The translations under genes and the position numbers were made by a program. From assembly GCA_964551605.1 (NCBI GenBank), contig CAZKCV010000003.1, forward strand, positions 15,474-79,473: a stretch of 64,000 nt of DNA, written 5' to 3'. Origin of the DNA: an uncultured Gammaproteobacteria bacterium (GTDB lineage: Bacteria > Patescibacteriota > Microgenomatia > Daviesbacterales > UBA10151). The notes under the pieces were generated by a model, which saw only the letters and a list, made by a program, of their open reading frames with translations, was not told where the DNA came from and made no database searches. Each line of letters begins with the position of its first letter. Position 1 is the first letter of the stretch. Of this stretch, positions 1 to 64,000 are shown piece after piece.

Positions 1-1
1 G

Positions 2-553
2 GAAGCGATCACCAAAGATAATGTTTCTGCCCGGGTTAATGCCGTAATTTATTACCGGATCAGTGCCGCCCAAAAGGCTGTTTTAGAAGTAGAGGATTTC
101 TTTTACGCTGTTTCACAGCTGGCCCAGACCACTATGAGAAATGTTATTGGAGAAACCTCTTTAGATGATTTGCTCTCCAAAAGAAATGAAGTAGCAGATA
201 AGATTCAAAGAATTATCGATAAAGCCACTGATCCCTGGGGAGTTAAAGTTGAATCGGTAGAGCTTAAAGATATTATTCTGCCTGATGAAATGAAGCGGGT
301 GATTGCCAGGCAAGCTGAGGCAGAAAGGGAAAGAAGAGCCATTGTGATCCGGGCCGAGGGCGAAAAAGCAGCAGCGGAAAATATCGCCACGGCCGCAGGC
401 AGGCTGGCCAAAACTACCGGCGGTTTACATGTCAGGACCTTACAAACCCTATCCGAGCTTTCTGCTGACAAAAATAATACCATTGTCTTTGTCACGCCTT
501 TGGAAATACTGCGCGCTTTTGATGGCTTCATCAAAAAGGGATCAAAAAAATAA
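2..553 (+). CDS. SPFH/band-7 (stomatin/prohibitin-like) domain protein, 5' end truncated by window edge
   Basis: ORF open from position 2 in the frame of the 134..553 ORF. Translation carries stomatin-like motifs: DNV.V.VNAVIYYRI, QLAQTTMRNVIGE..LDDLLSKR, and a Glu/Arg/Ala-rich C-terminal coiled coil. Confidence 0.7.
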   Translation, partial: EAITKDNVSARVNAVIYYRISAAQKAVLEVEDFFYAVSQLAQTTMRNVIGETSLDDLLSKRNEVADKIQRIIDKATDPWGVKVESVELKDIILPDEMKRVIARQAEAERERRAIVIRAEGEKAAAENIATAAGRLAKTTGGLHVRTLQTLSELSADKNNTIVFVTPLEILRAFDGFIKKGSKK

Positions 554-568
554 TTATGCCGGGGGTTT

Positions 569-1030
569 TCAGCTTCTCCCTCTGAGGAAATTAAGAATTT
601 GGTTTAACAAATCTCTAATTTGATCCAGCGGGCCTCTGGCTCTCACTCTGACATCAGCCCCCTGTTTAAGTTTAATCTCCACCTCTTGATCGTCTCTAAA
701 AACTTTGATTTCCTCAGCAAACTTTTTATTATCCACTATAACCCCCTCTACTTTTGCATCCTCCCCCACTTTTAAAGTGCCTTTTTGTTCAAATTCCCTG
801 ACCAGTGAAGGATCAATAAAAATAGTATTTCCGGCAATGGTGAAATTATCAGAAGCAATGGCCGAAATTCTGCCGCTGATTTCAAATCTATTTCCTTGTA
901 TCTCTACCTTTTGCTCTATCCTCTCTCTTATCTCCACTTCATTCTCATCCCCGTTTCTGCCTTCCACTGCCAAAAGAGAAACCGGCATCAATAACACTAT
1001 ACCTATTAAAACTATAAGTATTCTTTTCAT
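569..1030 (-). CDS. secreted hypothetical protein
   Basis: 153 aa. The N-terminus MKRILIVLIGIVLLMPVSLLA looks like a signal peptide. No recognisable catalytic motif. Confidence 0.5.
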   Translation of the reverse strand: MKRILIVLIGIVLLMPVSLLAVEGRNGDENEVEIRERIEQKVEIQGNRFEISGRISAIASDNFTIAGNTIFIDPSLVREFEQKGTLKVGEDAKVEGVIVDNKKFAEEIKVFRDDQEVEIKLKQGADVRVRARGPLDQIRDLLNQILNFLRGRS

Positions 1031-1095
1031 ATATTTAAGCTAGCACAATCGGGTAAAAAATAAGTAAGTTTTAGGCAACAATTAGGTTAAAGCTA

Positions 1096-1458
1096 TTAGA
1101 GGTACTTTTTAACTTTTTTGACTAAATTAGCTATGTCAAATGGTTTTTCCAAAAAATCATCCGCCCCGAAGTCTTTAGCAGTTTTTGCCAAATCCCGGGT
1201 AGCCGAGACCAAAATAATCGGGATATGCTTGGTGCTGGCTTGACTTTTTAAGTTCCTGCAGATTAGTTTTCCGTCTGAGTGGCCCATCCAAAGATCAAGT
1301 AACAACAAATCAGGTAAATTAGTTCTCATCTCTTTTATGGTTTGCTCATCCACGGCTATTGCTACTTCAAAACCGTTCATCTCTAAAATTGTTTTAACTA
1401 CATCAGCAATCCCCTGGTCATCTTCTGCCACCAGGACTTTTTTCTTGATATCAGTCAT
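1096..1458 (-). CDS. response regulator receiver domain protein (CheY-like, stand-alone)
   Basis: 120 aa with Asp-pocket residues (EDD...LLLLDLWMG..DG) and a conserved K in LEKPF. Overlaps the upstream kinase gene by 4 nt. Confidence 0.8.
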   Translation of the reverse strand: MTDIKKKVLVAEDDQGIADVVKTILEMNGFEVAIAVDEQTIKEMRTNLPDLLLLDLWMGHSDGKLICRNLKSQASTKHIPIILVSATRDLAKTAKDFGADDFLEKPFDIANLVKKVKKYL

Positions 1459-3125
1459 TTAGCCTCTCCTTTGCCTAAAGGAATAGAAAAAGAAAAGACT
1501 GAGCCTTTTCCGGTCTCGCTTTCCACCCAGATTTTACCTTCATGCCTTTTAATTATTTCTGAAGAGATATAAAGCCCCAATCCCAAGCCGGTAGGAGTCC
1601 GCTCTCCCAGGGTTTCAATCTGATAAAACCGCTTAAAGATTTTTTGTTGCTTTTCTTTAGGAATTCCGATACCAAAATCTTGTACTGACAGGACAATTTG
1701 GCCATTCTTACCATTAGTCATAACTTTGACTTGATTTTTTCGTTGAGAGTATTTAACAGCATTTGTCAGAAAATTGGTCAGCACCTGGCCAATACGCTCC
1801 CTATCTCCATAAACAACCGTTGTCCGGGCTAACTCTTTAACCATCTCATGTGCCGGTGAGATACGCTGCACTTCTTCTACAGTCTCATCAACCATTTCAT
1901 TAAAATCAAAATAATCTTTATTAAACTGTAACTTGCCGGTTTGTATCCTGGTAATATCCAGCAGCTCTTTAATTAAGCTGATTAATCTGTTAACTTGTCC
2001 CTCCATCTTTCCCAACATCTCTGCTGACTTGATATCGCCCTGATCATAAAATACCTGTTGTAGTACTTGGGCATAGGCCTTAATGCTGGTAACAGGAGTT
2101 TTTAATTCATGAGTGGCCACTCCCAGAAAGTGATCTTTCTGCTGTTCCAGTCTTTTTAATTCAGTAATATCTACGCCATAAACCCTGACGCTGCCGATTT
2201 CAGCCACATAATGGATACTTTCCCGATACCATCTGTCTCCCAGGTTTACCTCCCGAATCGAAGACCTGTTCGTTTTTTTCATGCGCTGCGGTTTAATACC
2301 AAGAAGAAATGGATGTTGGCTGTTTTTATCTAGGATATCGGGAAAAAGTTTAAGTAAAGCCGGATTAACATAAGTCACATTGCCCTGCATATCCATTTCA
2401 GCAATCGGATTAATGTTCAATCTGGGAAATGAGGCTAAATGAACAATTTCTTTTTCCACCCGACGGAGTGCCTCTTTTGCCTGTTTTTGACCGGCGCTTT
2501 CGATAATTTCCCAGGATCCGGAGCGCTTAATCAGTGCAAATTGGTGGTTGGTAACTACATCTATAATCTCCCCGGCCCCGCATTTATCAAGAAAATAGGT
2601 ACATAAAACCAGTAGCTTGTAAGGGCCGATGACATTATTTATTTGGGCTTCATAAGAGGCAAAATCATCCCAATCTTTTTTATTATCAATCCAGAAAGGA
2701 TTACCGCTTACCCTCATGCCGTCAAAGCCGCGGGCTTTCCCCTCATTGTGTTTCCCTACCCACTTTTTTAGCACCCTCTTCATCTCAAACTTACCGCTTT
2801 TTAAATACCAATTGGTATAAGGAAAAATCTCTATCTGCCCTTTTTTTAAGTATTTGGCAAAATTAGGAATGGCCTTTTTCATGGCCGCCTTAGCCTCCTG
2901 ATCAGTTAGAAATTCTGAAGTCACCCAGACACAGAACTCGTTATTTTCCAACCCGGCCTTAAAATAACGCACTAAAATATCAGAAAGATCTTTTTTTGTC
3001 TGATAAAACTGGCAAAAATGGGTACCCCAGGGTAAATCACCGACAATTTTTAAACCTGAGTCTCTTAGCCCCTGTTTGGCTGTTTTTGCGGCCTTTTTCA
3101 TAGAAGATCTAAAATACCCCCGCAT
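1455..3125 (-). CDS. sensor histidine kinase (MEDS-like N-terminal domain, PAS, HisKA, HATPase_c)
   Basis: H-box HELKTPVTSIKAYAQVL, and a G-box region DFGIGIP...GLGLGLYIS. The N-terminal ~200 aa resemble a MEDS/DcmR sensory domain. The longest ORF starts at 3179 and overlaps the ZIP gene; an internal Met (MRGYF at 3125, or MKK at 3101) is the more likely start. Confidence 0.75.
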   Translation of the reverse strand: MRGYFRSSMKKAAKTAKQGLRDSGLKIVGDLPWGTHFCQFYQTKKDLSDILVRYFKAGLENNEFCVWVTSEFLTDQEAKAAMKKAIPNFAKYLKKGQIEIFPYTNWYLKSGKFEMKRVLKKWVGKHNEGKARGFDGMRVSGNPFWIDNKKDWDDFASYEAQINNVIGPYKLLVLCTYFLDKCGAGEIIDVVTNHQFALIKRSGSWEIIESAGQKQAKEALRRVEKEIVHLASFPRLNINPIAEMDMQGNVTYVNPALLKLFPDILDKNSQHPFLLGIKPQRMKKTNRSSIREVNLGDRWYRESIHYVAEIGSVRVYGVDITELKRLEQQKDHFLGVATHELKTPVTSIKAYAQVLQQVFYDQGDIKSAEMLGKMEGQVNRLISLIKELLDITRIQTGKLQFNKDYFDFNEMVDETVEEVQRISPAHEMVKELARTTVVYGDRERIGQVLTNFLTNAVKYSQRKNQVKVMTNGKNGQIVLSVQDFGIGIPKEKQQKIFKRFYQIETLGERTPTGLGLGLYISSEIIKRHEGKIWVESETGKGSVFSFSIPLGKGEAK

Positions 3126-3144
3126 TCTACCAAAGAAAATAATA

Positions 3145-3936
3145 TTACTCAAGCATACTAACCAGTAAATAAATAACAAACATCCCCAGAAAAAGTAATA
3201 TAGTTTGAATTATAGCCACATTTTTTTTGTCCTCATGGTGGATTTCCGGGATCAAGTCAGAGGCGGCAATATAGATAAAAAAACCGGCCGCTAAGGCCAG
3301 GAAAGCCGGTAAAAAGGCTTTTATATTCTCACCGACTAGAAAGGCAACGATCGCTCCGCCTATAGCCACTAAAGCGCTCAGGACATTGATAGCTATAACC
3401 TTTTTCTTTTTTAACCCCCTATGAAGCATAATGGCAAAGTCCCCTATCTCCTGGGGAACCTCATGAGCTACTATAGCCAGAGACGTTACCACCCCTAAGG
3501 GAATACTGACCATAAATGTTAGGGCAATCACTATCCCGTCAATAAAGTTATGAGTACTATCGCTAATAATTAGTAACGGGATAATTGATTTACCTTCCCG
3601 GGGGCTGGTATGGTCAGAAGCATGGTGGTGAAACCAATGGATAAACCGTTCCACCAAAAACAGCACGGAAAATCCGACCACAGCCCAAAGGAAAATATCC
3701 CCGCCAAACTCTTCTGCCTCCTCAAAAGCTTCCGGCAACAGATCAAAAAAAGCTGTTCCCAATAGCACACCGGCCGCAAAGGAAGTTAGAAAATGAGCTA
3801 TTTTAATAGCAAATTTTTCCTTATACAGCAGTATTAACCCCCCAATTAAAGAAGCAATACTGCCTAAGAATGTAAAAAGTAAAATATAACCTAAAACTGA
3901 CATGATTTTAATTATTATACACAATCTATTTTCCAA
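3145..3936 (-). CDS. ZIP family divalent metal transporter (ZupT-like)
   Basis: 263 aa polytopic protein with HHHASDH and HEVPQEIGDFAIMLHRGL, the ZIP signature with metal-coordinating His/Glu in adjacent TM helices. Confidence 0.8.
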   Translation of the reverse strand: MENRLCIIIKIMSVLGYILLFTFLGSIASLIGGLILLYKEKFAIKIAHFLTSFAAGVLLGTAFFDLLPEAFEEAEEFGGDIFLWAVVGFSVLFLVERFIHWFHHHASDHTSPREGKSIIPLLIISDSTHNFIDGIVIALTFMVSIPLGVVTSLAIVAHEVPQEIGDFAIMLHRGLKKKKVIAINVLSALVAIGGAIVAFLVGENIKAFLPAFLALAAGFFIYIAASDLIPEIHHEDKKNVAIIQTILLFLGMFVIYLLVSMLE

Positions 3937-4787
3937 ACACCTTTTTCTCTAAAAGCAGGAATAGTTTGACGCTTAGCTGCATTTAATATCACAGGGGCTG
4001 GTTTATTCTGCTGAATCGCAAATTCAGTAGCCTCAATAATTGTAGATCCTTTTAAATAAGCCGTTCTTTTATGTAAAGCCTCCATCAGGGCAAGCGAAAT
4101 TATTTTTCCCATTGTTTTAATTGTTTTATCATCTCTGTATTCCTTAAACGAGCTATAATAGATTTGTTTCTCCTTGTCCCGGATGATTATCCCCGGAAAC
4201 CCTAATCTATATAGCTGATAATTTATGATCACTCTGCCGATCCTACCATTACCATCATTAAAGGGGTGAATTGTTTCAAATTGCAGGTGGAACTTAGCAA
4301 TCTTGTCCACAAAATAACTTATGTTGTTACTTGAGTACTCTATTAAAGCCTCTTCAAGCATCCGTTCTATATGTTCCGGAGGTGGAGCAATAAAACTACC
4401 TATCCGGACATACTCTTCTTTCTTCCGTAATCTTCCGGCAATGCCTTCGTCTATATTCCCTAGTAACATTTGATGAAAAAGCAATATGGTTTCCTTAGAA
4501 AGCTCTTCCGAAGACTCGCCGCGCACATACTCCATAACCCCGGCCAGATTCTTAGCTTCGTAAACTTCACGCAGACTGACATTGCGTGAAACTTCCATCT
4601 CAAGGAGAATCTTTTCTGTTTCTTTCAAAGTAAGTGTGGAGTTTTCTATGGCATTGGAGTTATAAACACTTTCCGGAATTTCGGCTTCGTCAATAATTTT
4701 AAGTAAAGACTGCTTACCTATTTTAAAACGGTCATATTCTTTTTTAAGGGTTTCTATTCTTTTTTGCAGAAAAAGAGGAGTTGGCAT
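3915..4787 (-). CDS. Fic family protein (canonical HPFxDGNGR motif)
   Basis: 290 aa. HPFNDGNGRIGRVIINYQL matches the Fic core motif HPFx[DE]GNGRxxR. Confidence 0.8.
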   Translation of the reverse strand: MPTPLFLQKRIETLKKEYDRFKIGKQSLLKIIDEAEIPESVYNSNAIENSTLTLKETEKILLEMEVSRNVSLREVYEAKNLAGVMEYVRGESSEELSKETILLFHQMLLGNIDEGIAGRLRKKEEYVRIGSFIAPPPEHIERMLEEALIEYSSNNISYFVDKIAKFHLQFETIHPFNDGNGRIGRVIINYQLYRLGFPGIIIRDKEKQIYYSSFKEYRDDKTIKTMGKIISLALMEALHKRTAYLKGSTIIEATEFAIQQNKPAPVILNAAKRQTIPAFREKGVWKIDCV

Positions 4788-4805
4788 AAGAATTGTATTA
4801 TATCA

Positions 4806-4867
4806 AATTCACGTTATTTTGTCAATTTAACGTGAATTATATGCCGTTTACGGGATAAATTCACGGT
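4806..4867. promoter_or_regulatory. perfect 10-bp inverted repeat (AATTCACGTT-N13-AACGTGAATT) plus a third half-site copy; candidate operator upstream of the fic gene
   Basis: aattcacgtt at 4806-4815 and its exact reverse complement aacgtgaatt at 4829-4838. A further aattcacgg copy lies at 4858-4866. All sit in the 228-bp intergenic region immediately 5' of the fic start at 4787. Confidence 0.4.
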
Positions 4868-5015
4868 ATTTTTGCTCCCCAAGCCTTGACTTATTATATC
4901 AGCCTATTTTAGATACATTCTCCAATAAAAGTTATCCGGGGCAATTAAGTCAAAGGATAAATGTCCAAAGCTACTTCTTCATAAGGATAGACTTTCTTTA
5001 CTGATCTTCCCATAT

Positions 5016-6110
5016 TTATTTAAAGTAAGTTTCATTGGCAAATTTGATTTGTTCAATAAACAATCTTTTAATATGGACTATACTGAGCTGCTCATAAAAA
5101 AGTATTAAGGCTTTCTTAAATTCCTCTTCATCCACACTCCTGTAAGATAAAGGGTAAAGATCCCAGGCCAGCAAGATAGCATTAGTTAACATCCTTCCTG
5201 TTCTTTTATTCCCGTCAGAATATGGCTGAAGATAGGGAATCATAACATGGGCAATTAGGGCCTTCTCAAAATAATCCTGAGCCAGATTTATTGCTTTGAC
5301 TATTCTCTCAAACGCCTCTTTTATTTGAAATTCATTGTCAGGGGGTCTATAAAGCGTGCCTGTTATACCCACCGCTTGTTTTCTAATTCCGGTGGAGATG
5401 GATAAATCCTTAACTAAAATATTATGCAGTTGATTAATGTCTGAAGTAGAGATTACCTGAAAATCATTTTTATTTTTAAGTATGGTGTCAAAAGCTGATT
5501 TATGGTTTAAAATCATAATAGCCTCATCCTTAGTTTTACCTCTCGCCTCTTCCTGCTCTTTAATTAAACTTTCAGTTTCCAGGAGGGTATAAGTGTTACC
5601 TTCAATTTTGGAAGACTTCCATGATAGCTCAATAACAAATCTTTCCAGTTCCCTTTGCAAGATGTCCGGTGCTAAATGGCTGGTTTTTTGGATAAAACTG
5701 AACTTCGATTTTTGAAGATCAGCCAGCTCGTTGGGTAATAAAAGGTTATGTAGAAATTTAAATACACCCCCGTCAAAACCTTTTTTAACATCTGCTCTTT
5801 TATCAGGATCCAGGGCAAAATACTGTTCAAGATCAAAATAGCGCAGGAGTGGATTATCTACCACTGATAAATAACGGGTTGCCTTTGCTTTACCGTCAAT
5901 TTTTATCAGCTTAGCACTAAGAAGAATATTCAAATCCCGGATTAATGTTGGTTTTGATATTGGATATAATTTCTCAACTTTTCCCTGAATTTCTTCTCTA
6001 AGTAACCCTTCTGACTGGTTGATAATATTTAAAATATAACTTTGCCTTGGAGTAAGGATCGTCTCATTCATGTGTATCAATCGTATCATATTGAGACGAT
6101 CTGTCAACAC
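5016..6110 (-). CDS. Fic/Doc family protein with variant core motif (QPYSDGNKRTGR) and N-terminal winged-helix-like region
   Basis: 364 aa. HVMIPYLQPYSDGNKRTGRMLTNAILL aligns to the Fic/Doc motif, but with Gln in place of the catalytic His and a Doc-like Lys. The N-terminal region (LTPRQSYILNIINQSEGLLREEI) looks like a wHTH. Confidence 0.6.
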   Translation of the reverse strand: MLTDRLNMIRLIHMNETILTPRQSYILNIINQSEGLLREEIQGKVEKLYPISKPTLIRDLNILLSAKLIKIDGKAKATRYLSVVDNPLLRYFDLEQYFALDPDKRADVKKGFDGGVFKFLHNLLLPNELADLQKSKFSFIQKTSHLAPDILQRELERFVIELSWKSSKIEGNTYTLLETESLIKEQEEARGKTKDEAIMILNHKSAFDTILKNKNDFQVISTSDINQLHNILVKDLSISTGIRKQAVGITGTLYRPPDNEFQIKEAFERIVKAINLAQDYFEKALIAHVMIPYLQPYSDGNKRTGRMLTNAILLAWDLYPLSYRSVDEEEFKKALILFYEQLSIVHIKRLFIEQIKFANETYFK

Positions 6111-6367
6111 TTCAATTTAGTCAGTATTGACCTCTTCGAGAGCCTGAGGGCTCCTCGGAGCCTCGAAGGCCTGAGTTTGCCGAAAGTGTCAAGAGGTTAT
6201 AATAGGCAAAGCCTGTTACAACGCTTCGCGTTATAATAACAAATTTCAGCTCCACTGAGTTGGAGAGCTTAAGAACTTGCTCTCAAGTTCGCAAGACCTT
6301 GCGACGCAAGCGTCTTAGGACTGGCACTTTTAGAATCAGCGAATGAGGAAGTATGCTAAAGTAAATT

Positions 6368-7447
6368 ATGGGGCAAAAAGGGAATCTCGCAGTTTTGATT
6401 CTAATTGTCTTTATTATTATCTCCATCATCGCTATTATCGGAAGTCTTCTTATCCATAATCGTTTGGGGCTTTGGCCAAAAGATTTAATTTCAAACAGGA
6501 TATTTTCCAGGGAGCAGATGGAAGAGAAAGCCGCAGGTCTTGAAAGAAATTATCCCAAAGTTATCAAGGGGAACTGGGAACCTTCCTCTTTTCATATGTC
6601 CAAAATGCTGGATGAAGATTTAAATAAGATTAAAAGTCTCGGCGTTAACACAGTTTCCGTTTCTGTAGAATATAGTCTTAACCAAGATGGCACTCCGTCT
6701 CTCAAAGACGAAAACCAGTTGATATCTAATATTGTCAAAGCAAAAGAAAATGGCTTGGCAGTTTTAGTGGCCCCTAATTTTGTAGGTTCTGCCGGGCATA
6801 ATTTTAAGGAGGAAGGAATCGATATTGCTCTTGAGGATTATCTGAAGGTCTCGGAGGAAGTTGCCCTAAAATGGGCGGCAATTTCTGAAAAATATAAAGT
6901 GGAATTTTTTGCTCCACAAAATGAGTTCAACGGGATAATTGGAGGCAATTTTGCCCAAGGCGATGAGGAAATTGCCCATATAACTTCAGAGTGGCACCGC
7001 AATCTCCTGCCCAAAATAAAGACAGTTTATTCTGGCAAAACCATGATGAAGTTGTCCACAGTGCAACAAGGTACGGATGCAGCCGGCTATGACCTGGTGG
7101 GAATTACCATCTTTCATGGAAATGATGAACTGGGAGAATTTAGAAAACGAATTATCTCGCAATATCAAATCCTAAAAGATGTTGCGGAAAAAAGCGAAGC
7201 CATGTGGCTGGTTTCTGAAGCATGGTTTGCATACGGTGGACCATTTTTCCAACAAACCCAAAACAAAGCAGGAGAATCTTTGAATGAACTTCAGGATGAT
7301 TATTTTCAAATTTCCCTGGATGAGTATTTAAAATTTACAATTGATAAACCGGCAGGCTATATTTTTATTGCCTGGATCATGCCCGGAATGGATATTAAAA
7401 ACCGTCCGGCAGAAAAGGTAATTAAAGAATATTTTGGTAAATTATAA
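6368..7447 (+). CDS. membrane-anchored putative glycoside hydrolase (GH5 / clan GH-A-like TIM barrel)
   Basis: 359 aa with an N-terminal TM anchor. Candidate acid/base motif FAPQNEFNG (NEx) and candidate nucleophile region WLVSEAWF. Assignment rests on motif resemblance only. Confidence 0.4.
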   Translation: MGQKGNLAVLILIVFIIISIIAIIGSLLIHNRLGLWPKDLISNRIFSREQMEEKAAGLERNYPKVIKGNWEPSSFHMSKMLDEDLNKIKSLGVNTVSVSVEYSLNQDGTPSLKDENQLISNIVKAKENGLAVLVAPNFVGSAGHNFKEEGIDIALEDYLKVSEEVALKWAAISEKYKVEFFAPQNEFNGIIGGNFAQGDEEIAHITSEWHRNLLPKIKTVYSGKTMMKLSTVQQGTDAAGYDLVGITIFHGNDELGEFRKRIISQYQILKDVAEKSEAMWLVSEAWFAYGGPFFQQTQNKAGESLNELQDDYFQISLDEYLKFTIDKPAGYIFIAWIMPGMDIKNRPAEKVIKEYFGKL

Positions 7448-7613
7448 TGAACTACTAAAAATATCAGAGTAATAAATGAGAGGCTAAGTTCGGGTAGTAA
7501 GCATTCGGCTCCCGCTGGTAAACATGTTCAGGAATAAAGAGATTGAACTTGGACATAGCCTAGAAAGTCTCAAAGTCCTCTACTCTGAGCTTAATATACC
7601 AGAACGTAGCTTC

Positions 7614-7898
7614 TCAATCTAAAATCACTTCTTTCTCCCCCTTTATATATTGACGAATTAATAAACTAATTAAGGTCTGATAGGCTAAACCATTTCTCTT
7701 GGCTTTAGCTTTAACCTTAATGAGATCCTCTATATTCACCCTTAGCGTAATACTCTTGGTCTCTTGTAACTGCCTAAAGTTTTTAGCTGCCTCCTGAAAC
7801 ATTTCTTTAGTAGCTTCTAAGTTAGGTGTACTAACAAACTCACCCTTATCTAGTGCATCTTCTATCTCTTGCTCGTATTTATCAAGTATTACTTTCAT
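7614..7898 (-). CDS. brnA: BrnA-like antitoxin (ribbon-helix-helix)
   Basis: 94 aa. The C-terminal LIKVKAKAKRNGLAYQTLISLLIRQY is typical of BrnA. The gene lies immediately downstream of, and overlaps by 4 nt, the BrnT-like gene. Confidence 0.65.
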   Translation of the reverse strand: MKVILDKYEQEIEDALDKGEFVSTPNLEATKEMFQEAAKNFRQLQETKSITLRVNIEDLIKVKAKAKRNGLAYQTLISLLIRQYIKGEKEVILD

Positions 7899-8218
7899 TT
7901 TTTGACACCTCCTTTCAGATATTTATCAGTCAAAACCCTACTTGGATAGGCTGTTTTAAGAAAAATTGCTTTTCTTTTCTTATCTATCACATAAGGCACA
8001 GCATATACATATTCTTTTATCTTTACTACTAATATTCTTTGGTGAGGATATTTTTTGCTACTATGCCTTATATTACCTAGTATTTTCTTCCCTTCAATAG
8101 CAGTAACGACATCCTCCAACCCCACTCCTCTAGTTTCTTTTAATAAAAGATTTTTCTCTTCGGCAAACTCAATTCTGTAACCCTGGTACTTCACAAATAT
8201 ATTATACTCTCTGTACAT
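7895..8218 (-). CDS. brnT: BrnT-like toxin (DUF497, RelE-fold ribonuclease)
   Basis: 107 aa. The FAEEKN...KETRGVGLEDVVTAI...RILVVKIKEYVYAVPYVIDKKRKAIFLKTAYPSRVLTDKY pattern matches BrnT/DUF497. Toxin-first order is typical of BrnTA. Confidence 0.65.
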   Translation of the reverse strand: MYREYNIFVKYQGYRIEFAEEKNLLLKETRGVGLEDVVTAIEGKKILGNIRHSSKKYPHQRILVVKIKEYVYAVPYVIDKKRKAIFLKTAYPSRVLTDKYLKGGVKK

Positions 8219-8278
8219 ACTTTGTCAATACAGTAATAGGGCTAGTTAAGACATGATCCAAGATTTTGTATAATAAAT

Positions 8279-8745
8279 ACATGATCAATAACCTTGATGT
8301 AGACAAACTTCTTGATGAAGCTGATATAGAACATCAAAAACAACAATTACTTGAAGTGAGAATAAAAAACCAATTGTTCGTTCATATCAAGAATTTCTTG
8401 ATGAAGATGGAAAAGTTAAAGATAAATCCCCTTTTTATGTAGTTGTCCATAAAGCTGTAATCGAAGACGACAAACAACAAATAGATGAACAGACTCGCAA
8501 AAAAATATTAGGAGAGATTGATTTCATTGAAAAGAATTTCGACCATACCTCTGCTGGTCCTTTTCAAAGAGCAGCCGTACCTCACGATCGACCGATCATA
8601 GTGTGCGGTGCCTATGATGCTGTATGTGTTGGACAACAACACGATTTGCTTATTAAAGGAGGATTTGACGCTTATATATCCAAAGAAGGAACACTACCTT
8701 TTACTCCTAATAAACCTGCATACGAACCGAGTAATCAATAGTTTA
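8279..8745 (+). pseudogene. frameshifted ORF (shift at an A7 homopolymer near 8373-8379); hypothetical protein
   Basis: Frame 1 reads MINNLDVDKLLDEADIEHQKQQLLEVRIKN and stops soon after the A-run. The -1 frame then reads PIVRSYQEFLDEDGKVKDKSPFYVVVHKAVIEDDKQQIDEQTRKKILGEIDFIEKNFDHTSAGPFQRAAVPHDRPIIVCGAYDAVCVGQQHDLLIKGGFDAYISKEGTLPFTPNKPAYEPSNQ with no in-frame ATG. This is either a pseudogene or a homopolymer sequencing error. Confidence 0.35.
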
Positions 8746-8932
8746 GCTTATCCTAACAACCTAAACTCTATTTTGCTCCCCCTCCCTAGGATTACTATAC
8801 CGGAAAATACCTTTGTTTCTATCCTACAAACATTCCAAAATTTAGGCTATATTGGTGAAATGAGACAAAGATGGGAAAAGATTAAGAAACTGCAGGTAAA
8901 TACGGAGGGAATTATTGGTACAAATACAGGAT

Positions 8933-9358
8933 TTATAAATTCTTGAAGAAATGATAGCCATAATTCTTGTATCCTAAGCTCTCGTAAAATTTATGCCCTT
9001 GTTCATGCTTGTATTGAGATTCTATATAAACCCTATGACAACCTAGCTCCTTAGCTTTCTTCTCCACTTCTTGCATTAATACCTTTCCAACTCCATGCCT
9101 GCGAGAATCTGGATCAACATACATCTCATCTAATTCTGCTATTGGCTTTGGATAGCGGATAACAGGCCTGACCGAGAAGGTCGCCACTCCAACTAGTTTT
9201 CCCTCCTCTTCTGAAACATACACAAAATTAGTTGTACTGTTTAGAACTTTTGAGAATGAGTCGTTTTCTAATTTTGAATACCTATCTTCCCCAACAAAGT
9301 CATTATACAAACTCATTATTTGGTGATAATCAGACTCCCTAGCTAATCTAACAATCAT
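8933..9358 (-). CDS. GNAT family N-acetyltransferase
   Basis: 141 aa. RRHGVGKVLMQEVEKKAKELGCHRVYIES is the acetyl-CoA binding motif A (R/Q-x-x-G-x-G/A). Confidence 0.8.
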   Translation of the reverse strand: MIVRLARESDYHQIMSLYNDFVGEDRYSKLENDSFSKVLNSTTNFVYVSEEEGKLVGVATFSVRPVIRYPKPIAELDEMYVDPDSRRHGVGKVLMQEVEKKAKELGCHRVYIESQYKHEQGHKFYESLGYKNYGYHFFKNL

Positions 9359-9366
9359 AGATAATT

Positions 9367-9819
9367 TTATGAATTATTCTCCTTAACTAATTCTAACCTA
9401 GGTTCTCCATCTCCAAAATAATTATCTTTCCATCCCTCAATCTGAAAACCCATTTTAAGATAAATACGAATTGCACCACTATTATGTGGGTGAACTACTA
9501 AATCTACTTTCTTTGCATCTTTTATTTGATCCAATAACCATTCCATAGCTTCAGTACCATATCCTTTACCTGCATATTGCGGAAGGATTGCCAAACCATC
9601 TATGGAGATATGACCTGGTTCTTTAGGACTGTAGGCAACAGTTCCGATTGGCTGATTATCTTTAAGAACGAAAAATACTTTACATTTCTGTAAATAATCC
9701 CTCATTTCCTTCTCGGAATTATAGGCAAGAAAAAATCTAGGGGCAACTGAAGCAGCTTTCTTCTCTAAATCTCGCACCGCCTCCCAATCTTGTTCAGTAG
9801 CCTTCTTATAACTTAACAT
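9367..9819 (-). CDS. GNAT family N-acetyltransferase
   Basis: 150 aa. LAILPQYAGKGYGTEAMEWLL is GNAT motif A. It is a tandem paralog of the preceding GNAT gene. Confidence 0.8.
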   Translation of the reverse strand: MLSYKKATEQDWEAVRDLEKKAASVAPRFFLAYNSEKEMRDYLQKCKVFFVLKDNQPIGTVAYSPKEPGHISIDGLAILPQYAGKGYGTEAMEWLLDQIKDAKKVDLVVHPHNSGAIRIYLKMGFQIEGWKDNYFGDGEPRLELVKENNS

Positions 9820-9833
9820 AATAATTTGTAAAA

Positions 9834-10781
9834 TTAGTTTACAGTGTTTTTGGGTACACCGCCAATAAAATTTTCTATATTAGAAGTAAACATTTCCTGC
9901 TTATTGATTGCTGCCTCCTTGCTAATATAAGCCATTGGTGGGTAGATAATGCAGTTTTGGTAAGGTAACAACTTCTTTAAATCTTCCTCTGCCATTTCAT
10001 CAGAATGGTCAAGAATAAAGATAATATCACCCTTTTTAAGCCTTTTGATCAAGGCATCAAGGTCAATTAACTCCATTGGGGCAGTATTAATAACCACAGC
10101 CCCTGCTTTAAGGACTTGGAGTCTGTCTTTGTTAAGTATCTTTTCTGTTTCCGGTGTTTGAGCTAAATTTATTGATAAAAAGGTTGCTTCTGCAACTAAA
10201 TTATCCAAATCCTCATACTTAATACCCTTTGCTTCTACATCATCTTTTCTATTCCTAGACCAATATCTAACTTCAGCATTAAATCCTAAAGCTAATTCTG
10301 CTACCCTTGTGCCTATATTTCCCAAACCAATAACTCCAAAAACCTTATCTTTAATCTCAATAGCTGAAATACTTGCTTCAGAAACATTACCCGCCCTACC
10401 CCTTCTTTTCCCTTCCTCAAGCCCCCTAATCGCTTCTAAAATAGCTGCAATGGTAAATTCTGCTACAGACTCAGTGCTATAACCAGGAAGGTTACAAACA
10501 ATTATCCCTTTTTCTTTAGCGTAAGCTGCATCAACCTTTCCAAAAGCTGTTGCCAAAATACCAATGTATTTAAGATTTGGAGCAGCATCCATCATTTGTT
10601 TATCTACCACCACTCCGAAACCAACTAATAAGCAATCCATATCTTTTAAACTTTCTTTTATTTGGGGATTATCTTTAGGGAGGATCACTTTATTTTCAGC
10701 AAGAGCATCAATTCTTTTCCAATAATCAGGACCAACCTTATTTTCATCCACATTGATTGAAAGAATTTTCTTAAATTTCAT
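9834..10781 (-). CDS. D-isomer-specific 2-hydroxyacid dehydrogenase (glycerate/phosphoglycerate dehydrogenase family)
   Basis: 315 aa. NAD-binding GVIGLGNIGTRVAELALGFNAEVRYWSR (GxGxxG...D), with the catalytic-domain arrangement typical of the family. Confidence 0.8.
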   Translation of the reverse strand: MKFKKILSINVDENKVGPDYWKRIDALAENKVILPKDNPQIKESLKDMDCLLVGFGVVVDKQMMDAAPNLKYIGILATAFGKVDAAYAKEKGIIVCNLPGYSTESVAEFTIAAILEAIRGLEEGKRRGRAGNVSEASISAIEIKDKVFGVIGLGNIGTRVAELALGFNAEVRYWSRNRKDDVEAKGIKYEDLDNLVAEATFLSINLAQTPETEKILNKDRLQVLKAGAVVINTAPMELIDLDALIKRLKKGDIIFILDHSDEMAEEDLKKLLPYQNCIIYPPMAYISKEAAINKQEMFTSNIENFIGGVPKNTVN

Positions 10782-10933
10782 CTAGCTACTTTTTACTCTT
10801 TTTGTCTGGAACCGTCAAGCTTATTCCTATACAATCCTAAATAGTCTAACTGACAGTTTAACTACAATTATAAAAGCATTTCAGAATCCAATCTGGGCTG
10901 AATAAGTAAGACAAAGATTAAAGATAATAAAGA

Positions 10934-11875
10934 CTATAATGGTTTAACCTTTAAATTTCTAATAATAGCTCCATGTTTTAAATGAGCTCTGAATCCGACT
11001 AGGCCATATCCTAATCTAAATGGAATTTTTTGAACGTGACCGGCAAATAATCCACCTACAAGAATGTCTTTGGTTTTTTCTCTGTTGTCTTTAACTCCTG
11101 ACTCTATATGATTTACGTCCACATATACAGGTAGTATCCAGCCAAATATTGGGCTATTTTTGTAAAATATACGAGCAGTATCACCTTTTACTTCCAAGGA
11201 AATCTTAACAAAGTCTGAGAAATCTAAAGGTGGAGTAATTTCCTCTACACTCATTATTTCCCAACCTCCTTTATATCTGACATGTGGTTTTATACTAGAA
11301 ACTAGTACCAATTCTTCTCTCTTATCATCATTTATCCTTATATAACCCTCGGCATTCTCACCAATCTCTATCATAAAATAGTTATCTAAATCTTCAGCCC
11401 TAAAAATGAGACTAATAAGATTTTGGTTCCTAAAGTTATCGGGTTTGAATTTCATTTCAAAACTCATTTTAAAGTCTTTCCAATAATAATTATTTAAAAG
11501 GCATCCAGCACGCGAAGATTTAACAAATAGATACGCATCATCTACGAGTTCTGTTTTTCCATGAAATAGCCACTTATCAGGCCAGTCTTTACTATTAAAC
11601 TGATATGCTTTATTTTTATTCCTATATACATTAAACCAGCAAAACCAATTTTTAATTAATACAAAAAGTAATACCAGCAACAGGAAAAACCCAGCAACTT
11701 CAACAGCGTCTGGCGGATCAATAATATATGGAGAAATTAACTTTAATTGTTCACCAAACAAATTCCCAACCAACCTACCTGTAAAAAGAATGATTAAACC
11801 AGATAAGAACCAAGTGGCTACATCCTTTGTTAATTGCCACTTATCCTTAAAATCTAAAAATCGATTTATATCCAT
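10934..11875 (-). CDS. membrane-anchored hypothetical protein
   Basis: 313 aa with three N-terminal hydrophobic helices followed by a soluble domain. No recognisable motif. Confidence 0.45.
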   Translation of the reverse strand: MDINRFLDFKDKWQLTKDVATWFLSGLIILFTGRLVGNLFGEQLKLISPYIIDPPDAVEVAGFFLLLVLLFVLIKNWFCWFNVYRNKNKAYQFNSKDWPDKWLFHGKTELVDDAYLFVKSSRAGCLLNNYYWKDFKMSFEMKFKPDNFRNQNLISLIFRAEDLDNYFMIEIGENAEGYIRINDDKREELVLVSSIKPHVRYKGGWEIMSVEEITPPLDFSDFVKISLEVKGDTARIFYKNSPIFGWILPVYVDVNHIESGVKDNREKTKDILVGGLFAGHVQKIPFRLGYGLVGFRAHLKHGAIIRNLKVKPL

Positions 11876-11929
11876 AAAAACCTAACGCCTGAGCAGGTTT
11901 AATTTTGGTTCGATTAACGTCAACCCTTG

Positions 11930-12195
11930 CTCCCCCGAGAGGATTCGAACCTCTAACCTAGTCATTACTTTAATGGACTATCTCATCACCATAGATTAAA
12001 CCTTTAGGTGGTGGGCGCTTAAAGATGTACTCATCTAGTCTCTGCACCTTCCCCCCGCCAAAGGCGGGAGGCTTGGCTCAGGATTGTCCTTCACTTTCGT
12101 TCAAGACGTTCCCTGAATTCACCCACTTCTCATTCCGATGTTTCCACCGAAAGCTGCTAACACAGTGACCCGCTCTACCATTGAGCTACAGGGGA
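11930..12195 (-). tRNA. tRNA-Asn(GUU) interrupted by a ~194-nt group I intron in the anticodon loop
   Basis: Reverse complement gives exon 1 TCCCCTGTAGCTCAATGGTAGAGCGGGTCACTGT (12162-12195) and exon 2 TAATGACTAGGTTAGAGGTTCGAATCCTCTCGGGGGAG (11930-11967). Joined, these form a canonical cloverleaf with anticodon loop CU-GUU-AA, a TTCGAAT T-loop and a 7-bp acceptor stem with a U1-A72 pair. Confidence 0.75.
11968..12161 (-). ncRNA. group I self-splicing intron (core P, Q, R, S elements present) inserted after U of the anticodon loop
   Basis: The 5' exon ends in U and the intron ends in G (...ATTAAAG), as expected for group I introns. Intron sequence contains GAATTCAGGGAAC (P-like), AATCCTGAGCC (Q-like), GCAGAGACTAGA (R-like, GACUA G-site side) and GAGATAGTCC (S-like). 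Confidence 0.65.
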
Positions 12196-12304
12196 TTATC
12201 AATGTACGGGTGATATTTTATCATTCAATAACGCCGAAATCCACCCTATTATTTTTGCTTAAAATATAGATTGCCGCGCTAATCACTCGCAATGACGGAA
12301 CAGG

Positions 12305-13393
12305 CTATTCCAGGTAATCTCTTAACTTCTTAGCTCTGGTGGGGTGCTTGAGTTTCCTGATGGCTTTGGCTTCAATTTGCCTGATTCTTTCCCTGGTGAC
12401 CCCAAACTCTTTCCCTACTTCTTCCAGAGTCCGCTGTTTACCGTCTTCCAGCCCAAATCGAAGCTGGAGCACCCTTTTTTCCCGGGGTGACAGAGAGTCC
12501 AAAACTTCATCCAGGTGAATCTTTAATAGCTCTCTGGTGGCCTGTTCATCCGGCTGTAATCCCTGATCAGCGATAAAATCCCCCAAGTGGGAATCTTCCT
12601 CATCCCCTACCGGAGTCTCCAAAGAAGTTGGCTCCTGTGAAACCTTAATAATCTCCCGGGCTTTATTCTCATCTATCCCTAATACTTTGGCTACTTCATC
12701 CGGGGTAGGTTCCCTACCCAGCTCCTGCATTAATCTCCGCTGGGTCCGGTTAAACCTATTGATTGTTTCCACCATATGGACAGGGATACGGATAGTCCTG
12801 GCCTGGTCGGCAATAGCCCTGGTAATAGCCTGTCTGATCCACCAGGTGGCATAAGTAGAAAATTTATAACCCCTTCTCCAATCATATTTATCAACCGCCC
12901 TCATCAAACCAATATTGCCCTCTTCAATTAAATCCAACAAGCTCATCCCCCGCCCGACGTATTTTTTGGCTATTGATACTACCAACCGCAAATTGGCACT
13001 GATCAGCTTATCCCGGGCCCTCTTTTCATTTTTTTCTGCTTTTTTGGCCAGCTCTATCTCGTCTTGTGCTGTTAAAAGCGGAATTTTACCGATATCACGA
13101 AGGTATTGCCTAACAGGATCTGTCACCGCACCTCCCTCCAGAGTAGATAATATCTCCAACTCTTTTTCCAACTCAGAAGGGGTTTTACTCTCAGCCTCAA
13201 GTTCTTCCGTAGTAGTTTCAAAAACATCAATGTTTTCCGCAATTAACTTAATATAAAACTCGTCTAGCTCTTTTATTGTTTCCTCCGGCTTTGGGAAAAT
13301 CTGCAAGATCTCTTCTTGGGTCACAAACCCCCGATCCTTACCTAATTTCAGGAGTTTTTTAACGTCTAATTGTACTTGTTTTTTCTTAGCCAT
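12305..13393 (-). CDS. rpoD: RNA polymerase sigma-70 factor RpoD
   Basis: 362 aa. Regions 2-4 are conserved: [18 protein letters not shown], the [24 protein letters not shown] 2.4/3 region, and a C-terminal region 4 HTH ([28 protein letters not shown]). Confidence 0.9.
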
Positions 13394-13395
13394 AT

Positions 13396-13484
13396 ATTTA
13401 ATTAGTCGTCAGCTTTCAGCTTTCAGTCGTCAGATTTTTAATTTTTAGTCTGATAGCTGAAGACTGATGACTGATAGCTACTAG
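13396..13484. repeat. intergenic palindromic element built from inverted arrays of heptamer repeats (NNNTCAG x4 / CTGANNN x4) around an AT-rich centre; copy 1
   Basis: Left arm tcgtcag ctttcag ctttcag tcgtcag; centre atttttaattttta; right arm ctgatag ctgaaga ctgatga ctgatag. The element exactly fills the dnaG-rpoD spacer. A related copy lies at 24300-24380. Confidence 0.5.
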
Positions 13485-15322
13485 AGATTCTTCAACTTTA
13501 CCGACAAGTCTCTAAACCGCCTGTTCAAAGACTCTACTGTTTCCATCTTATCAAATTCCTGGGCATTCTTGATTTCCAGGGAAAGTTTTTCTAGGGATGC
13601 CTTGATTAAGGCTTTTTTAAGTTCTGAAACTACCCCCTCCAGCTCCTTCTGCCAGTATTTTGCATCAATCAGCTTGCTGTCAAGTTCTATTAAGTATAAT
13701 CTATCTATCTCTGAAAGCAACTCTTTTGGCAGGCCGGAGGCAAATTCATTAATATCAAATGCCCTACTCTTAAAAGATATGGAATCCAGGTATAATACCA
13801 GCAAAACAAAAATCTGGCGCCATTTTTCGGCTAAGAATAATGTTTCCGGAAAATTAGGAAAAAAATTGGATTCCTGTGGCGGATGTAGCAGCAAAGTAAT
13901 TAAATATTCCTCCAACAGCTCCCTTCTTGATTTGATAGAAACCACATTATCAGCAGTGGTTTTCTTCAGCAAATTAACATAGCTTTTTGAGGTCTCCTGA
14001 CGGGCTTTTTCTACGCTTTCTCTGATTATTTTTTCTTCGGTTTTCAAGAAGGCTGCCAGCCTTTGGATATAGCGCTCCCTGATTAAGTCATCCGTAATCT
14101 TCGCCCAGACAGGAATCAGCTCTTCCCCGATTCTCCTTAAATCTGCCGCTTTTTTAGTGTCATATCTTTTGGCAATCGAGGCCAAATAATAATCATAAAT
14201 AGGCACGGCTTCCTCCAAGGCCTTCTGCCATAGAGCAGGGTTCTCACGAATGACTTCTGCCGCATCCTTGCCGCCTGCCAATTGAATCACTGACAAATTT
14301 AAGCCGGCTTTATCTGCTATTTCAATACCACGGCGGGAGGCGCTATCTCCGGCCAAATCCATGTCAAAACCCAATTTTAGGTTTTCCGTATATTTTTTTA
14401 ACAGTTCAATTTGCCCTTCAGTTAAAGCCGTCCCCTTTGAGGCCACAATATTCTTAAAACCGGCCTGGAAAGACATAATCATATCCATTTCCCCTTCCAC
14501 CAAAATAGCCTCATTTGTATTCCTAATCTCTCCTTTGGCCAAATTGATACCGAAAAGGAAACTGCTTTTATCAAAAATTGCCGTCTGGGGGCTGTTAATG
14601 TATTTTGGCTCAGCCGGCAGTAAGACCCGGCCGGAAAAACCCCGCAGATGTCCTTTACCGTCAATTAAGGGAAAAGTAATCCGACCTCTAAAACGGTCAT
14701 AAGCGGAGCTTGCGGCTGCACCTAAGCTGCCGGATTTTGATGCTACCCCTAAACCGGAGGCAATAATTTCCTGGTGGCTAAAACCTCTTTTGAGTAAAAA
14801 CTTAGTCAAAGATTCCCAGGAATTAGGGGCATATCCCAAACCAAATTCTTCAATTGAAGAATTGCTGATCCCCCGTTTTCTTAAATATTCCAGGGCATTT
14901 TTACCCAGGGAGTGTTTGGTTAAAATATGGTGGAAAAATTCCTGGGCTTTTAAGTTAGCCTCAAACAACCGTTCCTTGGCATCTTTTTTATCAGAAGTCC
15001 TTTTCTGCAGAGTTATGCCGGCCTTTTTAGCCAACATTTCCAAAGCTTCCTTAAACTCCATGCCTTCCTTCTGCATCAAAAAGGTGAATAAATCGCCCCC
15101 AGCTCCGCAGCCAAAACAATGCCAGATTTGCCGTTCCGGAGAAACCACAAAAGAAGGTGTTCTCTCGTTGTGGAAAGGGCAATTGGCTTTAAAATTTACA
15201 CCTGATTTTTTTAGGGGAAGGTATTCGGAGATTAAATCAACAATATTAATTTTTTCTTTGATCAGATCAACGTCGTCCATAGCTTTGCAATCATCTTGTC
15301 GTCCGAAAAAACGGGACCACAA
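13481..15322 (-). CDS. dnaG: DNA primase DnaG
   Basis: 613 aa. N-terminal zinc ribbon CPFHNERTPSF...CFGCGAGGD, a TOPRIM domain (EAILVEGEMDMIM, DMDLAGD), and a position upstream of rpoD as in the classical dnaG-rpoD operon. Confidence 0.9.
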   Translation of the reverse strand: MWSRFFGRQDDCKAMDDVDLIKEKINIVDLISEYLPLKKSGVNFKANCPFHNERTPSFVVSPERQIWHCFGCGAGGDLFTFLMQKEGMEFKEALEMLAKKAGITLQKRTSDKKDAKERLFEANLKAQEFFHHILTKHSLGKNALEYLRKRGISNSSIEEFGLGYAPNSWESLTKFLLKRGFSHQEIIASGLGVASKSGSLGAAASSAYDRFRGRITFPLIDGKGHLRGFSGRVLLPAEPKYINSPQTAIFDKSSFLFGINLAKGEIRNTNEAILVEGEMDMIMSFQAGFKNIVASKGTALTEGQIELLKKYTENLKLGFDMDLAGDSASRRGIEIADKAGLNLSVIQLAGGKDAAEVIRENPALWQKALEEAVPIYDYYLASIAKRYDTKKAADLRRIGEELIPVWAKITDDLIRERYIQRLAAFLKTEEKIIRESVEKARQETSKSYVNLLKKTTADNVVSIKSRRELLEEYLITLLLHPPQESNFFPNFPETLFLAEKWRQIFVLLVLYLDSISFKSRAFDINEFASGLPKELLSEIDRLYLIELDSKLIDAKYWQKELEGVVSELKKALIKASLEKLSLEIKNAQEFDKMETVESLNRRFRDLSVKLKNL

Positions 15323-15394
15323 GAGATTGTGGCTGGATTGTACACCAAAGAAGGCCCGAAAACAAGGCTACGGGTGAATCGAGGTAAAAACGGG

Positions 15395-15481
15395 CGGTGG
15401 GAGAGGGATTCGAACCCTCGGTAGACTTACGCCCACACGATCTTTCCAGGATCGCCGGTTAAACCACTCCCGAATCCCACC
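15395..15481 (-). tRNA. tRNA-Ser(GGA), type II with long variable arm
   Basis: Reverse complement GGTGGGATTCGGGAGTGGTTTAACCGGCGATCCTGGAAAGATCGTGTGGGCGTAAGTCTACCGAGGGTTCGAATCCCTCTCCCACCG. Anticodon stem CGATC/GATCG, loop CU-GGA-AA, long variable arm, and a 7-bp acceptor stem. Confidence 0.8.
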
Positions 15482-15520
15482 TTCTAAATCCTAGTGATTT
15501 TAACACTTTTGACGCAAATC

Positions 15521-15570
15521 AGACAATGCCCTTGACAAAAAACAGGTATTACTATAAAATAGGTAATACT
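15521..15570 (+). promoter_or_regulatory. promoter (TTGACA -35, TATAAAAT -10) overlapped by a 7-bp-arm inverted repeat GTATTAC-N10-GTAATAC; the start codon lies immediately downstream, implying a leaderless transcript
   Basis: ttgaca at 15521-15526; gtattactataaaataggtaatac spans the -10 region; ATG at 15571. The longer ORF start at 15526 would contain the -35 box, so 15571 is preferred. Confidence 0.45.
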
Positions 15571-15867
15571 ATGTTGCAAATTCAAGCTACTACTATTACT
15601 CAAAAAGGGCAAGTAACAATACCTGCACCGGTCAGAAAAGCTTTAGGCCTGAAACCCGGCGATCAAATAAATTTTAAAGTTACCGGCAAAACTAAGGCAG
15701 AGATAAAACCTAAAAAGAGATTTTCTATCATGTCACTCTACGGCTCCTTAAAACCAAAAGTCATACCAAATCTAAGCGGCCAGGAGCTAATTAAATGGGA
15801 AGAACAGGCTTGGCCGCAAGCAGCTGTAGAAAGAGATCAAAAAACTATGAGAAGTATTAACAAGTAA
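15571..15867 (+). CDS. AbrB/MazE/SpoVT-type antitoxin (VapB-like)
   Basis: KGQVTIPAPVRKALGLKPGDQINFKV is the swapped-hairpin beta-barrel motif of AbrB/MazE antitoxins. The gene lies directly upstream of a PIN gene. Confidence 0.7.
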   Translation: MLQIQATTITQKGQVTIPAPVRKALGLKPGDQINFKVTGKTKAEIKPKKRFSIMSLYGSLKPKVIPNLSGQELIKWEEQAWPQAAVERDQKTMRSINK

Positions 15868-15872
15868 AAATC

Positions 15873-16274
15873 ATGATTTTACTTGATGCTAATATTATCC
15901 TGCGTTTTATTCTTGCTAATGACCCCGAGCTTTCTCCTAAAGCTGAAATTATAATTAAAAAAATTGAACAGGGAAAAGTAAAAATTCAGATAACTCTACT
16001 GGCTTTTTCGGAAGTGGTTTTTACTTTGGAGAGAGCTTACAAGATGCCTAAAGCAGAAATTACCCAAAAATTACTTTATTTACTACAAGTTAACAACTTA
16101 AAATTCGAAAAACAGAATATGCTACCTGAAATTTTTAAGTATTACCATGAAAAAAATATCAGTTTTATTGATGCTTACCATATTGTCCTGATGAATAAAA
16201 AGAAAATTAAGAATATTTATTCTTTTGACCGGGATTTTGATAAATTTCCTGAGGTTAAAAGACTTGAAAATTAA
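15873..16274 (+). CDS. PIN domain toxin (VapC-like)
   Basis: 133 aa. The N-terminal MILLDANIIL carries the first catalytic Asp. Further acidic residues are distributed as in VapC (FIDAYHIV..., SFDRDF). Confidence 0.8.
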   Translation: MILLDANIILRFILANDPELSPKAEIIIKKIEQGKVKIQITLLAFSEVVFTLERAYKMPKAEITQKLLYLLQVNNLKFEKQNMLPEIFKYYHEKNISFIDAYHIVLMNKKKIKNIYSFDRDFDKFPEVKRLEN

Positions 16275-16293
16275 AGTATTGTATACTTAGCAT

Positions 16294-16536
16294 ATGTTTA
16301 ACTGGAACATGCCGGATTTAGGAGTAGGAATTTTTATCCTGGTTTTATGGGAGGCTTTTTGGAAAGGCATTGGCCTTTGGAAATCAGCCAAAAAGGGTAA
16401 TCTTCTGTGGTTTGCAGCTATATTTTTAATTAACTTTTTCGGCTTGATCCCTATCTTTTACCTTTGGAGAACCAAGCAATTAGAAAATGTAGTAAAAGAT
16501 TTCCAAAACTTCTTTAAATCAAAGTTTCAGAAGTAA
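16294..16536 (+). CDS. small two-TM membrane protein, hypothetical
   Basis: 80 aa with two hydrophobic helices (VGIFILVLWEAFW and LWFAAIFLINFFGLIPIFYLW). Confidence 0.4.
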   Translation: MFNWNMPDLGVGIFILVLWEAFWKGIGLWKSAKKGNLLWFAAIFLINFFGLIPIFYLWRTKQLENVVKDFQNFFKSKFQK

Positions 16537-16543
16537 TTAGAAT

Positions 16544-17710
16544 TTAAGCAACTCCTACAGCAGGATAAAAATTTGCAAGATAATCCTTTGCTGTATCTGT
16601 CCAAAGCTGAGGATCGCATCCAGCTTTTTCAACTACTCCACCACGAACCTTTAAGGTCTCCGGGTCAGTATCTAAATAGCGGTAAGTTCTAAAACTAACC
16701 TCTTTCACATGCTCAAAAGCATCAACTAAATAATGTAAACCTTCTTGCTTTGCTCTTTGTTGTAACCGGACAGCCCCTCTATGAATGGTTGCACTTTCTT
16801 TAGGCCAAACTCTTGCATGATAATCATCTTCCATAGTCTCAGCAATCTTGGGCTCTATATTTAGGTAACCGGCCACTGTCTCAAGCGCTGCAGAGGTTTT
16901 AATAATAGCTTCCCATTGCCCAGGTTCCAAATCCTCAAAATCCAGGTAAGCAAACATATTTAATCCATCTGAGCTTATCCCTTGAATAAAGCCTAATTTA
17001 TCTATAGCGATGTAAAAAGTTCCTAGAGGAGAATCAAATAAAGCTTGTAGTCCTTTCCTCATCTTATTAGCTTCCTTCGTGAATTCGGTAGTCCCGAGTA
17101 GTGAGTCAGCCTCTCTTAATGCTGCCATATATTGAGCTTGAAGATTAGGAAAAACAACAGGATAAACAACTTTACCATCCTCTCTACCTGGCGTCATTGA
17201 ATCTTTCCAATCAGTCCTGTCAAGGGCAAAATCCTGCGCGCCGCATAGCTTAGGGTCTTCCTCAAATTGATAGGTACATGAATTAATGTGAGAAAATACG
17301 TAAACCTCTATTGCTCCCTGTAGATTATCTCTAAATCTTTCTGCTAACGATCTATCCCCAGTTGCTCTTTGATAATGAGCGTGACCTATCAGATAAAGCG
17401 CGTCGGCATCAGAAGCATTATATTCTGTTGATAGCCCTCTTTTTACAACTACACCTGGTAACTGATGATGGTATTTAAAACGCTCAGCACCAGTTAAAGA
17501 GTCAGCTGTCTTTGCCTGATGTAAGTTACCAAAGATTAATTGACCTCTAATCATTTCTAGGTCATTAGCCATTATGCCAGATTCAAGCTGATCCCTGGAA
17601 AAATTTTGGATGAAGCCTTCATCTTCTCTACCTTCGTTTAAACCAGCCTTATAGAGTAATAATCCATCCGGCGTACAGATCTTTAGTCTTTCCCTTAGCT
17701 CAGGTGACAT
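16544..17710 (-). CDS. putative (alpha/alpha)6-barrel glycosidase (amylo-alpha-1,6-glucosidase / GDE C-terminal domain-like)
   Basis: 388 aa. Composition and motifs (DALYLIGHAHYQRATGD..., acidic residues in helical hairpin-like repeats) resemble glycogen-debranching-type six-hairpin glycosidases. Low-certainty family call. Confidence 0.35.
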   Translation of the reverse strand: MSPELRERLKICTPDGLLLYKAGLNEGREDEGFIQNFSRDQLESGIMANDLEMIRGQLIFGNLHQAKTADSLTGAERFKYHHQLPGVVVKRGLSTEYNASDADALYLIGHAHYQRATGDRSLAERFRDNLQGAIEVYVFSHINSCTYQFEEDPKLCGAQDFALDRTDWKDSMTPGREDGKVVYPVVFPNLQAQYMAALREADSLLGTTEFTKEANKMRKGLQALFDSPLGTFYIAIDKLGFIQGISSDGLNMFAYLDFEDLEPGQWEAIIKTSAALETVAGYLNIEPKIAETMEDDYHARVWPKESATIHRGAVRLQQRAKQEGLHYLVDAFEHVKEVSFRTYRYLDTDPETLKVRGGVVEKAGCDPQLWTDTAKDYLANFYPAVGVA

Positions 17711-17747
17711 ATGCTAATATTACAAATTTATACTAAGGTTATCTCCT

Positions 17748-18344
17748 TTAAAAAGTCAAGCACAAGAGATATTCCTGATTACCTCCTCCACCCAAAATCG
17801 GTGATGCCATTTGATTATTGGCCTTAAATCCTAAATTAGTAATCTTATCTATAACTTGTTCTTTGACCAACTCAGCTTTATCTGACGGCAGAACACCCTT
17901 AACAAGATCTCTTTTTTCTGCTTCATAATGAGGTTTTAAAAGAGCAATAATTTTGCCTTCCGGCTTTAGAAACTTTTTCACAATAGGCAGAATCAATTCC
18001 AATCTTGTCCAGCCGGCATCAATAGTGATTAAATCCACCTGGAAGGAGTAAGCAGAGCTTGCGACCTGACGGTCTTCAGAGCCCACCTTCCAGGTGTCGG
18101 GAAAAAGGATATTGGTTCTCTCCATTACCACTACCCGGGGGTCATTGCGAAGTTTCCAGGCTAATTCCCCATAAGCTGTATCTAACGCATAAACTTTTTT
18201 GGCTCCAGTTTGTAACAGGCAATCCACAAAACCACCTGTAGAAGAACCGACATCCAGCACTGTTTGGTCTTGAATATCAACATGAAATTGCTCTAGTGCT
18301 GCTCGGAGTTTAATGCCGCCTCTGGAAACAAACTGGTTATCCAT
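17748..18344 (-). CDS. tlyA: TlyA-family rRNA 2'-O-methyltransferase (FtsJ-like), lacking the S4 domain
   Basis: SRGGIKLRAALEQF...VLDVGSSTGGFVDCLLQTGAKKVYALDTAYGELAWKLRNDPRVVVMERTNI matches the TlyA/FtsJ SAM-binding core. Confidence 0.75.
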   Translation of the reverse strand: MDNQFVSRGGIKLRAALEQFHVDIQDQTVLDVGSSTGGFVDCLLQTGAKKVYALDTAYGELAWKLRNDPRVVVMERTNILFPDTWKVGSEDRQVASSAYSFQVDLITIDAGWTRLELILPIVKKFLKPEGKIIALLKPHYEAEKRDLVKGVLPSDKAELVKEQVIDKITNLGFKANNQMASPILGGGGNQEYLLCLTF

Positions 18345-18744
18345 TTTTTCTCATTTCCAAAGCTTTTTTAAGTAATGACCTGTCCTGAGAAAAAGTCAAC
18401 TGTTTTAAGGCTTCTTCCGGCTCAAACCACCCTGACTCCTCCACCTCCCAATCATGATCAGCTATATTTCCGGATACATACTTCATCAAAAAATAAGTTA
18501 CTACTTTGAAGATCTTTTCATCATTAAAAGTATATACATATTTGGAATAGCCTACCTTACCTATAATCTCGGCCTCCACCCCGCCTTCTTCCCTGACTTC
18601 CCTTAAGGCAGATTCTTCCATTGTTTGTCCAGGATGATCAAGCAAGCCTTTAGGAAAACTCCAATGGTGATTTTGGGAGTGCTTAGTTAAAAGCACTTTT
18701 CCTTCGTTAAAAACTATTCCACCAGCTGAAAATTCTCGTTTCAT
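18337..18744 (-). CDS. NUDIX hydrolase
   Basis: Nudix box GQTMEESALREVREEGGVEA. The longest ORF begins at 18801 but overlaps the tRNA-Arg gene. The internal start MKREFSAGGIVF at 18744 is more likely. Confidence 0.75.
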   Translation of the reverse strand: MKREFSAGGIVFNEGKVLLTKHSQNHHWSFPKGLLDHPGQTMEESALREVREEGGVEAEIIGKVGYSKYVYTFNDEKIFKVVTYFLMKYVSGNIADHDWEVEESGWFEPEEALKQLTFSQDRSLLKKALEMRKNG

Positions 18745-18768
18745 GTTTTTAATCCACTTTATAATAAG

Positions 18769-18842
18769 TACGCCTGAGAGGATTCGAACCTCCGACCCCA
18801 AGATCCGGAATCTTGTACTCTAATCCACTGAGCTACAGGCGC
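18769..18842 (-). tRNA. tRNA-Arg(CCG)
   Basis: Reverse complement GCGCCTGTAGCTCAGTGGATTAGAGTACAAGATTCCGGATCTTGGGGTCGGAGGTTCGAATCCTCTCAGGCGT. Anticodon stem CAAGA/TCTTG, loop UU-CCG-GA, and a G1-U72 wobble. Confidence 0.8.
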
Positions 18843-19002
18843 ATCATAACAACGCATCTTCGACATCTTTTTTAAAAGACTTTTTATCAAAAAATCCAAT
18901 CTTCCATCTGGCTGTTGCTCCACGACACCATGCTCTCGCAAATAAGAGCTTCTTGACTTTTCTTGGTTTAATTGGTTTTTTAGTTTTTGGTAATGACATA
19001 AG

Positions 19003-19084
19003 CGGAGGGTGCAGGAGTCGAACCTGCTAGGGCTTTCACCCGATGGTTTTCGAAACCATTACCTTACCGTCCGGCCCACCCTCC
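19003..19084 (-). tRNA. tRNA-Ser(CGA), type II (D-arm fold less certain)
   Basis: Reverse complement ...GGAGGGTGGGCCGGACGGTAAGGTAATGGTTTCGAAAACCATCGGGTGAAAGCCCTAGCAGGTTCGACTCCTGCACCCTCCG. Perfect anticodon stem ATGGT/ACCAT, loop UU-CGA-AA, long variable arm, T-arm GCAGG/CCTGC, and acceptor GGAGGGT/ACCCTCC. Confidence 0.6.
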
Positions 19085-19090
19085 CTAAAG

Positions 19091-19163
19091 CGCGCCTGGA
19101 GGGAATTGAACCCCCGACTTCAACGTCCGCAACGTTGCGCTCTATCCGCTGAGCTACAGGCGC
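19091..19163 (-). tRNA. tRNA-Arg(GCG)
   Basis: Reverse complement GCGCCTGTAGCTCAGCGGATAGAGCGCAACGTTGCGGACGTTGAAGTCGGGGGTTCAATTCCCTCCAGGCGCG. Perfect anticodon stem CAACG/CGTTG, loop UU-GCG-GA. Shares acceptor and D-arm with the tRNA-Arg(CCG) gene 250 bp away. Confidence 0.75.
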
Positions 19164-19203
19164 AGGTAATGTGTATTGTACAACAGGCGAAGCTAATATG
19201 CGA

Positions 19204-19794
19204 TTAACGATGGACGTTTTCCAGAGGAAAATGCTTTTGCAGTGATTCTGACCATTTCTCCATCAGTGATTTATATGGCTTTTCATGAAATGGCAAAAAG
19301 CGGGCTACTATTTTTTTAATCTTCTCATCATCTTCTTTGCCTAAAACCAACATCAACTGAGTAGGAAATCTAAGCCGTGTCTGAACATGTAAAACCTTTA
19401 AATTATCTTTTTCTTTAAACCAGAATGAATCCAAAAAATGCCAGAAATAAAAATCCTCACCTATTGTAATCCCCTGGGTAGAAATATGGTAAGTAATATT
19501 GTGCGGCGGCACAAAAGCCAGGACATAAGTCACGAAAGCAAAAGAAAGTATCACTCCAATCAGTAAAAACTCCTGGGCTAAGAAAGCAATTAGAACTAAA
19601 AGTAAAGCAATTATGGCAATGGTGGTGTAGTAGGAACGGTCTTTTTTCTTAAAAGGCCGGGCCGGCGCTTCCCAAGACAGTAGAGTTTTAAGCTCCTCTG
19701 CTTCACTCATTTTGGGGGTGAAAAATTCCGGTCCGGTAGCTTTTTCTGAATGTTTTTCTTTAGGTGCTTCTTCTCTAGGATTATCCTTGGGCAT
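19204..19794 (-). CDS. membrane hypothetical protein
   Basis: Internal start MPKDNPREE (19794) is preferred because it avoids overlap with the endonuclease gene. Two TM helices (YYTTIAIIALLLVLIAFLAQEFLLIGVILSFAFVTYVLAF). Confidence 0.45.
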   Translation of the reverse strand: MPKDNPREEAPKEKHSEKATGPEFFTPKMSEAEELKTLLSWEAPARPFKKKDRSYYTTIAIIALLLVLIAFLAQEFLLIGVILSFAFVTYVLAFVPPHNITYHISTQGITIGEDFYFWHFLDSFWFKEKDNLKVLHVQTRLRFPTQLMLVLGKEDDEKIKKIVARFLPFHEKPYKSLMEKWSESLQKHFPLENVHR

Positions 19795-19804
19795 TTGATT
19801 TAAA

Positions 19805-20581
19805 TTATATATCAAAAAAAAATTTAGTAACAGTTGCTCTATCAAATTCTGTTTTCCAGCTATCATAAGAAGATATATCTTTAATGAAACTTCTTTTCAG
19901 TAACTTAGGATTACTAAAACCAATCCTTTCTCGATATATGTCTATGCTTTCATGATTACTTAAATAAAGCGATCTCTTCATTGTAAGCGTAGGCTTTAAA
20001 CCTAAATTGAGTAAGTTATCTTTTACAAATCTCATAAGTATCATATTTGCATTCCTGAAATTTAATTGTTTGTAAACACGAATCCCCTTTCTACTGTTAT
20101 AAAGCTTAAATGATATTGACCCCTCTGTGTCGAATAACCCACGAACGCATGCTCTACTATATTCTTCTCTCTTCAATATCCAATTTGGCACTACTTTTGC
20201 GTTGGATATAATCCCCATGCTTTTAAGAAAATTTACCGCGATTTTGGAATTTATTCTAATATCTACAGCATTTTCTCTTTTTCTTTTGATTACAGAAAAA
20301 GTGGCTCCAGGAAATAAGTTTCTTGCTAAATTTTCCACATATGATAAATAATCTCGATCCGCGATAAAGTTTAGTGTAATACCTACCTGATAACCAGAAG
20401 CATAGCCATCTCCAAGACAAATACCAATAAATTCTGCTAAAAGTTTACCTTTACGAGGCAGTGTTACTTTATTAAGGCCATTCCTATTATAACCACTTGA
20501 ACATGATAAAGAACAAAATTTACGAATACTTTCTCTTTTCCGATACTCATTCTTACAATGTTTGCAAACACCAAGCATCAT
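19805..20581 (-). CDS. LAGLIDADG-family homing endonuclease-like protein (double motif) with N-terminal Zn ribbon
   Basis: 258 aa. CKHCKNEY...CSLSCSS Zn ribbon; first motif LAEFIGICLGDGYAS; second motif CVRGLFDTEGSISF. Apparently free-standing, not inside an intron or intein. Confidence 0.65.
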   Translation of the reverse strand: MMLGVCKHCKNEYRKRESIRKFCSLSCSSGYNRNGLNKVTLPRKGKLLAEFIGICLGDGYASGYQVGITLNFIADRDYLSYVENLARNLFPGATFSVIKRKRENAVDIRINSKIAVNFLKSMGIISNAKVVPNWILKREEYSRACVRGLFDTEGSISFKLYNSRKGIRVYKQLNFRNANMILMRFVKDNLLNLGLKPTLTMKRSLYLSNHESIDIYRERIGFSNPKLLKRSFIKDISSYDSWKTEFDRATVTKFFFDI

Positions 20582-20666
20582 ATTTTTACACTAAACCACT
20601 CTGCATATATCATCCCATCAAGCTTCTAGCTTATCAAGTATCAATTTGCTACAATTAGCTTCTGAG

Positions 20667-20754
20667 GGTGGGGTGCTTGGAGTGGTTTATCAGGTTGGTC
20701 TTGAAAACCAATGATCGAGCAATCGGTCCGTGAGTTCGAATCTCACCCCCACCG
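20667..20754 (+). tRNA. tRNA-Ser(UGA), type II
   Basis: GGTGGGGTGCTTGGAGTGGTTTATCAGGTTGGTCTTGAAAACCAATGATCGAGCAATCGGTCCGTGAGTTCGAATCTCACCCCCACCG. Anticodon stem TTGGT/ACCAA, loop CU-UGA-AA, long variable arm. Confidence 0.75.
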
Positions 20755-20777
20755 CCCTAGGTTAATAACCTATAGTA

Positions 20778-20864
20778 GGAGAGGTCGCATAGAGGCCGAG
20801 TGCCGCGCAGTGCTAATGCGCTATACCCGTAAGGGTATCGTGGGTTCGAATCCCACCCTCTCCG
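20778..20864 (+). tRNA. tRNA-Ser(GCU), type II
   Basis: GGAGAGGTCGCATAGAGGCCGAGTGCCGCGCAGTGCTAATGCGCTATACCCGTAAGGGTATCGTGGGTTCGAATCCCACCCTCTCCG. Anticodon stem GCGCA/TGCGC, loop GU-GCU-AA, long variable arm, acceptor GGAGAGG/CCTCTCC. Confidence 0.7.
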
Positions 20865-20885
20865 CAGATAGGCTACAATAAAAAT

Positions 20886-21181
20886 ATGGCTAAAAAATTT
20901 AAAATATTTAATATTTCCCAAGTACCGTTTGAAGATATCCATGACACGCCAAACTAACAAAAGGCGCCTTAAAACCAGGACAAAAATGGAACTGGCATAA
21001 ACATGATCAATACGATGAACTTGGAATTGTTTTAAAAGGAAAAGGTAAATTTTATTGGGTGGATGAAATTGCAAATTATAAAGAGGAAGATGTAATTATC
21101 ATTCCAGCCGACACTAACCATAAATTTGAGGCCGAAGGCGATATAAACAGTGAATTTTACTTTGTCCGCATCAAAGTTTAG
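20886..21181 (+). pseudogene. cupin-domain protein gene interrupted by a frameshift in an A-rich run (~20951-20962)
   Basis: Frame 0 reads MAKKFKIFNISQVPFEDIHDTPN then stops at 20955. A second frame continues TKGALKPGQKWNWHKHDQYDELGIVLKGKGKFYWVDEIANYKEEDVIIIPADTNHKFEAEGDINSEFYFVRIKV, which is cupin-like (HKH...E, conserved barrel), with no ATG of its own. Confidence 0.5.
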
Positions 21182-21184
21182 TTT

Positions 21185-21883
21185 TTATCTAGCTAACGTA
21201 ATTGCCCAGACTTTTTTGACTCCATTTCTTTTCAAAACATAAGCGCATTCCCGGAGCGTTGAACCGGTAGTCCAGACATCATCTATGAGCAGCGTATAGG
21301 GTTTAGGGTGTAGGGTATAGTTAGGAGAAATCTCAAAAGCGTCCCGGATATTTTGGTGGCGGTCATAACCTTTTATTTTTACTTGAGGCTTAGTGTAGCG
21401 AACTCGTTTTAAACCTTCACAGTAATCTAAACCTAACTTTTTGGATAAAGTTTGTCCAATCAAAGAAGACTGGTTAAAACCTCTGTCATTACTCCTCCAC
21501 CAATGTAGCGGTACCGGAATTACCACCCATCCTTCCCCTTTACTCTTTTTAATTTGCTCTAAAACAAACGGCTGATATTTACCCCAATATTCCACCAATA
21601 TATCCACCAAGGTTTCTGCCAAACCGCTGACTCTACCATACTTCAGCTGTTTTATAGCTTCTCTTAATGAACCCTGGTATATGCCTAAACTCCACAGGCC
21701 GTCTAAGCCGTATCTTCTTTTGCAAATCGGGTGGGTTTGGCCTCCAACAGCTAACTGTTCACACTTAGGGCACACCAAATCCGTTTGCAAAATATTGGAA
21801 ATACAATCCGTGCAGTAATAAGTATCTAACTTTTTACAGCCAACACACCTTTTTGGAAAAAGCAGATCTAAAATTAGATTCAT
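21185..21883 (-). CDS. comFC: ComF family protein (ComFC-like: N-terminal Zn finger + phosphoribosyltransferase domain)
   Basis: Cys clusters CVGCKK...CTDC...CPKCEQ...HPIC. The C-terminal PRT motif LLIDDVWTTGSTLRECAYVLKRNG is present. Internal start MNLILDLLFPKRC (21883) is preferred over the longer ORF. Confidence 0.75.
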   Translation of the reverse strand: MNLILDLLFPKRCVGCKKLDTYYCTDCISNILQTDLVCPKCEQLAVGGQTHPICKRRYGLDGLWSLGIYQGSLREAIKQLKYGRVSGLAETLVDILVEYWGKYQPFVLEQIKKSKGEGWVVIPVPLHWWRSNDRGFNQSSLIGQTLSKKLGLDYCEGLKRVRYTKPQVKIKGYDRHQNIRDAFEISPNYTLHPKPYTLLIDDVWTTGSTLRECAYVLKRNGVKKVWAITLAR

Positions 21884-22311
21884 ATAATTGATTTTAAGCC
21901 TATTTTGTGGTAATATACAAACCTGGGGATGTATTGTCTCGACAGAATTGCTCTTTGAAAACTGCAAGCCGAATAGGAAACATTATTCGTTAAATATTGT
22001 TTCAAAACACAAACGGCAATAAAATTGTCGGATCCCTCAAGGGTCAAATTCAAAGCCTTATGGCTTTGAACGGCCAAGGCAGCTTTGCTGCTTTAGCAGC
22101 CTAACAGGGTACTTTAGAAATTGTTCTCTTTCTGACGGAATACTAAAGTACGTACAAAGTCAGGATGCTGTTAATCAGGTGTTGGTTGATCCGTATTAAC
22201 AAAAGACAACTCAATCATTCATTAGTTTTCCTGCTAATTGGTTACAACTAATGAACAAAAATTAATTAGCTAAGCTTGTAGAAGATTTTAAAGTCACAAT
22301 TTTGGACGGGG

Positions 22312-22839
22312 GTGCAAAGCCCCCCATCTCCACCCATTGACTATAACTCCACAGTAATATACGCTGAAGGTGTGAGAAAAAAGTGTCTTAAGTGTTATAG
22401 AATATTTGCTCCATCCAGTAGACACATACTATGTCCATCTTGTAGAGGACAAATATACAAAAAGCCATGTCCTAACTGCGGAAAGCTTATCCAACCAAAA
22501 TCATTTCTTTGTGGCAAATGCGACGGTATGAACCGAAGAAAAGCGGACGGTGATCTTTACACTGATAAGAAAGGTTATATTCTTGTTTTTTCTAGAAATC
22601 ATCCAAGGGCATCAAATCGTTATGTTTTTGAACATATTTTAGTGATGGAGAAAAAGTTAGGAAGATATGTATTACCCAATGAAAATATTCATCATAAAAA
22701 TGGTGTTAAGGATGATAATCGCATTGAAAATTTGGAATTATGGGTCAGACCGCAACCAACAGGGGTAAGAGCAAAAGATGCCATAGTTTGGGCAAAGGAA
22801 ATATTAAAAACTTACGGGAATGACGAAAATCAGTATTAG
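22312..22839 (+). CDS. HNH endonuclease with N-terminal Cys-rich Zn-ribbon repeats (homing-endonuclease-like)
   Basis: CLKCY..CPSCRG..CPNCGK..CGKCDG followed by the HNH core NIHHKNGVKDDNRIENLELW. The ORF as listed starts with GTG inside a G5-N8-C6 hairpin. The true start could be a downstream ATG. Confidence 0.7.
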   Translation: MQSPPSPPIDYNSTVIYAEGVRKKCLKCYRIFAPSSRHILCPSCRGQIYKKPCPNCGKLIQPKSFLCGKCDGMNRRKADGDLYTDKKGYILVFSRNHPRASNRYVFEHILVMEKKLGRYVLPNENIHHKNGVKDDNRIENLELWVRPQPTGVRAKDAIVWAKEILKTYGNDENQY

Positions 22840-22938
22840 TTGTGTCCAACAAGATTGTTTCGCTGATCGCTCACAATGACGAAAGAAGAGGATGATTCTC
22901 TACCGCAAAGTTCTTATTCCGCATGTTATAGTTAATTT

Positions 22939-23853
22939 ATGAGTGATATCGGTAAAGAAGGTCCGCGTATCCCCACTACTTCCTGGGAACAAATTAGGGC
23001 TATGCAATTAAGTACTCCCTATTCAGAAACGTTGAGGGCCTTTTTTGCAAGATCCAAAGAGTGGAGGGCTCAACCAAGACAACCAATTTCAGAAGAGGAG
23101 TTGAGAAATGCAATAAAACAACAAGTTATTAAGGCTAATGCTATGGTCCAAAATTACCATAACCCCGATTTAAAAATGATGAAATCCAGAAAAGTATTTG
23201 CTCAAGGTCTTGCTCGACCAGAGATTGGACAGCAAGTTCTAACCAGACTTTATTTTGGAATTGATTCCAGGCATTCAGCGGATGCTTTTAGTATATTGAT
23301 TGATGAATTCTCAAAGGCTGGATGTATGAGGGATATTGATATTGCCTTTAATGAAACAGCTATTGAGGAAGGTCGAACTACCTCCGATATGCTTGTAATC
23401 TATGAACCGCAGTCTCGCCCAGTTGTATTAAACAAAATCTTATCTGCTTACCGTTTAGCCAAAGAGCAACACCCAGATGTTTTCAATCTGACTCCCAGAC
23501 AGAGAGAGGCTGTGATGAGGCACGCCGTAATGCAATTTAAGGCTCCGATTGATGCAAACCTATCTTTTGTAGAAATGGATCCGGAAGATGCAGGGAAAAG
23601 CTGGGATACCGACGAAGTAAGAGAGATAAGAGCAGTTTCTGGTATAAATCATGTTCCTATTCCGAGCTTACCTAGACTAACTGACGAGGATTGGCTAAAA
23701 AAACAAGAGGCTGTAGAAAAAAGAGTTGTTTGGACTAAAAAGGCCGAAGAAGCCATAAAAAGCGGCAATGTAAAATCTGGAGATCAGTTAGAGTATAAAA
23801 GAAAATTATCCACCCCAGCTTTAGTTCAAAGAGGAACAATTACTGCAAAGTAG
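22939..23853 (+). CDS. hypothetical protein (no recognisable motif; GC-richer than surroundings)
   Basis: 304-aa intact ORF; coding is likely from its length and codon usage. Confidence 0.4.
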   Translation: MSDIGKEGPRIPTTSWEQIRAMQLSTPYSETLRAFFARSKEWRAQPRQPISEEELRNAIKQQVIKANAMVQNYHNPDLKMMKSRKVFAQGLARPEIGQQVLTRLYFGIDSRHSADAFSILIDEFSKAGCMRDIDIAFNETAIEEGRTTSDMLVIYEPQSRPVVLNKILSAYRLAKEQHPDVFNLTPRQREAVMRHAVMQFKAPIDANLSFVEMDPEDAGKSWDTDEVREIRAVSGINHVPIPSLPRLTDEDWLKKQEAVEKRVVWTKKAEEAIKSGNVKSGDQLEYKRKLSTPALVQRGTITAK

Positions 23854-23859
23854 AAAAAA

Positions 23860-24306
23860 TCATTCCCTCCCCCGTAGCTCTTGTTCCACTCTGCGCTGAT
23901 GATCTTTTGCTTTAATTAGCTTTCTCTTATCAAATTCTTTTTTACTCTTAGCCAGGCCTATTTCCAGCTTAAACCGGTTATTTTTCTCATAGATTGATAC
24001 CGGTACTAAGGTAGTCCCTTTTCCGGAGACTTTTCCAACCAGGGAGTTTATTTGATCTTTATGCAGTAATAACTTCCGGCTCTTCCCCGCATCATATTCT
24101 TTGTCTGCCGCCTGGTTATACCTGGGGATATTGGCATTGATTAAATAGGCCTCCCCATTTAGTACCCTGATATGACTCTCTCCCAAATCAATTCTGCCGG
24201 CCCGGATTGATTTAACCTCAGCACCTGACAGAACTATCCCGGCTTCCAGATGTTCCAGAATGTGATAATTATGGAGAGCTTTTTTGTTAATAATTCTCAT
24301 AGTCAT
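23860..24306 (-). CDS. smpB: SsrA-binding protein SmpB
   Basis: RIINKKALHNYHILEHLEAGIVLSGAEVKSIRAG...HIRV...EAYLINANIPRY..., the characteristic SmpB sequence. The start may be the second Met (24300). Confidence 0.85.
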   Translation of the reverse strand: MTMRIINKKALHNYHILEHLEAGIVLSGAEVKSIRAGRIDLGESHIRVLNGEAYLINANIPRYNQAADKEYDAGKSRKLLLHKDQINSLVGKVSGKGTTLVPVSIYEKNNRFKLEIGLAKSKKEFDKRKLIKAKDHQRRVEQELRGRE

Positions 24307-24380
24307 CAGTCTTCAGCTATCAGCTTTCAGACTTTTTAATTATATCAGTCTGATGACTGACGACTGACAGCTGATGACTA
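24300..24380. repeat. second copy of the heptamer-array palindromic element (NNNTCAG x4 / CTGANNN x4)
   Basis: tcatcag tcttcag ctatcag ctttcag - actttttaattatat - cagt ctgatga ctgacga ctgacag ctgatga. Fills the spacer between the stop of the 608-aa gene and the smpB start. Its left arm is near-identical to the reverse complement of the right arm of the 13.4-kb copy. Confidence 0.5.
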
Positions 24381-26204
24381 TTTCAAGTCCACAGTATAGA
24401 TCTTGCTACCATCAAGCAGATAAACCTTCTTCCCTTTTTCATCCACCACCAAATCCGTGGCTGCAGCAAATTTAGCACCAGTGATCTGGCCTTTATAAGC
24501 GCCGGTTTTAGTTAAAATAAGTAGCCGGGAATTACCGGAATCCAGCAGGTATAAGTTCTCGGTATCGGATGAGACAAAGAAGCTTTTCGGATCTTTAACT
24601 CCTTTATCTAACCCGCTATAGGCAAAATTATCTTTATCTCCCCTGGTTAAGCGGGTTATCTCTCCGCCAGTTTTAAGCACATAAATGGAGGATTCAATCT
24701 GCATTCTTAAAGCATTACTAAAATCAGCTGTAGTACCACCTTTCGTCAAATACTCTCTTTTGTCGGAATAACCCTCAGAAGTAGCCACATATTTCCAGAT
24801 TTGATTAGTATCCAAAAGATAAACATTGCTGGCAAAGCCATACAGATCTTTAACCCCTTTTAGATCATCATCTTTTTTAGCTACAGTTGTTAACTTGGAA
24901 TTGGTAATATCCACCCTTAAAACACCTTTATCCTTGGAATAGATAAATGCTAACCCACCGTTTAAAGAAACCAAGTTAGCCTCACCCAACTGCTCAGAAC
25001 CGGCCAGGATTTGATTGCTCTTTTTGGCTAAATCTATTACCACCAGTGTTTTTACTCCCGGATCCAATAAAAGCAATTTTTCTCCTGATAAACTCATCCG
25101 GGTAGCCCGGAAATTCTTTTTTATTAAATCCAGATCTAAAAACAGCGGAAATTCGGAAACAGCTGATTCCTGCAAAATGGAAGCGGTTTCGCTCTCGAGT
25201 TGTGTTTTGAAATTTTGGGCTTCAATCTCTTTTGGCTTTAAGCTTAAAGCAGCATCAACCTTTTCTTTAGCCAGATCCAGTTTCTTCTTAGCTTCAGCCG
25301 GGTTTAAGCTGGCTAATCCTTTGGCCGCGTTAAAATTATCCCTGGCTTCCTGCAAACTGCTATTAAACTGTAAATCCCTTTCCCGGTCGCGGGTTGCTTT
25401 ATATTGGTATCCGACACCCAAAGCAATAATTATGATTAAAATAACGGCTGCTGCCAACTTTCCCCTACCGCTGGTGGGAAAACGCGACCTCAGCTTATCC
25501 AAAAGTTTTAATATACCGCTTATAATAGCCTTCAGGAGTAGGGATGGTTTACTTATCCTCTTTTCACTGGCCGGCTCCGTCACCTCTAAATCTTTATTTT
25601 CTGATGAAATAGGTGCAATTTCCACTCTTTCTTCCACTGCCTCAACCAACAAACCTGCTAAACCTTCATTTTCTAAATCCGAGGCTCCGATTTTACTTTC
25701 TACTTCTTCTTCAAAAATCTCCAGCGGTAAATTTAAGGATTTCTCCAGCTCCTCTCCCAAAAACGAGATTAAGCTGCCGGTGGAAAAAAGTACTCTGTCA
25801 CCATCCTGCAAAAACCCGGATATTATTTGGGACGGCGCACCGACTGATAAAAGCGCAGATAAAGTTTCTCCCCGCTTTAGATGCACTGCCACCGCTCCTT
25901 TGCCTATCAGATAGAGAGCCTTGCCGGAAACAGCCGCTAAACACAGATCAAAATCAGATCCTTCAGGAATTTTTTTCCCGGCCTCCTGGAAGGTGGCGTT
26001 TAATTTTTCTGCCGCCGTTCCTTCTGATTCAAAATAAAAATCTTCCAGTTCAGATAAAATTTGTCTGCCGGAGGTAAAAGCATCATCTGAAGTAAGTTCC
26101 AAAACCGCGAAGAATGAATTGTCGTCTTCCCGGACTGAAGAGACCACTTGAGCGGCTTTCTGATCAGTATTTAAGCCAATGACCTGAGCAATTTTAAGTT
26201 TCAT
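24378..26204 (-). CDS. single-pass membrane protein with a cytoplasmic N-terminal domain, coiled coil and a C-terminal beta-rich (propeller-like) extracytoplasmic domain; hypothetical
   Basis: 608 aa; TM helix KLAAAVILIIIIALGVGYQY near residue 245; C-terminal repeats rich in YxL/ LLD / VxD patterns. The N-terminal domain has weak PP2C/SpoIIE-like character (low certainty). Confidence 0.5.
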   Translation of the reverse strand: MKLKIAQVIGLNTDQKAAQVVSSVREDDNSFFAVLELTSDDAFTSGRQILSELEDFYFESEGTAAEKLNATFQEAGKKIPEGSDFDLCLAAVSGKALYLIGKGAVAVHLKRGETLSALLSVGAPSQIISGFLQDGDRVLFSTGSLISFLGEELEKSLNLPLEIFEEEVESKIGASDLENEGLAGLLVEAVEERVEIAPISSENKDLEVTEPASEKRISKPSLLLKAIISGILKLLDKLRSRFPTSGRGKLAAAVILIIIIALGVGYQYKATRDRERDLQFNSSLQEARDNFNAAKGLASLNPAEAKKKLDLAKEKVDAALSLKPKEIEAQNFKTQLESETASILQESAVSEFPLFLDLDLIKKNFRATRMSLSGEKLLLLDPGVKTLVVIDLAKKSNQILAGSEQLGEANLVSLNGGLAFIYSKDKGVLRVDITNSKLTTVAKKDDDLKGVKDLYGFASNVYLLDTNQIWKYVATSEGYSDKREYLTKGGTTADFSNALRMQIESSIYVLKTGGEITRLTRGDKDNFAYSGLDKGVKDPKSFFVSSDTENLYLLDSGNSRLLILTKTGAYKGQITGAKFAAATDLVVDEKGKKVYLLDGSKIYTVDLK

Positions 26205-26212
26205 AGGTTAAT

Positions 26213-26479
26213 TCAAAGAATCCCGAATGCTAATATGATTAATCCAATGGCAAAGCCGGCATGGACTATGGAAAAAGCCTTCAGGATAGGCGAGACTTTA
26301 GTAATTAAGGTTTTGCTCATCAAATCCACCTGTCTAATGACTATTAAGGCAAATATAGCGTAAAACACTAAAATTATCAAAATGGCAATCTTTAAAGCTA
26401 TTCTGATAACCTCAAATTCTAATAAATCAGGTGTGGTGTTAGGCATCTTTTCTCCTTCCGTGAATTCGATGGGTTTCAT
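26213..26479 (-). CDS. small membrane protein, hypothetical
   Basis: 88 aa with two hydrophobic helices. Confidence 0.4.
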   Translation of the reverse strand: MKPIEFTEGEKMPNTTPDLLEFEVIRIALKIAILIILVFYAIFALIVIRQVDLMSKTLITKVSPILKAFSIVHAGFAIGLIILAFGIL

Positions 26480-26996
26480 CCAGGATAAAATCCGCTACAT
26501 GATGCGGTCTGGGCACAGAGTGAAAATCAATGTTTCTTGAAGCGCCGGCTGTTTGAATAAAGACATTACCGTAATGGAAGATAGAACTTAATAACCCACC
26601 CATAGAAGAAGCAGTATCTTCTATATTCCTTAAGGGCGCCACATCAATGTTTTTAAACATTAAAGAATGAAAATCCACATCAATTATATTTTTCTCAGTG
26701 ACAATGTAGACATTAAAATACCAATGCAGGAAACCCTCAAAGCTGATCAATAGAACCAGCAAATAGTTAATAATTAAAGAAATTGCAATAAAAGTGGCAG
26801 GTACTACTGCTAAGCTTAAATTAAATAAGGGCAAAGCAAGCGAAATAATAAAAGGGACCAAGAAAAGCAAAACAGCCAGACTGATCCAGCTTAGATTGGT
26901 AATAGGATGAGCCCGAAGCACCAGTAATATTTTTTCATCAGCATCCTGGCCTTCAAAACGGAAATCTGTCGGATGCTCTAAGTAGGCTGGGAACAT
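26439..26996 (-). CDS. membrane protein with bacterial PH-like (YdbS/YdbT-type) architecture; hypothetical
   Basis: 185 aa. N-terminal soluble segment, two TM helices, then a beta-rich C-terminal domain. The architecture resembles DUF304/bPH_2 proteins. Confidence 0.4.
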   Translation of the reverse strand: MFPAYLEHPTDFRFEGQDADEKILLVLRAHPITNLSWISLAVLLFLVPFIISLALPLFNLSLAVVPATFIAISLIINYLLVLLISFEGFLHWYFNVYIVTEKNIIDVDFHSLMFKNIDVAPLRNIEDTASSMGGLLSSIFHYGNVFIQTAGASRNIDFHSVPRPHHVADFILDETHRIHGRRKDA

Positions 26997-27009
26997 TAAG
27001 CTGAGTATA

Positions 27010-27050
27010 GCATAAGTAACTTAAGTTACTTAGGTCACTTAGGTTACTTA
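27010..27050. repeat. short tandem repeat, 4 x 9 bp (TTARGTYAC-like)
   Basis: ttaagttac ttaggtcac ttaggttac ttaggttcg. It lies immediately upstream of the start of the 26439..26996 gene. Confidence 0.5.
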
Positions 27051-28723
27051 GGTTCGATATTAAAGAAAGCAAAGCCGCTTTGGGGGATAGACATTCTGCC
27101 AGGTGCCCGCAAATTAAAGGCTTTCTTAAAATCAGCCCCGGATAAACTAACCCCCTCAATAGTCACCTGACTAGTATTGCCGTCACCTTGAATGACACTG
27201 ACAGAGATAGCTCCGGAAATCCCCCCGTATTTAGAAGCTACTGACCGCAGTTCATCCATACTGTAAGGATTCCCTCCCCAGCAGGAAGAAACCGGAGTCA
27301 CCCGGGAAGCCTCCTCGCTACTTCCTTTAATTAAAACTAAAGCAGCATTAACTATATCAGCCATTTCACTCCCATTAAGCCACGGATTACTCCTACCGCA
27401 TTTATCACTATTTACACTGTATCCTTGGGTATACCAGGCTTTATAAACCCAGGGGGAACCGCCGGCTTTTTCATAGGATTTATCAACAAAACTGGAGCCG
27501 CCGCCGCCGTCAGTAGTGTCCCAGCCCATCGATGGTATATAAACCCCATGGGTAGAAGCATAATAAGTCACCACGTCTTCAATGACCTGGCCGCGGGTGC
27601 TGTCTACTGCATCTTTCCAGGCCTGCGGCGGGCTGTCGGATTTGGATTTTGAATAGACCTGACAAGCTTCACTGGTACAAATGGCCTGGCCGTTTTGTTT
27701 ATACCGATAAGCATAAGTCCGGGCTGCCACAGCCTGGGCTTTTAATGCCTCCATATGCCAGCTGGAAGGCATCTCAGCAATGCCATATAAGTACTTTTCT
27801 TCAAAATTCATTGAACCATAACCTGAGACATTAATATCCCCACCGGTATCCTTACCCACCGGCTCTTTACCGTAATAGGCCCGTAAAATGGCTTTATAAT
27901 CCTGGCCAGACTGGGCCCGGCCCCGGGCTCCGTATTGGCTCATCCCTTTTCTGTGGGTATGGGCTCCGAAGGAAAAAACCGCAAAAGAACCCGAGGGAGC
28001 CGCTTCCCGGAAACCTTTAATAGAGGCATTATAATCATCTGCCAGCTCACTGTCCCCGATACTGGCGGTAAACTGGCCGGATCGGGCGGCTAAAATTTCC
28101 TGCTGCTTGGCGGAAAGTTCGGCAATTTTACCTGATAAATCAGATTGATAGGCTATAGCCTTTTTTATTTCTCCCCCCAAGAATGTCGCATTCTTATCTA
28201 CCTGCTCCTGAAAAGCAGCCAGTTTAATTTTATCTTTCTCCAGGCTTTCCTTATCTGTCAGAATACTCACTACTTCATTGCTGATACTTCTGATAATTTC
28301 CCGGTTTTGATTGATAGTTTTTAAGTGATAGAGTTTATCGGATAATCTGGATTGTCCCAGCAAAAAACCAATCGGATTATAGGAGTAAAGATTTTTATAA
28401 TCCTCTGCCACCCGTTCATTAAAGATAGCTGTCAGACCCACCAGGTTTTCTTCCCTGATATCAATTTCCTTTTGCTTTTTTTGGATATTCAAAGATAAAT
28501 TATTTAAGTTGGCCTGGATTTGAGCCAGTTGCAATTTCAAAGAGTTAAGCTGACCCTCTAAAGGCTTGGTGGCATTAACAGAAGATTCCCGGGCTTTATT
28601 TAATTCATTAATCTGATTTTGCAGATCCTCAATTTCATCTGCCCGGATAGGAGATGTAATGCCGGATAAAACCAGCAGAAAAAAGGTCAGTAGTAAAAGG
28701 AGGATTATCCTGGGCATGAGCAA
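27044..28723 (-). CDS. SpoIID/LytB-domain protein with signal peptide and N-terminal coiled coil
   Basis: 559 aa. Signal peptide; long heptad-rich segment (EIEDLQNQINELNKAR...); C-terminal AHTHRKGMSQYGARGRAQSGQDYKAILRAYYG matching the SpoIID/LytB signature. Confidence 0.65.
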   Translation of the reverse strand: MLMPRIILLLLLTFFLLVLSGITSPIRADEIEDLQNQINELNKARESSVNATKPLEGQLNSLKLQLAQIQANLNNLSLNIQKKQKEIDIREENLVGLTAIFNERVAEDYKNLYSYNPIGFLLGQSRLSDKLYHLKTINQNREIIRSISNEVVSILTDKESLEKDKIKLAAFQEQVDKNATFLGGEIKKAIAYQSDLSGKIAELSAKQQEILAARSGQFTASIGDSELADDYNASIKGFREAAPSGSFAVFSFGAHTHRKGMSQYGARGRAQSGQDYKAILRAYYGKEPVGKDTGGDINVSGYGSMNFEEKYLYGIAEMPSSWHMEALKAQAVAARTYAYRYKQNGQAICTSEACQVYSKSKSDSPPQAWKDAVDSTRGQVIEDVVTYYASTHGVYIPSMGWDTTDGGGGSSFVDKSYEKAGGSPWVYKAWYTQGYSVNSDKCGRSNPWLNGSEMADIVNAALVLIKGSSEEASRVTPVSSCWGGNPYSMDELRSVASKYGGISGAISVSVIQGDGNTSQVTIEGVSLSGADFKKAFNLRAPGRMSIPQSGFAFFNIEPK

Positions 28724-28779
28724 TTAATTTTAACATATCGGCTTGAGTTTTAAGTTGATCCCATGCTAAGCTTACCTTA

Positions 28780-30159
28780 ATGTCCAGAATCCTTTCTTCA
28801 AGATTTTTATTCCAAATCTTTAGTGTGATACTTTCCCTTTTTATACCCTTTTTAGCATCAGAAAAGGTGCTGGCTCAAAATGTTAATATTCGGTGTAGCG
28901 ACAATTTCCAAAAGTATATCCGGTCTGTTAATCTACCAGAAGAAGTTCGCCTCGGAGAAGCTTTTAATGTCAAAGTGGCGTTTACCTCCATTGCAGATAC
29001 TTCCTTAAATTATTATCTGAAATTCACTCAGCCAGGAACTCCACTGTTCGGCCAAAATATCGGTAATGCGGATTTCCGAACAGAGTGGCAACATATTAGT
29101 AACCCAGCAAATCCGGAAATTGATTTCAGTTTTGATAATCGCAACGATACTAGCCCAGGCACCTTCCAACTCAGCTTAATGTATACCACACGTAATTTCG
29201 ATAGAGAAGAAGAGGTATGTAAATTAGGCACTATTAATTTTGTCGAAAAAAACATGAATGAAATTACTTGTAATCTGAAAATGCCTGATAAGGTTGAGCA
29301 AGATAAACCCTTCACTATGAACCTGGATAAAGTTGATAAGCCCAATATCGAATATGCCTTCTATTTCTTTTCCAAAGGAGACATCGATATTAATAAATTA
29401 CCCAAAGGTATGGCAGTTGTTCAAACTGGTAGAAATTTAGCACCCATCTCGAAATTCACTCCCGGTAAAAATACACGCTACAGCAGTGGAGCACTGCCTT
29501 CAAATCCTTCCGGGTCAATTCCCATAACATATAGCAATAACGGAGGTGACCGACTTCGTGGAGGGGAATATATTGCTGTCATCGAAGCTAGAAGACTTCT
29601 AAACTGGAATCCTAGCTTCACTCTTACCGGAGATGACAATAAATGGCTGGTTTCTTACTGTAGTTACCACCCCTTTACCGTCAGCTCAGAACCTACCTCT
29701 GCGGAAACTGACGGGACAGCTATTGCCAAACCAGGGAAAGGTGGTACTTTAGGCGGAGAAGACCTCAAAACTGAAACTTGTTTGGAAAGATTAAGAAAAG
29801 ATCCTACTGCCAAGTGTGCAGAGGCAGGCGGAAAACAAATAAGCGGTTGCGGTGGCCAGGATGACCCAAGAGGACCGGCCATTGCCACTGCTATTGGCTG
29901 TATCCATACCAATCCTGTGGAATTTACTAAAGATATCATGAAGTTTGTTTTGGGTATTGCCGGTGGCCTGGCTTTCTTAATGATGCTGATGGGTGCTTTT
30001 CAAATTCTTTCTTCTGCTGATAACCCGGACACCTTAAAAGCCGGCAGAGAAAGATTAACCAGCGCTGTAATCGGACTTCTGTTAGTTATTTTTGCCGTCT
30101 TGCTGCTGCAAATAATCGGAATTGATATACTGCATTTGCCCGGATTCGGAAGATCATGA
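28780..30159 (+). CDS. large pilin-domain protein: signal peptide + ~370-aa extracellular domain fused to a C-terminal VirB2/TrbC-like pilin module
   Basis: The C-terminal 80 aa (FVLGIAGGLAFLMMLMGAFQILSSADNPDTLKAGRERLTSAVIGLLLVIFAVLLLQII) share the motif of the five small pilin genes downstream. Confidence 0.55.
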   Translation: MSRILSSRFLFQIFSVILSLFIPFLASEKVLAQNVNIRCSDNFQKYIRSVNLPEEVRLGEAFNVKVAFTSIADTSLNYYLKFTQPGTPLFGQNIGNADFRTEWQHISNPANPEIDFSFDNRNDTSPGTFQLSLMYTTRNFDREEEVCKLGTINFVEKNMNEITCNLKMPDKVEQDKPFTMNLDKVDKPNIEYAFYFFSKGDIDINKLPKGMAVVQTGRNLAPISKFTPGKNTRYSSGALPSNPSGSIPITYSNNGGDRLRGGEYIAVIEARRLLNWNPSFTLTGDDNKWLVSYCSYHPFTVSSEPTSAETDGTAIAKPGKGGTLGGEDLKTETCLERLRKDPTAKCAEAGGKQISGCGGQDDPRGPAIATAIGCIHTNPVEFTKDIMKFVLGIAGGLAFLMMLMGAFQILSSADNPDTLKAGRERLTSAVIGLLLVIFAVLLLQIIGIDILHLPGFGRS

Positions 30160-30182
30160 CAATATACAACATCAATTAACCT

Positions 30183-30600
30183 AATTAATCTAATTTCTAA
30201 TTTACCTAAAGAATGACTAATGACGAAATTACCAAAAAGTTTAACCTGGAAGATAGAACAGCTCTATTTGGAGAAAGTGTGATTAAATTTTGCCAAAAGA
30301 TATTCAGGGGACCTTTAACTGATCCTTTGATTATACAACTGGTAAAATGTGGCACCAGTGTAGGTGCTAATTATTGCGAAGCAGATGATGCAGAGAGTAA
30401 AATGGACTTTAAGCATAAAATAGGCATTTGTAAAAAAGAGGCTAGGGAAGCTAAACATTTTATCAGAATGGTTGTAATTGCAATACCTGCTTTAAAAGAA
30501 GAAGCCAAACCACTATGGCAAGAAGCGAAAGAATTAAACTTGATATTTAACGCTATTTATAAGAAAGTAAAATAAGGAAGAATTAATCTAATTTCTAATT
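30183..30600. mobile_element. putative insertion cassette: four-helix-bundle gene bounded by perfect 20-bp direct repeats (AATTAATCTAATTTCTAATT)
   Basis: Identical 20-mers at 30183-30202 and 30581-30600 flank the 30213..30575 CDS. An inverted partial copy (aattagaaatt) lies at ~30665-30675. Confidence 0.45.
30213..30575 (+). CDS. four-helix-bundle protein (23S rRNA intervening-sequence protein family, TIGR02436-like)
   Basis: 120 aa. LVKCGTSVGANYCEADDAESKMDFKHKIGICKKEAREAKHFIRM matches this family. Confidence 0.75.
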   Translation: MTNDEITKKFNLEDRTALFGESVIKFCQKIFRGPLTDPLIIQLVKCGTSVGANYCEADDAESKMDFKHKIGICKKEAREAKHFIRMVVIAIPALKEEAKPLWQEAKELNLIFNAIYKKVK

Positions 30601-30675
30601 ATTCTAATTGATCTAAACTTAGACATTTGATCATTGGGATTTATTTAGAAATTAGTAATTAAAAATTAGAAATTT

Positions 30676-30990
30676 ATGAAGCTAGCTCTAACCTTACCTG
30701 GCTCTAATAATATTGTTGATAGCCCTGTAAAAGAGAAGTTTACTGATCTCGCTGGTGTCCTAACCGGCATACTTAATATCGTCTTTTACCTGGCAGCCTT
30801 TATGGCTTTTTTCTATATCCTCTGGGGGGCATTTTCCTATATCAGCGCCCAGGGCAAAAAAGAAGATTTGGCCAAGGCCCGGGCCAGGATCACCTGGGCT
30901 ATAATCGGATTAGTGATTGTCTTTCTGGCCTTTATCCTCACCCAATTTATTGCCGAAGTATTTAAGCCGCAAGGAGGATTACCATTCTGA
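30676..30990 (+). CDS. VirB2/TrbC-like T4SS pilin paralog
   Basis: 104 aa with two hydrophobic helices and the shared loop motif GAFSYISAQGKKEDLAKARARITWAIIGLVIV. Confidence 0.6.
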   Translation: MKLALTLPGSNNIVDSPVKEKFTDLAGVLTGILNIVFYLAAFMAFFYILWGAFSYISAQGKKEDLAKARARITWAIIGLVIVFLAFILTQFIAEVFKPQGGLPF

Positions 30991-30992
30991 AA

Positions 30993-31022
30993 AAGGGTAC
31001 AGGGTACAGGGTACAGGGTACA
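30993..31022. repeat. tandem heptamer repeat (GGTACAG x4)
   Basis: gggtacagggtacagggtacagggtacag lies between two pilin genes. Confidence 0.5.
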
Positions 31023-31037
31023 GTTAAGAAAGCTTTT

Positions 31038-31406
31038 TTGGCTATAGTATTTTTTGTTTTGCTATACTACATGCCCACTCCTGCTTATGCTGCCTGTGTT
31101 GAACCGGGGAAAGGTGTCCGGATTAGCGACTGTTTCGGCTTTGGGGATGTTAAATCCGTAGGAGATGCCACCAACAGAGGAATTCCTGCCTTATTTGCCC
31201 TACTGGCAGCCATAGTGGTGGTATATTTTGTCTGGGGAGCTTTTAAGTTTATTTTATCCAGAGGGAATAAAGAAGCAGTAGCAGAAGCCAGAGGTATGAT
31301 TACCCATGCCATTATCGGTTTTATTCTATTAATCTTTGTTTTTGTGATCTTGCAATTTTTACTAAATAGCTTATTTAAGATACAATTTAGTATTATAGGA
31401 ACCTAA
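31038..31406 (+). CDS. VirB2/TrbC-like T4SS pilin paralog
   Basis: 122 aa; motif GAFKFILSRGNKEAVAEARGMITHAIIGFILLIFV. Confidence 0.6.
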   Translation: MAIVFFVLLYYMPTPAYAACVEPGKGVRISDCFGFGDVKSVGDATNRGIPALFALLAAIVVVYFVWGAFKFILSRGNKEAVAEARGMITHAIIGFILLIFVFVILQFLLNSLFKIQFSIIGT

Positions 31407-31411
31407 ACTAT

Positions 31412-31840
31412 ATGCGAATTTTACAGATTGTACTGCTGGGAATTTTTTGTCTTTTTGTTTTCGTACCTAGAACTTTAGCTATCGACCCTCCATGTCAGCC
31501 GGACGACAAAAGGGTGGAATGCGTTTTTGGCACCATATCTGCTCCCCCTCCTTTGGCTGAGTTTCTAAAAGATGATCCGACCGGGGCCGGAGCAATCAGT
31601 AATTTTTTATCTAACCTGGTAGCCTTATTTTTTACCTTGGCAACTATAGTGGCATTGTTTATGTTTCTGTGGGCAGCAATTGAATGGATGACTTCCGGCG
31701 GGGAAAAAGAGAAAGTTGCCTCAGCCCGCAATAAAATCATCTATACCATTATTGGTATAGTCCTTTTGGCCACAGCTTTTGCCATTCTTAACATAGTAGG
31801 CATATTTACCGGCTTTACTTTCTTTGCCGGTCAAAAGTAG
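31412..31840 (+). CDS. VirB2/TrbC-like T4SS pilin paralog
   Basis: 142 aa; motif AAIEWMTSGGEKEKVASARNKIIYTIIGIVLL. Confidence 0.6.
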   Translation: MRILQIVLLGIFCLFVFVPRTLAIDPPCQPDDKRVECVFGTISAPPPLAEFLKDDPTGAGAISNFLSNLVALFFTLATIVALFMFLWAAIEWMTSGGEKEKVASARNKIIYTIIGIVLLATAFAILNIVGIFTGFTFFAGQK

Positions 31841-31883
31841 TCACTTGACAAGTGCTTTATGATGCGGATATAGTTAAACTAGA

Positions 31884-32273
31884 ATGAAAAAATTAGCTGT
31901 TATTGGAGCCGGAATTACCAGCCTCTTAACACCGGTCAAAGCTTTCGCGCAAGGAACGGTAGTGATCCAACCCCCACCAGGCAAAGGATTCCCCTCATTA
32001 TCCAATTTTATCCAAAATGCCCTATTGTTAGTTTTTACAGTCGGGGCTTTCATTGTCTTGCTGATGTTAATTATCGGAGCATACGAGTGGATGACTTCCG
32101 GCGGCGACAAAGAAGCCGTCGGTAAAGCCAGAAACAGGATCATTAATGCCTTGATTGGCTTAGTAATATTAGCTATCGCCTTTGCTCTAGTCAACCTGAT
32201 TGGTGTATTCACCGGCTTAAATCTTAGAAATTTGACAGTACCTGGTCCTGCGGCAACCGATACCAATCTTTAA
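31884..32273 (+). CDS. VirB2/TrbC-like T4SS pilin paralog
   Basis: 129 aa; signal-like N-terminus; motif GAYEWMTSGGDKEAVGKARNRIINALIGLVILAIA. Confidence 0.6.
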   Translation: MKKLAVIGAGITSLLTPVKAFAQGTVVIQPPPGKGFPSLSNFIQNALLLVFTVGAFIVLLMLIIGAYEWMTSGGDKEAVGKARNRIINALIGLVILAIAFALVNLIGVFTGLNLRNLTVPGPAATDTNL

Positions 32274-32322
32274 AACTGTTACCTGCATTGATCTTCAAGG
32301 ATATCCATGATAAGTTTAAGTA

Positions 32323-32643
32323 ATGGGACCTCCTCCGGCCGGTTTAACTGAACTGGAAAATTTAGTAGCAAATGTAATCTCGGTAATAGTAGCCCTGGGA
32401 TTTATTGCCATGTTTGTGACGCTGATCATGGCCGGATTTAAATACCTAACCTCCGGCGGTGAACCCAAAGCCATCCAGACCGCTCACCATACCTTATCCT
32501 GGGCCATTTTAGGCATCTTACTTATGATCGTAGCCTGGATACTGTTACAGCTTATCCAGGCCTTTACCGGAATAGAAGTAACCGTGTTTAACATCAAAAC
32601 ACTTTGTAAAAATGCCGCAGGAGCCTTGTCATTTTGTCCGTAA
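32323..32643 (+). CDS. VirB2/TrbC-like T4SS pilin paralog
   Basis: 106 aa; motif AGFKYLTSGGEPKAIQTAHHTLSWAILGILLMIVA. Confidence 0.6.
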   Translation: MGPPPAGLTELENLVANVISVIVALGFIAMFVTLIMAGFKYLTSGGEPKAIQTAHHTLSWAILGILLMIVAWILLQLIQAFTGIEVTVFNIKTLCKNAAGALSFCP

Positions 32644-32701
32644 CCCACCCCCGGACCGTAAGGGGTTGCAAAAATGGATTGGTTTGGGTTAGTGTTAAAG
32701 T

Positions 32702-34480
32702 ATGACTGCCCTGAGTAGAATTAAGGATTTAGAATTAGGAATTAAACTTTTCATACCTTTATTCTTTATTCTTATTGCTTTATTCTTACCCAACCCTGCC
32801 TTTGCCCAAACCGCTTCCTCAAGTGCTGCAGCTCTAGCGCCTGCCACCTATAACCTACCACCTACCGTCTCCCCTGTTTCCCCGCTTTATACTGACCTGT
32901 TAGTAAATAATATGTTCCATACTTTTTCCTGCCTGGCTATTGGCCAATCAATCATCGGCCAGCCTTGTTTAACTTATCAACTAACCCAAAATGCCCAAGG
33001 CATGCTGCAAGGAGTGCCGGTTCTTTCCCAGACTAATTTATCAGGAGGGGCTTTAGGCGGCGTCACTTCCGTAATAGGCATGCTATACACCAATCCGCCG
33101 GTTCGGACTGCCGATTATTTAGCCAGCGTAGGAGAGGGTTTAGGTGTAGTCAAACAGGCTCATGCCCAAGGGGTAGGCGGTTCCGGAGCGGCAGTTCTAA
33201 ACCCCATCCTAAAACTCTGGCAGGTTTCCCGGAATATTTCTTATGTCATACTCATTCTTATCTTTCTGGTAATCGGACTGATGGTCATGTTTAGGAATAA
33301 AATCAACCCACAGACAGTTATCACAGCCCAAACAGCTTTACCGGGACTGGTAATCGGCCTGGTCATGATTACATTTTCCTACTTCTTTGCCGGCCTGATT
33401 TCCGATTTGGCCTTTGTAGGGACAAATGTTGTAGGTTTTTATTTTACAACCGCACAGAATAAGCCACCCGAAGATTTAACACAAAAAATCTCAGGTAGTA
33501 ATATCTTGAATATCATGGGCTCGCTTACAGGAATTATCGAAAGCGGAGATGTTGCTAGCTTTTCCGGCATACTGTTTGACTCTCTCGGTGGTGAAGCCCA
33601 AAAAGCCATCCGGATCTTGGTATTTTGGCTGAGTTCCCAGTTCGTATCAGGCTTAATACCAGACGTAGGAGGAACCGGTAATGCTTTGACACCCTTAATA
33701 AAACCCATTGCCGGTATTATCACAGGAATAGCAACAAATGCCATGATTTCTCCCCTGCTGGGACAATTTTTAAGTCTTGCTGCAGCTTTAGCCTTAGTCT
33801 ATCAACTACTCAAACTACTATTTAAGTTAATTATGACCTGGCTGACAATTATTTTTTTAACCATCATAGCACCATTTCAGTTTCTTTTTGCCTCCTTGCC
33901 GGGCAGACAAGGAATGGCTACCGGTTGGATGCTAAACATGTTGGGTAACATCCTAGTGTTTCCGGCTGTTATAGCTGTAATTTATTTTGTCGCTTTTTTA
34001 CTGGGTCCTAGATTTGCAGCCAACTGCCCCAAAGATAATACTGGTTCTTGTCTGATTCAAATTTCTGCTGTTAACCAACAAGATGATAGTATTTTAGCAG
34101 CACCAGTATACGCAGCGGATAGTAATGATGTAATCGGAACTCATGCTTTCCCTTTATTTGGGGGAATGGATTTAAGTTGGATTCAAATATTACTGGCTTT
34201 TGGGGCCTTAATGGCATTACCGGCAATACCTGATATAATAGTAAGAACTGTTGGAAAGGCAGGACAAGCAGGACAAATGATTGGACAAGAAGTTGTGGGT
34301 GGCGGCAGAACCGGCCAGGGTTTTGCCCAACGGAGCTATAGCTCAGGTATCCAAACCGGACAGACCTGGAAAACAGGTCTCCTTGGTGAAACACAAGTTT
34401 TGCCGTCAGGCGACACTAAGGTAGTAAAACGCGGTCTATTTAGAAATGTCTACGGATGGGGAGTGGGGAGGAAACCTTAA
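32702..34480 (+). CDS. VirB6/TrbL-like polytopic inner-membrane T4SS component
   Basis: 592 aa with a signal peptide and at least six TM segments separated by loops. It sits directly after the pilin array, as in VirB/Trb operons. Confidence 0.5.
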   Translation: MTALSRIKDLELGIKLFIPLFFILIALFLPNPAFAQTASSSAAALAPATYNLPPTVSPVSPLYTDLLVNNMFHTFSCLAIGQSIIGQPCLTYQLTQNAQGMLQGVPVLSQTNLSGGALGGVTSVIGMLYTNPPVRTADYLASVGEGLGVVKQAHAQGVGGSGAAVLNPILKLWQVSRNISYVILILIFLVIGLMVMFRNKINPQTVITAQTALPGLVIGLVMITFSYFFAGLISDLAFVGTNVVGFYFTTAQNKPPEDLTQKISGSNILNIMGSLTGIIESGDVASFSGILFDSLGGEAQKAIRILVFWLSSQFVSGLIPDVGGTGNALTPLIKPIAGIITGIATNAMISPLLGQFLSLAAALALVYQLLKLLFKLIMTWLTIIFLTIIAPFQFLFASLPGRQGMATGWMLNMLGNILVFPAVIAVIYFVAFLLGPRFAANCPKDNTGSCLIQISAVNQQDDSILAAPVYAADSNDVIGTHAFPLFGGMDLSWIQILLAFGALMALPAIPDIIVRTVGKAGQAGQMIGQEVVGGGRTGQGFAQRSYSSGIQTGQTWKTGLLGETQVLPSGDTKVVKRGLFRNVYGWGVGRKP

Positions 34481-34490
34481 ATTAAAGTAA

Positions 34491-37400
34491 TTATTTTGCC
34501 AGAATTGCCCGCCTCATTAATTCAGTCAAAAGCGTCCCATCCTGACCAAAGTAGTTCTCCTGTTTGCTCAACGGTGTCTTAGCTGTAAACGGTTCAAGCA
34601 CTGCCCTTATTAAAGGCATATTGATATTATAAACTGATTGTCCCTCAGGATGCGCTACCGCCCAATAAGCCATTCTCCTAATAGCAGTATCGCCGCTAAA
34701 TTTAGCTGCTAAAGGTACCTGGGAAGCAGTACCAACAAAGGCTAGGCTATTTCCGTAAATTGTCACCCTCTCCCATCTGTTTTCTATTTCGTCTATAGCT
34801 TTTTCATAGTCCCCTGCTTCTAATTTATCCCATTTCCTTTTTGACATAAGCCACAAAGACGAACTTTCGCTCTCTAGTCCTGAGTTGGATTGTGCAAGAG
34901 TATAATTATTTCTCCCAATAGTTTTGACTATTTTTTTGAAAATGCCCTCAAAATTAGGATTCTGGCCGACTTGCCCGCCGATTAAAACCGGACGGACTGC
35001 TTCTGCGCCCTTGGCTGCCTCTAACCAGCGCTCGGTCTGCAATTCATCCATGGCACCACTAAAATCTACTTCATAATCAAACCCGTGCGTCCTAAAGCCA
35101 TTATAAGTAGAAATAATGCCCCTTAATCCTCTGCTGCCGATACTATGATCTAAACCTCTGAAATTAGATTCCAGATATTTCAGAAAACCCCTACCACGGG
35201 CAGCCTGACCACGGTTCCATAAAGTCCAAAACCGCTGTTCAATCATCCTTCTGCCAATAAAAGGTGTGTTTCGGCGATTTTCCACATATTCTGCTTCCAC
35301 TTCCCCGTCTTTATACAAATCAGGCTGGTAAAAAGCCCCGAAAACTTTCACACTATCTACTGCAAAACAAAACCTTCTCTGGGTTTCCTGAGCCCGGAAG
35401 ATTCGTTTCCTTTTTTCATCGGGATCAGAAATGCCTTTTAATAAAGTATTATCCGGATCAATCAATCGTCTGGTTCTGGCCGGGTAGGTATTATAATGAG
35501 GGTGATCAGAGTTATAGGCGGCAGCGGTGATTTCCTGCGACATCAACAAGCTGCTGTAATTTTGATCATCAGTCATGGAAAAATTATACTGCGGATCAGC
35601 ATCTTCCCGATTGATAATATCGCGATAGCCAACAGAAGCTCTTTTTTGTGTTTCTCCCTTATGAACACTCAGAACCTGCTTATCTCTGGCAGCTTGTCTG
35701 CTGGCAAAATTAATCGGTAGTTGACTTTGAATTATTTCATTTTGGATTATTCCATCTATATCAGCAACAGTTAAATCACTTCCTTTTTCTTTTAATTTTT
35801 CCAAAACTTTTTCCTGAATGTCTTCCACTGTTTGAACATAAGTCGCATATTGTTGTTCTTCTTCTGTCAAAGTAATTAATCTTAATGACTCTTGGGCATT
35901 CTTCCCTAATTCACTGTCTTTTCCTTTATCACTGATCACCTTGTTAGATATTTTTCTAAATTCCAATTTATCAGCTATATCCACATATCTTAAACCGGCT
36001 CCCTCTTTGGTAGCAGAGGTAATTGCTTTGGCAATAGTTTCGGGCAAACTGGCGATGGCTCTTTCCCTGACAAATTTATTCAGGCGGACCACATCATTAT
36101 ATGCAAGTAATTCACCTTTACCCTTGCCGGGTATCTCATGCTTGGTGATCAGCAAGGCGCCGGCTTTTTCCGCACTGATGAAAAATACGTCTCTGGTCTT
36201 AATTGCCAAATCAACTGCCTGCCTGGCCCGGGAAATTTCCGGAAACATACGCAGTTCTTTCTCTGTTAATTTACCGCCATCTTCTAGTTTTTTAAGTAGC
36301 TCATCTCTAGCCAAAAATTGCCTTTCAGTTTCGCTTAGCTGTTCATTATTATTGTGCTTTAGCCATAATTCTGCTACTTTAGCATCATAGCCTGCCTTCG
36401 ACCCAAAACCCGCATATTCTGTGTAGAGACTTCTAAATTGTCTATCTGTCTGGTCAATTACTACCAGTTCCTCGGTTTTTTGATAAGGTCTAATCCGATC
36501 TAAAATCAGCATTTTTTTCTCTATATCCGTTAACTGATCTGTCACTGTGACAGTTTGGGGATCTTTTTGGTTTAAAGCCTTTAATTTATCATTAATTCTT
36601 TTTATTTCATCTAAATATTGGGAATTCTGGAATAACCTTGTAACAGAAAGGGGTTGATTAGTAACAGGATCAATGGCGTTTCTGTCAAAACCAAATCCAT
36701 CAATTTGCGTCTCAATACCGACAAAGTTTTCTCTGATTACCGTATCGATATCTTTAAGCTGTGACAAGGCAATTCTGACTTCTAATCTACGGCGCTCTTT
36801 TGCCCGATCAGACCATAATACTTCATCGTTTTGTCCGCTTGGATCTGAAAGAAATTCGGCCGGCCTGGAGAATTTATCATATTCTTCATCATTATCTAAA
36901 ATATCTGCCGCATGCATCACTTCGGCTTCATGAGCTTTGGCAATAGCATTTAACCTAATATTAATATGCTTACCGATTTCTGAAGTGATCTGGTGCCACT
37001 CAGGCACATTCCAACGGACAGCAAAATGATCAGATACATTAACCAATAAAGTGCCTTGTGCCCTAGCCACTTCACTAGATATCCTCTCTTCTTCCATTCC
37101 CATTTGACGGCCGGTACGCTGAATCTCCTCATTTAATCCGTAAGCATCCTGCCTCATTTGATCGGGCGTAAAAGTACTGCTTTCGCTGGTAGCAACCTGC
37201 AGAAAATGATCAATTCCTTTGACAATTTCCTCAGGAGTCCTGCCGGTTAAAACGATCCTGCCCCAACTTCTATCCCAAAATGGGTTTTTTTCGCGCTGCT
37301 CGTTTAATCTCTCATCTTCTCTGGTTCTGATTGACTCTATCAATCGATCACCTATTTCTGTAGGAGATAAAGCAACTCCTTTGAAAACTTTTTCTAGGGC

Positions 37401-38090
37401 TAAAGCCACCTTTGGAGCCAAGTAAGTTGCCACCCCCTTATGGCGCGCTTGCAAACCAGATAGATTCGGATCATTGTAGTCCCAAAATCTTTCCTGATAA
37501 TTATCCAGGGCCCCATGCACCATTGTAATTCTATCTGCATATGTTCGCCGAGATTCAGCGCCATGTTCATCCCGGTAACGGGAAGTAGACTCGGCCATCA
37601 CTTCCCTATACAACTGACTAATCTCCCCATAAAAGTGCCTTAAGGCGCCGCTATTGTTTGCATCATTAATTAAATCATTTATTTCCCGCTCATTTTGCCG
37701 AACTAAAGCATCGTATTCTGCTTGTCGGTCAATCCCTTGAGCCGGATCAACCGGAAGCTTATTACGGTCAACTTTGGCCAATTGTTTCTGGCGGTCAACT
37801 GCCAACTCAAACTCTGAAAGAGCGGGAGGTTTTTCCACTTGAGCCTGCAGGATCCATTCCGGTTCTCCGGCGCCGCCGGCTACCTTAGGAAAGCGGCGTA
37901 CTTCTTTTGCGAGGCCGGTTGTTGAATCGATCTGCAGTGGATCAGCAACAATAACATAATTACCTTCCTGCCGCGTTTGATAATCTTCCCGCTTCGGGTC
38001 ATACCCCCCCTCTTTGATCACCCCTTGAGAGGGTACTTGCGTAGGATTAACAGCCGGTGTATTTTCTGCCATACTTTCTATTCTAGTCAT
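34491..38090 (-). CDS. large (1199 aa) soluble hypothetical protein within the T4SS-like island
   Basis: Long uninterrupted ORF with no TM segments and no P-loop or relaxase histidine triad. Charged, coiled-coil-rich middle section and a Gly/Arg-rich C-terminal domain. Confidence 0.6.
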   Translation of the reverse strand: MTRIESMAENTPAVNPTQVPSQGVIKEGGYDPKREDYQTRQEGNYVIVADPLQIDSTTGLAKEVRRFPKVAGGAGEPEWILQAQVEKPPALSEFELAVDRQKQLAKVDRNKLPVDPAQGIDRQAEYDALVRQNEREINDLINDANNSGALRHFYGEISQLYREVMAESTSRYRDEHGAESRRTYADRITMVHGALDNYQERFWDYNDPNLSGLQARHKGVATYLAPKVALALEKVFKGVALSPTEIGDRLIESIRTREDERLNEQREKNPFWDRSWGRIVLTGRTPEEIVKGIDHFLQVATSESSTFTPDQMRQDAYGLNEEIQRTGRQMGMEEERISSEVARAQGTLLVNVSDHFAVRWNVPEWHQITSEIGKHINIRLNAIAKAHEAEVMHAADILDNDEEYDKFSRPAEFLSDPSGQNDEVLWSDRAKERRRLEVRIALSQLKDIDTVIRENFVGIETQIDGFGFDRNAIDPVTNQPLSVTRLFQNSQYLDEIKRINDKLKALNQKDPQTVTVTDQLTDIEKKMLILDRIRPYQKTEELVVIDQTDRQFRSLYTEYAGFGSKAGYDAKVAELWLKHNNNEQLSETERQFLARDELLKKLEDGGKLTEKELRMFPEISRARQAVDLAIKTRDVFFISAEKAGALLITKHEIPGKGKGELLAYNDVVRLNKFVRERAIASLPETIAKAITSATKEGAGLRYVDIADKLEFRKISNKVISDKGKDSELGKNAQESLRLITLTEEEQQYATYVQTVEDIQEKVLEKLKEKGSDLTVADIDGIIQNEIIQSQLPINFASRQAARDKQVLSVHKGETQKRASVGYRDIINREDADPQYNFSMTDDQNYSSLLMSQEITAAAYNSDHPHYNTYPARTRRLIDPDNTLLKGISDPDEKRKRIFRAQETQRRFCFAVDSVKVFGAFYQPDLYKDGEVEAEYVENRRNTPFIGRRMIEQRFWTLWNRGQAARGRGFLKYLESNFRGLDHSIGSRGLRGIISTYNGFRTHGFDYEVDFSGAMDELQTERWLEAAKGAEAVRPVLIGGQVGQNPNFEGIFKKIVKTIGRNNYTLAQSNSGLESESSSLWLMSKRKWDKLEAGDYEKAIDEIENRWERVTIYGNSLAFVGTASQVPLAAKFSGDTAIRRMAYWAVAHPEGQSVYNINMPLIRAVLEPFTAKTPLSKQENYFGQDGTLLTELMRRAILAK

Positions 38091-38177
38091 AAATTCCTTT
38101 CTCTGGCAAGTTTATACAATACGATCTTTAACTGCTTGATTAAATTCTAATAAAATCCTGACGAAGTGCTTCTTAAA

Positions 38178-39110
38178 TTAGCCGCATCTTTTGACAGCTC
38201 TGCATTTGGGACAACTATCCCCGGCCCTGACTATACAATTTATTTCTTCTTGGCAAATCGGACATACCCGGCAAAAATCAGAGTCTTTACCGCTGGAACC
38301 TGATGAACCCCCATAAGAAATAGCGTTTTCCGAAACAACCTGAAAGCCGGTTCTGCCACCACTACCAGATCGCGGCGGACAACTGCCACCCTGTAAGCCC
38401 AGTATTTGCATAACGGCCTTTTTTGCCTCATCTGAATAAGATAATCTCGAATCAGTAAAAAACTGTTTTTGGACCATTGCAGCCCGCCTCAAGGCTTCTT
38501 TTTTATATTCTTTATCTTCCCCATTTCTGATCATTGTCCAAACTTTGGGAGCATCAATTAATTTTTCCAGAATATCAACCCAGGATTTTTTCTCTTCATC
38601 TAAAATTAAAGGGGTCGCCCTGATCCCGTCTGAACTCCGAAATATAGGTTTATTAAGGCTAAAGCTGGTTAAATTCCAGGCAAATTTCATACACTGCTCT
38701 TCATTAAAATCCAGCACAATCGCCCGGTTAAATACTTTTTTAACTCCTGCTTCATAAATAATTTCCTGAACAATTATCTTAGAAGTAGGATAAACCCCTG
38801 CTTTTGGCGGACTAATCCAAATAGAAGCCCCTTTTTTATTAGCAGCAGCCCATTGTTCGTTTGCTAATACAGCCTGATATTCTAGTTGCCCCAACAGACT
38901 GGTTTTATCATCAATAGTAGCTTTCACCAGACACTGACCGATCGGCGAGAATAATTCTCCGCTTGCTGTAATCGAATAAAAATAAGGATCAGGAATCCGG
39001 TAAGTCTCTTGGCTTAAAGAAGCCAGATATTCAGCAAATTGCGCGGCGGTGGTGTTTCGTAAACCGGGAATATTTTCGGTAGCCGTTCGCTCTTGTTCTA
39101 ATACTGGCAT
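38178..39110 (-). CDS. hypothetical protein with C-terminal 4-Cys zinc ribbon
   Basis: Preferred start is MPVLEQ (39110), preceded by a GGAG Shine-Dalgarno. The C-terminus reads CRVCPICQEE...CPKCRAVKRCG. A Gly/Ser-rich linker precedes the Zn ribbon. Confidence 0.5.
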   Translation of the reverse strand: MPVLEQERTATENIPGLRNTTAAQFAEYLASLSQETYRIPDPYFYSITASGELFSPIGQCLVKATIDDKTSLLGQLEYQAVLANEQWAAANKKGASIWISPPKAGVYPTSKIIVQEIIYEAGVKKVFNRAIVLDFNEEQCMKFAWNLTSFSLNKPIFRSSDGIRATPLILDEEKKSWVDILEKLIDAPKVWTMIRNGEDKEYKKEALRRAAMVQKQFFTDSRLSYSDEAKKAVMQILGLQGGSCPPRSGSGGRTGFQVVSENAISYGGSSGSSGKDSDFCRVCPICQEEINCIVRAGDSCPKCRAVKRCG

Positions 39111-39454
39111 ATAACTCCTGCTCGGGATAAAAAATTGTGGTCGGTCTCCTGACTTTACCCTTCGATTCCACTCAGGGTTATAACAGTTGCGGCACAGTCT
39201 CTGATTTACACAGAGTTCCCTTAAGAGCGAAGCTTGCAAGCTCCGCTTATTGTACTTTGAGTTCAATTCTGAACCTAGTACACCACCATCCCAGCATAGC
39301 CGGAGAATTATCAATTTTCAAGTCCCAATTTTCTCCACTGATTTAATCTGATCTTGTCCGAATTGATCTGTTTTGTGCCGCTTGCCAATACTTTTTTCAC
39401 GTTGTATAACAGTGATGAGTTCGTAGTTGGTAGTTCGTAGTACTAAGTTATAAA

Positions 39455-39823
39455 ATGACTAACTTCAATTTTCAAAACCTGAGCGTCTATAAAAAATCCC
39501 TGGATTTTTGTGAGCAGATTTATCAAACTACAAAGACATGGCCTAAGGAATACTCGTTTGATATAACAAGCCAACTAAGAAGAGCTTCGCTGTCAATATC
39601 TTTAAATATAGCAGAAGGCACAAGCAGGACGAAAAAGGAATTCAGCAGGTTTCTTGATATTGCCCGTGGTTCATGTTTCGAATGCGTTGCATTAATAGAA
39701 ATAGGTGTGAAATTAACCCTTATAGAAAATACTCTGAAAGCTAGATTTCTCATGGATCTAGAAGAATTATCTAAAATGCTTTCCGGTCTTAAGAAATCTA
39801 TGAACTATGAACTCAAGGCGTGA
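39455..39823 (+). CDS. four-helix-bundle protein (23S rRNA IVS protein family), second copy
   Basis: 122 aa. NLSVYKKSLDFCEQIYQ...LRRASLSISLNIAEGTSRTKKEFSRFLDIARGSCFECVALIEI matches TIGR02436-type proteins. Confidence 0.75.
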   Translation: MTNFNFQNLSVYKKSLDFCEQIYQTTKTWPKEYSFDITSQLRRASLSISLNIAEGTSRTKKEFSRFLDIARGSCFECVALIEIGVKLTLIENTLKARFLMDLEELSKMLSGLKKSMNYELKA

Positions 39824-39845
39824 AACGCCGTACTAATAACAAACT

Positions 39846-40904
39846 ATGGATGCCCACCCTATCCCTCAAAACGTAACCTCTTTCCAATTCAAACTGGTAG
39901 GAGATATGACCTTGAAGCAATTTGCCTACCTGGCTACCGGTGCCGCCGCCGCTTACATTACCTTTGTATTTTTTACCAAAGACTACCCTTTTTTTGCCTG
40001 GCCTCTGACAATTTTATTTGCCGGCTCAGGAGCAGTCTTTGCCTTTTTGCCGATCGGTTCCCGCCCCCTGGATTATTGGACCAAGGCTTTCTTAAAGGCC
40101 GTTTACTCACCCACCAAAAGAGTCTGGAAGAAAAACGGAAAAACCTTCAGGGATGATCCTTTATTTAAGAGCCGGCTGGCTATGTATCTGGCCGGGACAC
40201 AACTGCCTCAACCGATAATTGATAATCCGCTGCTGGCTCCAGCGGAAAACGGCAAGCCAAAGACGGAAGACATTTCTTTACCCCTGGTTAATAAACCCGG
40301 CCCACCACTCCCCACGCCGGACGCTTTGAAAAAAACCGTGGACCTGGCCAGGGAGGCCCAACAAGTCCAGATGCAAATCATTCAAACAGAGAGAACCCTT
40401 TCCCAAATCAAATCCCAGGCTCAAAAACCCACTCCCATTCCCGTAGACTATAGCCAGCAGGTTAATAAGGTTTTATCTGACTTACAGGGCCTGATGAGCC
40501 ATGCCTCAGAGGTCAAGCAACAAATTCAAACTATCCAGACACCGCCACAAAAGGCTCCGGAAAGCATCCCGGCAGTCAGCCGGGAAAAAGTTAAAGTGGT
40601 AGCTTCACAAAAGGCTCAACCAGTGCCTATCACCTTAACCACCTTTCCGAATGTAATTAATGGCATTGTCAAGGATAAAAGCAATAATTACCTGGATGGT
40701 GTGGTGGCCGTTATCTATGATAAAGATGGTCTGCCGGTTAGAGCACTGAAAACTAATAAATTAGGCCAGTTTACCGGCTCCACCCCGCTTTTGGACGGAA
40801 CTTATACTTTGGAACTGGAAAAAGAAGGCTTTACCTTTGATGTTTTACAAATTGAATTAGCAGGACAAGTCATGCCGCCGCTGACGATTACGGCTAAGGG
40901 ATAA
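39846..40904 (+). CDS. membrane protein with two N-terminal TM helices, Pro-rich linker and C-terminal beta-sandwich (carboxypeptidase-regulatory/Big-like) domain; possible VirB3/VirB8-analogous T4SS component
   Basis: 352 aa. TM helices (LATGAAAAYITFVFF, FAWPLTILFAGSGAVFAFL); C-terminal region NGIVKDKSNNYLDGVVAVIYDKDGLPV...GTYTLELEKEGF. Confidence 0.4.
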   Translation: MDAHPIPQNVTSFQFKLVGDMTLKQFAYLATGAAAAYITFVFFTKDYPFFAWPLTILFAGSGAVFAFLPIGSRPLDYWTKAFLKAVYSPTKRVWKKNGKTFRDDPLFKSRLAMYLAGTQLPQPIIDNPLLAPAENGKPKTEDISLPLVNKPGPPLPTPDALKKTVDLAREAQQVQMQIIQTERTLSQIKSQAQKPTPIPVDYSQQVNKVLSDLQGLMSHASEVKQQIQTIQTPPQKAPESIPAVSREKVKVVASQKAQPVPITLTTFPNVINGIVKDKSNNYLDGVVAVIYDKDGLPVRALKTNKLGQFTGSTPLLDGTYTLELEKEGFTFDVLQIELAGQVMPPLTITAKG

Positions 40905-40914
40905 TACCAATACA

Positions 40915-41655
40915 ATGAACACTACACAACAACATCTGGCTGTTAGGGATATTCACGGTGACATTCTGATTCTCAAAGACGGCGGAGGCGCCCTGGTGCT
41001 GCAGGTTTCAGCTGTTAATTTTGGCTTGCTTTCCGAACGTGAACAGATGGCCATTATCCAAAGTTTTGCCCAAATGCTTAATTCGTTATCTTTTAGCCTG
41101 CAGATTGTCATTCATTCCGAAAGGCTTAACTTAAGCTCTTATCTGACGCTTTTGGAAAAAGCCCAAAAAGCTCAGACTAATCCGCTGCTGTCGCAAATGA
41201 TTACCGACTATAAACAATTCATACAAAGTGTAGTTAAAGACATGGAAGTACTGGATAAAAAATTTTATATTATCATTCCTCTGTTTAGCATAGAACTAGG
41301 TCTAACTGCCTCCAAAGCTAATTTAGAACAAAAAATTAAAACCGTACTCACGCCCAGAAAAGATCAGGTCATCAGACAACTGCAGCGGGTAGGACTGCAG
41401 GCTGTTCAATTAGACAAAGCAAAATTAATTGAGGTTTTCTATGATATCTATAACGGAGAACAAATCCAGCCGGCTGAATCAGTTCAACTACAGGACCTGG
41501 CAGTCAGGCTCAAAAATCCGCAACCCAGTCAAGCCGGTCCGCAAGCCAATATACCGCCACCTATCCAACAACCCACTCCTCAACCAGTTCAGGCACCAAC
41601 TGCCACCCAAACAGCAAGAAACCATCCTTTTATTGTAGAGGAGCTGGAAGCATGA
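40915..41655 (+). CDS. VirB4/TrbE N-terminal domain protein (split from the ATPase domain)
   Basis: 246 aa. LAVRDIHGDILILKDGGGALVLQVSAVNFGLLSEREQMAIIQSFAQMLNSL matches the VirB4/TrbE N-terminal pattern. Ends in a Pro/Gln-rich tail and overlaps the next ORF by 4 nt (ATGA). Confidence 0.5.
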   Translation: MNTTQQHLAVRDIHGDILILKDGGGALVLQVSAVNFGLLSEREQMAIIQSFAQMLNSLSFSLQIVIHSERLNLSSYLTLLEKAQKAQTNPLLSQMITDYKQFIQSVVKDMEVLDKKFYIIIPLFSIELGLTASKANLEQKIKTVLTPRKDQVIRQLQRVGLQAVQLDKAKLIEVFYDIYNGEQIQPAESVQLQDLAVRLKNPQPSQAGPQANIPPPIQQPTPQPVQAPTATQTARNHPFIVEELEA

Positions 41656-43409
41656 AACTACCAAGTTTACTTAAAAAAACAAAGCAAACTGATCCGGCGA
41701 TTCCTCAGTTAACTCTGGAGGATGTTCTGGCACCGGCTGAACTGGAAGTAGATTTTAACTACCTAAAAGTAGACGGCCGCTTTTTCAGAACCTATTTTGT
41801 GTCTAATTATCCCCGCTATGTTGATCCCAACTGGCTGGAGCCGTTAATTTCCTTTGACCATACCCTGCTCATTTCCATGTTTATTTATCCTTCCCAATCA
41901 CAAGGGGTGCTGGATGAGCTTAAACGCAAGGTAGCTGAGATGGAAGCCACCATCCAAACAGACCTGGAGCGGGGCCGGGCTATTGACCCGGCAGTAGAAG
42001 TCGCTTTAGAAGATGCCAGGGGCTTGCAGGACCAGCTGGTCAGGGGGGTAGAGCGGTTTTTCCAGTTTGGTCTCTATATTTGTGTACCGGCTGCTTCCCT
42101 GGAAGAGCTGCAAAATACTTCCAAGCTCGTGGAATCTACTTTAGCGGCTCTTTCCATTACCGCCAAACAGGTCATCTTGCAAATGGAGGACGGGTTTAAG
42201 TCCTGCCTGCCCCAGGGTCAGGATTTATTAAACCTAAACCATAATATGGACACCACCTCCCTGGCTACTACTTTTCCCTTTGCCTCATCAGAATTGACTG
42301 CCAACGAAGGTATTATGTACGGAATTAATGAGCATAACGGCTCGCTGATTTTATTTGACAGGTTTAGTTTGGAAAACTTTAATTCAGTTATTTTTGCCAA
42401 AGCCGGGGCCGGCAAATCATACTTTGTAAAACTGGAGGCCTTAAGATCATTAATGTTCGGAGCGGAAATTATCGTCATTGATCCTGAACAGGAATACCTA
42501 CCCCTCTGCCAGGCAGTCGGAGGTGAATATATTAACTTTTCCGCCTCATCACCGGTAAAAATCAATCCCTTTGACATGTCAGGCGAACTGGTACCCGGGG
42601 AAAATGAGCTGGGCCGAAAAATCTTATCTTTAACCAGCTTCTTAAGGATTGTTTTAGGCAACTTAAACGCCCAGGAAACAGCGGTTTTAGACCGGGCCCT
42701 AAAACAAACCTATCAATTAAAAGGCATTACTGATAATCCGGAAACCCAAAATAAAATCCCGCCCTTAATGGAGGATTTATATAAAGTCTTAATCGGGATG
42801 GAAGAAGGCCCGACCATGGAGCTGGCTGCCAGATTAGAGCGCTTCATTAAAGGCTCATTGACCGGTATTTTTTCTGCCCACTCCAATATTGACCTTAAAA
42901 ATTCCTTTACTGTCTTTTCTGTCCGGGATTTGCCGGATCAGCTGCGGCCCTTAGCCATCCATATGATTTTGGAATATGTCTGGACCAAAATCAGGGGGAA
43001 GCTTAAAAAAAGATTATTAATCGTAGATGAAGCCTGGTATTTAATGAGAAACCAGGATTCGGCTGACTTTTTAGTGGATATGGCCAAAAGGGCCAGGAAA
43101 TATTATCTGGGGCTAACTACTATTACTCAGGATGTCGAGGATTTTCTGGCCACTGAGCGGGGCAAGGAAATTATCTCCAACTCCTCCATCCAGGTACTCT
43201 TAAAACAAGCTCCGGCTTCTATTGACCTTTTGGCGGAAGTTTTTAATTTATCAGAAGGGGAACAAAGGCTGCTCATGTCAGAAGGAGTAGGTGAAGGAAT
43301 ATTCTTTGCCGGTAATACCCATGTCGCTATGAGGGTGGTGGCCTCCTCCAACGAGCATGAATTAATTACCACCAGCCCCCAGGAGATCCTGGCCAGACAA
43401 GAAGAATAA
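41652..43409 (+). CDS. VirB4/TrbE-family T4SS ATPase (central and C-terminal ATPase domains)
   Basis: 585 aa. Walker A FAKAGAGKSYFVK, Walker B RLLIVDEAWYLM, and a VirB4-like mid region (RTYFVSNYPRYVDPNWLEPLI). Confidence 0.8.
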   Translation: MKLPSLLKKTKQTDPAIPQLTLEDVLAPAELEVDFNYLKVDGRFFRTYFVSNYPRYVDPNWLEPLISFDHTLLISMFIYPSQSQGVLDELKRKVAEMEATIQTDLERGRAIDPAVEVALEDARGLQDQLVRGVERFFQFGLYICVPAASLEELQNTSKLVESTLAALSITAKQVILQMEDGFKSCLPQGQDLLNLNHNMDTTSLATTFPFASSELTANEGIMYGINEHNGSLILFDRFSLENFNSVIFAKAGAGKSYFVKLEALRSLMFGAEIIVIDPEQEYLPLCQAVGGEYINFSASSPVKINPFDMSGELVPGENELGRKILSLTSFLRIVLGNLNAQETAVLDRALKQTYQLKGITDNPETQNKIPPLMEDLYKVLIGMEEGPTMELAARLERFIKGSLTGIFSAHSNIDLKNSFTVFSVRDLPDQLRPLAIHMILEYVWTKIRGKLKKRLLIVDEAWYLMRNQDSADFLVDMAKRARKYYLGLTTITQDVEDFLATERGKEIISNSSIQVLLKQAPASIDLLAEVFNLSEGEQRLLMSEGVGEGIFFAGNTHVAMRVVASSNEHELITTSPQEILARQEE

Positions 43410-43424
43410 TGATAATCTAAACTT

Positions 43425-45299
43425 ATGGCTATCTTAAATCCTTTAGAACTTACCCGGCTTAAGTCACTGCTTTCAGGAAAAGTGCTTACAACAGAAGAGC
43501 AAATCAACACCTTGGACCTGCTGCGATCCAGGTTTTCTAATTTCTTTTCCAGTCTGGAACCTAATCTAACAGAAGAAAAGCTCAAGGATAATAAATTTCT
43601 TATCAAATACTTATCAAATCCCTATAACAGAAATAAAATCAAAAATGCCCTTCGCAGCGAACTATCCCTGCCTGCAGACCAACAAATCGCCCTGGAACAA
43701 GCGCTCAGCGAAAAGCCTGTTGCAGCAGAAGAAGCCGGTGGACAGTCAACTAACCAAGAAGCAACACCAGCAACCGGTCAAGAAACACAACCAGCAGGAG
43801 CAGCCGGCAGTTCTGCCGTGAACATGCCTTTTGGCGGCATGTCATCCGTTCCCTCTTTCTCTTCCTCCCCGCGTGTTTTTGCAACTCAACAAACCCCGCC
43901 GGTCGGCGGGATGGAAGGCGGCACTGGCCAAGGCACAGCTGCCACCAATAAAGCAGGCCGGAGTTTTAACTTTTCGTCTTTTAGATCTAAGGTGGGATCA
44001 AAAATAACTGGAGCTGCCAGAACCGGACTGGAGAAAGCTAACCCATTTCTAAAACAGATGGGTACCGGAGGAATCAACGCCCTCTCTGGTATGGCTAATT
44101 TCGGCGGGGGACAGGGAGGTATTTTCTCATCATTGGGAAGATTCGGTAAAGGCGGCGGACGAGACAGCTCTTTAGTCAGTAAAGCTAAAGGCAGAGGGGG
44201 ATTGATTTTTGCAGGAGCTTTAATAGGCGCTATGTTTCTGGTAGGAGCAATGGCAGCTTTCGCCCCAAACCCCACCCCTGGCCAGACTGCACCTATAAGT
44301 AATACTTCCGGCCTGGATTATACCCTCCCTTTGAAAAGCACATCTGTTCAACCTTTGGATATTAAAAATCAAGTTACAGCAGCTTTCCCGGGAGCCAAAC
44401 TGGAATATTGGGATAAAATCGTCCAAAGCAGTATAGCTGCCGGATTTAATCCAGCTTTAGCGCTAGCCTTGTGGATTGAGGAGACAGGCGCTTCACACAC
44501 CACGCTTGCCAGAAATGGCGGCAGCGAAATTCCCGTTAACGGAAACTTAACCAAAGGCCATCTGGGCTGTGCGCCAACACAGGACCAGGCCATAGACGAA
44601 AGCTTAAGTTGTTTATTTAAATTTATGGCCACATATAACTTTACCAATGACCAGTTCGCGGATTTTATGGCCAAATATTCCGGAGGACCAACCAACGCTC
44701 CGTTTTCTAACAATCCAAATTTCCCCAAAAATCTTAAGGAGTGGTATTCAAAATTGGTACCTTCCGGAGCCGGAGCCATCGTGGCAGTCACCCCCAGTCC
44801 AATGCCTCAGCAAGCTATAGCTTCTTGCCCTGTAGCCGAAGGACGCATTAGCACGCCTTCTTATAATGCCAGCCCCAATACAGGACACTGTGGAGGTAGT
44901 TATGCTTCTTCTTGTCATTGCGGAACAACAGGCAGAAGAGCCAAAGCTATTGATGTCCCCACCAACGGCCAAAGTGTGGTTCTACCAACCGTCAACGGTC
45001 AATCGGTCAACTGGAAACTCATCGAGGGACCTTACCAAGTAGAGATTGGCGAGGGCGGCGGACAAGGCTATACTTTCCAAGCCAATCAGGGAAACGATAC
45101 CTGGTATCTGGATATGTTGCACTTAAACACATCTTCTCTAGCGCGGAACACAGAGTACCCTTCCGGGACGCCTGTAGCAAAAAGCGCGATTACACACGTA
45201 CATATGACCATAGGCAGAAACTTAAGCAGCCGGCCGATAGCCGGAACTGCAACGGATTGCGACCCCAACTGGCTGCCATCAGACTTTTTATGTCAATGA
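43425..45299 (+). CDS. T4SS-associated putative cell-wall hydrolase (Gly-rich linker, TM segment, C-terminal degenerate M23/LytM-like domain)
   Basis: 624 aa with a TM helix LIFAGALIGAMFLVGAMAAF. C-terminal motifs HCGGSYASSCHC...AIDV...GNDTWYLDMLHLN resemble the HxxxD / HxH of M23 peptidases (inference). Confidence 0.4.
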   Translation: MAILNPLELTRLKSLLSGKVLTTEEQINTLDLLRSRFSNFFSSLEPNLTEEKLKDNKFLIKYLSNPYNRNKIKNALRSELSLPADQQIALEQALSEKPVAAEEAGGQSTNQEATPATGQETQPAGAAGSSAVNMPFGGMSSVPSFSSSPRVFATQQTPPVGGMEGGTGQGTAATNKAGRSFNFSSFRSKVGSKITGAARTGLEKANPFLKQMGTGGINALSGMANFGGGQGGIFSSLGRFGKGGGRDSSLVSKAKGRGGLIFAGALIGAMFLVGAMAAFAPNPTPGQTAPISNTSGLDYTLPLKSTSVQPLDIKNQVTAAFPGAKLEYWDKIVQSSIAAGFNPALALALWIEETGASHTTLARNGGSEIPVNGNLTKGHLGCAPTQDQAIDESLSCLFKFMATYNFTNDQFADFMAKYSGGPTNAPFSNNPNFPKNLKEWYSKLVPSGAGAIVAVTPSPMPQQAIASCPVAEGRISTPSYNASPNTGHCGGSYASSCHCGTTGRRAKAIDVPTNGQSVVLPTVNGQSVNWKLIEGPYQVEIGEGGGQGYTFQANQGNDTWYLDMLHLNTSSLARNTEYPSGTPVAKSAITHVHMTIGRNLSSRPIAGTATDCDPNWLPSDFLCQ

Positions 45300-45742
45300 A
45301 AAATATTAAAATCATAATATTTATAATAGTTATGCTAAGTATTATGGCTTTTATTCTGAAAAGCCGTATTACTATCTTACCTTCCCCCTCCCAGTCACCC
45401 TCACCACAAACAGTATCCTCATCCGACAAGCCCACAATAATTTCTACCAAACCTAATCCTTTGGATGAAAGTATTATTACAGCCACGGAAATAGTAGAAA
45501 TTACTTTTAACCGGACCATTGAGAATGTGGGGGAATTTAAGGTCAAAATTGAGCCGGAAATAGAATACAGGATGGAGCTTTCCGGGGACAGAAAAACCGC
45601 TAAAATTATCCCCCTTAAACCTTACCAGCTAGGCACAACTTATACCTTGTTTATCGGCACTGAAACTAAATTTGACGGCGTGGGCAGATGGGGAGAAGAA
45701 AAGGTTTTCCATTTTAGAACCATTAAGTATACGGGTGTATAA
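45257..45742 (+). CDS. secreted/anchored hypothetical protein with Ig-like (SbsA/Big-type) domain
   Basis: 161 aa with an N-terminal hydrophobic helix and a Ser/Pro linker. ATEIVEITFNRTIENVGEFKVKIEPEIEY...KIIPLKPYQLGTTYTLFIG resembles a bacterial Ig-like domain. Confidence 0.4.
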   Translation: MRPQLAAIRLFMSMKNIKIIIFIIVMLSIMAFILKSRITILPSPSQSPSPQTVSSSDKPTIISTKPNPLDESIITATEIVEITFNRTIENVGEFKVKIEPEIEYRMELSGDRKTAKIIPLKPYQLGTTYTLFIGTETKFDGVGRWGEEKVFHFRTIKYTGV

Positions 45743-45824
45743 GCGTATGGTGAATAGCGTACAGCGTATAGTTAAAGAAAAATTATGCGCTTACAACTAT
45801 ACCCTAAACGCTATACGCTAAACC

Positions 45825-46925
45825 CTAGTTAAGTCTCACCGGCATTACAATATATTCCAATCCTTCAACACCCATTGGCTTAATCAAAGCCGCTGACAGA
45901 GCTCCGGAAAATTCAATCATAATCTGGGTCGCAGGAGCGTTAGAGATAGCATCCAATAAAAACTTGGTATTAAAGGCGATTTTTAACTCTTCTCCTTCAA
46001 TTTCTCCTTCTATTTCATTTTCCTGGCTGCCCAGTTCCTTAGCCTGTGATTCCAGCTTTAATATGCCTTTTTTAGTGGTTAAAACTACTACATTAGCTTC
46101 ATTTTTGGCAAAAATAGCTGCCAGTTTACTGGCTTTTAATAATTCCTCTTTCCCAATCATTGCCCTGGCCACAATCTTTTCCGGGATTATCTTTTCCCAA
46201 GCCGGGAATTGGCCTTCAATTAATCGGGAAGAAACAATCGTATTTCCCAGCTTAAATACTACCTGATTTTGGTTCTGACTGGTGGCAATACCAACCTCTT
46301 CAACTTCTTCTTCAGCTATAATCCGCAGTAATTCCTCAAACGTTCTCCGGGGAATTAAACTCCTAAACTGATCTTTGCCTTTAGGTAATTCAAACCGGCG
46401 GTGGGCTAGCCTAAATCCATCTGTGGCTACAAAATCCAACTTGCCATTAGACACTTCAGTCAATATACCGGTCAAAATCGGCCTGCCCTCATCCACCGCC
46501 GAGGCAAACAGAATTTGCGATGAGATTAAAAAGGCTTCCTTAGGAAAACTGATGCCAGTACCTTCAGCCAAAGGGATAGCCGGAAATTCAGCAGCGGCAA
46601 TCCCGTTAATACTGGCCTTTAGTTTACCGGACTGCACAGTTAAAACTTCATCTTCTGATGTCAAAATCACCTTAGCTTGTCCTAAACCGGAAATAAGCTC
46701 TACTAAAGTCTTGGCAGGCACAGTAACTTCTCCGGGAACTTCAATTTCCGTATTAATATACTTAATTACCCCGATTTCTAGATTTGTGGCTGCTATCTTT
46801 AATTTCTGTCCTTCAGCGGAAAGTAAAATATTATCCAGTACCGGCAAGGTGGAACGGATACCAACTGACCGGGCCACAGCTTGCAATGCAGGCAGTAAAT
46901 CTTGTTGTAAACATGTAAATTTCAT
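45825..46925 (-). CDS. dnaN: DNA polymerase III beta subunit (sliding clamp) DnaN
   Basis: 366 aa. MKFTCLQQDLLPALQAVARSVG is the classical DnaN N-terminus; three-domain length. Confidence 0.9.
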   Translation of the reverse strand: MKFTCLQQDLLPALQAVARSVGIRSTLPVLDNILLSAEGQKLKIAATNLEIGVIKYINTEIEVPGEVTVPAKTLVELISGLGQAKVILTSEDEVLTVQSGKLKASINGIAAAEFPAIPLAEGTGISFPKEAFLISSQILFASAVDEGRPILTGILTEVSNGKLDFVATDGFRLAHRRFELPKGKDQFRSLIPRRTFEELLRIIAEEEVEEVGIATSQNQNQVVFKLGNTIVSSRLIEGQFPAWEKIIPEKIVARAMIGKEELLKASKLAAIFAKNEANVVVLTTKKGILKLESQAKELGSQENEIEGEIEGEELKIAFNTKFLLDAISNAPATQIMIEFSGALSAALIKPMGVEGLEYIVMPVRLN

Positions 46926-47380
46926 TATTTCTCTCTTGAGCCGGAAACGAATCTATGAACCTCTTCTTCTGTTACTTTAATTAATCTGAAATTAACTCTT
47001 CCAGATGCAATAAGGTTTTTAATGTGTTTTTCTTCATCTGTCAAGACATGAAACTCCCCGGACTTTACTTCAATAAAATCAATCCGCTCGTTATTTTTAA
47101 TACCAATAAAATCAATCGGCCAACCTAAAGGAATAATCCGGTCATAGTCATACCGAAGTTCGGCATAAGTTAATAACTCTGCCATTTTACCCTTTTGAGG
47201 ATTGATTGACCCCTGTATAGTTTGCAGCACCCTGGCCGGTAAATCCTGTACTCCCCGGTAAAGATCAATTAGATCTGAAGGAATATCCACAGATTTTCTA
47301 GCATGCAATCTGCCGATTAAATAAGTGATTACCAATAGTAACACTAGTATTCCCAGTAATACCCAGTTAATTTTATCCAC
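46925..47380 (-). CDS. membrane-anchored PD-(D/E)xK nuclease-like (NERD/Mrr-cat-like) hypothetical protein, inserted between dnaA and dnaN
   Basis: 151 aa. N-terminal TM helix; DFIGIKNNERIDFIEVKSGEF resembles the D...E-x-K core of restriction-endonuclease-fold proteins (inference). Confidence 0.4.
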   Translation of the reverse strand: MDKINWVLLGILVLLLVITYLIGRLHARKSVDIPSDLIDLYRGVQDLPARVLQTIQGSINPQKGKMAELLTYAELRYDYDRIIPLGWPIDFIGIKNNERIDFIEVKSGEFHVLTDEEKHIKNLIASGRVNFRLIKVTEEEVHRFVSGSREK

Positions 47381-47384
47381 AAGT

Positions 47385-47550
47385 CGTTCGATTATACTAC
47401 ATCATATTAATAATAATAGTAATAGTAATATGTGGTGTGGATATGTGTAAAAACCAATTTTTCCGTTCACTTTTGGGAGAATTTCGTGTGAGTAAATTCC
47501 TGATATTTGTGGAAAAGTAGGTGGATAACTGACTTTACCCGGTGGATAAT
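47385..47550. promoter_or_regulatory. candidate oriC segment: AT-rich unwinding-like stretch plus DnaA-box-like 9-mers downstream of dnaA
   Basis: attaataataatagtaatagtaatat (47405-47430). tgtggatat at 47436-47444. ggtggataac at 47520-47529. ggtggataat at 47541-47550, which lies inside the dnaA 3' end. Confidence 0.45.
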
Positions 47551-48860
47551 TGTTGCCTTACTTCAATAGAAATCCGCTGGATTTCCCTGTCTGTTAATAT
47601 CAGTTTTTTGATTTTATCCCGGCCGTGCATAACTGTAGTGTGATCTCTGCCGCCTAACAGTTCTCCGATTTTTTCCACAGTCATGTTTAACTGGTCGGAT
47701 AAAATGTGCATAACTAAATGTCTTGGCAAAACTAACTCTTTGACTCTTTTAGGCCCGGTTAAGTCAGTATGCTTGACCTTAAAGTAGTCACAAACTACAT
47801 TAATCACCTGCTTGGGGGAAAGAGCTTTCAATTCACTTTCGCTTCGTCCTCCCAGCAAAGATCGGACATTTTCCACAGTTGGCTCCATGCCCTTGGTTTT
47901 TAAAGATTGCAGTACCTGGATTAATTTTCCCTCCAGGTCCCTGGCGTTTGTTTCAACTGAAGCTGCCACTAAATTTAAACAATTTTCTTCCAGGAGAAAA
48001 TTTTGTTCCTTGCATTTATTTTTTAATATGGCTACCCGGGTGTCAAAATCCGGAGCTTGGATGTCGACCATTAGCCCGCCCTGGAAGCGGCTTTTTAAGC
48101 GGTCTTCCAGTTTGGCGATTTCATAAGGGGGCCGGTCCGAGGTGATGACAATCTGGGAATTCCTGGCGGATAATTCATTAAAGGTGTGGAAAAACTCTTC
48201 CTGGGTGCCTTCCCGGCCGGAGAAAAACTGGATGTCATCAATCAGCAAAATATTAACGCCCCGGTAGCGGTTCCTAAATCTGCCAAACTGCTTGGTCTGT
48301 AGCGCTTCCACATAGTCGTTGGTAAATTTTTCAGAAGAGCAATAATTGACTTTGAAGTGAGGATGCTTTTTAAGTATGGCATTGCCAATGCCTAACATCA
48401 GGTGAGTTTTTCCTACGCCGGTTCCCCCGTAGACAAAAAGCGGATTGTAGGATGTGCCGGGATTTTGGGCTACAGCTTGGGCAGCCGCAAAAGCTACGTT
48501 ATTGGTGGGTCCCACCACAAAATTTTCCAGGGTATATTTCGGGTTAAGGTCAGAGGTGACAGCAGTTTGAACAGGCTGGAAGAAATCCTGCTCCTCAGCC
48601 GGAGGTGCTGTTTCATGTTCCTTGATGATGAATGTAACTTGTACCTTATTGCCCAGCAGGTTTTCAAAAGCCTGTTCAATCAAGGCCTTAAATTTTTGAT
48701 CCAGGTTTTCTTTAATGAAGGCTGAAGGAGCAGATAAAACAATCAGCCCCCCATTAGCTGATTTTAAAAGGGTTTTCAAAAAGTAGGCTTTAAAGTTGTC
48801 AGGCCCGACTTGGGGTTTAATGGTTTGCAAAAATTTATGCCAGAGGCGGAGATTGTCCAT
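47535..48860 (-). CDS. dnaA: chromosomal replication initiator DnaA
   Basis: 441 aa. AAA+ Walker A GGTGVGKTHLM, box VII, and a C-terminal DNA-binding domain (VVCDYFKVKHTDLTGPKR...RHLVMHILSD). Confidence 0.9.
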   Translation of the reverse strand: MDNLRLWHKFLQTIKPQVGPDNFKAYFLKTLLKSANGGLIVLSAPSAFIKENLDQKFKALIEQAFENLLGNKVQVTFIIKEHETAPPAEEQDFFQPVQTAVTSDLNPKYTLENFVVGPTNNVAFAAAQAVAQNPGTSYNPLFVYGGTGVGKTHLMLGIGNAILKKHPHFKVNYCSSEKFTNDYVEALQTKQFGRFRNRYRGVNILLIDDIQFFSGREGTQEEFFHTFNELSARNSQIVITSDRPPYEIAKLEDRLKSRFQGGLMVDIQAPDFDTRVAILKNKCKEQNFLLEENCLNLVAASVETNARDLEGKLIQVLQSLKTKGMEPTVENVRSLLGGRSESELKALSPKQVINVVCDYFKVKHTDLTGPKRVKELVLPRHLVMHILSDQLNMTVEKIGELLGGRDHTTVMHGRDKIKKLILTDREIQRISIEVRQQLSTG

Positions 48861-48861
48861 G

Positions 48862-48890
48862 TTGATAAGTTATCCACAATTTATTCTACC
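48862..48890. promoter_or_regulatory. perfect DnaA box TTATCCACA immediately upstream of the dnaA start (dnaA promoter/oriC-proximal box)
   Basis: ttatccaca at 48870-48878, 10 nt upstream of the dnaA start codon at 48860. Confidence 0.5.
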
Positions 48891-48946
48891 AGGCTTTGAT
48901 TGGCAATATAGAGAAACTATTAAAAACTAGATCATTTTTGGAGTTA

Positions 48947-49291
48947 TTAGATCAGCTCTAAGCCTGCTACTGAATAGACGGTAGTAAAATACCGCTTTCT
49001 CTTTTTCAGGCGGTTGATAGATTCAATGGCTTTATCCATATGAACAAGGATATCATTGGGTTCTGTGTAAGGAAAATCAAAAACCACTACGTTAAATAGT
49101 CTCCCGCCTTCTTTTTTAAGAAAATCTTTATCAAAGGTGAATATAATGCGGTTTTCCTGAACAGCCAGTTTTTTGATACTTAAATCGGAAATTGTTTTGG
49201 CTGATCGTTGGATTCGCTTGACATCATGATGTTTCTTTTGGAGATAAGAAATGAGTGTTGGAGGAAAATTTTCGTCAGCGAGTAATTTCAT
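48947..49291 (-). CDS. DUF5615-type PIN-like domain protein (putative toxin)
   Basis: MKLLADENFPP...IFTFDKDF matches the DUF5615/PIN-like pattern (D-E-N acidic cluster). The internal start at 49291 is preferred. Confidence 0.55.
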   Translation of the reverse strand: MKLLADENFPPTLISYLQKKHHDVKRIQRSAKTISDLSIKKLAVQENRIIFTFDKDFLKKEGGRLFNVVVFDFPYTEPNDILVHMDKAIESINRLKKRKRYFTTVYSVAGLELI

Positions 49292-49541
49292 GCAAGGTAG
49301 TTGCGAAGGCCTCGTTATTTTTGATCCTACGGGGGTTTGTCTTGGCAACTAAGCGGGTTGCATATTCTATGGCGGCAATGACTTCAGATTTTTTAAGCTC
49401 GGGGTATTCCGCAGTAATTTCTTTGACACTCATGTCGGCTCCCAGAAAATTCATAATAAGCTCCACAGAAATCCTTGTCCCCGCTATAATTGGTTTCCCG
49501 CCCAGGATCTTTGGATTTGAAACAATTATTGCTTTTGCCAT
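49275..49541 (-). CDS. DUF433 domain protein (putative antitoxin partner of DUF5615)
   Basis: 88 aa. IVSNPKILGGKPIIAGTRISVELIMNFLGADMSVKEITAEYPELKKSEVIAAIEYA is the DUF433 signature. It overlaps the downstream PIN-like gene by ~17 nt. Confidence 0.6.
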   Translation of the reverse strand: MAKAIIVSNPKILGGKPIIAGTRISVELIMNFLGADMSVKEITAEYPELKKSEVIAAIEYATRLVAKTNPRRIKNNEAFATTLHEITR

Positions 49542-49578
49542 ACCCGTATTATACTACAAGAGGGAAGAATCTTTTGAC

Positions 49579-50424
49579 TTAATTTCTAAGCCAATTAATG
49601 CCTAATGTATAAAGGATATTGGCTGAACGCCAAGATCTGTCAAGTTGGGGCGGCGTGTTAACAGGATCGTCTATAGTTTCTGGGTGGAATAATCTGGAAG
49701 CTATTTCTTCCGGGTTAATACTTGAGGGTGCTACAAGTTTATCAGCCGGTTGTTGACGGGAGAATTTTTCTACGGTTACCCATTGCGGATCAAATGAAAG
49801 GAGGTAGCTATAATGGCGGTTTATTCTAATACGGACAGCACCTTTTTCTTTCAGAGTTGCCAGGCTACCAGCCATTTGTAAAAGGTTTGGCCATCCTTCA
49901 AAGCGCCCGGCTGGAGTGCGATCGTTAGCCAGAGGGTCGACTTCTTTCAAAGAACCAGTGCCGTCATATCGCAGAGCTAGATGATGCCCGTAGATTGATG
50001 CACCCAAGCATGTTGGACTATGTTGTTCTCGGTAGCGTTGCCAAAACGCAAGATGGATCATGTCCCGGCTCCTGGGGTTTAGACGAGTATCTTTAGGTGG
50101 TTCGCCCCAGAGGGTAAGTTCTACGGGATGGCATTGGCCTCGGGAGATTATAAATTGGGCTTCGGCCAGCTCTCTGAACTCAGGAGATTTATTATTGGGA
50201 ACGAGTCCAAAATAGGTTCTGGTAACAGTAATTGCAGGAATGGGTTTTGGCCAAACATGTTTAGTTATAACCAGTAATTGTTCAGGGTCTGTCTTAGCTA
50301 CTCTTCCGAATAACTGACGGTTTCTTCTTAAGCCACTGACATGAGCCAAGAAAGCTTCTTGGGTATGCAATGGAAGTGCATCTTCCATGTAAACAGGTTG
50401 AGTTGTTGGTGACTCGATCCGCAT
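49579..50424 (-). CDS. hypothetical protein (Arg/Pro-rich, GC-richer than flanks)
   Basis: 281-aa intact ORF with no recognisable motif. Confidence 0.4.
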   Translation of the reverse strand: MRIESPTTQPVYMEDALPLHTQEAFLAHVSGLRRNRQLFGRVAKTDPEQLLVITKHVWPKPIPAITVTRTYFGLVPNNKSPEFRELAEAQFIISRGQCHPVELTLWGEPPKDTRLNPRSRDMIHLAFWQRYREQHSPTCLGASIYGHHLALRYDGTGSLKEVDPLANDRTPAGRFEGWPNLLQMAGSLATLKEKGAVRIRINRHYSYLLSFDPQWVTVEKFSRQQPADKLVAPSSINPEEIASRLFHPETIDDPVNTPPQLDRSWRSANILYTLGINWLRN

Positions 50425-50496
50425 AAGTAGTATATTATAGAAGATTGCTCTGGTGGATTCAAATCAGGTGTGCTAAAATACTAACCAGATAAAAAT

Positions 50497-50634
50497 ATGC
50501 CAAAGAGGACTTATCAACCAAAGAAATTAAAGAGGATCAGGAAGCACGGTTATCGGGCCCGGGCGGCCACTTCCGGCGGGCGCAGGGTTTTAAAAAGAAG
50601 AAGGGCTACGGGTAGAGCGCGCCTCACAATTTAA
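50497..50634 (+). CDS. rpmH: 50S ribosomal protein L34
   Basis: Translation [45 protein letters not shown] is the canonical L34. Absent from the ORF track because it is shorter than 60 aa. Confidence 0.85.
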
Positions 50635-50972
50635 TGCTTCCTAAATCCCAACGCTTAAACTTAAAAAAAGATTTCAAATGGGTAGCTGGTGGCAAAAAGC
50701 TGGAGACTGCCTATTTGAAGCTTTTTATTAAAATGGGAGATAACCGGCAGCCCCGAATTGGCATAGCAGTCTCTTCCCGGATCTTTAAGAATGCTACAGA
50801 GAGAAACCGGGCCAAACGAGTAGTTTCAGCAGCATGGGAAGTTCTTTATTCAAATCTACCCGATACTATTAACATAGTGGCCCTTCCCAAAGCCGGGGTA
50901 ATTAAGGTAAAATCAGGTGATCTGCTTTTAGATTTGGAAGCAGCTTTAAAAAATGCAAAGATTATTAATTAG
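50634..50972 (+). CDS. rnpA: RNase P protein component RnpA
   Basis: [17 protein letters not shown]...[22 protein letters not shown] is the RnpA RNR motif region. The start overlaps the rpmH stop (TAATG). Confidence 0.85.
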
Positions 50973-51153
50973 TTTAATTAGTTTTTACCAAACCTTTCTG
51001 TCATTTGATAAAGGAGTGCTGGCGGTATTTGCGCCGGGCGGAGCATGCAGGTATAATCCAACCTGCTCTGAGTATGCTAAGCAGCAGGTCAGGAAGTTTG
51101 GGGTCCTCAGGGGAATTTGGTTTGGCTTAAAAAGAATTTGGAGTTGTAGATGA
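50953..51153 (+). CDS. yidD: membrane protein insertion efficiency factor YidD
   Basis: 66 aa. [37 protein letters not shown] is the YidD signature. Confidence 0.8.
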
Positions 51154-51992
51154 GCGGAATAACAGCTATTTTTGACTTATTATTTTTCGGACCGATTATT
51201 AATATTTTAGTCTTAATTTATCAGGGTCTTTCCTCCCTGAATATCCCGGGTGCGCTAGGTTTTTCCATAATAGCTTTAACTCTGGCGATAAGAATCCTGG
51301 TTTGGCCATTTATGAGCTCACAGATTAAAGCTACCAAAAAGATGGCTGACTTAAAGCCACACCTGGATGAATTGAAACGAAAGCATACCGGCGATAAAAA
51401 GGCTTTAGCTGCTGCCCAAATGGCTTTATATAAGGAGCACGGAGTAAATCCGGCCGGTGGTTGTTTGCCGGCCCTAATTCAGCTGCCGGTATTTTTTGCT
51501 TTATATCAGGCTATTATTAATATTTTACCGGGAACAGGTGGAAATCTAAACCGAATAAATGACTTGTTGTACTTTCCTCAGCTTAAACTACCTTCCACTA
51601 TTGACCCGAATTTTTTTGGGCTTAATTTAGGGCTAAAGCCGGCTGATTTCGGCAAGTATGGGGTGTTTCTTTTGTTGGTACCGGTGGTGACTGCCCTTTT
51701 GACCTTTGTACAATCTAAGATGACCTTGCCAAAACCAATTAAACATTACCCTTCTGATTCACCTAAGGAAGCAAAAGAAAAGGAAGGCTTAGAAGAAAGC
51801 ATGGGAGCAGTCCAATCCCAAATGGTTTACCTGATGCCGATTATGATCGGTTATTTTGCCTTTTCTTTTCCGATCGGGCTTGCAATTTATTGGAATACCT
51901 ATACAATATTGGGCATTACTCAACAGTACCGGATGGCCGGCTGGGGTGGTTTGGAGAGTCTAGTGGCTAGAGTCAAGAGTCTAGGCAAATAA
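51150..51992 (+). CDS. yidC: membrane protein insertase YidC (short form)
   Basis: 280 aa with five TM segments and the conserved C-terminal region [34 protein letters not shown]. Confidence 0.85.
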
Positions 51993-52017
51993 ATCTAGAC
52001 TCTAGCCACTAAAAATT

Positions 52018-52518
52018 ATGGAAAATCAATTAAGCGATGTATTGGATAATGTGCTGGGTTTGTTGCTCCTTGAGGGTAGCTACGATATTGAAGAGGGAGA
52101 GGAAGGTTTTTCTGTTTCCATCGAAACCCAAGATGCCGGTAGGTTAATCGGAGCCAGAGGCGAATCGCTGGATGCGTTGCAGCTTTTAGTTAACCAAATG
52201 GTAGCCAGAAAAGTCGGAGAAGAGGGTTTTAAAAGGGTGGTTATAGATGTGGAAGGCTGGAGAAAGCAGAAAGAGGAGGAGTTGGTAAAAAGCGCGGAAA
52301 GCTGGGGTAAACAGGTTTTGGAAACAAAAAAAGAAATTGAGCTTGAGCCGATGTCATCCTGGCAAAGAAGAATTGTACATATGACGATTTCCGAGATGGA
52401 AGGGGTGGAATCTGAGAGTTTGGGAGAAGGAAGAGACAGGCATATTGTAATAAAACTCAAAGATCAAAAGTCAAAGGTCAAAAGTGAAGAGCAAGATGTC
52501 AAAACTCAAGAGAGTTGA
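52018..52518 (+). CDS. jag: Jag/KhpB-like RNA-binding protein (KH + R3H domains)
   Basis: 166 aa. The C-terminal R3H-like region MSSWQRRIVHMTISEMEGVESESLGEGRDRHIVIK. Located after yidC as in the conserved rpmH-rnpA-yidC-jag cluster. Confidence 0.7.
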   Translation: MENQLSDVLDNVLGLLLLEGSYDIEEGEEGFSVSIETQDAGRLIGARGESLDALQLLVNQMVARKVGEEGFKRVVIDVEGWRKQKEEELVKSAESWGKQVLETKKEIELEPMSSWQRRIVHMTISEMEGVESESLGEGRDRHIVIKLKDQKSKVKSEEQDVKTQES

Positions 52519-53773
52519 GAGCGTTCTCCTTTTTTTAATCCTGCTTTTTCTTCCCACGCAGTTAGGTAAGCATTTTTGGCCGCAGTTTGCGTATATTTAT
52601 TCCCTTAAAATAGATTATTTATCTCCCGCCATTTATTTCTGGGATTTCTTAGTAGCAGGGTTGGTAATTGTTTGGCTTGTAGGCAGGCCGGCGATTAACA
52701 GGTTAGCCCTAAATTTATTTTTACTTTTTCTGTTTACACAGATTGTATCTTTACCTGGTGCTTTGAATATAGAAGCGGGATTGGTTAGGCTGGAACAATA
52801 TTTATTGGCAGGTTTGTTTGGAGTTTTTTTAGCCTCCCAGGATATGAAAAATTTATCTAAGAAGATATACCTCCCGTTTGTCATAGGTTTGCTGGGTGAA
52901 GCTGCATTAGCAATTTTACAATTTATAAAAGGCGGTACCTTAGGGTTGTGGATTCTAGGAGAGAGGACTTTTAATCTTTCTACACCGGGAATTGCCAAGT
53001 TTGATTTTTATGGTCATCAGTTTTTGCGGCCTTACGGCACTTTCCCGCATCCGAATGTGCTGGCAGGATTTATTATTCTTTCGATTGTCATCCTGAGGCG
53101 ATTAGTCCCGATTTTATCGGGATCCCGATCTATCGGGGCCGAAGGATCTAATTATATTCTTCTCCGGCAGAGCCGGATCAGAATGACAGTTCTGGATTTC
53201 ATTAGTCTTTTTGCCGGCCTCACTATTTTTCTGACTATGTCACGTACAGTCATTCTGGCAGGAGTAATAACGCTTCTTTTAACTGTGAAAAGACGATGGT
53301 TTGTCTGGATAATGCTGATCTTGCTAGTTATGTCCCCCATTTTGTTTACCAGGTTTTCCAGCCTTTTTAGCTTTGATAATCTAACTTTACTCAGAAGGGA
53401 AGAACAAATCAGTACTGCTTGGCAAATATTTCAAAACCGGCCGATTTTTGGGGTAGGTTTAAATAATTTTATTCCCACCATTGCAACTGATTTAACAGTC
53501 GGCCCCAGCCGCTTTTTGCAGCCGGTCCATAATATTTTCCTGTTAGCTTTATCAGAAACTGGTTTGGTTGGCCTGAGCGGGTTAATTATTCTTATTGGGT
53601 TTCCTATCTTAAAAATTATTAAACTAAACCCTTTCCGCTTCACGCTTTACCCTGTCCTGCCCTGGTTAATAATTCTGTTTCTGGGAATGTTTGACCACTA
53701 CTTTTTAACTTTGCCCCAGGGTTATCGAATGCTTTTCTTGGTATGGGGTCTGTCTTTGGCCATGTTAAAATGA
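52496..53773 (+). CDS. O-antigen ligase/polymerase-like polytopic membrane protein (Wzy_C-type)
   Basis: About 425 aa with at least 10 TM helices and one larger periplasmic loop (RRLVPILSGSRSIGAEGSNYILLRQSR). Start is uncertain: 52484 or 52496. Confidence 0.45.
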   Translation: MSKLKRVESVLLFLILLFLPTQLGKHFWPQFAYIYSLKIDYLSPAIYFWDFLVAGLVIVWLVGRPAINRLALNLFLLFLFTQIVSLPGALNIEAGLVRLEQYLLAGLFGVFLASQDMKNLSKKIYLPFVIGLLGEAALAILQFIKGGTLGLWILGERTFNLSTPGIAKFDFYGHQFLRPYGTFPHPNVLAGFIILSIVILRRLVPILSGSRSIGAEGSNYILLRQSRIRMTVLDFISLFAGLTIFLTMSRTVILAGVITLLLTVKRRWFVWIMLILLVMSPILFTRFSSLFSFDNLTLLRREEQISTAWQIFQNRPIFGVGLNNFIPTIATDLTVGPSRFLQPVHNIFLLALSETGLVGLSGLIILIGFPILKIIKLNPFRFTLYPVLPWLIILFLGMFDHYFLTLPQGYRMLFLVWGLSLAMLK

Positions 53774-53774
53774 C

Positions 53775-54986
53775 TTGGTGAAGCCTTTCGTAAAAATTTT
53801 GGAGCAATCGTCCTGGCAGGTTTTAGGCAAAGTTGTCACCGCTTTTTCCACTTTTGTGATTTTAGGCCTGGTTACGAGAAATTATGGTCAATCAGGAACC
53901 GGAACCTTTACTCTGGCTTTAACTTATGTGGCCATATTTTATCTGTTGGCTGATTTTGGGTTCAATGCACATATTCTGAGAAGAATTAAGAGTCTAGAGT
54001 CTGGAGTCAAGGAATGGAATAAATTACTGGGAACAAGATTGGTTTGGTCAGGAATTTTAGTAGTCGTGGCAGTCGGGTTGTTGCCTTTTTGGCCATTTAG
54101 CACGCCCGAGTTTATGGAGGCGGTGGTATTTGGCAGTTTAGCAATCATAGCTTCTGCAGTGTTTGTGACCGCTAATTTAATCTTCCAGGGAAAACTGCGC
54201 TATAATCTGTCAGTTGTTGCCACCATTATCGGTACCCTGGTTGGTTTAGTAGTTTTTGCGCTTTTAGCTTCTTCCCGCTTCCCCATTTCGTTTTTGATGC
54301 TGGCTCATTTAATTAGCTGGTGTATTATGGCCCTGGCTGCGCTTGTATTAATACGAAAATTATTTTCTGATATTGCTCCGATATACGATATACGATATAC
54401 CATAAACCTGTTCCGGCAGTCCTGGCCGGTAGCAGCTACTTTGGCCCTGAACGTAATTTATTTCCGGGCTGATGCTTTTATGATTGCTTATTTTAAGTCT
54501 GCTGCGGATGTGGGTATTTATAATGTGGCTTACTCTGTTTTTCAGTCTGCTCTGGTCCTGCCAACTTTTATTATGAACTCTTATTATCCGATGATGCTTA
54601 AATCTTTTAGCGGCATTAAAGTGGTTCTCCTAAGCTTACTGGGGTTATCACTAACTGGTTTGGTGATGACTTTTGTTTTGGCACCGCTGGTGATTGATGT
54701 CCTCACCGGAGGCGGCTTTAGTGGTTCTGCAGTTTCATTGCGAATTTTATCCTTAGGTTTCCCGGCCTATTTTTTATCTTCCTTGTTGATGTGGGTTTTA
54801 ATTGCCAAGGGTAATTATAAGCAAATGCTTTTACTTTACATGTTGGGGTTGATTGTTAACCTAGCCTTAAATCTAATCTATATTCCGCAGTATTCATATT
54901 TGGCAGCTTCGTGGATAACGGTAATTTCAGAATACCTGATTTTAGTGCTACAAGTTATGGTATTATGGTGGAAACTTAAGCGATGA
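53775..54986 (+). CDS. polysaccharide biosynthesis/oligosaccharide flippase family membrane protein (Wzx/MOP-like)
   Basis: 403 aa with about 12 TM helices. The organisation is typical of the MOP flippase superfamily. Confidence 0.5.
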   Translation: MVKPFVKILEQSSWQVLGKVVTAFSTFVILGLVTRNYGQSGTGTFTLALTYVAIFYLLADFGFNAHILRRIKSLESGVKEWNKLLGTRLVWSGILVVVAVGLLPFWPFSTPEFMEAVVFGSLAIIASAVFVTANLIFQGKLRYNLSVVATIIGTLVGLVVFALLASSRFPISFLMLAHLISWCIMALAALVLIRKLFSDIAPIYDIRYTINLFRQSWPVAATLALNVIYFRADAFMIAYFKSAADVGIYNVAYSVFQSALVLPTFIMNSYYPMMLKSFSGIKVVLLSLLGLSLTGLVMTFVLAPLVIDVLTGGGFSGSAVSLRILSLGFPAYFLSSLLMWVLIAKGNYKQMLLLYMLGLIVNLALNLIYIPQYSYLAASWITVISEYLILVLQVMVLWWKLKR

Positions 54987-55396
54987 AACTGATTATTTAT
55001 ACAGATGGAGCTTCGCGCGGCAATCCCGGCCCGGCCAGTTATGGTTTCACTATTTCTGATGACAAGGGAGGTTTACTCTATAGAGAAGGTAAGTATATTG
55101 GTTTTACCACCAATAATGTAGCTGAATATACGGCTGTTTATCAGGCGCTAAAATATATTAAGGAGAAATTTGGCGGTGAGGATCTAAAAATTGAATTATA
55201 TGCAGATTCAAAATTAGTAGTTGAGCAATTGGCCGGCCGGTTTAAGATAAAAAGCGCTCACTTAAAGCCGCTGATTGAGAAAATTAAAATTTTAACTCCG
55301 GAACTGGGTGGAATAATCCATATTCACGTACCCAGATCTCAAAATACAGAAGCAGATAGGTTAGCCAACCTGGCCTTAGATTCCCGCGGCCCTTAG
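54983..55396 (+). CDS. rnhA: ribonuclease HI
   Basis: MKLIIYTDGASRGNPGPASYG...EYTAVYQALKY...ADSKLVV...HVPRSQNTEADRLAN contains the RNase H catalytic residues D, E, D, D. Confidence 0.85.
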   Translation: MKLIIYTDGASRGNPGPASYGFTISDDKGGLLYREGKYIGFTTNNVAEYTAVYQALKYIKEKFGGEDLKIELYADSKLVVEQLAGRFKIKSAHLKPLIEKIKILTPELGGIIHIHVPRSQNTEADRLANLALDSRGP

Positions 55397-55456
55397 TTAT
55401 ACTCCGATACGTTTGATCACTCTTGCAATTTATGATTATCATGCTACGATTTACGC

Positions 55457-58333
55457 GTGGTTGAATCTGCCGAATCTATCAATGAAAAAAATAGTATCCT
55501 GCTTTCGCGAAACAGCCCGGTGGCTTTAGTCGTGGGCGCTGCAGGCTTTTTGGGTTCGCATTTGGCAGATAAGCTATTGGCTAAAGGTATACAGGTGGTT
55601 GGGGTGGATGATCTGCAATATGGGGATAAGTCTAATTTGAGAAGAGCTGCCGAAAATCGAAATTTTCATCTGGTGATTGAATCTCCGGAAAAGATTGATC
55701 TAAGTTTACCGAGACTTGATTATATTTTCCTCTTGCCGGGCGGAGAGACGAATTTGGGCAGGATATTGGCGCAATTTAAGAAGGAAAAAAGCCGGTGCCT
55801 TTTAGTGTCTTCAATTGATTTATACGCCGGCCCACTGGAAAATGGTCTGGGATGGCTTAAGGAGACTGAGGCACGAATTGCCAAGTTTGCCAGAGAACAT
55901 AACTTAAACGCCCGGGTATTACGGCTGGGGCCTGTTTACGGGCCGCGAATGAATTTTAGCCTTAAGGATCCGGTCATAAAATTAATTGCTCAGGCTCTGG
56001 GCGGAAATTTACAGAAAGAAGTGGCATTGGATTTTTCTTCACGGGCGCTTTATGTAGATGATGCCGTAGATTTAATCACCAGAACCATATTTGCCGGGAG
56101 TACCGCCCAGAAGATCTTTGACGGAGTATTGCCCGGTCCGGTTAAGGTATCTGAGATAAAACAAGTCCTGCTTGACCCGGTCTGGTATAGCGAAAAGGAG
56201 TTTTCTTTTACGGAATTGCCACCCTGGCCGACACCTAACCTGGAGAAAACCATCAGAACACTGAATTGGCATCCTAAACCCCGGATCCTGGCTAATCTAA
56301 AAGAAACTTTAAGCTATTTTAAGGACAATGAAATCAAGGTGCCTGACATAGAAAGCGGGCAGGAAGATTTAAACGAAATGGAACAGGAGAGTTGGAATGA
56401 AGAAAAAAGGGAGGTGCTGGAAGCATTCAGGCAAGAAAGAAAAGAAGAGGTTAAAAACGAGTCTAAGCCAAAAAAGGGGAGTAGAATATCAGGATTTTCC
56501 TTATCCAGGTTGTCTATGATCCTGGTACTGGCGTTGGTGACATATGCCTTGATTTGGCCGGGTATAATTCTGGGCTGGAGCATATTTAGTTTCCGCTACC
56601 AGTTAAATGAAAGCTTAAAAAATCTGGAAAAAGGACAATTTGAGAAAAGTCTGGATAATATCAGACAAGCGCAAGTAGGGGTAGGGGAGGCGAAAATCAT
56701 CTACGACAGCTTCGAACCGATCCGAAAAACCGGACTGCTGAAGGAGCAATTTGAATTGGGTGATAACTTGCTGGATCTATCCTTTCTTTCCGTCTCTGCC
56801 GCCAAAAATACGGCTTTCGGGATGCAGGCTCTCCTGCAAAGCATCAAGACGGTAATCGGTGAACAAAATGAACCGGCGCAAAAATATTTTGAAACGGCTC
56901 AGATGGAGCTCGGCTCAGCCGGCCAGAATTTATCTAAAGCAGAAGTTATCTTAAAGGAAGAAAATTTCAAAAAAGATCTGCCTGAATTGTTAAAGGCCCG
57001 GATAAATGAATTATCAGCCAAGCTTTCCCGCTACAGCAAATTAGCTACTAAAGCAGAAGCTATTAGTATTTTACTGCCGAAGTTGGTAGGAATGAAAGGA
57101 GTCAGGAACTATCTAGTGCTGTTGCAAAATAATATGGAGCTTCGCCCGGGCGGAGGCTTCATAGGCTCTTTTGCCGAAGTTTCCTTTGAAGGGGGAAAGC
57201 TGAGAAAGATTGAGGTAAATGATATTTATACCATTGACGGTCAGTTGAATCTTCGTGTTGAACCGCCGGTGGAAATTAAGGAAGACTTAGGTCAAAAGGA
57301 TTATTACTTGCGTGATTCCAATTGGGAACCGGATTTTCCAACCAGCGCCCGGCAGGCAGAGTGGTTTTATAATAAAGAAACCGGAAACAGCGTGGAGGGG
57401 GTAGTAGCTTTGGATGTTTCAGCCATGGAGGAGTTATTGTCGGTGATCGGTCCGATAGACCTGGCTGATTATAAGGAAAAGATCACAGCTGAAAATCTTT
57501 TTGAAAAGGCGGTCACGCATGCGGAAACAAGTTTTTTCCCGGGCACCCAAGCTAAAAAAAGTTTTTTAACCGCTCTAAGTAACGGGGTATTTGAGAAGAT
57601 TTTCTTTCTGCCCCAAAATAATTGGCCCGGGATTATCTCGGCGCTGGGGAAATCACTGGAGGAAAAACACATCAGCTTTTACTTAAACGATCCCAAGCAA
57701 TTCCAGTTTCTACATTCCCAAAATTGGACCCATATTTTACCAAGGCAATCAAAGGAAAACCTGGGAAGTGATTTTTTAAGCATAGTTGAGGCTAATTTGG
57801 GAGCTAATAAAGTAAATTACTACCTGGACAGGTCTTATAACCTGCATACGATTATCGGGAAGGAAGGGGATGTCAGTCAAAGACTGAGAATAAATTATAT
57901 TAACAGAAGCCCTTCTGAAGCTTTTCCCGGCGGCAAATATAAAAACCGGATGCGGATATATTTACCATTCGGAGCCAGTTTAACCAGAGCTATTTGGGGG
58001 GAGGCGGATATTACTGCTGATGTAAACGGGTTTGTGGATTATGGCCGATCCGGCTATTCTTTGTTATTAGAGCTGGCTCCCAAAGAGCAAAAAATGCTGG
58101 TAATAGATTATACCGTGCCTCTTAAATTGGATTTTCAGGAAGGTAAAGCCTCTTACCGGTTGGATATCATTAAACAAGCCGGCACCGGAAAAGACCCGTT
58201 TGCCTGGACCGTTACTTATCCGATCAGCTATAAAGCGTCTTCAAGTCAAGCTAGAAACTCCAGTCCGCAAGAGAGTTCCATTTCCACGGATCTATCCCGG
58301 GATCGCAGCTTTGAGGTAGAATTCAGAAGGTAG
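55457..58333 (+). CDS. fusion protein: N-terminal NAD-dependent epimerase/dehydratase (SDR-type Rossmann) + TM segment + large C-terminal DUF4012-like domain
   Basis: 958 aa. N-terminal VVGAAGFLGSHLADKLLAKG matches the GxxGxxG NAD-binding motif. The TM helix MILVLALVTYALIWPGIILGW is followed by ~600 aa of unknown function. Confidence 0.55.
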   Translation: MVESAESINEKNSILLSRNSPVALVVGAAGFLGSHLADKLLAKGIQVVGVDDLQYGDKSNLRRAAENRNFHLVIESPEKIDLSLPRLDYIFLLPGGETNLGRILAQFKKEKSRCLLVSSIDLYAGPLENGLGWLKETEARIAKFAREHNLNARVLRLGPVYGPRMNFSLKDPVIKLIAQALGGNLQKEVALDFSSRALYVDDAVDLITRTIFAGSTAQKIFDGVLPGPVKVSEIKQVLLDPVWYSEKEFSFTELPPWPTPNLEKTIRTLNWHPKPRILANLKETLSYFKDNEIKVPDIESGQEDLNEMEQESWNEEKREVLEAFRQERKEEVKNESKPKKGSRISGFSLSRLSMILVLALVTYALIWPGIILGWSIFSFRYQLNESLKNLEKGQFEKSLDNIRQAQVGVGEAKIIYDSFEPIRKTGLLKEQFELGDNLLDLSFLSVSAAKNTAFGMQALLQSIKTVIGEQNEPAQKYFETAQMELGSAGQNLSKAEVILKEENFKKDLPELLKARINELSAKLSRYSKLATKAEAISILLPKLVGMKGVRNYLVLLQNNMELRPGGGFIGSFAEVSFEGGKLRKIEVNDIYTIDGQLNLRVEPPVEIKEDLGQKDYYLRDSNWEPDFPTSARQAEWFYNKETGNSVEGVVALDVSAMEELLSVIGPIDLADYKEKITAENLFEKAVTHAETSFFPGTQAKKSFLTALSNGVFEKIFFLPQNNWPGIISALGKSLEEKHISFYLNDPKQFQFLHSQNWTHILPRQSKENLGSDFLSIVEANLGANKVNYYLDRSYNLHTIIGKEGDVSQRLRINYINRSPSEAFPGGKYKNRMRIYLPFGASLTRAIWGEADITADVNGFVDYGRSGYSLLLELAPKEQKMLVIDYTVPLKLDFQEGKASYRLDIIKQAGTGKDPFAWTVTYPISYKASSSQARNSSPQESSISTDLSRDRSFEVEFRR

Positions 58334-58352
58334 GGGATGCTATCATGTATAG

Positions 58353-59195
58353 ATGGCAACTTTAGGAATCCTGGCGGCATTGACTACTGCTTTATGTTGG
58401 GGTTCCTACATGGTCCCTTTTAAGAGATCCGGCAGCTTAAATTTAATTCAATTTCAGGCTTTAATGGCAGTCGGAATAGGAATTTCCGGTTTAATGTTGT
58501 CGCTTATCTTAGGTTATGCTTTTAGCTTAGATGAATACGGACTTTTTAGCGGAGCATTATGGGCGGTGGCCAATCTAGTAGCATTAGTGGCTATTTCCAA
58601 CTTGGGACTTTCCAGGGCTACCCCGGTAATAGCTTCCTTAGTAGTCATCTTTTCTTTTTTGTGGGGAACTTTGATCTTTAATGAATTGCCTTCGGGTTTA
58701 ATGATAGGTCTTGCAGGGATTGGAATGATTATTTTAGGGGTTATTTTAATTAATACTATTGGTAATACCGGAAGTAAAAATATTAGAAAAGGCATGCTGG
58801 CTGCAGCCTTAGCCGGTTTAATTTGGGGTAGCCAGTGGGTGCCTTTAAAAATAAGTAATCTATCGACGGCTGATTTTTTCTTTCCATTTTGTCTGGGGAT
58901 ACTTATTTCCGGTTTAGCTATTTTTATTTTAAGAAGAGAAAAATTTAAGAGAGAGGCAATTAAGGAAAGCTTGTTAAGTGGGCTAGTTTGGAACATTGGT
59001 AATTTATTATCACTTATTTCACTTTCTTTAATTGGTCTTTCGAAGATGGGCCCTATTAGTCAAGTAGCCACACTGGTGGCTGTTTTATGGGGGGTATTTT
59101 ACTTTAAAGAAGTTAAGGTTCTGCGGGCCAAGGTGCAAATTTTAATAGGCGCCGCCATTTTATTGATGGGGGTGATTACCCTTGGCTTGGCTTAG
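58353..59195 (+). CDS. 10-TM membrane protein, putative sugar/metabolite transporter (GlcU/RhaT/EamA-like two-fold repeat)
   Basis: 280 aa with two homologous 5-TM halves. The fold assignment is tentative. Confidence 0.4.
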   Translation: MATLGILAALTTALCWGSYMVPFKRSGSLNLIQFQALMAVGIGISGLMLSLILGYAFSLDEYGLFSGALWAVANLVALVAISNLGLSRATPVIASLVVIFSFLWGTLIFNELPSGLMIGLAGIGMIILGVILINTIGNTGSKNIRKGMLAAALAGLIWGSQWVPLKISNLSTADFFFPFCLGILISGLAIFILRREKFKREAIKESLLSGLVWNIGNLLSLISLSLIGLSKMGPISQVATLVAVLWGVFYFKEVKVLRAKVQILIGAAILLMGVITLGLA

Positions 59196-59240
59196 CTCTT
59201 GCCCTCTGAGCCTAAATGTGGTAAATTATCTTAACTAATT

Positions 59241-60014
59241 ATGGATAGACTAAGCTTACAAGCCGAAGAAAGAATACTCTTAGGCAAAAAGGTTAAAAAT
59301 TTAAGAAAAGACGGTAAGCTCCCGGCTCATGTTTTTGGCAAGGGTTTGGAAACTGATCATGTGTCAGTTGACGGAAAGACCTTCTTGAAAGTTTTTAAGG
59401 AAGCCGGAGAGACTGGTTTAATTGACTTAAAAATCGGTTCAGAAAAAGTCAGGCCGGTAATGATCAGGGGTCTGCAGTTTGATCCAGTTTCCGGTGAGCC
59501 TATTCATATCGATTTTTACCAGGTTAATCTGACCCAAAAAGTCAGGGTGCCGGTTCCTTTGGTATTAATAGGCGAACAACCTGAATCAGTGCATTTGGGT
59601 GAAACTATAGTTCTGCAGACTATGAATGAAGTTGAGGTTGAGGCTCTTCCTACGGACTTAGTGGAAAATATTGAAGTAGATATTACTTCTTTGAAAAATA
59701 TTGATGATGCCATTACTGTGGGGCAGTTAAATTATGACAGAAGTAAATTAACAGTTCATGCCGGAGAAGAAGATATTGTCGTAAAACTGGCCCCGGCTGT
59801 AACAGCAGAGATGCAGCAGCAAATGGAAGAGGCGGCAGCTGAAGCGGCAGCCGCTGCTGTTGAAGCAGAGGAGGGGGAGGCTGCCGAAGGGGCTGAGGGT
59901 GTCGAAGCTGCTGAAGGCGAACAAGCTGCAGAGGGTGAACAGCCACCTGTTGAAGCTGGGAGGGAAATTCCCACTAAAGGAGCAGAAGAAACTAAACAGG
60001 CGAAAGAGAAGTAA
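59241..60014 (+). CDS. rplY: 50S ribosomal protein L25 / general stress protein Ctc with long Ala/Glu-rich C-terminal tail
   Basis: The N-terminal ~190 aa (LQAEERILLGKKVKNLRKDGKLPAHVFGKG...VRPVMIRGLQFDPVSGEPIHIDFYQV) match the L25/Ctc beta-barrel. The C-terminus is AEAAAAAVEAEEGEAAEGAEG... Confidence 0.8.
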   Translation: MDRLSLQAEERILLGKKVKNLRKDGKLPAHVFGKGLETDHVSVDGKTFLKVFKEAGETGLIDLKIGSEKVRPVMIRGLQFDPVSGEPIHIDFYQVNLTQKVRVPVPLVLIGEQPESVHLGETIVLQTMNEVEVEALPTDLVENIEVDITSLKNIDDAITVGQLNYDRSKLTVHAGEEDIVVKLAPAVTAEMQQQMEEAAAEAAAAAVEAEEGEAAEGAEGVEAAEGEQAAEGEQPPVEAGREIPTKGAEETKQAKEK

Positions 60015-60039
60015 GGTTTCTGCCCGGAAAGGAGGAATT

Positions 60040-60378
60040 ATGGAGGATGAAAGAAGAATAGGATGTGATTCTTTTGGAGAGGCGGCAGCTAGACTAGGTG
60101 AAGCTGTTAAGCCATCTTGGCCGGTACTTGAAATAGCTTCTCAAAAAGCAATGATAGGTGTGGGAGAGTTAATCAAACGTTTAGCACAAGACCAGCGTGG
60201 TGGTGGAAGAGCAGGTTGCGCTGTATTTATGGTTGGGGGCGCCATTATTGTAGGAAGCTATGTAAATGCAGTGAGAATCGGTGTGCTGAATGATGGGTTT
60301 CTACTAGGTCTTGTTATCGGTGGAGCAACAATGGCGGTTGGTGCTGTCGCTGCGATGGTGCCGTCGGATAGGTGGTAG
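60040..60378 (+). CDS. small hypothetical protein with C-terminal hydrophobic helix
   Basis: ATG at 60040 preceded by GGAGG. Translation MEDERRIGCDSFGEAAARLGEAVKPSWP...VIGGATMAVGAVAAMVPSDRW. The longer ORF from 59860 overlaps rplY and is unlikely. Confidence 0.35.
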   Translation: MEDERRIGCDSFGEAAARLGEAVKPSWPVLEIASQKAMIGVGELIKRLAQDQRGGGRAGCAVFMVGGAIIVGSYVNAVRIGVLNDGFLLGLVIGGATMAVGAVAAMVPSDRW

Positions 60379-60491
60379 GAGGCTAAGTGCCTCGGCAGAA
60401 GGTGAAGCGTGGCTGAGGGTGAGGCCCCGGCAGAAGGCGCTGAGGAAGGCAAAAAGGCTGAACAAACTCCAACTGAAGAAAACAAAGAAGG

Positions 60492-61631
60492 TTAGTTATC
60501 TATTAATTGTGCGCCCATTTTTCTCAATTTTTGGTTAATTTTTAACTCTGTTTCTGGTGTAGTGGTCTCTGGATCTATCCCGAGTTGAAAAACCACAGTT
60601 TCTGCCCGGGCATCCATGCCCTGTTGAATAGCTTCTTTGGTAGGTGGTACCCGCATAGAACCAATTGCTGTTAAGCTAACTTTACTTCGGTCAAAAGGAT
60701 TTAATAACCTTCTTAAGGTGCCGGGAGTGTCAGAGGGAATACTGAGGTTTTGACTACACAGCGAGGTACGCAGTATTTGTGCTATTAATAGTCCGGTGTT
60801 ATTGAACATCTCCTGGAGTTTTCCGGTGGATCCGCCATGGAAATTTTGCAGCCTATCGATGAAATCTTCCAACTCTTTTCTATTCGACACCAAACTTTTA
60901 AGTAATTGCAGGGCCTGAATTTGGCTGTCGATAATTCTTTCTGTGGTGGGGAGCTGGCCGTTTAAAATCTCTCCTATAGTTCCTGCACGCTGGCCCAATC
61001 CGCGGATATCAGAATCTCCGCCTAATTGCGAATTTGCTGTTGAATTTTGATCTAACTCCTGGAAAGTGATGTCTCTATCCATTAAAGATATGGCAGCGGC
61101 AAGTTGTTTAACAAAGGTATGAACTTGGGTTTCCTGAATTTTGTGATGATCCCTTAATTTAATGGGTACGATGCGGGTACGGAAATGGGAAAAAAGATCC
61201 TGGGCCAATAGCAGGGCGTTCCCAGAATTTGATCCTACTTCGCAGTTCCACAGCTTGGCACCGGCCCAGGAATTATCAGTTTTGATCCCCAAATGCACAG
61301 AGGCAACGCTTATTCCGTTTTTATCAAACTCTTCAAACAATGGAATCAGTTGTTGTTTAGTACTAGCACCTTCTACTATCACAAAACCAGGTGTTATTTC
61401 CGGTTTGCAAGATTCCAAAATATCTTTAGTAACCATTTCTTCTGTGGCAAAGAAGGCTATCCGGCTACGGGTTAACACTTCACGAATGGGATCTCCAATA
61501 TCACAAGTTGTTAGTTGTGCTATTTTCAGGCCTCTTTTTAAGCCATCAGCCATCCTGGTCCCAAGTTCGCCCCGGCCTCCAATTACTACAGTGGGCTCAC
61601 GTGTGTAGTCCCAAGTTTTACCCTCGATCAT
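60492..61631 (-). CDS. prephenate/arogenate dehydrogenase family protein (TyrA-like)
   Basis: 379 aa. N-terminal Rossmann VVIGGRGELGTRMADGL and a dimerisation-domain-like helical C-terminus. Family-level call only. Confidence 0.45.
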   Translation of the reverse strand: MIEGKTWDYTREPTVVIGGRGELGTRMADGLKRGLKIAQLTTCDIGDPIREVLTRSRIAFFATEEMVTKDILESCKPEITPGFVIVEGASTKQQLIPLFEEFDKNGISVASVHLGIKTDNSWAGAKLWNCEVGSNSGNALLLAQDLFSHFRTRIVPIKLRDHHKIQETQVHTFVKQLAAAISLMDRDITFQELDQNSTANSQLGGDSDIRGLGQRAGTIGEILNGQLPTTERIIDSQIQALQLLKSLVSNRKELEDFIDRLQNFHGGSTGKLQEMFNNTGLLIAQILRTSLCSQNLSIPSDTPGTLRRLLNPFDRSKVSLTAIGSMRVPPTKEAIQQGMDARAETVVFQLGIDPETTTPETELKINQKLRKMGAQLIDN

Positions 61632-61740
61632 AGTGGGAGATTAACAGTATTATAGGTTTTTGTCAAGCCAAAAAGAAAAATAATTGCGGATAATCTGCTG
61701 TAATTTTGTGGGAAACTCTGAATAGTTACCAATTTAATGC

Positions 61741-61785
61741 TTGACATAAATAAAGCGACTATGGTACTATGACTATAGTCATATG
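61741..61785 (+). promoter_or_regulatory. promoter (TTGACA -35, TACTAT -10) with a perfect 16-bp palindrome TATGACTATAGTCATA abutting the start codon; leaderless toxin-antitoxin operon operator
   Basis: ttgaca at 61741-61746. tatgactatagtcata at 61768-61783 is its own exact reverse complement. The ATG of the antitoxin begins at 61783. Confidence 0.5.
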
Positions 61786-62022
61786 CAACAAACTATTTCC
61801 AAATCACAATTTAAGGCTCATGCTTTAGAATTACTACGGGTGGTTGAACAACAAAAAAAGCCGCTTATCATTACTCACGGGGGCAAGCCAGTGGTTAAGG
61901 TGATTCCCTATAAAGAAGAATCTAAGTCGGAAGACATACTGAAGTCCTTAAGGGGTAGCGTGCTCCGCTATGATAACCCCACCGAACCAGTAGGTTTAGA
62001 GGATTGGGATATGCTCAAATGA
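61783..62022 (+). CDS. Phd/YefM-type antitoxin
   Basis: 79 aa. SKSQFKAHALELLRVVEQQKKPLIITHGGKPVVKVIPY is the Phd/YefM N-terminal fold motif. Confidence 0.65.
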   Translation: MQQTISKSQFKAHALELLRVVEQQKKPLIITHGGKPVVKVIPYKEESKSEDILKSLRGSVLRYDNPTEPVGLEDWDMLK

Positions 62023-62414
62023 TAGTTTTAGATACCCACGTACTTCTGTGGTGGCTCAGCAGTCCGGAAAAACTTTCCAAAAAGGCAGGCAAAGCAATTG
62101 ATGAAGCGGTTAAACATCAAGAAATTTTAGTTTCCTCGATTAGTGTTTTAGAAGTTTATACGTTAGTTAAAAAAGGCAGGCTAGAGTTAAATACTCTTCC
62201 TGATAGTTGGCTTCAGAATGTTGAGAGTTTGCCGTTTATCAGGTTTATACCAGTGGATAATAAAATAGCAGTGCAGTCCGTTGATCTGCCTGAACTTTCA
62301 CATAAGGACCCTGCTGACAGGATTATCATAGCTACATCTTTAAATACCGGAGCAAAGCTTGTTACTGCTGATAAAGAAATCTTGAGGTATCCTCACATCC
62401 AATCAATTTGGTAA
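62004..62414 (+). CDS. PIN domain toxin (VapC-like)
   Basis: 136 aa. MIVLDTHVLLWWL carries the first catalytic Asp; further acidic residues E/D/D follow at typical spacing. Overlaps the antitoxin gene by 19 nt. Confidence 0.75.
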   Translation: MGYAQMIVLDTHVLLWWLSSPEKLSKKAGKAIDEAVKHQEILVSSISVLEVYTLVKKGRLELNTLPDSWLQNVESLPFIRFIPVDNKIAVQSVDLPELSHKDPADRIIIATSLNTGAKLVTADKEILRYPHIQSIW

Positions 62415-62504
62415 ACCCGGCCATTTTGCCGGAGTTCTTCCTTGTATTGTTTAATGCGTCAATTATGCGTTAAATTTGCGGGGAATGGTGCCTAAAGAAG
62501 ATGA

Positions 62505-62858
62505 TTACGCGGCGCAAGCTAGATGAACAGCAGCCGGCAAGCTAGGACCTACTGTAAAACAATTTTCGCTGTCTTTTGGATCCGTAATACAAAGCCTATC
62601 AGGTAGTACTTCCAGAGTACCATTTTTGATTTGCAGCCTTATAGGTATCCCTCTCAAAGGATATATTGCTATGTTGCAAAATTGAGAGAAAGGAGTTTCT
62701 GTTCGGACAGTTAAGGATACAAAATTGCCTGTTGTTGGGTCCTTTCCATCTATGAAAGTAGCCCCTTTGGGGAATGCTGCAGATCCTCTAGGGACCTGTA
62801 CCGCTTCAGTATTTAATGCTCGTGCCACTTCGCCTAAATTTTCTCTACTCAGAAACAT
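62505..62858 (-). CDS. hypothetical protein
   Basis: 117-aa ORF with no motif. Lies in tandem with the following ORF. Confidence 0.3.
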   Translation of the reverse strand: MFLSRENLGEVARALNTEAVQVPRGSAAFPKGATFIDGKDPTTGNFVSLTVRTETPFSQFCNIAIYPLRGIPIRLQIKNGTLEVLPDRLCITDPKDSENCFTVGPSLPAAVHLACAA

Positions 62859-62866
62859 ATAATAAA

Positions 62867-63211
62867 TTACTTTGTATGATGGTAAATAGTAGCCGATGAG
62901 TCAGGATTTATGGTAATACCATCTGTTTCATTTCCAATCCCAATTCCGCCTTCCGGCGTGTCTATAAAGTTACCATTTAATATATCAATTCTATGTATTT
63001 CGCCATTTGGAGCAACTGCTTCTGCACTGCATAACTCTGTGACCCTATTAACCTGTTCTATTCTCAATGCTACCCCTAATCTCCCTCTGCCGCTTGTAGG
63101 AAAAGATAGGATATGGGCAACTCCGCTAGGGCCCCAGGTTATGCCTTCACCAAGAATTTTGGCTACTTGAGCAAAATCTCCTATGCGTTCAGCACCTAAT
63201 CTTCCACTCAT
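62867..63211 (-). CDS. hypothetical protein (Gly-rich)
   Basis: 114-aa ORF with no motif. Confidence 0.3.
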   Translation of the reverse strand: MSGRLGAERIGDFAQVAKILGEGITWGPSGVAHILSFPTSGRGRLGVALRIEQVNRVTELCSAEAVAPNGEIHRIDILNGNFIDTPEGGIGIGNETDGITINPDSSATIYHHTK

Positions 63212-63242
63212 ATATTATGAATACCTCTTTTCATACCAGATG

Positions 63243-64000
63243 TCAAGTCGCTGGCCAACTGGTAGTCATGATGGATTTACCCTGGTGTGGCAATTTCTGC
63301 CAAAGCTCTTCTGTTAGAAATGGCATGAATGGGTGTAACAGCTCTAGGGATGTCTTCAGAACATATTCCAGGGTTGGTTGGGCTTCGGCTCGTCTGGTTT
63401 TCGTAGATTCAATATATTTATCGGCAAATTCATGCCAGATGAACTCATATAAAACTTCAGTAGCCAAGTGTAATTGAAAGCTCTCAAGATTTTTAGTAAC
63501 AGACTTTATTGTTTTGTCTAGTTCTTCCATGATTTTTTTATCATCCGCATTTTTCATTTGTACCACGATCGTGGGACGTTTGTTTTTTATGGCTTCAGGT
63601 TTCAGTTCAATTATAAATCTATAGATATTGCGCAGTTTGGTGCCGAAATTGCGGAAGTTTTTACATCTTTCATCCATCTGTTGTCTGGAGGTCCGGCCAT
63701 CCCGGCCGGGAATGGAATACCCATAAAGAGCCATTCTGGTAGAATCAACGCCCCACTGGGCTACCAAATCATAGGGACTGATGCCGTTTCCTAAAGATTT
63801 GGAGAATTTCCGGCCTTGTAAGTCTCTTAACATGCCATGAAAGAACATATTCCTAAAAGGGATATCGTCCTTAAACCACAGTCCCAGCATGATCATCCTG
63901 GCAATCCAGAGGAATTTAATTTCCGGGGCTGAGGTTTCAAAATCCCAGGGGTAGTATTTTTTAAGTTCTGTTGTCTCATCAGGCCCGCCTGCATCGCTAT
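63243..64000 (-). CDS. valS: valyl-tRNA synthetase, C-terminal part (5' end beyond window)
   Basis: WVARMIM-like ETSAPEIKFLWIARMIMLGLWF, FRNMFFHGMLRD, KFSKSLGNGISPYDLVAQWGVDSTRMAL (KMSKS region) and NFGTKLRNIYRFI (ValRS NFCNKLWNA-like). The ORF is open to the window end. Confidence 0.6.
   Translation of the reverse strand, partial: SDAGGPDETTELKKYYPWDFETSAPEIKFLWIARMIMLGLWFKDDIPFRNMFFHGMLRDLQGRKFSKSLGNGISPYDLVAQWGVDSTRMALYGYSIPGRDGRTSRQQMDERCKNFRNFGTKLRNIYRFIIELKPEAIKNKRPTIVVQMKNADDKKIMEELDKTIKSVTKNLESFQLHLATEVLYEFIWHEFADKYIESTKTRRAEAQPTLEYVLKTSLELLHPFMPFLTEELWQKLPHQGKSIMTTSWPAT

Follow-up and report, generated by a model that had tools for sequence, protein, structure and literature searches.

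A probable two-gene VirB4, with a TrsD/TraD-like first subunit, in a Patescibacteria-type chromosomal T4SS locus of a Candidatus Daviesbacteria genome

Two overlapping genes in the window (the whole stretch of 64,000 nucleotides that was analysed) very probably represent a natural two-gene VirB4, in which ORF1 is a TrsD/TraD-like protein corresponding to the first ca. 180 residues of the VirB4 N-terminal domain and ORF2 supplies the remainder of VirB4, namely the second N-terminal subdomain together with the ATPase domain. The split itself is an ordinary example of an arrangement that is already known and that is conserved across thousands of relatives. The gene pair and the element preceding the second start codon are the following:

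40915..41655, plus strand: ORF1, ATG start, 246 aa; TrsD/TraD-like, equivalent to the first VirB4 N-terminal subdomain
41652..43409, plus strand: ORF2, ATG start, 585 aa; VirB4 core, i.e. second N-terminal subdomain and RecA-like ATPase domain
41638..41643, plus strand: Shine-Dalgarno-like GAGGAG within ORF1, read from the sequence, 8 nt upstream of the ORF2 ATG

The ORF listing and the junction sequence (...gtagaggagctggaagcATGa) confirmed what a sequence-only reading of this DNA had described, namely two ORFs overlapping by ATGA (41652-41655), with the ORF2 ATG (41652-41654) running into the ORF1 TGA (41653-41655) and ORF2 lying in the -1 frame (offset 2) relative to ORF1. Both are real genes, since 1544 database homologues were found for ORF1 and at least 8000 for ORF2. 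The spacing of the GAGGAG element and the ATGA overlap suggest translational coupling of the two.

The VirB4/TrbE N-terminal sequence pattern quoted earlier for ORF1 is present in its translation, and ORF1 does align to VirB4 N-terminal domains, both in sequence and, through TrwK, in fold. It matches the NCBIfam models VirB4_plasma (model positions 132-282, E 3e-10) and conju_CD1110 (model positions 26-172, E 5e-6), and its residues 2-185 can be aligned, at 45% identity, with residues 8-204 of P0159, a fused VirB4 orthologue of 787 aa. The TrsD/TraD model NCBIfam NF041427 is matched significantly over positions 14-200 of 201 (E 1.2e-7), at 31.8 bits where the curated cutoff is 200, so that ORF1 is a distant TrsD homologue and not a member by the curated threshold. 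Comparison of the ORF1 family profile with TrsD of S. aureus pC229_1 by hhalign gave a probability of 95.5% (E 1.5e-8, 175 columns, TrsD residues 33-218), and the gene order PrgI, ORF1, ORF2 in the window is of the TrsD/TraD type. These sequence comparisons place ORF1, as a distant homologue, in a family that already has a name, TrsD/TraD-like. A fresh Pfam scan of ORF1 gave only TraC_F_IV, at 15.7 bits versus a cutoff of 28.1; PF26593 (TraC-like), which precomputed annotation assigns to the identical protein P0001 and to 120 of the 120 listed homologues, was not among its matches. The AlphaFold2 model of ORF1 has a pLDDT above 90 for residues 10-180, and the best 14 matches of this model in a Foldseek search of the PDB are all TrwK/VirB4. 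A sequence search of the PDB with the ORF1 family profile returned nothing meaningful, its one chance-level match being DciF (E 0.37); the VirB4 likeness of ORF1 in the PDB was thus found by fold search alone.

The assignment of ORF2 is given by a match to conju_CD1110 (E 2.5e-112, 376.5 bits, cutoff 325) that covers positions 181-734 of 752, by Pfam matches to P-loop_TraG (E 1.6e-26), AAA_10 and DUF87, and by alignment of its residues 26-585 to residues 213-773 of P0159 with 64% identity. Translation and the alignment with P0159 locate the nucleotide-binding motifs:

42396..42419, plus strand: Walker A, AKAGAGKS, ORF2 residues 249-256
43014..43031, plus strand: Walker B, LLIVDE, ORF2 residues 455-460

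ORF2 starts at conju_CD1110 position 181 and does not carry the full VirB4 N-terminal domain, the first subdomain of which is in ORF1. The earlier label 'ATPase ORF' is therefore correct as to the ATPase domain but incomplete, as ORF2 also encodes the latter half of the N-terminal domain of VirB4. In the alignment of homologues, ORF2 opens with a conserved N-terminal peptide.

Together, ORF1 and ORF2 cover positions 26-734 of the 752 positions of conju_CD1110 in order, and by alignment they are colinear with full-length VirB4. Their combined length of ca. 831 aa, previously equated with that of a normal VirB4, is a rough match only: P0159 lacks an equivalent of ca. 64 residues of the ORF1 tail and of ca. 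25 residues at the N-terminus of ORF2. Modelled jointly, the two are predicted to fold like a whole VirB4. The joined AlphaFold2 model (pLDDT 82, pTM 0.76) superposes on whole TrwK with a TMq of 0.70 and a TMt of 0.73, and Foldseek aligned it to the C-terminal domain of T. pseudethanolicus VirB4 with a TMt of 0.87; because the window ORF1 and ORF2 entered the modelling as one chain, and fused homologues from the database bridged the two in the alignment, the model is biased to VirB4-like packing. Residues 183-254, which comprise the tail and the C-terminal peptide of ORF1, are left unplaced (pLDDT below 50).

The sequence-only reading had left three options open, a natural domain split, a programmed frameshift, and a sequencing or assembly error, and had proposed comparison with orthologous VirB4 genes. 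Such comparison showed that the close relatives are split and that orthologues in a sister clade are fused. Each of the best 120 of the 1544 ORF1 homologues stands alone as a protein of 210-269 aa (239-269 aa without one partial sequence), and the best 120 of the at least 8000 ORF2 homologues, of 569-608 aa, all represent the split form. Eight related loci extend far enough to include both genes, and every one of them keeps two, with junctions that differ from locus to locus (ATGA, an 8-nt overlap, and gaps of 1 nt (TAAtATG), 4 nt and 127 nt) and with an ORF2 frame offset of 1 in five loci and 2 in three; more distant lineages have intergenic gaps of 163 and 212 nt. These eight loci, with their differing junctions and frames, support the natural domain split.

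A programmed -1 ribosomal frameshift towards the end of ORF1, which would yield a fused VirB4 of 830 aa besides or instead of two proteins, was suggested by the -1 position of ORF2 and by the fact that in the window its frame is open for 174 nt upstream of the ATG. This mechanism is very improbable, since the ORF1 frame contains no X_XXY_YYZ slippery heptamer between 41470 and 41655, ORF2 has its own ATG and the well-spaced GAGGAG, five related loci have a stop that closes the ORF2 frame 6-21 nt upstream of the start, and both the variation in frame offset and the occurrence of junctions that are intergenic gaps of 1-212 nt are at odds with it. The frameshift option can thus be discarded. A continuous VirB4 gene broken by a sequencing or assembly indel, or by a recent pseudogenising frameshift, is the least probable explanation of all, even if fused VirB4 genes of comparable total length do exist in the sister clade. 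An identical ORF1 protein occurs on two contigs from two source collections (NCBI and Logan), the junction is without a homopolymer, and the peptides conserved at the end of ORF1 and the start of ORF2 are not expected from a random break; the split state of the closest homologues and the lack of a junction homopolymer exclude the error option.

Fused orthologues account for 43 of the 240 VirB4 matches (for example in loci L010 and L011). They are proteins of 783-897 aa from a sister clade (Ca. Amesbacteria-like) that has the common PrgI-VirB4-dnaN-dnaA synteny, and the linker of fused VirB4 is colinear with the junction of split relatives whose ORF1 counterpart is tail-less. Within one clade the two forms, fused and split, replace each other under unchanged synteny. 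A neighbour-joining tree of 230 VirB4 cores requires a minimum of 6 changes between the fused and split states; in view of its very short internal branches, and of one or more 'short' tips that are partial sequences (P0414), no number or direction of events is claimed. The claim is limited to a fused/split state that has changed more than once or is labile. The interchange within one clade is a clean natural experiment, and it indicates that one-chain and two-chain motors are functionally equivalent.

The part of ORF1 that follows the VirB4-like domain consists of two elements:

41461..41619, plus strand: disordered Pro/Gln-rich tail, ORF1 residues 183-235, of low pLDDT and hypervariable in sequence and length
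41620..41652, plus strand: conserved C-terminal peptide NHPFIVEELEA, ORF1 residues 236-246, recognized from the family alignment

The Pro/Gln-rich tail noted earlier is indeed present (ca. residues 183-236), but 'linker-like' is not an apt description, since it is a lineage-specific disordered extension with a strictly conserved end. Its pLDDT, 57-68 when ORF1 is modelled by itself, lies below 50 in the joined model. Tail lengths among the homologues range from 0 to ca. 500 aa, and the tail is missing from the fused orthologue P0159 as well as from the tail-less split relatives at L016 and L017. The sequence H-P-F-[VI]-V-E-E-L is invariant in 119 of the 120 close homologues (the best 120 of 1544), and in other Patescibacteria an alternative form of the C-terminal peptide, PP[IL][PA]EI, is found. 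Conservation of the peptide as a by-product of the Shine-Dalgarno sequence was rejected, because the HPF[VI]VEEL codons differ synonymously between loci and the peptide is kept where the ORF2 start is 127-163 nt away. Binding of the peptide to the N-terminal 'MKLPxLFKK' of ORF2 was also considered, and this idea is weakened by L017, where a TrsD-like protein without tail or motif occurs with a similar ORF2 peptide; in the joined AlphaFold model, the ORF1 C-terminal peptide and the ORF2 N-terminal peptide are both unstructured. HPF[VI]VEEL at the end of the ORF1 tail seems to be an undescribed detail. We tentatively consider that it could be a short docking motif, hitherto undescribed, by which the detached N-terminal module of VirB4 is anchored to the ATPase ring or to a different partner or substrate of the secretion system, in which case the tail would be a tunable interaction arm that arose from fission and was lost on re-fusion. 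The conserved peptide offers a concrete handle on a candidate interaction partner.

These same features could be taken to mean that ORF1 is a free-standing accessory protein of VirB4 N-terminal ancestry, for example an adaptor or regulator that recruits a component or substrate via tail and peptide. The tail and the invariant peptide have no counterpart in fused VirB4, the tail varies widely in length, and ORF1 is the faster-diverging of the two, its top matches being 60-89% identical and those of ORF2 80-96%. Furthermore, TrsD homologues in Gracilibacteria are not adjacent to virB4, so that some family members may act independently, and the literature assigns no function to TrsD (PMC12102498). 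An accessory role is nevertheless unlikely in view of the interchange of fused and split orthologues in one clade, where the junction is colinear and the synteny remains the same, the presence in every fused VirB4 of the subdomain that is missing from ORF2, the superposition of the joined model on whole TrwK, and the conserved adjacency and overlap of the genes.

For the preferred two-gene VirB4, the sequence data would imply that ORF1 and ORF2 are co-transcribed and translationally coupled, and that the two polypeptides associate non-covalently to a VirB4-like protomer. In the R388 structures, the membrane-proximal end of VirB4 is the part that we take to meet VirB3. By analogy, the ORF1 module may be positioned at the membrane-proximal end, at the meeting point of VirB4 and VirB3, and the ORF2 ATPase ring would power assembly or transport. 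For the disordered tail with its invariant C-terminal peptide, docking to some partner is probable.

The genes around the pair, scanned between 32.7 and 50.4 kb, include the following:

39846..40904, plus strand: PrgI/VirB3-like membrane protein of 352 aa, which opens the PrgI - TrsD-like - VirB4 block
43425..45299, plus strand: protein of 624 aa without a family match, in the slot of a Peptidase_M23 (cell-wall hydrolase) gene in related loci
45825-46925, minus strand: dnaN (Pfam)
46925-47380, minus strand: small Holliday-resolvase-like endonuclease gene (Pfam)
47535-48860, minus strand: dnaA (Pfam)

The 352-aa protein matches Pfam PrgI (PF12666) over residues 5-93 (E 1.7e-7, 32.2 bits, cutoff 27) and has a C-terminal CarboxypepD_reg-like domain that stays below the cutoff (E 4.6e-5); a PrgI gene occupies the equivalent position at L010, L016 and L017. 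The 624-aa protein gave no match in Pfam or NCBIfam, and a BLASTP comparison with the M23 peptidase that L010 has in this slot detected no similarity. Neighbouring ORFs of 1199, 378 and 592 aa have no Pfam match in the scanned region. The dnaN-dnaA neighbourhood, which also occurs at L010, L012, L016 and L017, puts the secretion locus in an origin-proximal context. The cluster of VirB4, TrsD-like and PrgI/VirB3 genes near dnaA and dnaN fits the published picture (PMC12102498) of a Patescibacteria-type chromosomal T4SS locus, here in the genome of an ultra-small bacterium, a Candidatus Daviesbacteria.

For annotation, this means that a 'hypothetical protein' of 246 aa preceding a short Patescibacteria VirB4 is to be read as the detached first VirB4 subdomain, not as a sign of a frameshift or pseudogene. 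According to Wang et al. (2023), as quoted in a paper citing that work, the T4SS is essential for epibiotic growth in the one genetically tested Patescibacteria strain; the construction of the motor therefore bears on the exploitation of hosts by Patescibacteria.

Among known systems, the R388 TrwK/VirB4 protein (cryo-EM structures 7O41-7O43, 8RTB and 8RTD) shares the fold of ORF1 and of the joined ORF1 and ORF2, but it belongs to a diderm conjugative system, is a single chain and is only 12-15% identical in sequence; any contacts of the window proteins with VirB3 and VirB8 would follow by analogy. The single-chain VirB4 of monoderm conjugation systems (NCBIfam conju_CD1110 family) and the fused orthologues (P0159 and its relatives) consist of one polypeptide of 783-897 aa with a linker of 10-42 aa, and have no tail, C-terminal peptide or separate ORF2 N-terminal peptide. 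Replicon p1 of Streptomyces sp. BHT-5-2 harbors an ORF of 319 aa with a TrsD-like domain (hhalign probability 97.5%) that overlaps by 4 nt with a VirB4 core of 621 aa, 38% identical to ORF2. Unlike the window, this organism is an actinobacterium, and its TrsD-like domain (residues 144-307) is preceded by a different N-terminal extension. This region is unannotated in the record.

In a gene order that agrees with that of the window, the S. aureus plasmid pC229_1 (pGO1 subclass) has a hypothetical gene in the position of TrsC (VirB3-like), trsD (227 aa) and a DUF87/VirB4 ATPase of 670 aa (trsE), split at the point equivalent to that between ORF1 and ORF2. The staphylococcal genes are plasmid-borne and dedicated to conjugation, and are separated by a 20-nt gap instead of the overlap found in the window; TrsD, with a sequence identity to ORF1 of ca. 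21%, ends ca. 9 residues past the domain, without a Pro/Gln tail or HPFVVEEL peptide.

The pairing of TrsD and VirB4 in chromosomal T4SS of Patescibacteria was described by Quinonero-Coronel et al. 2025 (PMC12102498), who reported 2272 TrsD homologues in Patescibacteria, 1664 of which adjoin virB4, found TrsD to be the most abundant secretion-system component in this phylum and remotely homologous to the VirB4 N-terminus, and also described the dnaN-dnaA neighbourhood of the locus. Searched as text, that paper nowhere mentions protein length, disordered tails, Amesbacteria or inteins; fused orthologues, a variable tail and the conserved C-terminal peptide are thus apparently not part of its account. 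The novelty of the split is low, as the pairing has been published for Patescibacteria and is known from staphylococcal plasmids of the pGO1 subclass. The published system and the window share the phylum, the PrgI/VirB3-like - TrsD-like - VirB4 block and the position beside dnaA/dnaN and differ in nothing essential; the locus described here is one more member.

VirB4 is encoded in the window by two overlapping genes; the ORF list and the junction sequence confirm the ATGA overlap and −1 frame reported by the sequence-only reading, and the Pro/Gln-rich end of ORF1 is likewise present as described there. The elements of the pair are:

40915..41655, + strand: ORF1, TrsD/TraD-like gene, 246 aa
41620-41652, + strand: conserved C-terminal peptide of ORF1, aa 236-246
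41638-41643, + strand: GAGGAG, Shine-Dalgarno-like sequence inside ORF1, 8 nt 5' of the ORF2 ATG
41652..43409, + strand: ORF2, VirB4 core gene, 585 aa

The ORF1 stop and the ORF2 start share ATGA (junction sequence '...gtagaggagctggaagcATGa'), with ORF2 at offset 2 (−1) relative to ORF1. Scanning of the junction sequence revealed neither a slippery heptamer nor a homopolymer.

Against the curated VirB4 model conju_CD1110, ORF2 scores 376.5 bits (E 2.5e-112), above cutoff, spanning only model positions 181-734 of 752, and it has Pfam matches to P-loop_TraG, AAA_10 and DUF87. ORF1 aligns to positions 26-172 of the same model (E 5e-6) and to positions 132-282 of VirB4_plasma (E 3e-10); the pair is thus colinear with a single-chain VirB4. 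The model of the free-standing TrsD/TraD family is covered nearly end to end by ORF1 (14-200 of 201, E 1.2e-7), with a score far under the curated cutoff. The earlier view of ORF1 as the N-terminal domain and ORF2 as the ATPase holds in that ORF1 aligns to the VirB4 N-terminal region, but the spans on conju_CD1110 (26-172 vs 181-734) place the break inside the N-terminal domain and not at its boundary with the ATPase domain. In the AlphaFold2 model of ORF1, residues 10-180 have pLDDT >90 and the tail is weak; the top 14 fold matches in the PDB all belong to TrwK/VirB4 of plasmid R388, at probabilities of 0.99-1.00, and the next match falls to 0.23. ORF1 joined to ORF2, modelled as a single chain with fused homologues included in the alignment, gave pLDDT 82 and pTM 0.76; this model aligns to whole TrwK at TMq 0.70, TMt 0.73 (~890 alignment columns), and to the C-terminal domain of T. 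pseudethanolicus VirB4 with TMt 0.87.

A database search returned 1544 ORF1 homologues, the best 120 of which are free-standing proteins of 210-269 aa (239-269 aa in all but one, which is partial) with 60-100% identity, mostly from Candidatus Daviesbacteria. The best 120 ORF2 homologues measure 569-608 aa. Nine related genome loci were retrieved, and the orthologue comparison proposed by the sequence-only reading showed two separate genes in 8/8 loci long enough to display both, with variable junctions:

ATGA overlap: window, L001, L002, L007
TAAtATG: L003
8-nt overlap: L004
4-nt gap: L008
127-nt gap: L005, 1728-1854, spacer starting with tandem 'aatttaca' repeats

The L005 spacer shows that gene overlap is not obligatory, and gaps of 163 and 212 nt separate both genes in more distant lineages. 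Five related loci have ORF2 at frame offset 1, and three, like the window, have it at offset 2; the ORF2 frame is shut 6-21 nt ahead of its start codon in five loci. A sequencing error is excluded, since the split is kept in relatives and the junction contains no homopolymer, and a conserved programmed frameshift is excluded by the varying junction types and frame offsets together with the lack of a slippery heptamer. The first interpretation originally offered, a natural split, is supported by its retention across these loci despite varied junctions, and the two-gene VirB4 is a natural, selected arrangement. Five retrieved loci (L003, L005, L006, L007, L009) come from assemblies titled 'uncultured Gammaproteobacteria bacterium (binchicken)', yet are Daviesbacteria-type loci, 50-66% identical to ORF1; these Gammaproteobacteria labels are probably wrong.

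Fused orthologues also exist. P0159 (787 aa), one among 150 representatives listed, is a full-length VirB4 (conju_CD1110 positions 3-735) that is 45% identical to ORF1 over residues 8-204 and 64% identical to ORF2 over residues 213-773. It occurs in two independent assemblies with the shared order PrgI, VirB4, M23 peptidase, one more gene, dnaN, dnaA. Among the 240 VirB4 matches listed from ORF2-seeded and P0159-seeded searches, 43 carry a TrsD-like domain at the N-terminus; all 43 belong to a Ca. Amesbacteria-like sister group, and none was found among the Daviesbacteria matches listed. Fused forms (783-897 aa) are interleaved with split forms in this clade (P0159 and P0391-P0506; loci L010, L011, L016, L017). 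In L016 and L017, the split relatives closest to the fused forms, the TrsD-like genes (198 and 217 aa) lack a tail and share ATGA with the core gene. The junction in these relatives lines up colinearly with the linker of the fused forms: split L016 reads '...GTRVKAL*' then 'MKDLNTAKSVPDVLAP...', and a fused form reads '...GTRVKFETKSVPDLIAP...'. This colinearity indicates that the two states interconvert via small local changes, which argues that the two chains do the work of one VirB4 chain. The colinear junctions also suggest that fission and fusion were repeated or easy in the Ca. Amesbacteria-like clade. A neighbour-joining tree gives at least 6 fused/split state changes, but its resolution is poor and at least one of its tips is a partial sequence, so neither the number nor the direction of events is claimed here. 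Homologues of 1158-1215 aa with intein and homing-endonuclease domains (PF14890, PF14528; P0428, P0429, P0432, P0438, P0439, P0480, P0482, P0491, P0507) are, judging from these domains, intein-interrupted VirB4 genes of related Patescibacteria.

The ORF1 tail (aa 183-235) is hypervariable, homologue tails ranging from none to ~500 low-complexity residues. It is followed by the C-terminal peptide, which reads H-P-F-[VI]-V-E-E-L in 119/120 close homologues, the lone exception being a partial sequence. PFxVEEL is kept in 31 of 149 50%-identity representatives, and 23 end instead in PP[IL][PA]EI; the latter are from other Patescibacteria with tails up to ~500 aa. The peptide's codons vary synonymously between loci and it is retained where the ORF2 start is 127-163 nt away, which indicates constraint at the protein level, beyond any on the embedded Shine-Dalgarno sequence. 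It is absent from the fused orthologues, tail-less split relatives and staphylococcal TrsD compared, and is not placed in the joined AlphaFold model. Purely as a hypothesis, it could be a docking peptide for a partner.

The PrgI/VirB3-like gene (39846..40904) lies directly upstream of ORF1. ORF1 and ORF2 would be co-transcribed and are probably coupled in translation, an arrangement that would tend to equalise the levels of the two products. These may join non-covalently into a VirB4-like protomer that would oligomerise at the membrane on the PrgI/VirB3-like protein. In R388 structures VirB3 is reportedly contacted by the VirB4 N-terminal domain; the ORF1 module is therefore a likely membrane-anchor adaptor, with ATP hydrolysis expected from ORF2.

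The surrounding genes include:

32702-34480, + strand: 592-aa ORF, adjoining the secretion locus
34491-38090, − strand: 1199-aa ORF, adjoining the secretion locus
38178-39314, − strand: 378-aa ORF, adjoining the secretion locus
39455-39823: 23S rRNA-intervening-sequence protein gene (PF05635, E 1e-31), directly upstream of the PrgI-like gene
43425-45299: 624-aa protein with a Gly/Ser/Gln-rich region
46925-47380, − strand: small endonuclease gene between dnaN and dnaA (PF10107, E 2e-8; archaeal Holliday-junction-resolvase-type relation)

No Pfam match was obtained for the 592-, 1199- and 378-aa ORFs; at its C-terminus the 378-aa product carries a Cys-rich segment resembling a zinc ribbon (CRVCPICQ...CPKCRAVKRCG). 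The 624-aa protein, with no Pfam or NCBIfam match, holds the slot of a Peptidase_M23 gene in related loci and shows no BLASTP similarity to the protein of that slot.

A two-gene VirB4 is a known and very common arrangement. S. aureus pC229_1 has trsD (227 aa) followed after a 20-nt gap by a 670-aa VirB4-type ATPase, and the ORF1 family profile aligns to this TrsD with 95.5% probability. Some Patescibacteria have Actinobacteria as hosts, which makes a pair on Streptomyces sp. BHT-5-2 replicon p1 (L019, 2976-5797) worth noting: a 319-aa TrsD-like ORF overlaps a 621-aa VirB4 core by 4 nt in an unannotated region that is the plasmid collection's best ORF2 match, at 38% identity and 96% coverage. 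A 2025 survey of the Patescibacteria chromosomal type IV secretion system placed TrsD in the pGO1 subclass of monoderm conjugation systems, found it to be the most abundant component (2272 homologues, 1664 adjoining virB4) and listed one homologue as essential in Ca. Southlakia epibionticum (PMC12102498). Like the loci reported there beside dnaN and dnaA, the secretion locus of the window adjoins both genes. Length, disorder, Amesbacteria and inteins did not come up in a text search of that paper, to which the fused forms, tail and peptide seem to add a little. Only two points are mildly new: the conserved peptide at the ORF1 C-terminus, and the interchange of fused and split states within Microgenomatia-type lineages.

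Follow-up and report, generated by a model that had tools for sequence, protein, structure and literature searches.

Gene Order and GC Skew around dnaA

The window analyzed here, a 64-kb stretch of DNA (64,000 nucleotides) from an uncultured Candidatus Daviesbacteria bacterium, carries dnaA and dnaN in the same orientation, a gene for a 151-residue protein between them, and rpmH and rnpA pointing away on the other side of dnaA (rnpA<- rpmH<- dnaA-> ... dnaN->). The coordinates of the genes and sequence elements are collected in Table 1. An earlier interpretation made from the letters alone (the sequence-only reading) had described an rpmH cluster 1.6 kb from dnaA, and rpmH does start at that distance. 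The dnaA product also matches the NCBIfam model TIGR00362, with 477.8 bits against a cut-off of 343.9. When the region from 45.5 to 51 kb was scanned with Rfam, the sole match was a sub-threshold one to AsdA (21.6 bits against a cut-off of 52, E = 0.45), which argues that the spacers are without structured RNA.

The cumulative GC skew of the window, which represents 64 kb of a genome of ~0.8-1.1 Mb, has its minimum at position 47,991, inside dnaA. A minimum located elsewhere would have spoken against the replication origin proposed by the sequence-only reading. The switch in the sign of the skew persists when genes are split by strand: + strand genes go from -0.004 on the left of the proposed origin to +0.152 on its right, and - strand genes go from -0.172 to +0.048.

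Table 1. Genes and sequence elements around dnaA. Coordinates are those of the 64-kb window; mismatches are relative to the perfect DnaA box, TTATCCACA.
Feature	Coordinates	Strand	Evidence or remarks
rpmH	start 50497		1.6 kb from dnaA
Conserved ~30-bp element GATCTAGTTTTTAATAGTTTCTCTATATTG	48904..48933	-	nearly unchanged in most of 79 relatives
Inverted box pair at dnaA start, TGTGGATAA-c-TTATCAACA on dnaA-sense strand	48860..48878	.	
dnaA, 441 aa	47535..48860	-	Pfam Bac_DnaA (3.6e-66), Bac_DnaA_C, DnaA_N
DnaA box TTATCCACC, 1 mismatch, in last dnaA codons	47541..47549	-	mismatch scan
DnaA box TTATCCACC, 1 mismatch	47520..47528	-	column block kept in 56 aligned relatives
DnaA box TTTTCCACA, 1 mismatch	47508..47516	-	mismatch scan and alignment of relatives
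Weak box TTACTCACA (2 mismatches, 47487-47495), then conserved motif CGAAATTCTCCCAAAA	47470..47495	-	
Tandem DnaA-box pair TTTTACAC[A]TATCCACA	47436..47452	-	mismatch scan
4-nt spacer CCAC, proximal box to first trio	47432..47435	-	
Predicted DnaA-trio array	47405..47431	+	read 3'->5': TAT AAT GAT AAT GAT AAT AAT AAT TAT
Predicted AT-rich DNA unwinding element (trio array and flanking AT-rich DNA)	47391..47431	.	87.8% AT
Conserved TATAAT	47391..47396	-	GTATAATC columns 80-90% conserved; 10 nt before GTG start
Perfect DnaA box TTATCCACA	47373..47381	+	far side of unwinding element, orientation opposite to other boxes
Gene for 151-aa PF10107/COG4741 protein	46925..47380	-	Pfam PF10107 Endonuc_Holl, 34.5 bits, E = 2.2e-08
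dnaN, 366 aa	45825..46925	-	Pfam DNA_pol3_beta domains 1-3

DnaA Boxes Cluster on Both Sides of dnaA

The window contains two perfect TTATCCACA boxes, one on each side of dnaA. Since 0.46 are expected by chance and at least two were found in 7 of 100 shuffled sequences, this count is weak evidence when taken alone, and the position of both boxes beside dnaA adds to it. Boxes with at most one mismatch number 41, against 15.9 ± 4.4 expected, and none of 100 shuffled sequences attained 41. Thirteen of the 41 fall within 1.8 kb around dnaA, and six boxes lie within 300 bp (P ~5e-5 for random placement). The clustering is thus far above chance and, together with the skew minimum in dnaA, supports the origin call of the sequence-only reading. 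The three box-like 9-mers named in that reading proved genuine at up to one mismatch after they were put in register (TGTGGATAT at 47436-47444 and GGTGGATAA at both 47520-47528 and 47541-47549). The perfect box at 47373-47381, the TTTTCCACA box at 47508-47516 and the 2-mismatch boxes at 47444-47452 and 47487-47495 were absent from it. Box-like words also change strand at the origin. We set this aside as a possible genome-wide signal, because it is largely due to TGTGGATAA on coding strands and to gene orientation.

The main part of the predicted origin is the 154-bp spacer 3' of dnaA (47381-47534), which is extended by the boxes at 47373-47381 and 47541-47549. The latter is the first in a head-to-tail series aimed at the predicted unwinding site, and relatives have two to three tandem boxes (TTATCCACAnnTTATCCACC) right behind the dnaA stop codon. 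Inside the spacer lies a conserved motif, ACACGAAA...CCAAAA, also written ACACGAAATTCTCCCAAAA; its ACACGAAA and CCAAAA columns are ~90-99% conserved in 56 aligned intergenic regions. In the tandem pair, the distal box (TTTTACACA) has two mismatches and the trio-proximal box (ATATCCACA, 47444->47436, - strand) has one. The two boxes are offset by 8 bp and have one base in common. In the alignment of relatives ACATATCCAC is 90-99% conserved.

On the 5' side of dnaA, a perfect TTATCCACA box (48870-48878, + strand) is located 9 nt from the ATG (48858-48860). The sequence-only reading had noted this box correctly and had put the spacing at 10 nt, which is one too many. Most of this short spacer is itself a second, inverted box with one mismatch (TTATCAACA, 48860-48868, - strand). 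At least one box is present within 160 bp 5' of dnaA in 78 of 79 relatives, typically TGTGGATAAnTTATCCACA beside the ATG. The inverted pair is likely to be a site of dnaA autoregulation, and it is possibly a second sub-region of the origin. The spacer between rpmH and dnaA ranges from 87 to 2356 bp among relatives, and insertions of whole genes occur in it. The ~30-bp element GATCTAGTTTTTAATAGTTTCTCTATATTG, which is probably the dnaA promoter region, keeps with dnaA in the window despite the distance of 1.6 kb to rpmH.

A Phased Trio Array Follows the Tandem Boxes

The AT-rich 26-mer pointed out by the sequence-only reading is present at 47406-47431, and our analysis supports its assignment as a phased DnaA-trio array, part of a putative basal unwinding system (BUS) of the Bacillus subtilis type. 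Read along the dnaA-sense strand, TTTTACAC[A]TATCCACA comes first, followed by CCAC and by nine NTN trios, seven of which are 3'-(G/A)AT-5' on the opposite strand; all nine consecutive trios of the array have A in the middle. A BUS calls for a box with up to two mismatches that points 5'-TTATCCACA-3' to the trios, a box-to-trio spacer of 0-16 bp, and at least three consecutive central-A trios with the consensus 3'-GAT-5'. Here the two boxes that point to the trios have one and two mismatches; the first trio is 4 nt away from the proximal box and 12 nt away from the distal one. The AT-rich element expected beside the box cluster of an oriC likewise lies 4 nt from the proximal box.

The array, with seven good trios, has no equal in the window: the next best run has two, and 0 of 200 shuffled sequences reach seven. 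The unwinding element ranks about seventh among the distinct AT-rich 40-mers of the 64 kb. DNA of the (TAA)n kind places NAN/NTN in phase in two of three frames, and the trio signal therefore comes in part from an AT-rich period of three.

The relatives were examined by a strict box-plus-trio scan with fixed gap and by alignment of the intergenic regions. Of the 81 distinct intergenic sequences collected from Daviesbacteria relatives, at least 52 keep the box-gap-trio module, ~64 nt ahead of the open reading frame of the following gene, and 49 of these 52 have a gap of exactly 4 nt. About one third of the relatives miss the strict box-plus-trio criterion, and their boxes are more divergent. 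The core of the array, ATA TTA ATA CTA CTA, is kept in relatives. In species whose DnaA proteins are merely 48-80% identical, the conserved blocks alternate with spacers that vary, and we read the pattern as a phylogenetic footprint.

A Conserved Gene between the Predicted Origin and dnaN

The TATAAT inside the unwinding element is found 10-25 nt ahead of the end box (47373-47381) in most relatives and is probably the -10 element of a promoter for the following gene and dnaN. A sigma-70 consensus scan did not report TATAAT at 47391-47396 because a -35 match is missing, so that the promoter call is based on conservation. We conjecture that the mRNA could be leaderless or nearly so. The end box overlaps the GTG start codon (47378-47380) of the 151-residue protein. 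It has at most one mismatch in 63 of 81 relatives, including species in which the start codon is further downstream. The stop codon of this gene abuts the start of dnaN, as the sequence-only reading had stated, with a one-base overlap (TAATG). Over 80 loci the median distance from stop to start is 4 nt, and overlaps are frequent. The two genes probably form one operon gated by DnaA.

The PF10107 score of the protein (Table 1) exceeds the gathering cut-off of 23.8. As judged from sequence and model, it is an N-terminal transmembrane helix followed by a minimal PD-(D/E)xK nuclease domain. The membrane-anchored, PD-(D/E)xK-like product anticipated by the sequence-only reading is thus upheld by the Pfam match, the catalytic residues, the N-terminal helix and the Foldseek matches. 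In 79 orthologues, 41 positions have a conservation of 99% or more, and the predicted catalytic residues E68, D90 (in PIDF) and E104-V-K106 are among them; E68, D90 and K106 are invariant among distant relatives too. The AlphaFold2 model is of moderate confidence (pLDDT 75, pTM 0.46). Its secondary structure (H62-75, E81-86, E89-95, E99-107, H115-125, E130-136) places the E-(V/I)D-E(V/I)K motif of the family on a minimal alpha-beta-beta-beta-alpha-beta core. The top Foldseek matches are PD-(D/E)xK nucleases, with E-values of 0.01-0.1. Among them is chain B of the archaeal Hjc/Hje resolvase ST1444 (2eo0_B; probability 0.97, E = 0.064, rmsd 3.2 over 76 columns).

The N-terminal helix (H2-27) is modeled with a pLDDT of 90-96, and 79 of 80 orthologues have 15 or more consecutive uncharged residues near the N-terminus, as expected of a transmembrane helix. 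The K+R count is 0.10 before and 2.91 after the helix. These positive charges behind the helix predict a cytoplasmic nuclease domain, in agreement with the topology prediction for COG4741 (PMC1189080).

The homologues listed all carry PF10107. A profile search of PDB sequences gave no nuclease or resolvase match, and an NCBIfam search found no family. There was no match in PHROGs for the window's nuclease or two relatives. A tblastn search with the nuclease and a relative from a phage context found no match in 50,697 phage records, and a literature search found no characterized member of PF10107.

Every one of the 80 related species loci that have enough flanking sequence shows the order dnaA-nuclease-dnaN, and the nuclease is 68-87% identical in them. 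In the complete Daviesbacteria chromosome CP066688.1 (820,589 bp), the nuclease gene is located at ~371.8 kb. Median identity is 77% for the nuclease, 62% for DnaA and 66% for DnaN; the nuclease is the more conserved protein in 69 of 74 species when compared with DnaA and in 68 of 74 when compared with DnaN. The sequence-only reading had described an extra gene wedged between dnaA and dnaN and had proposed to check its conservation in relatives. Its place between the two genes is correct, and the order being fixed in 80 loci, the gene is not an incidental break in synteny.

Outside this group the picture is different. None of 32 distant PF10107 loci has dnaA or dnaN nearby, and we rejected the idea of a general origin-associated family; PF10107 as such is no origin factor. 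The closest relatives outside Daviesbacteria bear archaeal names (Helarchaeota, Methanophagales, Thermoplasmata, Pacearchaeota), and other distant relatives lie in phage-like replication modules.

Comparison with Known Origins

The arrangement resembles the incC/BUS region of B. subtilis, where DnaA boxes 6 and 7, trios and an AT-rich 27-mer lie between dnaA and dnaN. In both cases the module is 3' of dnaA, the boxes are aimed at dnaN, and two tandem boxes offset by 8 bp share one base. A gap of 4 nt, 3'-(G/A)AT-5' trios opposite the dnaA sense strand and AT-rich DNA then follow. Boxes 6 and 7, written 3'-AATAGGTGT TTAGGTGT-5', have the same offset (PMC8287927, Table S1); the 4-nt gap of B. 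subtilis is CCGG, and the spacer is listed as 12 (PMC8287927). Such a spacer is common in BUS elements, at 12-13 from the distal box and ~4 nt after the proximal box (PMC8287927, PMC6669920). Box orientation, offset, gap and trios match the entries for B. subtilis, Listeria and Oceanobacillus (PMC8287927, Tables S1 and S2).

There are differences as well. The better box of the pair is the trio-proximal one in Daviesbacteria and the distal one in B. subtilis. Unlike in B. subtilis, the trios are rich in AAT, and beyond the unwinding element there is a perfect box turned toward it. What follows the element is the PF10107 nuclease gene in Daviesbacteria and dnaN in B. subtilis. Boxes conserved on both sides of dnaA are also a property of bipartite origins such as incA/B plus incC of B. 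subtilis and oriC1/oriC2 of Helicobacter pylori. In contrast to these, Daviesbacteria have a small upstream cluster, of 1-3 boxes, that extends over the start of dnaA; autoregulation alone would explain such a cluster.

The nuclease shares with the PF10107/COG4741 family the HMM match, the motif, the minimal core of four strands and two helices, the N-terminal hydrophobic helix and the predicted cytosolic location. The Daviesbacteria clade stands apart by its fixed place between oriC and dnaN and its unusually high conservation, while elsewhere in the family the genes are archaeal or occur, among unrelated neighbors, on phage-like contigs. The PD-(D/E)xK fold predicted for the nuclease is also that of Hjc/Hje resolvases; the nuclease differs in its membrane anchor and in having no significant sequence match to solved resolvases.

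Discussion

The features described here allow us to propose, with high confidence, that the locus is the DnaA-dependent chromosomal oriC of this bacterium. The type of origin is an ordinary one; the lineage is unstudied. The complete reading, which combines oriC, a B. subtilis-type BUS and a membrane nuclease gene before dnaN, we consider well supported as a whole. DnaA would fill the head-to-tail boxes that point away from dnaA, ending in the tandem pair. From there ATP-DnaA could oligomerize over the fixed 4-nt gap onto the nine + strand trios, which are the predicted site for DnaA binding to single-stranded DNA. The element of 88% AT would then be stretched and opened, and the helicase could be loaded there. 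The overall scheme would be a basal unwinding system as in B. subtilis, and it is reasonably likely that strand opening begins at the trio array. The boxes at 48860-48878 would most likely serve dnaA autoregulation; looping to the main cluster is possible.

A different site of opening, 5' of dnaA in the rpmH-dnaA spacer or as part of a bipartite origin, would leave the downstream boxes mainly to regulate the nuclease and dnaN. Such an arrangement would suit the boxes that 78 of 79 relatives have at the start of dnaA, next to the conserved 30-bp element, and the skew minimum, lying between both clusters, cannot separate them. B. subtilis and H. pylori provide known cases of bipartite origins around dnaA (PMC6669920, PMC3479198). 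However, no trio array follows the upstream boxes, where the best run is three NTN; there are 2-3 boxes upstream versus 6-7 downstream; and the upstream spacer is highly variable in length while the spacing of the downstream module is rigid. We regard upstream opening as improbable. [quoted passage not shown] This is very improbable: the skew changes sign exactly here, independently of gene strand; the neighborhood, rpmH/rnpA-dnaA-dnaN, is the classic one of origins; and the full module of box, spacer, trios and AT-rich DNA has no role in plain repression.

The role of the nuclease is a separate question. That its open reading frame is spurious or a recent insertion of a mobile element, as the broken dnaA-dnaN adjacency and relatives on phage-like contigs might suggest, is refuted by the relatives: the gene occupies this place in all 80 species loci, its protein is 68-87% identical, and 41 positions are almost invariant. 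The site that truly varies by insertion is on the other side of dnaA. This explanation can be given practically no weight. More serious is the possibility that the position is a frozen accident, in which a PF10107 gene of archaeal or viral provenance entered an ancestor of Daviesbacteria in front of dnaN and was kept for a job other than initiation. This job might be the breakdown, at the membrane, of DNA that is foreign or has been imported, for nucleotide salvage or defence, with the dnaN promoter merely borrowed. The archaeal names of the closest outside relatives, the phage-like modules of others and the 0 of 32 distant loci near dnaA or dnaN are consistent with this, as is the speculation that COG4741 proteins guard against foreign DNA or produce nucleotides (PMC1189080). 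What such an accident leaves unexplained is why the gene has stayed in place in all 80 species loci, why it is conserved above DnaA and DnaN, and why a DnaA box is kept at its start even where the box is non-coding. We see the accident as a possible, somewhat doubtful account. Equally tentative is the proposal that the protein processes DNA as an active enzyme in connection with replication. If it is an enzyme, a structure-specific nuclease for branched DNA would be most likely and a degradative, nucleotide-salvaging one less likely. A stronger proposal, which we think unlikely, is an essential, lineage-specific component of the replication cycle, of archaeal or viral origin, with DnaA-gated synthesis and a function at the origin or fork. 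DnaA could gate synthesis through the promoter in the unwinding element and the box on the start codon. The protein might then tether DNA near the origin to the membrane or process it there, or it might stand in for a canonical resolvase that is missing and resolve intermediates of replication or recombination. Such a role, if true, would account for conservation above that of DnaA.

Bacteria of the Candidate Phyla Radiation are uncultured, and our literature search found no description of their origins. The Daviesbacteria origin is delimited precisely and footprinted over ~80 species with respect to boxes, 4-nt gap, trios, unwinding element and promoter elements. It would add another deep bacterial lineage to those with a box-plus-trio unwinding module, and its coordinates provide an anchor for estimates of replication rate from metagenome coverage. 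The uncharacterized COG4741/PF10107 nuclease, at a fixed position between origin and dnaN, evolves more slowly than the initiator and the clamp and is therefore a concrete candidate for experimental study. The ACACGAAA...CCAAAA motif in the origin, in turn, may be the site of an accessory factor.

Location of the Origin and Its DnaA Boxes

The sequence-only reading had placed a replication origin around dnaA. Within the 64-kb window GC skew stays below zero over nearly the whole of 1-47 kb and is positive between 48 kb and 63 kb, and the cumulative minimum, at 47,991, falls at the proposed locus. When separated by gene strand, the skew is -0.004 (+ genes) and -0.172 (- genes) left of the origin, and +0.152 and +0.048, respectively, right of it. 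The strand-averaged component therefore shifts from about -0.09 to +0.10, and the switch is more than an effect of gene orientation.

DnaA boxes cluster here beyond chance, as had been proposed. The window contains 41 boxes with at most one mismatch against 15.9 ± 4.4 expected, a number reached by 0 of 100 shuffles; 13 of the 41 lie inside 47283-49040 and 6 inside 300 bp (random-placement P ~5e-5). Only two boxes in the 64 kb match TTATCCACA perfectly. The one expected just upstream of dnaA is present 9 nt from the ATG, and the other boxes listed in that reading are all there, its three box-like words being one-mismatch DnaA boxes after correction of the register, but the second perfect box, which overlaps the GTG of the nuclease gene, had been overlooked. 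Outside 47200-49100 the box-like 9-mers that differ from the consensus at no more than one base favour one strand on each side of the origin (left, 18 on the + and 2 on the - strand; right, 0 and 8). As most of those in genes (18/26) are TGTGGATAA on the coding strand, gene orientation and skew account for much of this polarity.

Features of the dnaA region (window positions)
Feature	Position	Strand	Remark
Block beside dnaN	41652-45742		conserved in Daviesbacteria
dnaN	45825-46925	-	
151-aa ORF (predicted nuclease)	46925-47380	-	one-base overlap of its stop with the dnaN start (TAATG)
DnaA box	47373-47381	+	perfect
ORF-dnaA spacer	47381-47534		154 bp
AT-rich interval	47391-47431		87.8% AT
Putative promoter TATAAT	47391-47396		10 nt before GTG
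DnaA box	47444-47452		2 mismatches
TTAnnCACA-CGAAAttctCCcAAAA	47470-47495		
DnaA box	47487-47495		2 mismatches
DnaA box	47508-47516		1 mismatch
dnaA	47535-48860	-	
AsdA-like match	48375-48431	+	inside dnaA
DnaA box	48870-48878		perfect
30-bp element	48904-48933		candidate dnaA promoter
DUF5615 protein	48947-49348	-	between dnaA and rpmH
DUF433 protein	49275-49541	-	overlaps DUF5615 gene
281-aa ORF	49579-50424	-	between dnaA and rpmH
rpmH-rnpA-yidD-yidC-jag	from 50497	divergent	upstream of dnaA

A Predicted Unwinding Element in the Spacer

Read along the dnaA-sense (-) strand, the spacer carries the boxes TTATCCACC, TTATCCACC and TTTTCCACA, a weak box TTACTCACA, then CGAAATTCTCCCAAAA and the tandem pair TTTTACAC[A]TATCCACA, after which come CCAC and ATA TTA CTA TTA CTA TTA TTA TTA ATA. 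On the + strand these triplets read 3'-TAT AAT GAT AAT GAT AAT AAT AAT TAT-5', an array of nine trios whose middle base is A; seven are (G/A)AT. Only one box in the window is accompanied by such an array (seven good trios, next best two), and seven good trios were reached by 0/200 composition-preserving shuffles. The basal unwinding system (BUS) of B. subtilis consists of a DnaA-box, a spacer and DnaA-trios with the consensus 3'-GAT-5' (PMC6669920, PMC8287927), and its entry in Table S1/S2 of PMC8287927 is 3'-AATAGGTGT TTAGGTGT CCGG GATGATAATGAAGATGAT-5'. The orientation and the tandem boxes sharing one base are common to both systems, and the 4-nt gap and the 12-nt spacer from the distal box are identical. 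The AT-rich 26-mer noticed earlier downstream of dnaA is indeed present, more specifically as a phased DnaA-trio array beside boxes; judged by sequence, 26-mer and boxes are a BUS as defined in B. subtilis.

Conservation in Relatives

Scanning a single genome per species yielded 80 loci, all Daviesbacteria-like, and the order rnpA<- rpmH<- dnaA-> nuclease-> dnaN-> <-Big_5 was found in all loci with sufficient flank. In some loci tblastn covers dnaA only partly (L045 and L062; query residues 1-324 and 1-318) and in L066 a run of N directly precedes dnaA. Such assembly artefacts should be borne in mind for the counts of conserved elements. The dnaA-nuclease spacer (median 184 bp) aligns as conserved blocks interrupted by variable DNA: in order, tandem boxes past the dnaA stop; ACACGAAA...CCAAAA; ACATATCCAC(A/C), 4 variable nt and ATA TTA ATA CTA CTA; and AT-rich DNA, GTATAATC, about 10 variable nt and TGTGGATAA. 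Of 81 distinct sequences, at least 52 keep the box-trio module, defined as a box with at most two mismatches followed by at least 6/8 phased trios; it usually lies some 64 nt ahead of the nuclease start, and its gap is exactly 4 nt in 49 of the 52. The perfect box at the nuclease start is found with at most one mismatch in 63/81 relatives. Among these are species whose start codon lies elsewhere, which argues that the box is retained as a DNA site. Within the origin, the TTAnnCACA-CGAAAttctCCcAAAA motif lies past the dnaA-proximal boxes and ahead of the box-trio module; it is ~90-99% conserved, the same block occurring in the related species loci (L005-L084).

In 78/79 relatives the 160 bp upstream of dnaA contain one box or more, typically TGTGGATAAnTTATCCACA beside the ATG. 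The ATG-side box is preceded by the nearly invariant 30-bp element GATCTAGTTTTTAATAGTTTCTCTATATTG, probably the dnaA promoter, whose -35 to -10 spacing would then be unusual (18-19 nt). The rpmH-dnaA distance in relatives varies from 87 to 2356 bp (~90-200 bp in many), so this side of dnaA is a real, recurrent insertion site. Its occupants in the window are the overlapping DUF433/DUF5615 genes, which look like a toxin-antitoxin-type pair, and the 281-aa ORF, which has no Pfam or NCBIfam match. The Rfam match to AsdA, an antisense RNA of dnaA mRNA, is sub-threshold (21.6 bits against a cut-off of 52, E 0.45) and most likely due to chance.

The Predicted Nuclease Gene between dnaA and dnaN

The extra gene reported as wedged between dnaA and dnaN is present, and it holds the same position in every Daviesbacteria-like locus with sufficient flank; the distance between its stop and the start of dnaN has a median of 4 nt, with frequent overlaps. 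The protein matches PF10107 (Endonuc_Holl, 34.5 bits against a cut-off of 23.8), and its named homologues are nearly all Candidatus Daviesbacteria (Microgenomates/Candidate Phyla Radiation). The 79 orthologues share 41 positions with conservation of at least 99%, among them E68, D90 and E104-x-K106, and E68, D90 and K106 are also invariant in alignments with distant relatives. An AlphaFold2 model (pLDDT 75, pTM 0.46) has an N-terminal helix and an alpha-beta-beta-beta-alpha-beta core, for which the best Foldseek PDB matches, with E-values of only 0.01-0.1, are PD-(D/E)xK nucleases (SfsA, tRNA-splicing endonuclease, Hjc ST1444, VRR-NUC and Cas4-like proteins). Positive charge follows the helix (K+R 2.91, against 0.10 before it), so the nuclease domain is predicted to be cytoplasmic, a topology also predicted for COG4741 (PMC1189080). 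Our literature search on PF10107/COG4741 found no characterised member.

Proposed Mechanism and Role of the Nuclease

Architecture and conservation lead us to infer that DnaA most likely fills the head-to-tail boxes, would then, starting at the tandem pair, oligomerise along the trios of the + strand, and would thereby open the AT-rich interval. The conserved TATAAT is probably the promoter element from which nuclease and dnaN are transcribed as a unit; with a DnaA box on the nuclease start, DnaA occupancy and origin opening would gate expression of both genes. Our literature searches turned up no description of origins from the Candidate Phyla Radiation or Daviesbacteria; this one is of a well-known type.

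For the nuclease we favour a predicted role in replication-linked DNA processing. We give substantial weight to its position being a frozen accident, with the enzyme salvaging nucleotides or defending the cell. Median identity to the window protein over 74 species is 76.9% for the nuclease, 61.8% for DnaA and 66.2% for DnaN, the nuclease being more conserved than DnaA in 69/74 comparisons and than DnaN in 68/74. Neither dnaA nor dnaN occurs near distant homologues in 32 metagenome loci. The three contexts looked up (L117-L119) are phage-like, with primase-helicase, PDDEXK_1, Phage_endo_I and lysins, and the nearest non-Daviesbacteria group bears archaeal names, its neighbours being unannotated or giant ORFs. 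Given these different contexts, the fixed position is a Daviesbacteria trait, which probably arose after horizontal acquisition. The conserved nuclease between unwinding element and dnaN, and the ACACGAAA motif, are worth an experiment.

The L117-L119 homologues are 35-45% identical, have an extra loop and lie directly downstream of primase-helicase and PDDEXK_1, with lysins and Phage_endo_I close by; one of these contigs is labelled Pacearchaeota, and searches of PHROGs and of deposited phage genomes gave no match. The giant ORFs of the archaeal-named group (L121, 1-4921; L122, 1-3594 and 4425-9115) encode one intein-containing protein of 3901 aa and others of 1197 and 1815 aa without Pfam match, pointing to large mobile elements or viruses of archaea. 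The block beside dnaN, also found in two related loci (L001, 7745-12456; L003, 7557-12453), encodes a 585-aa TraC/VirB4-like ATPase (P-loop_TraG + DUF87 in relatives), a glycine-rich protein of 624 aa without family and a small Big_5 protein, and resembles a type IV secretion or pilus-like module next to the origin.
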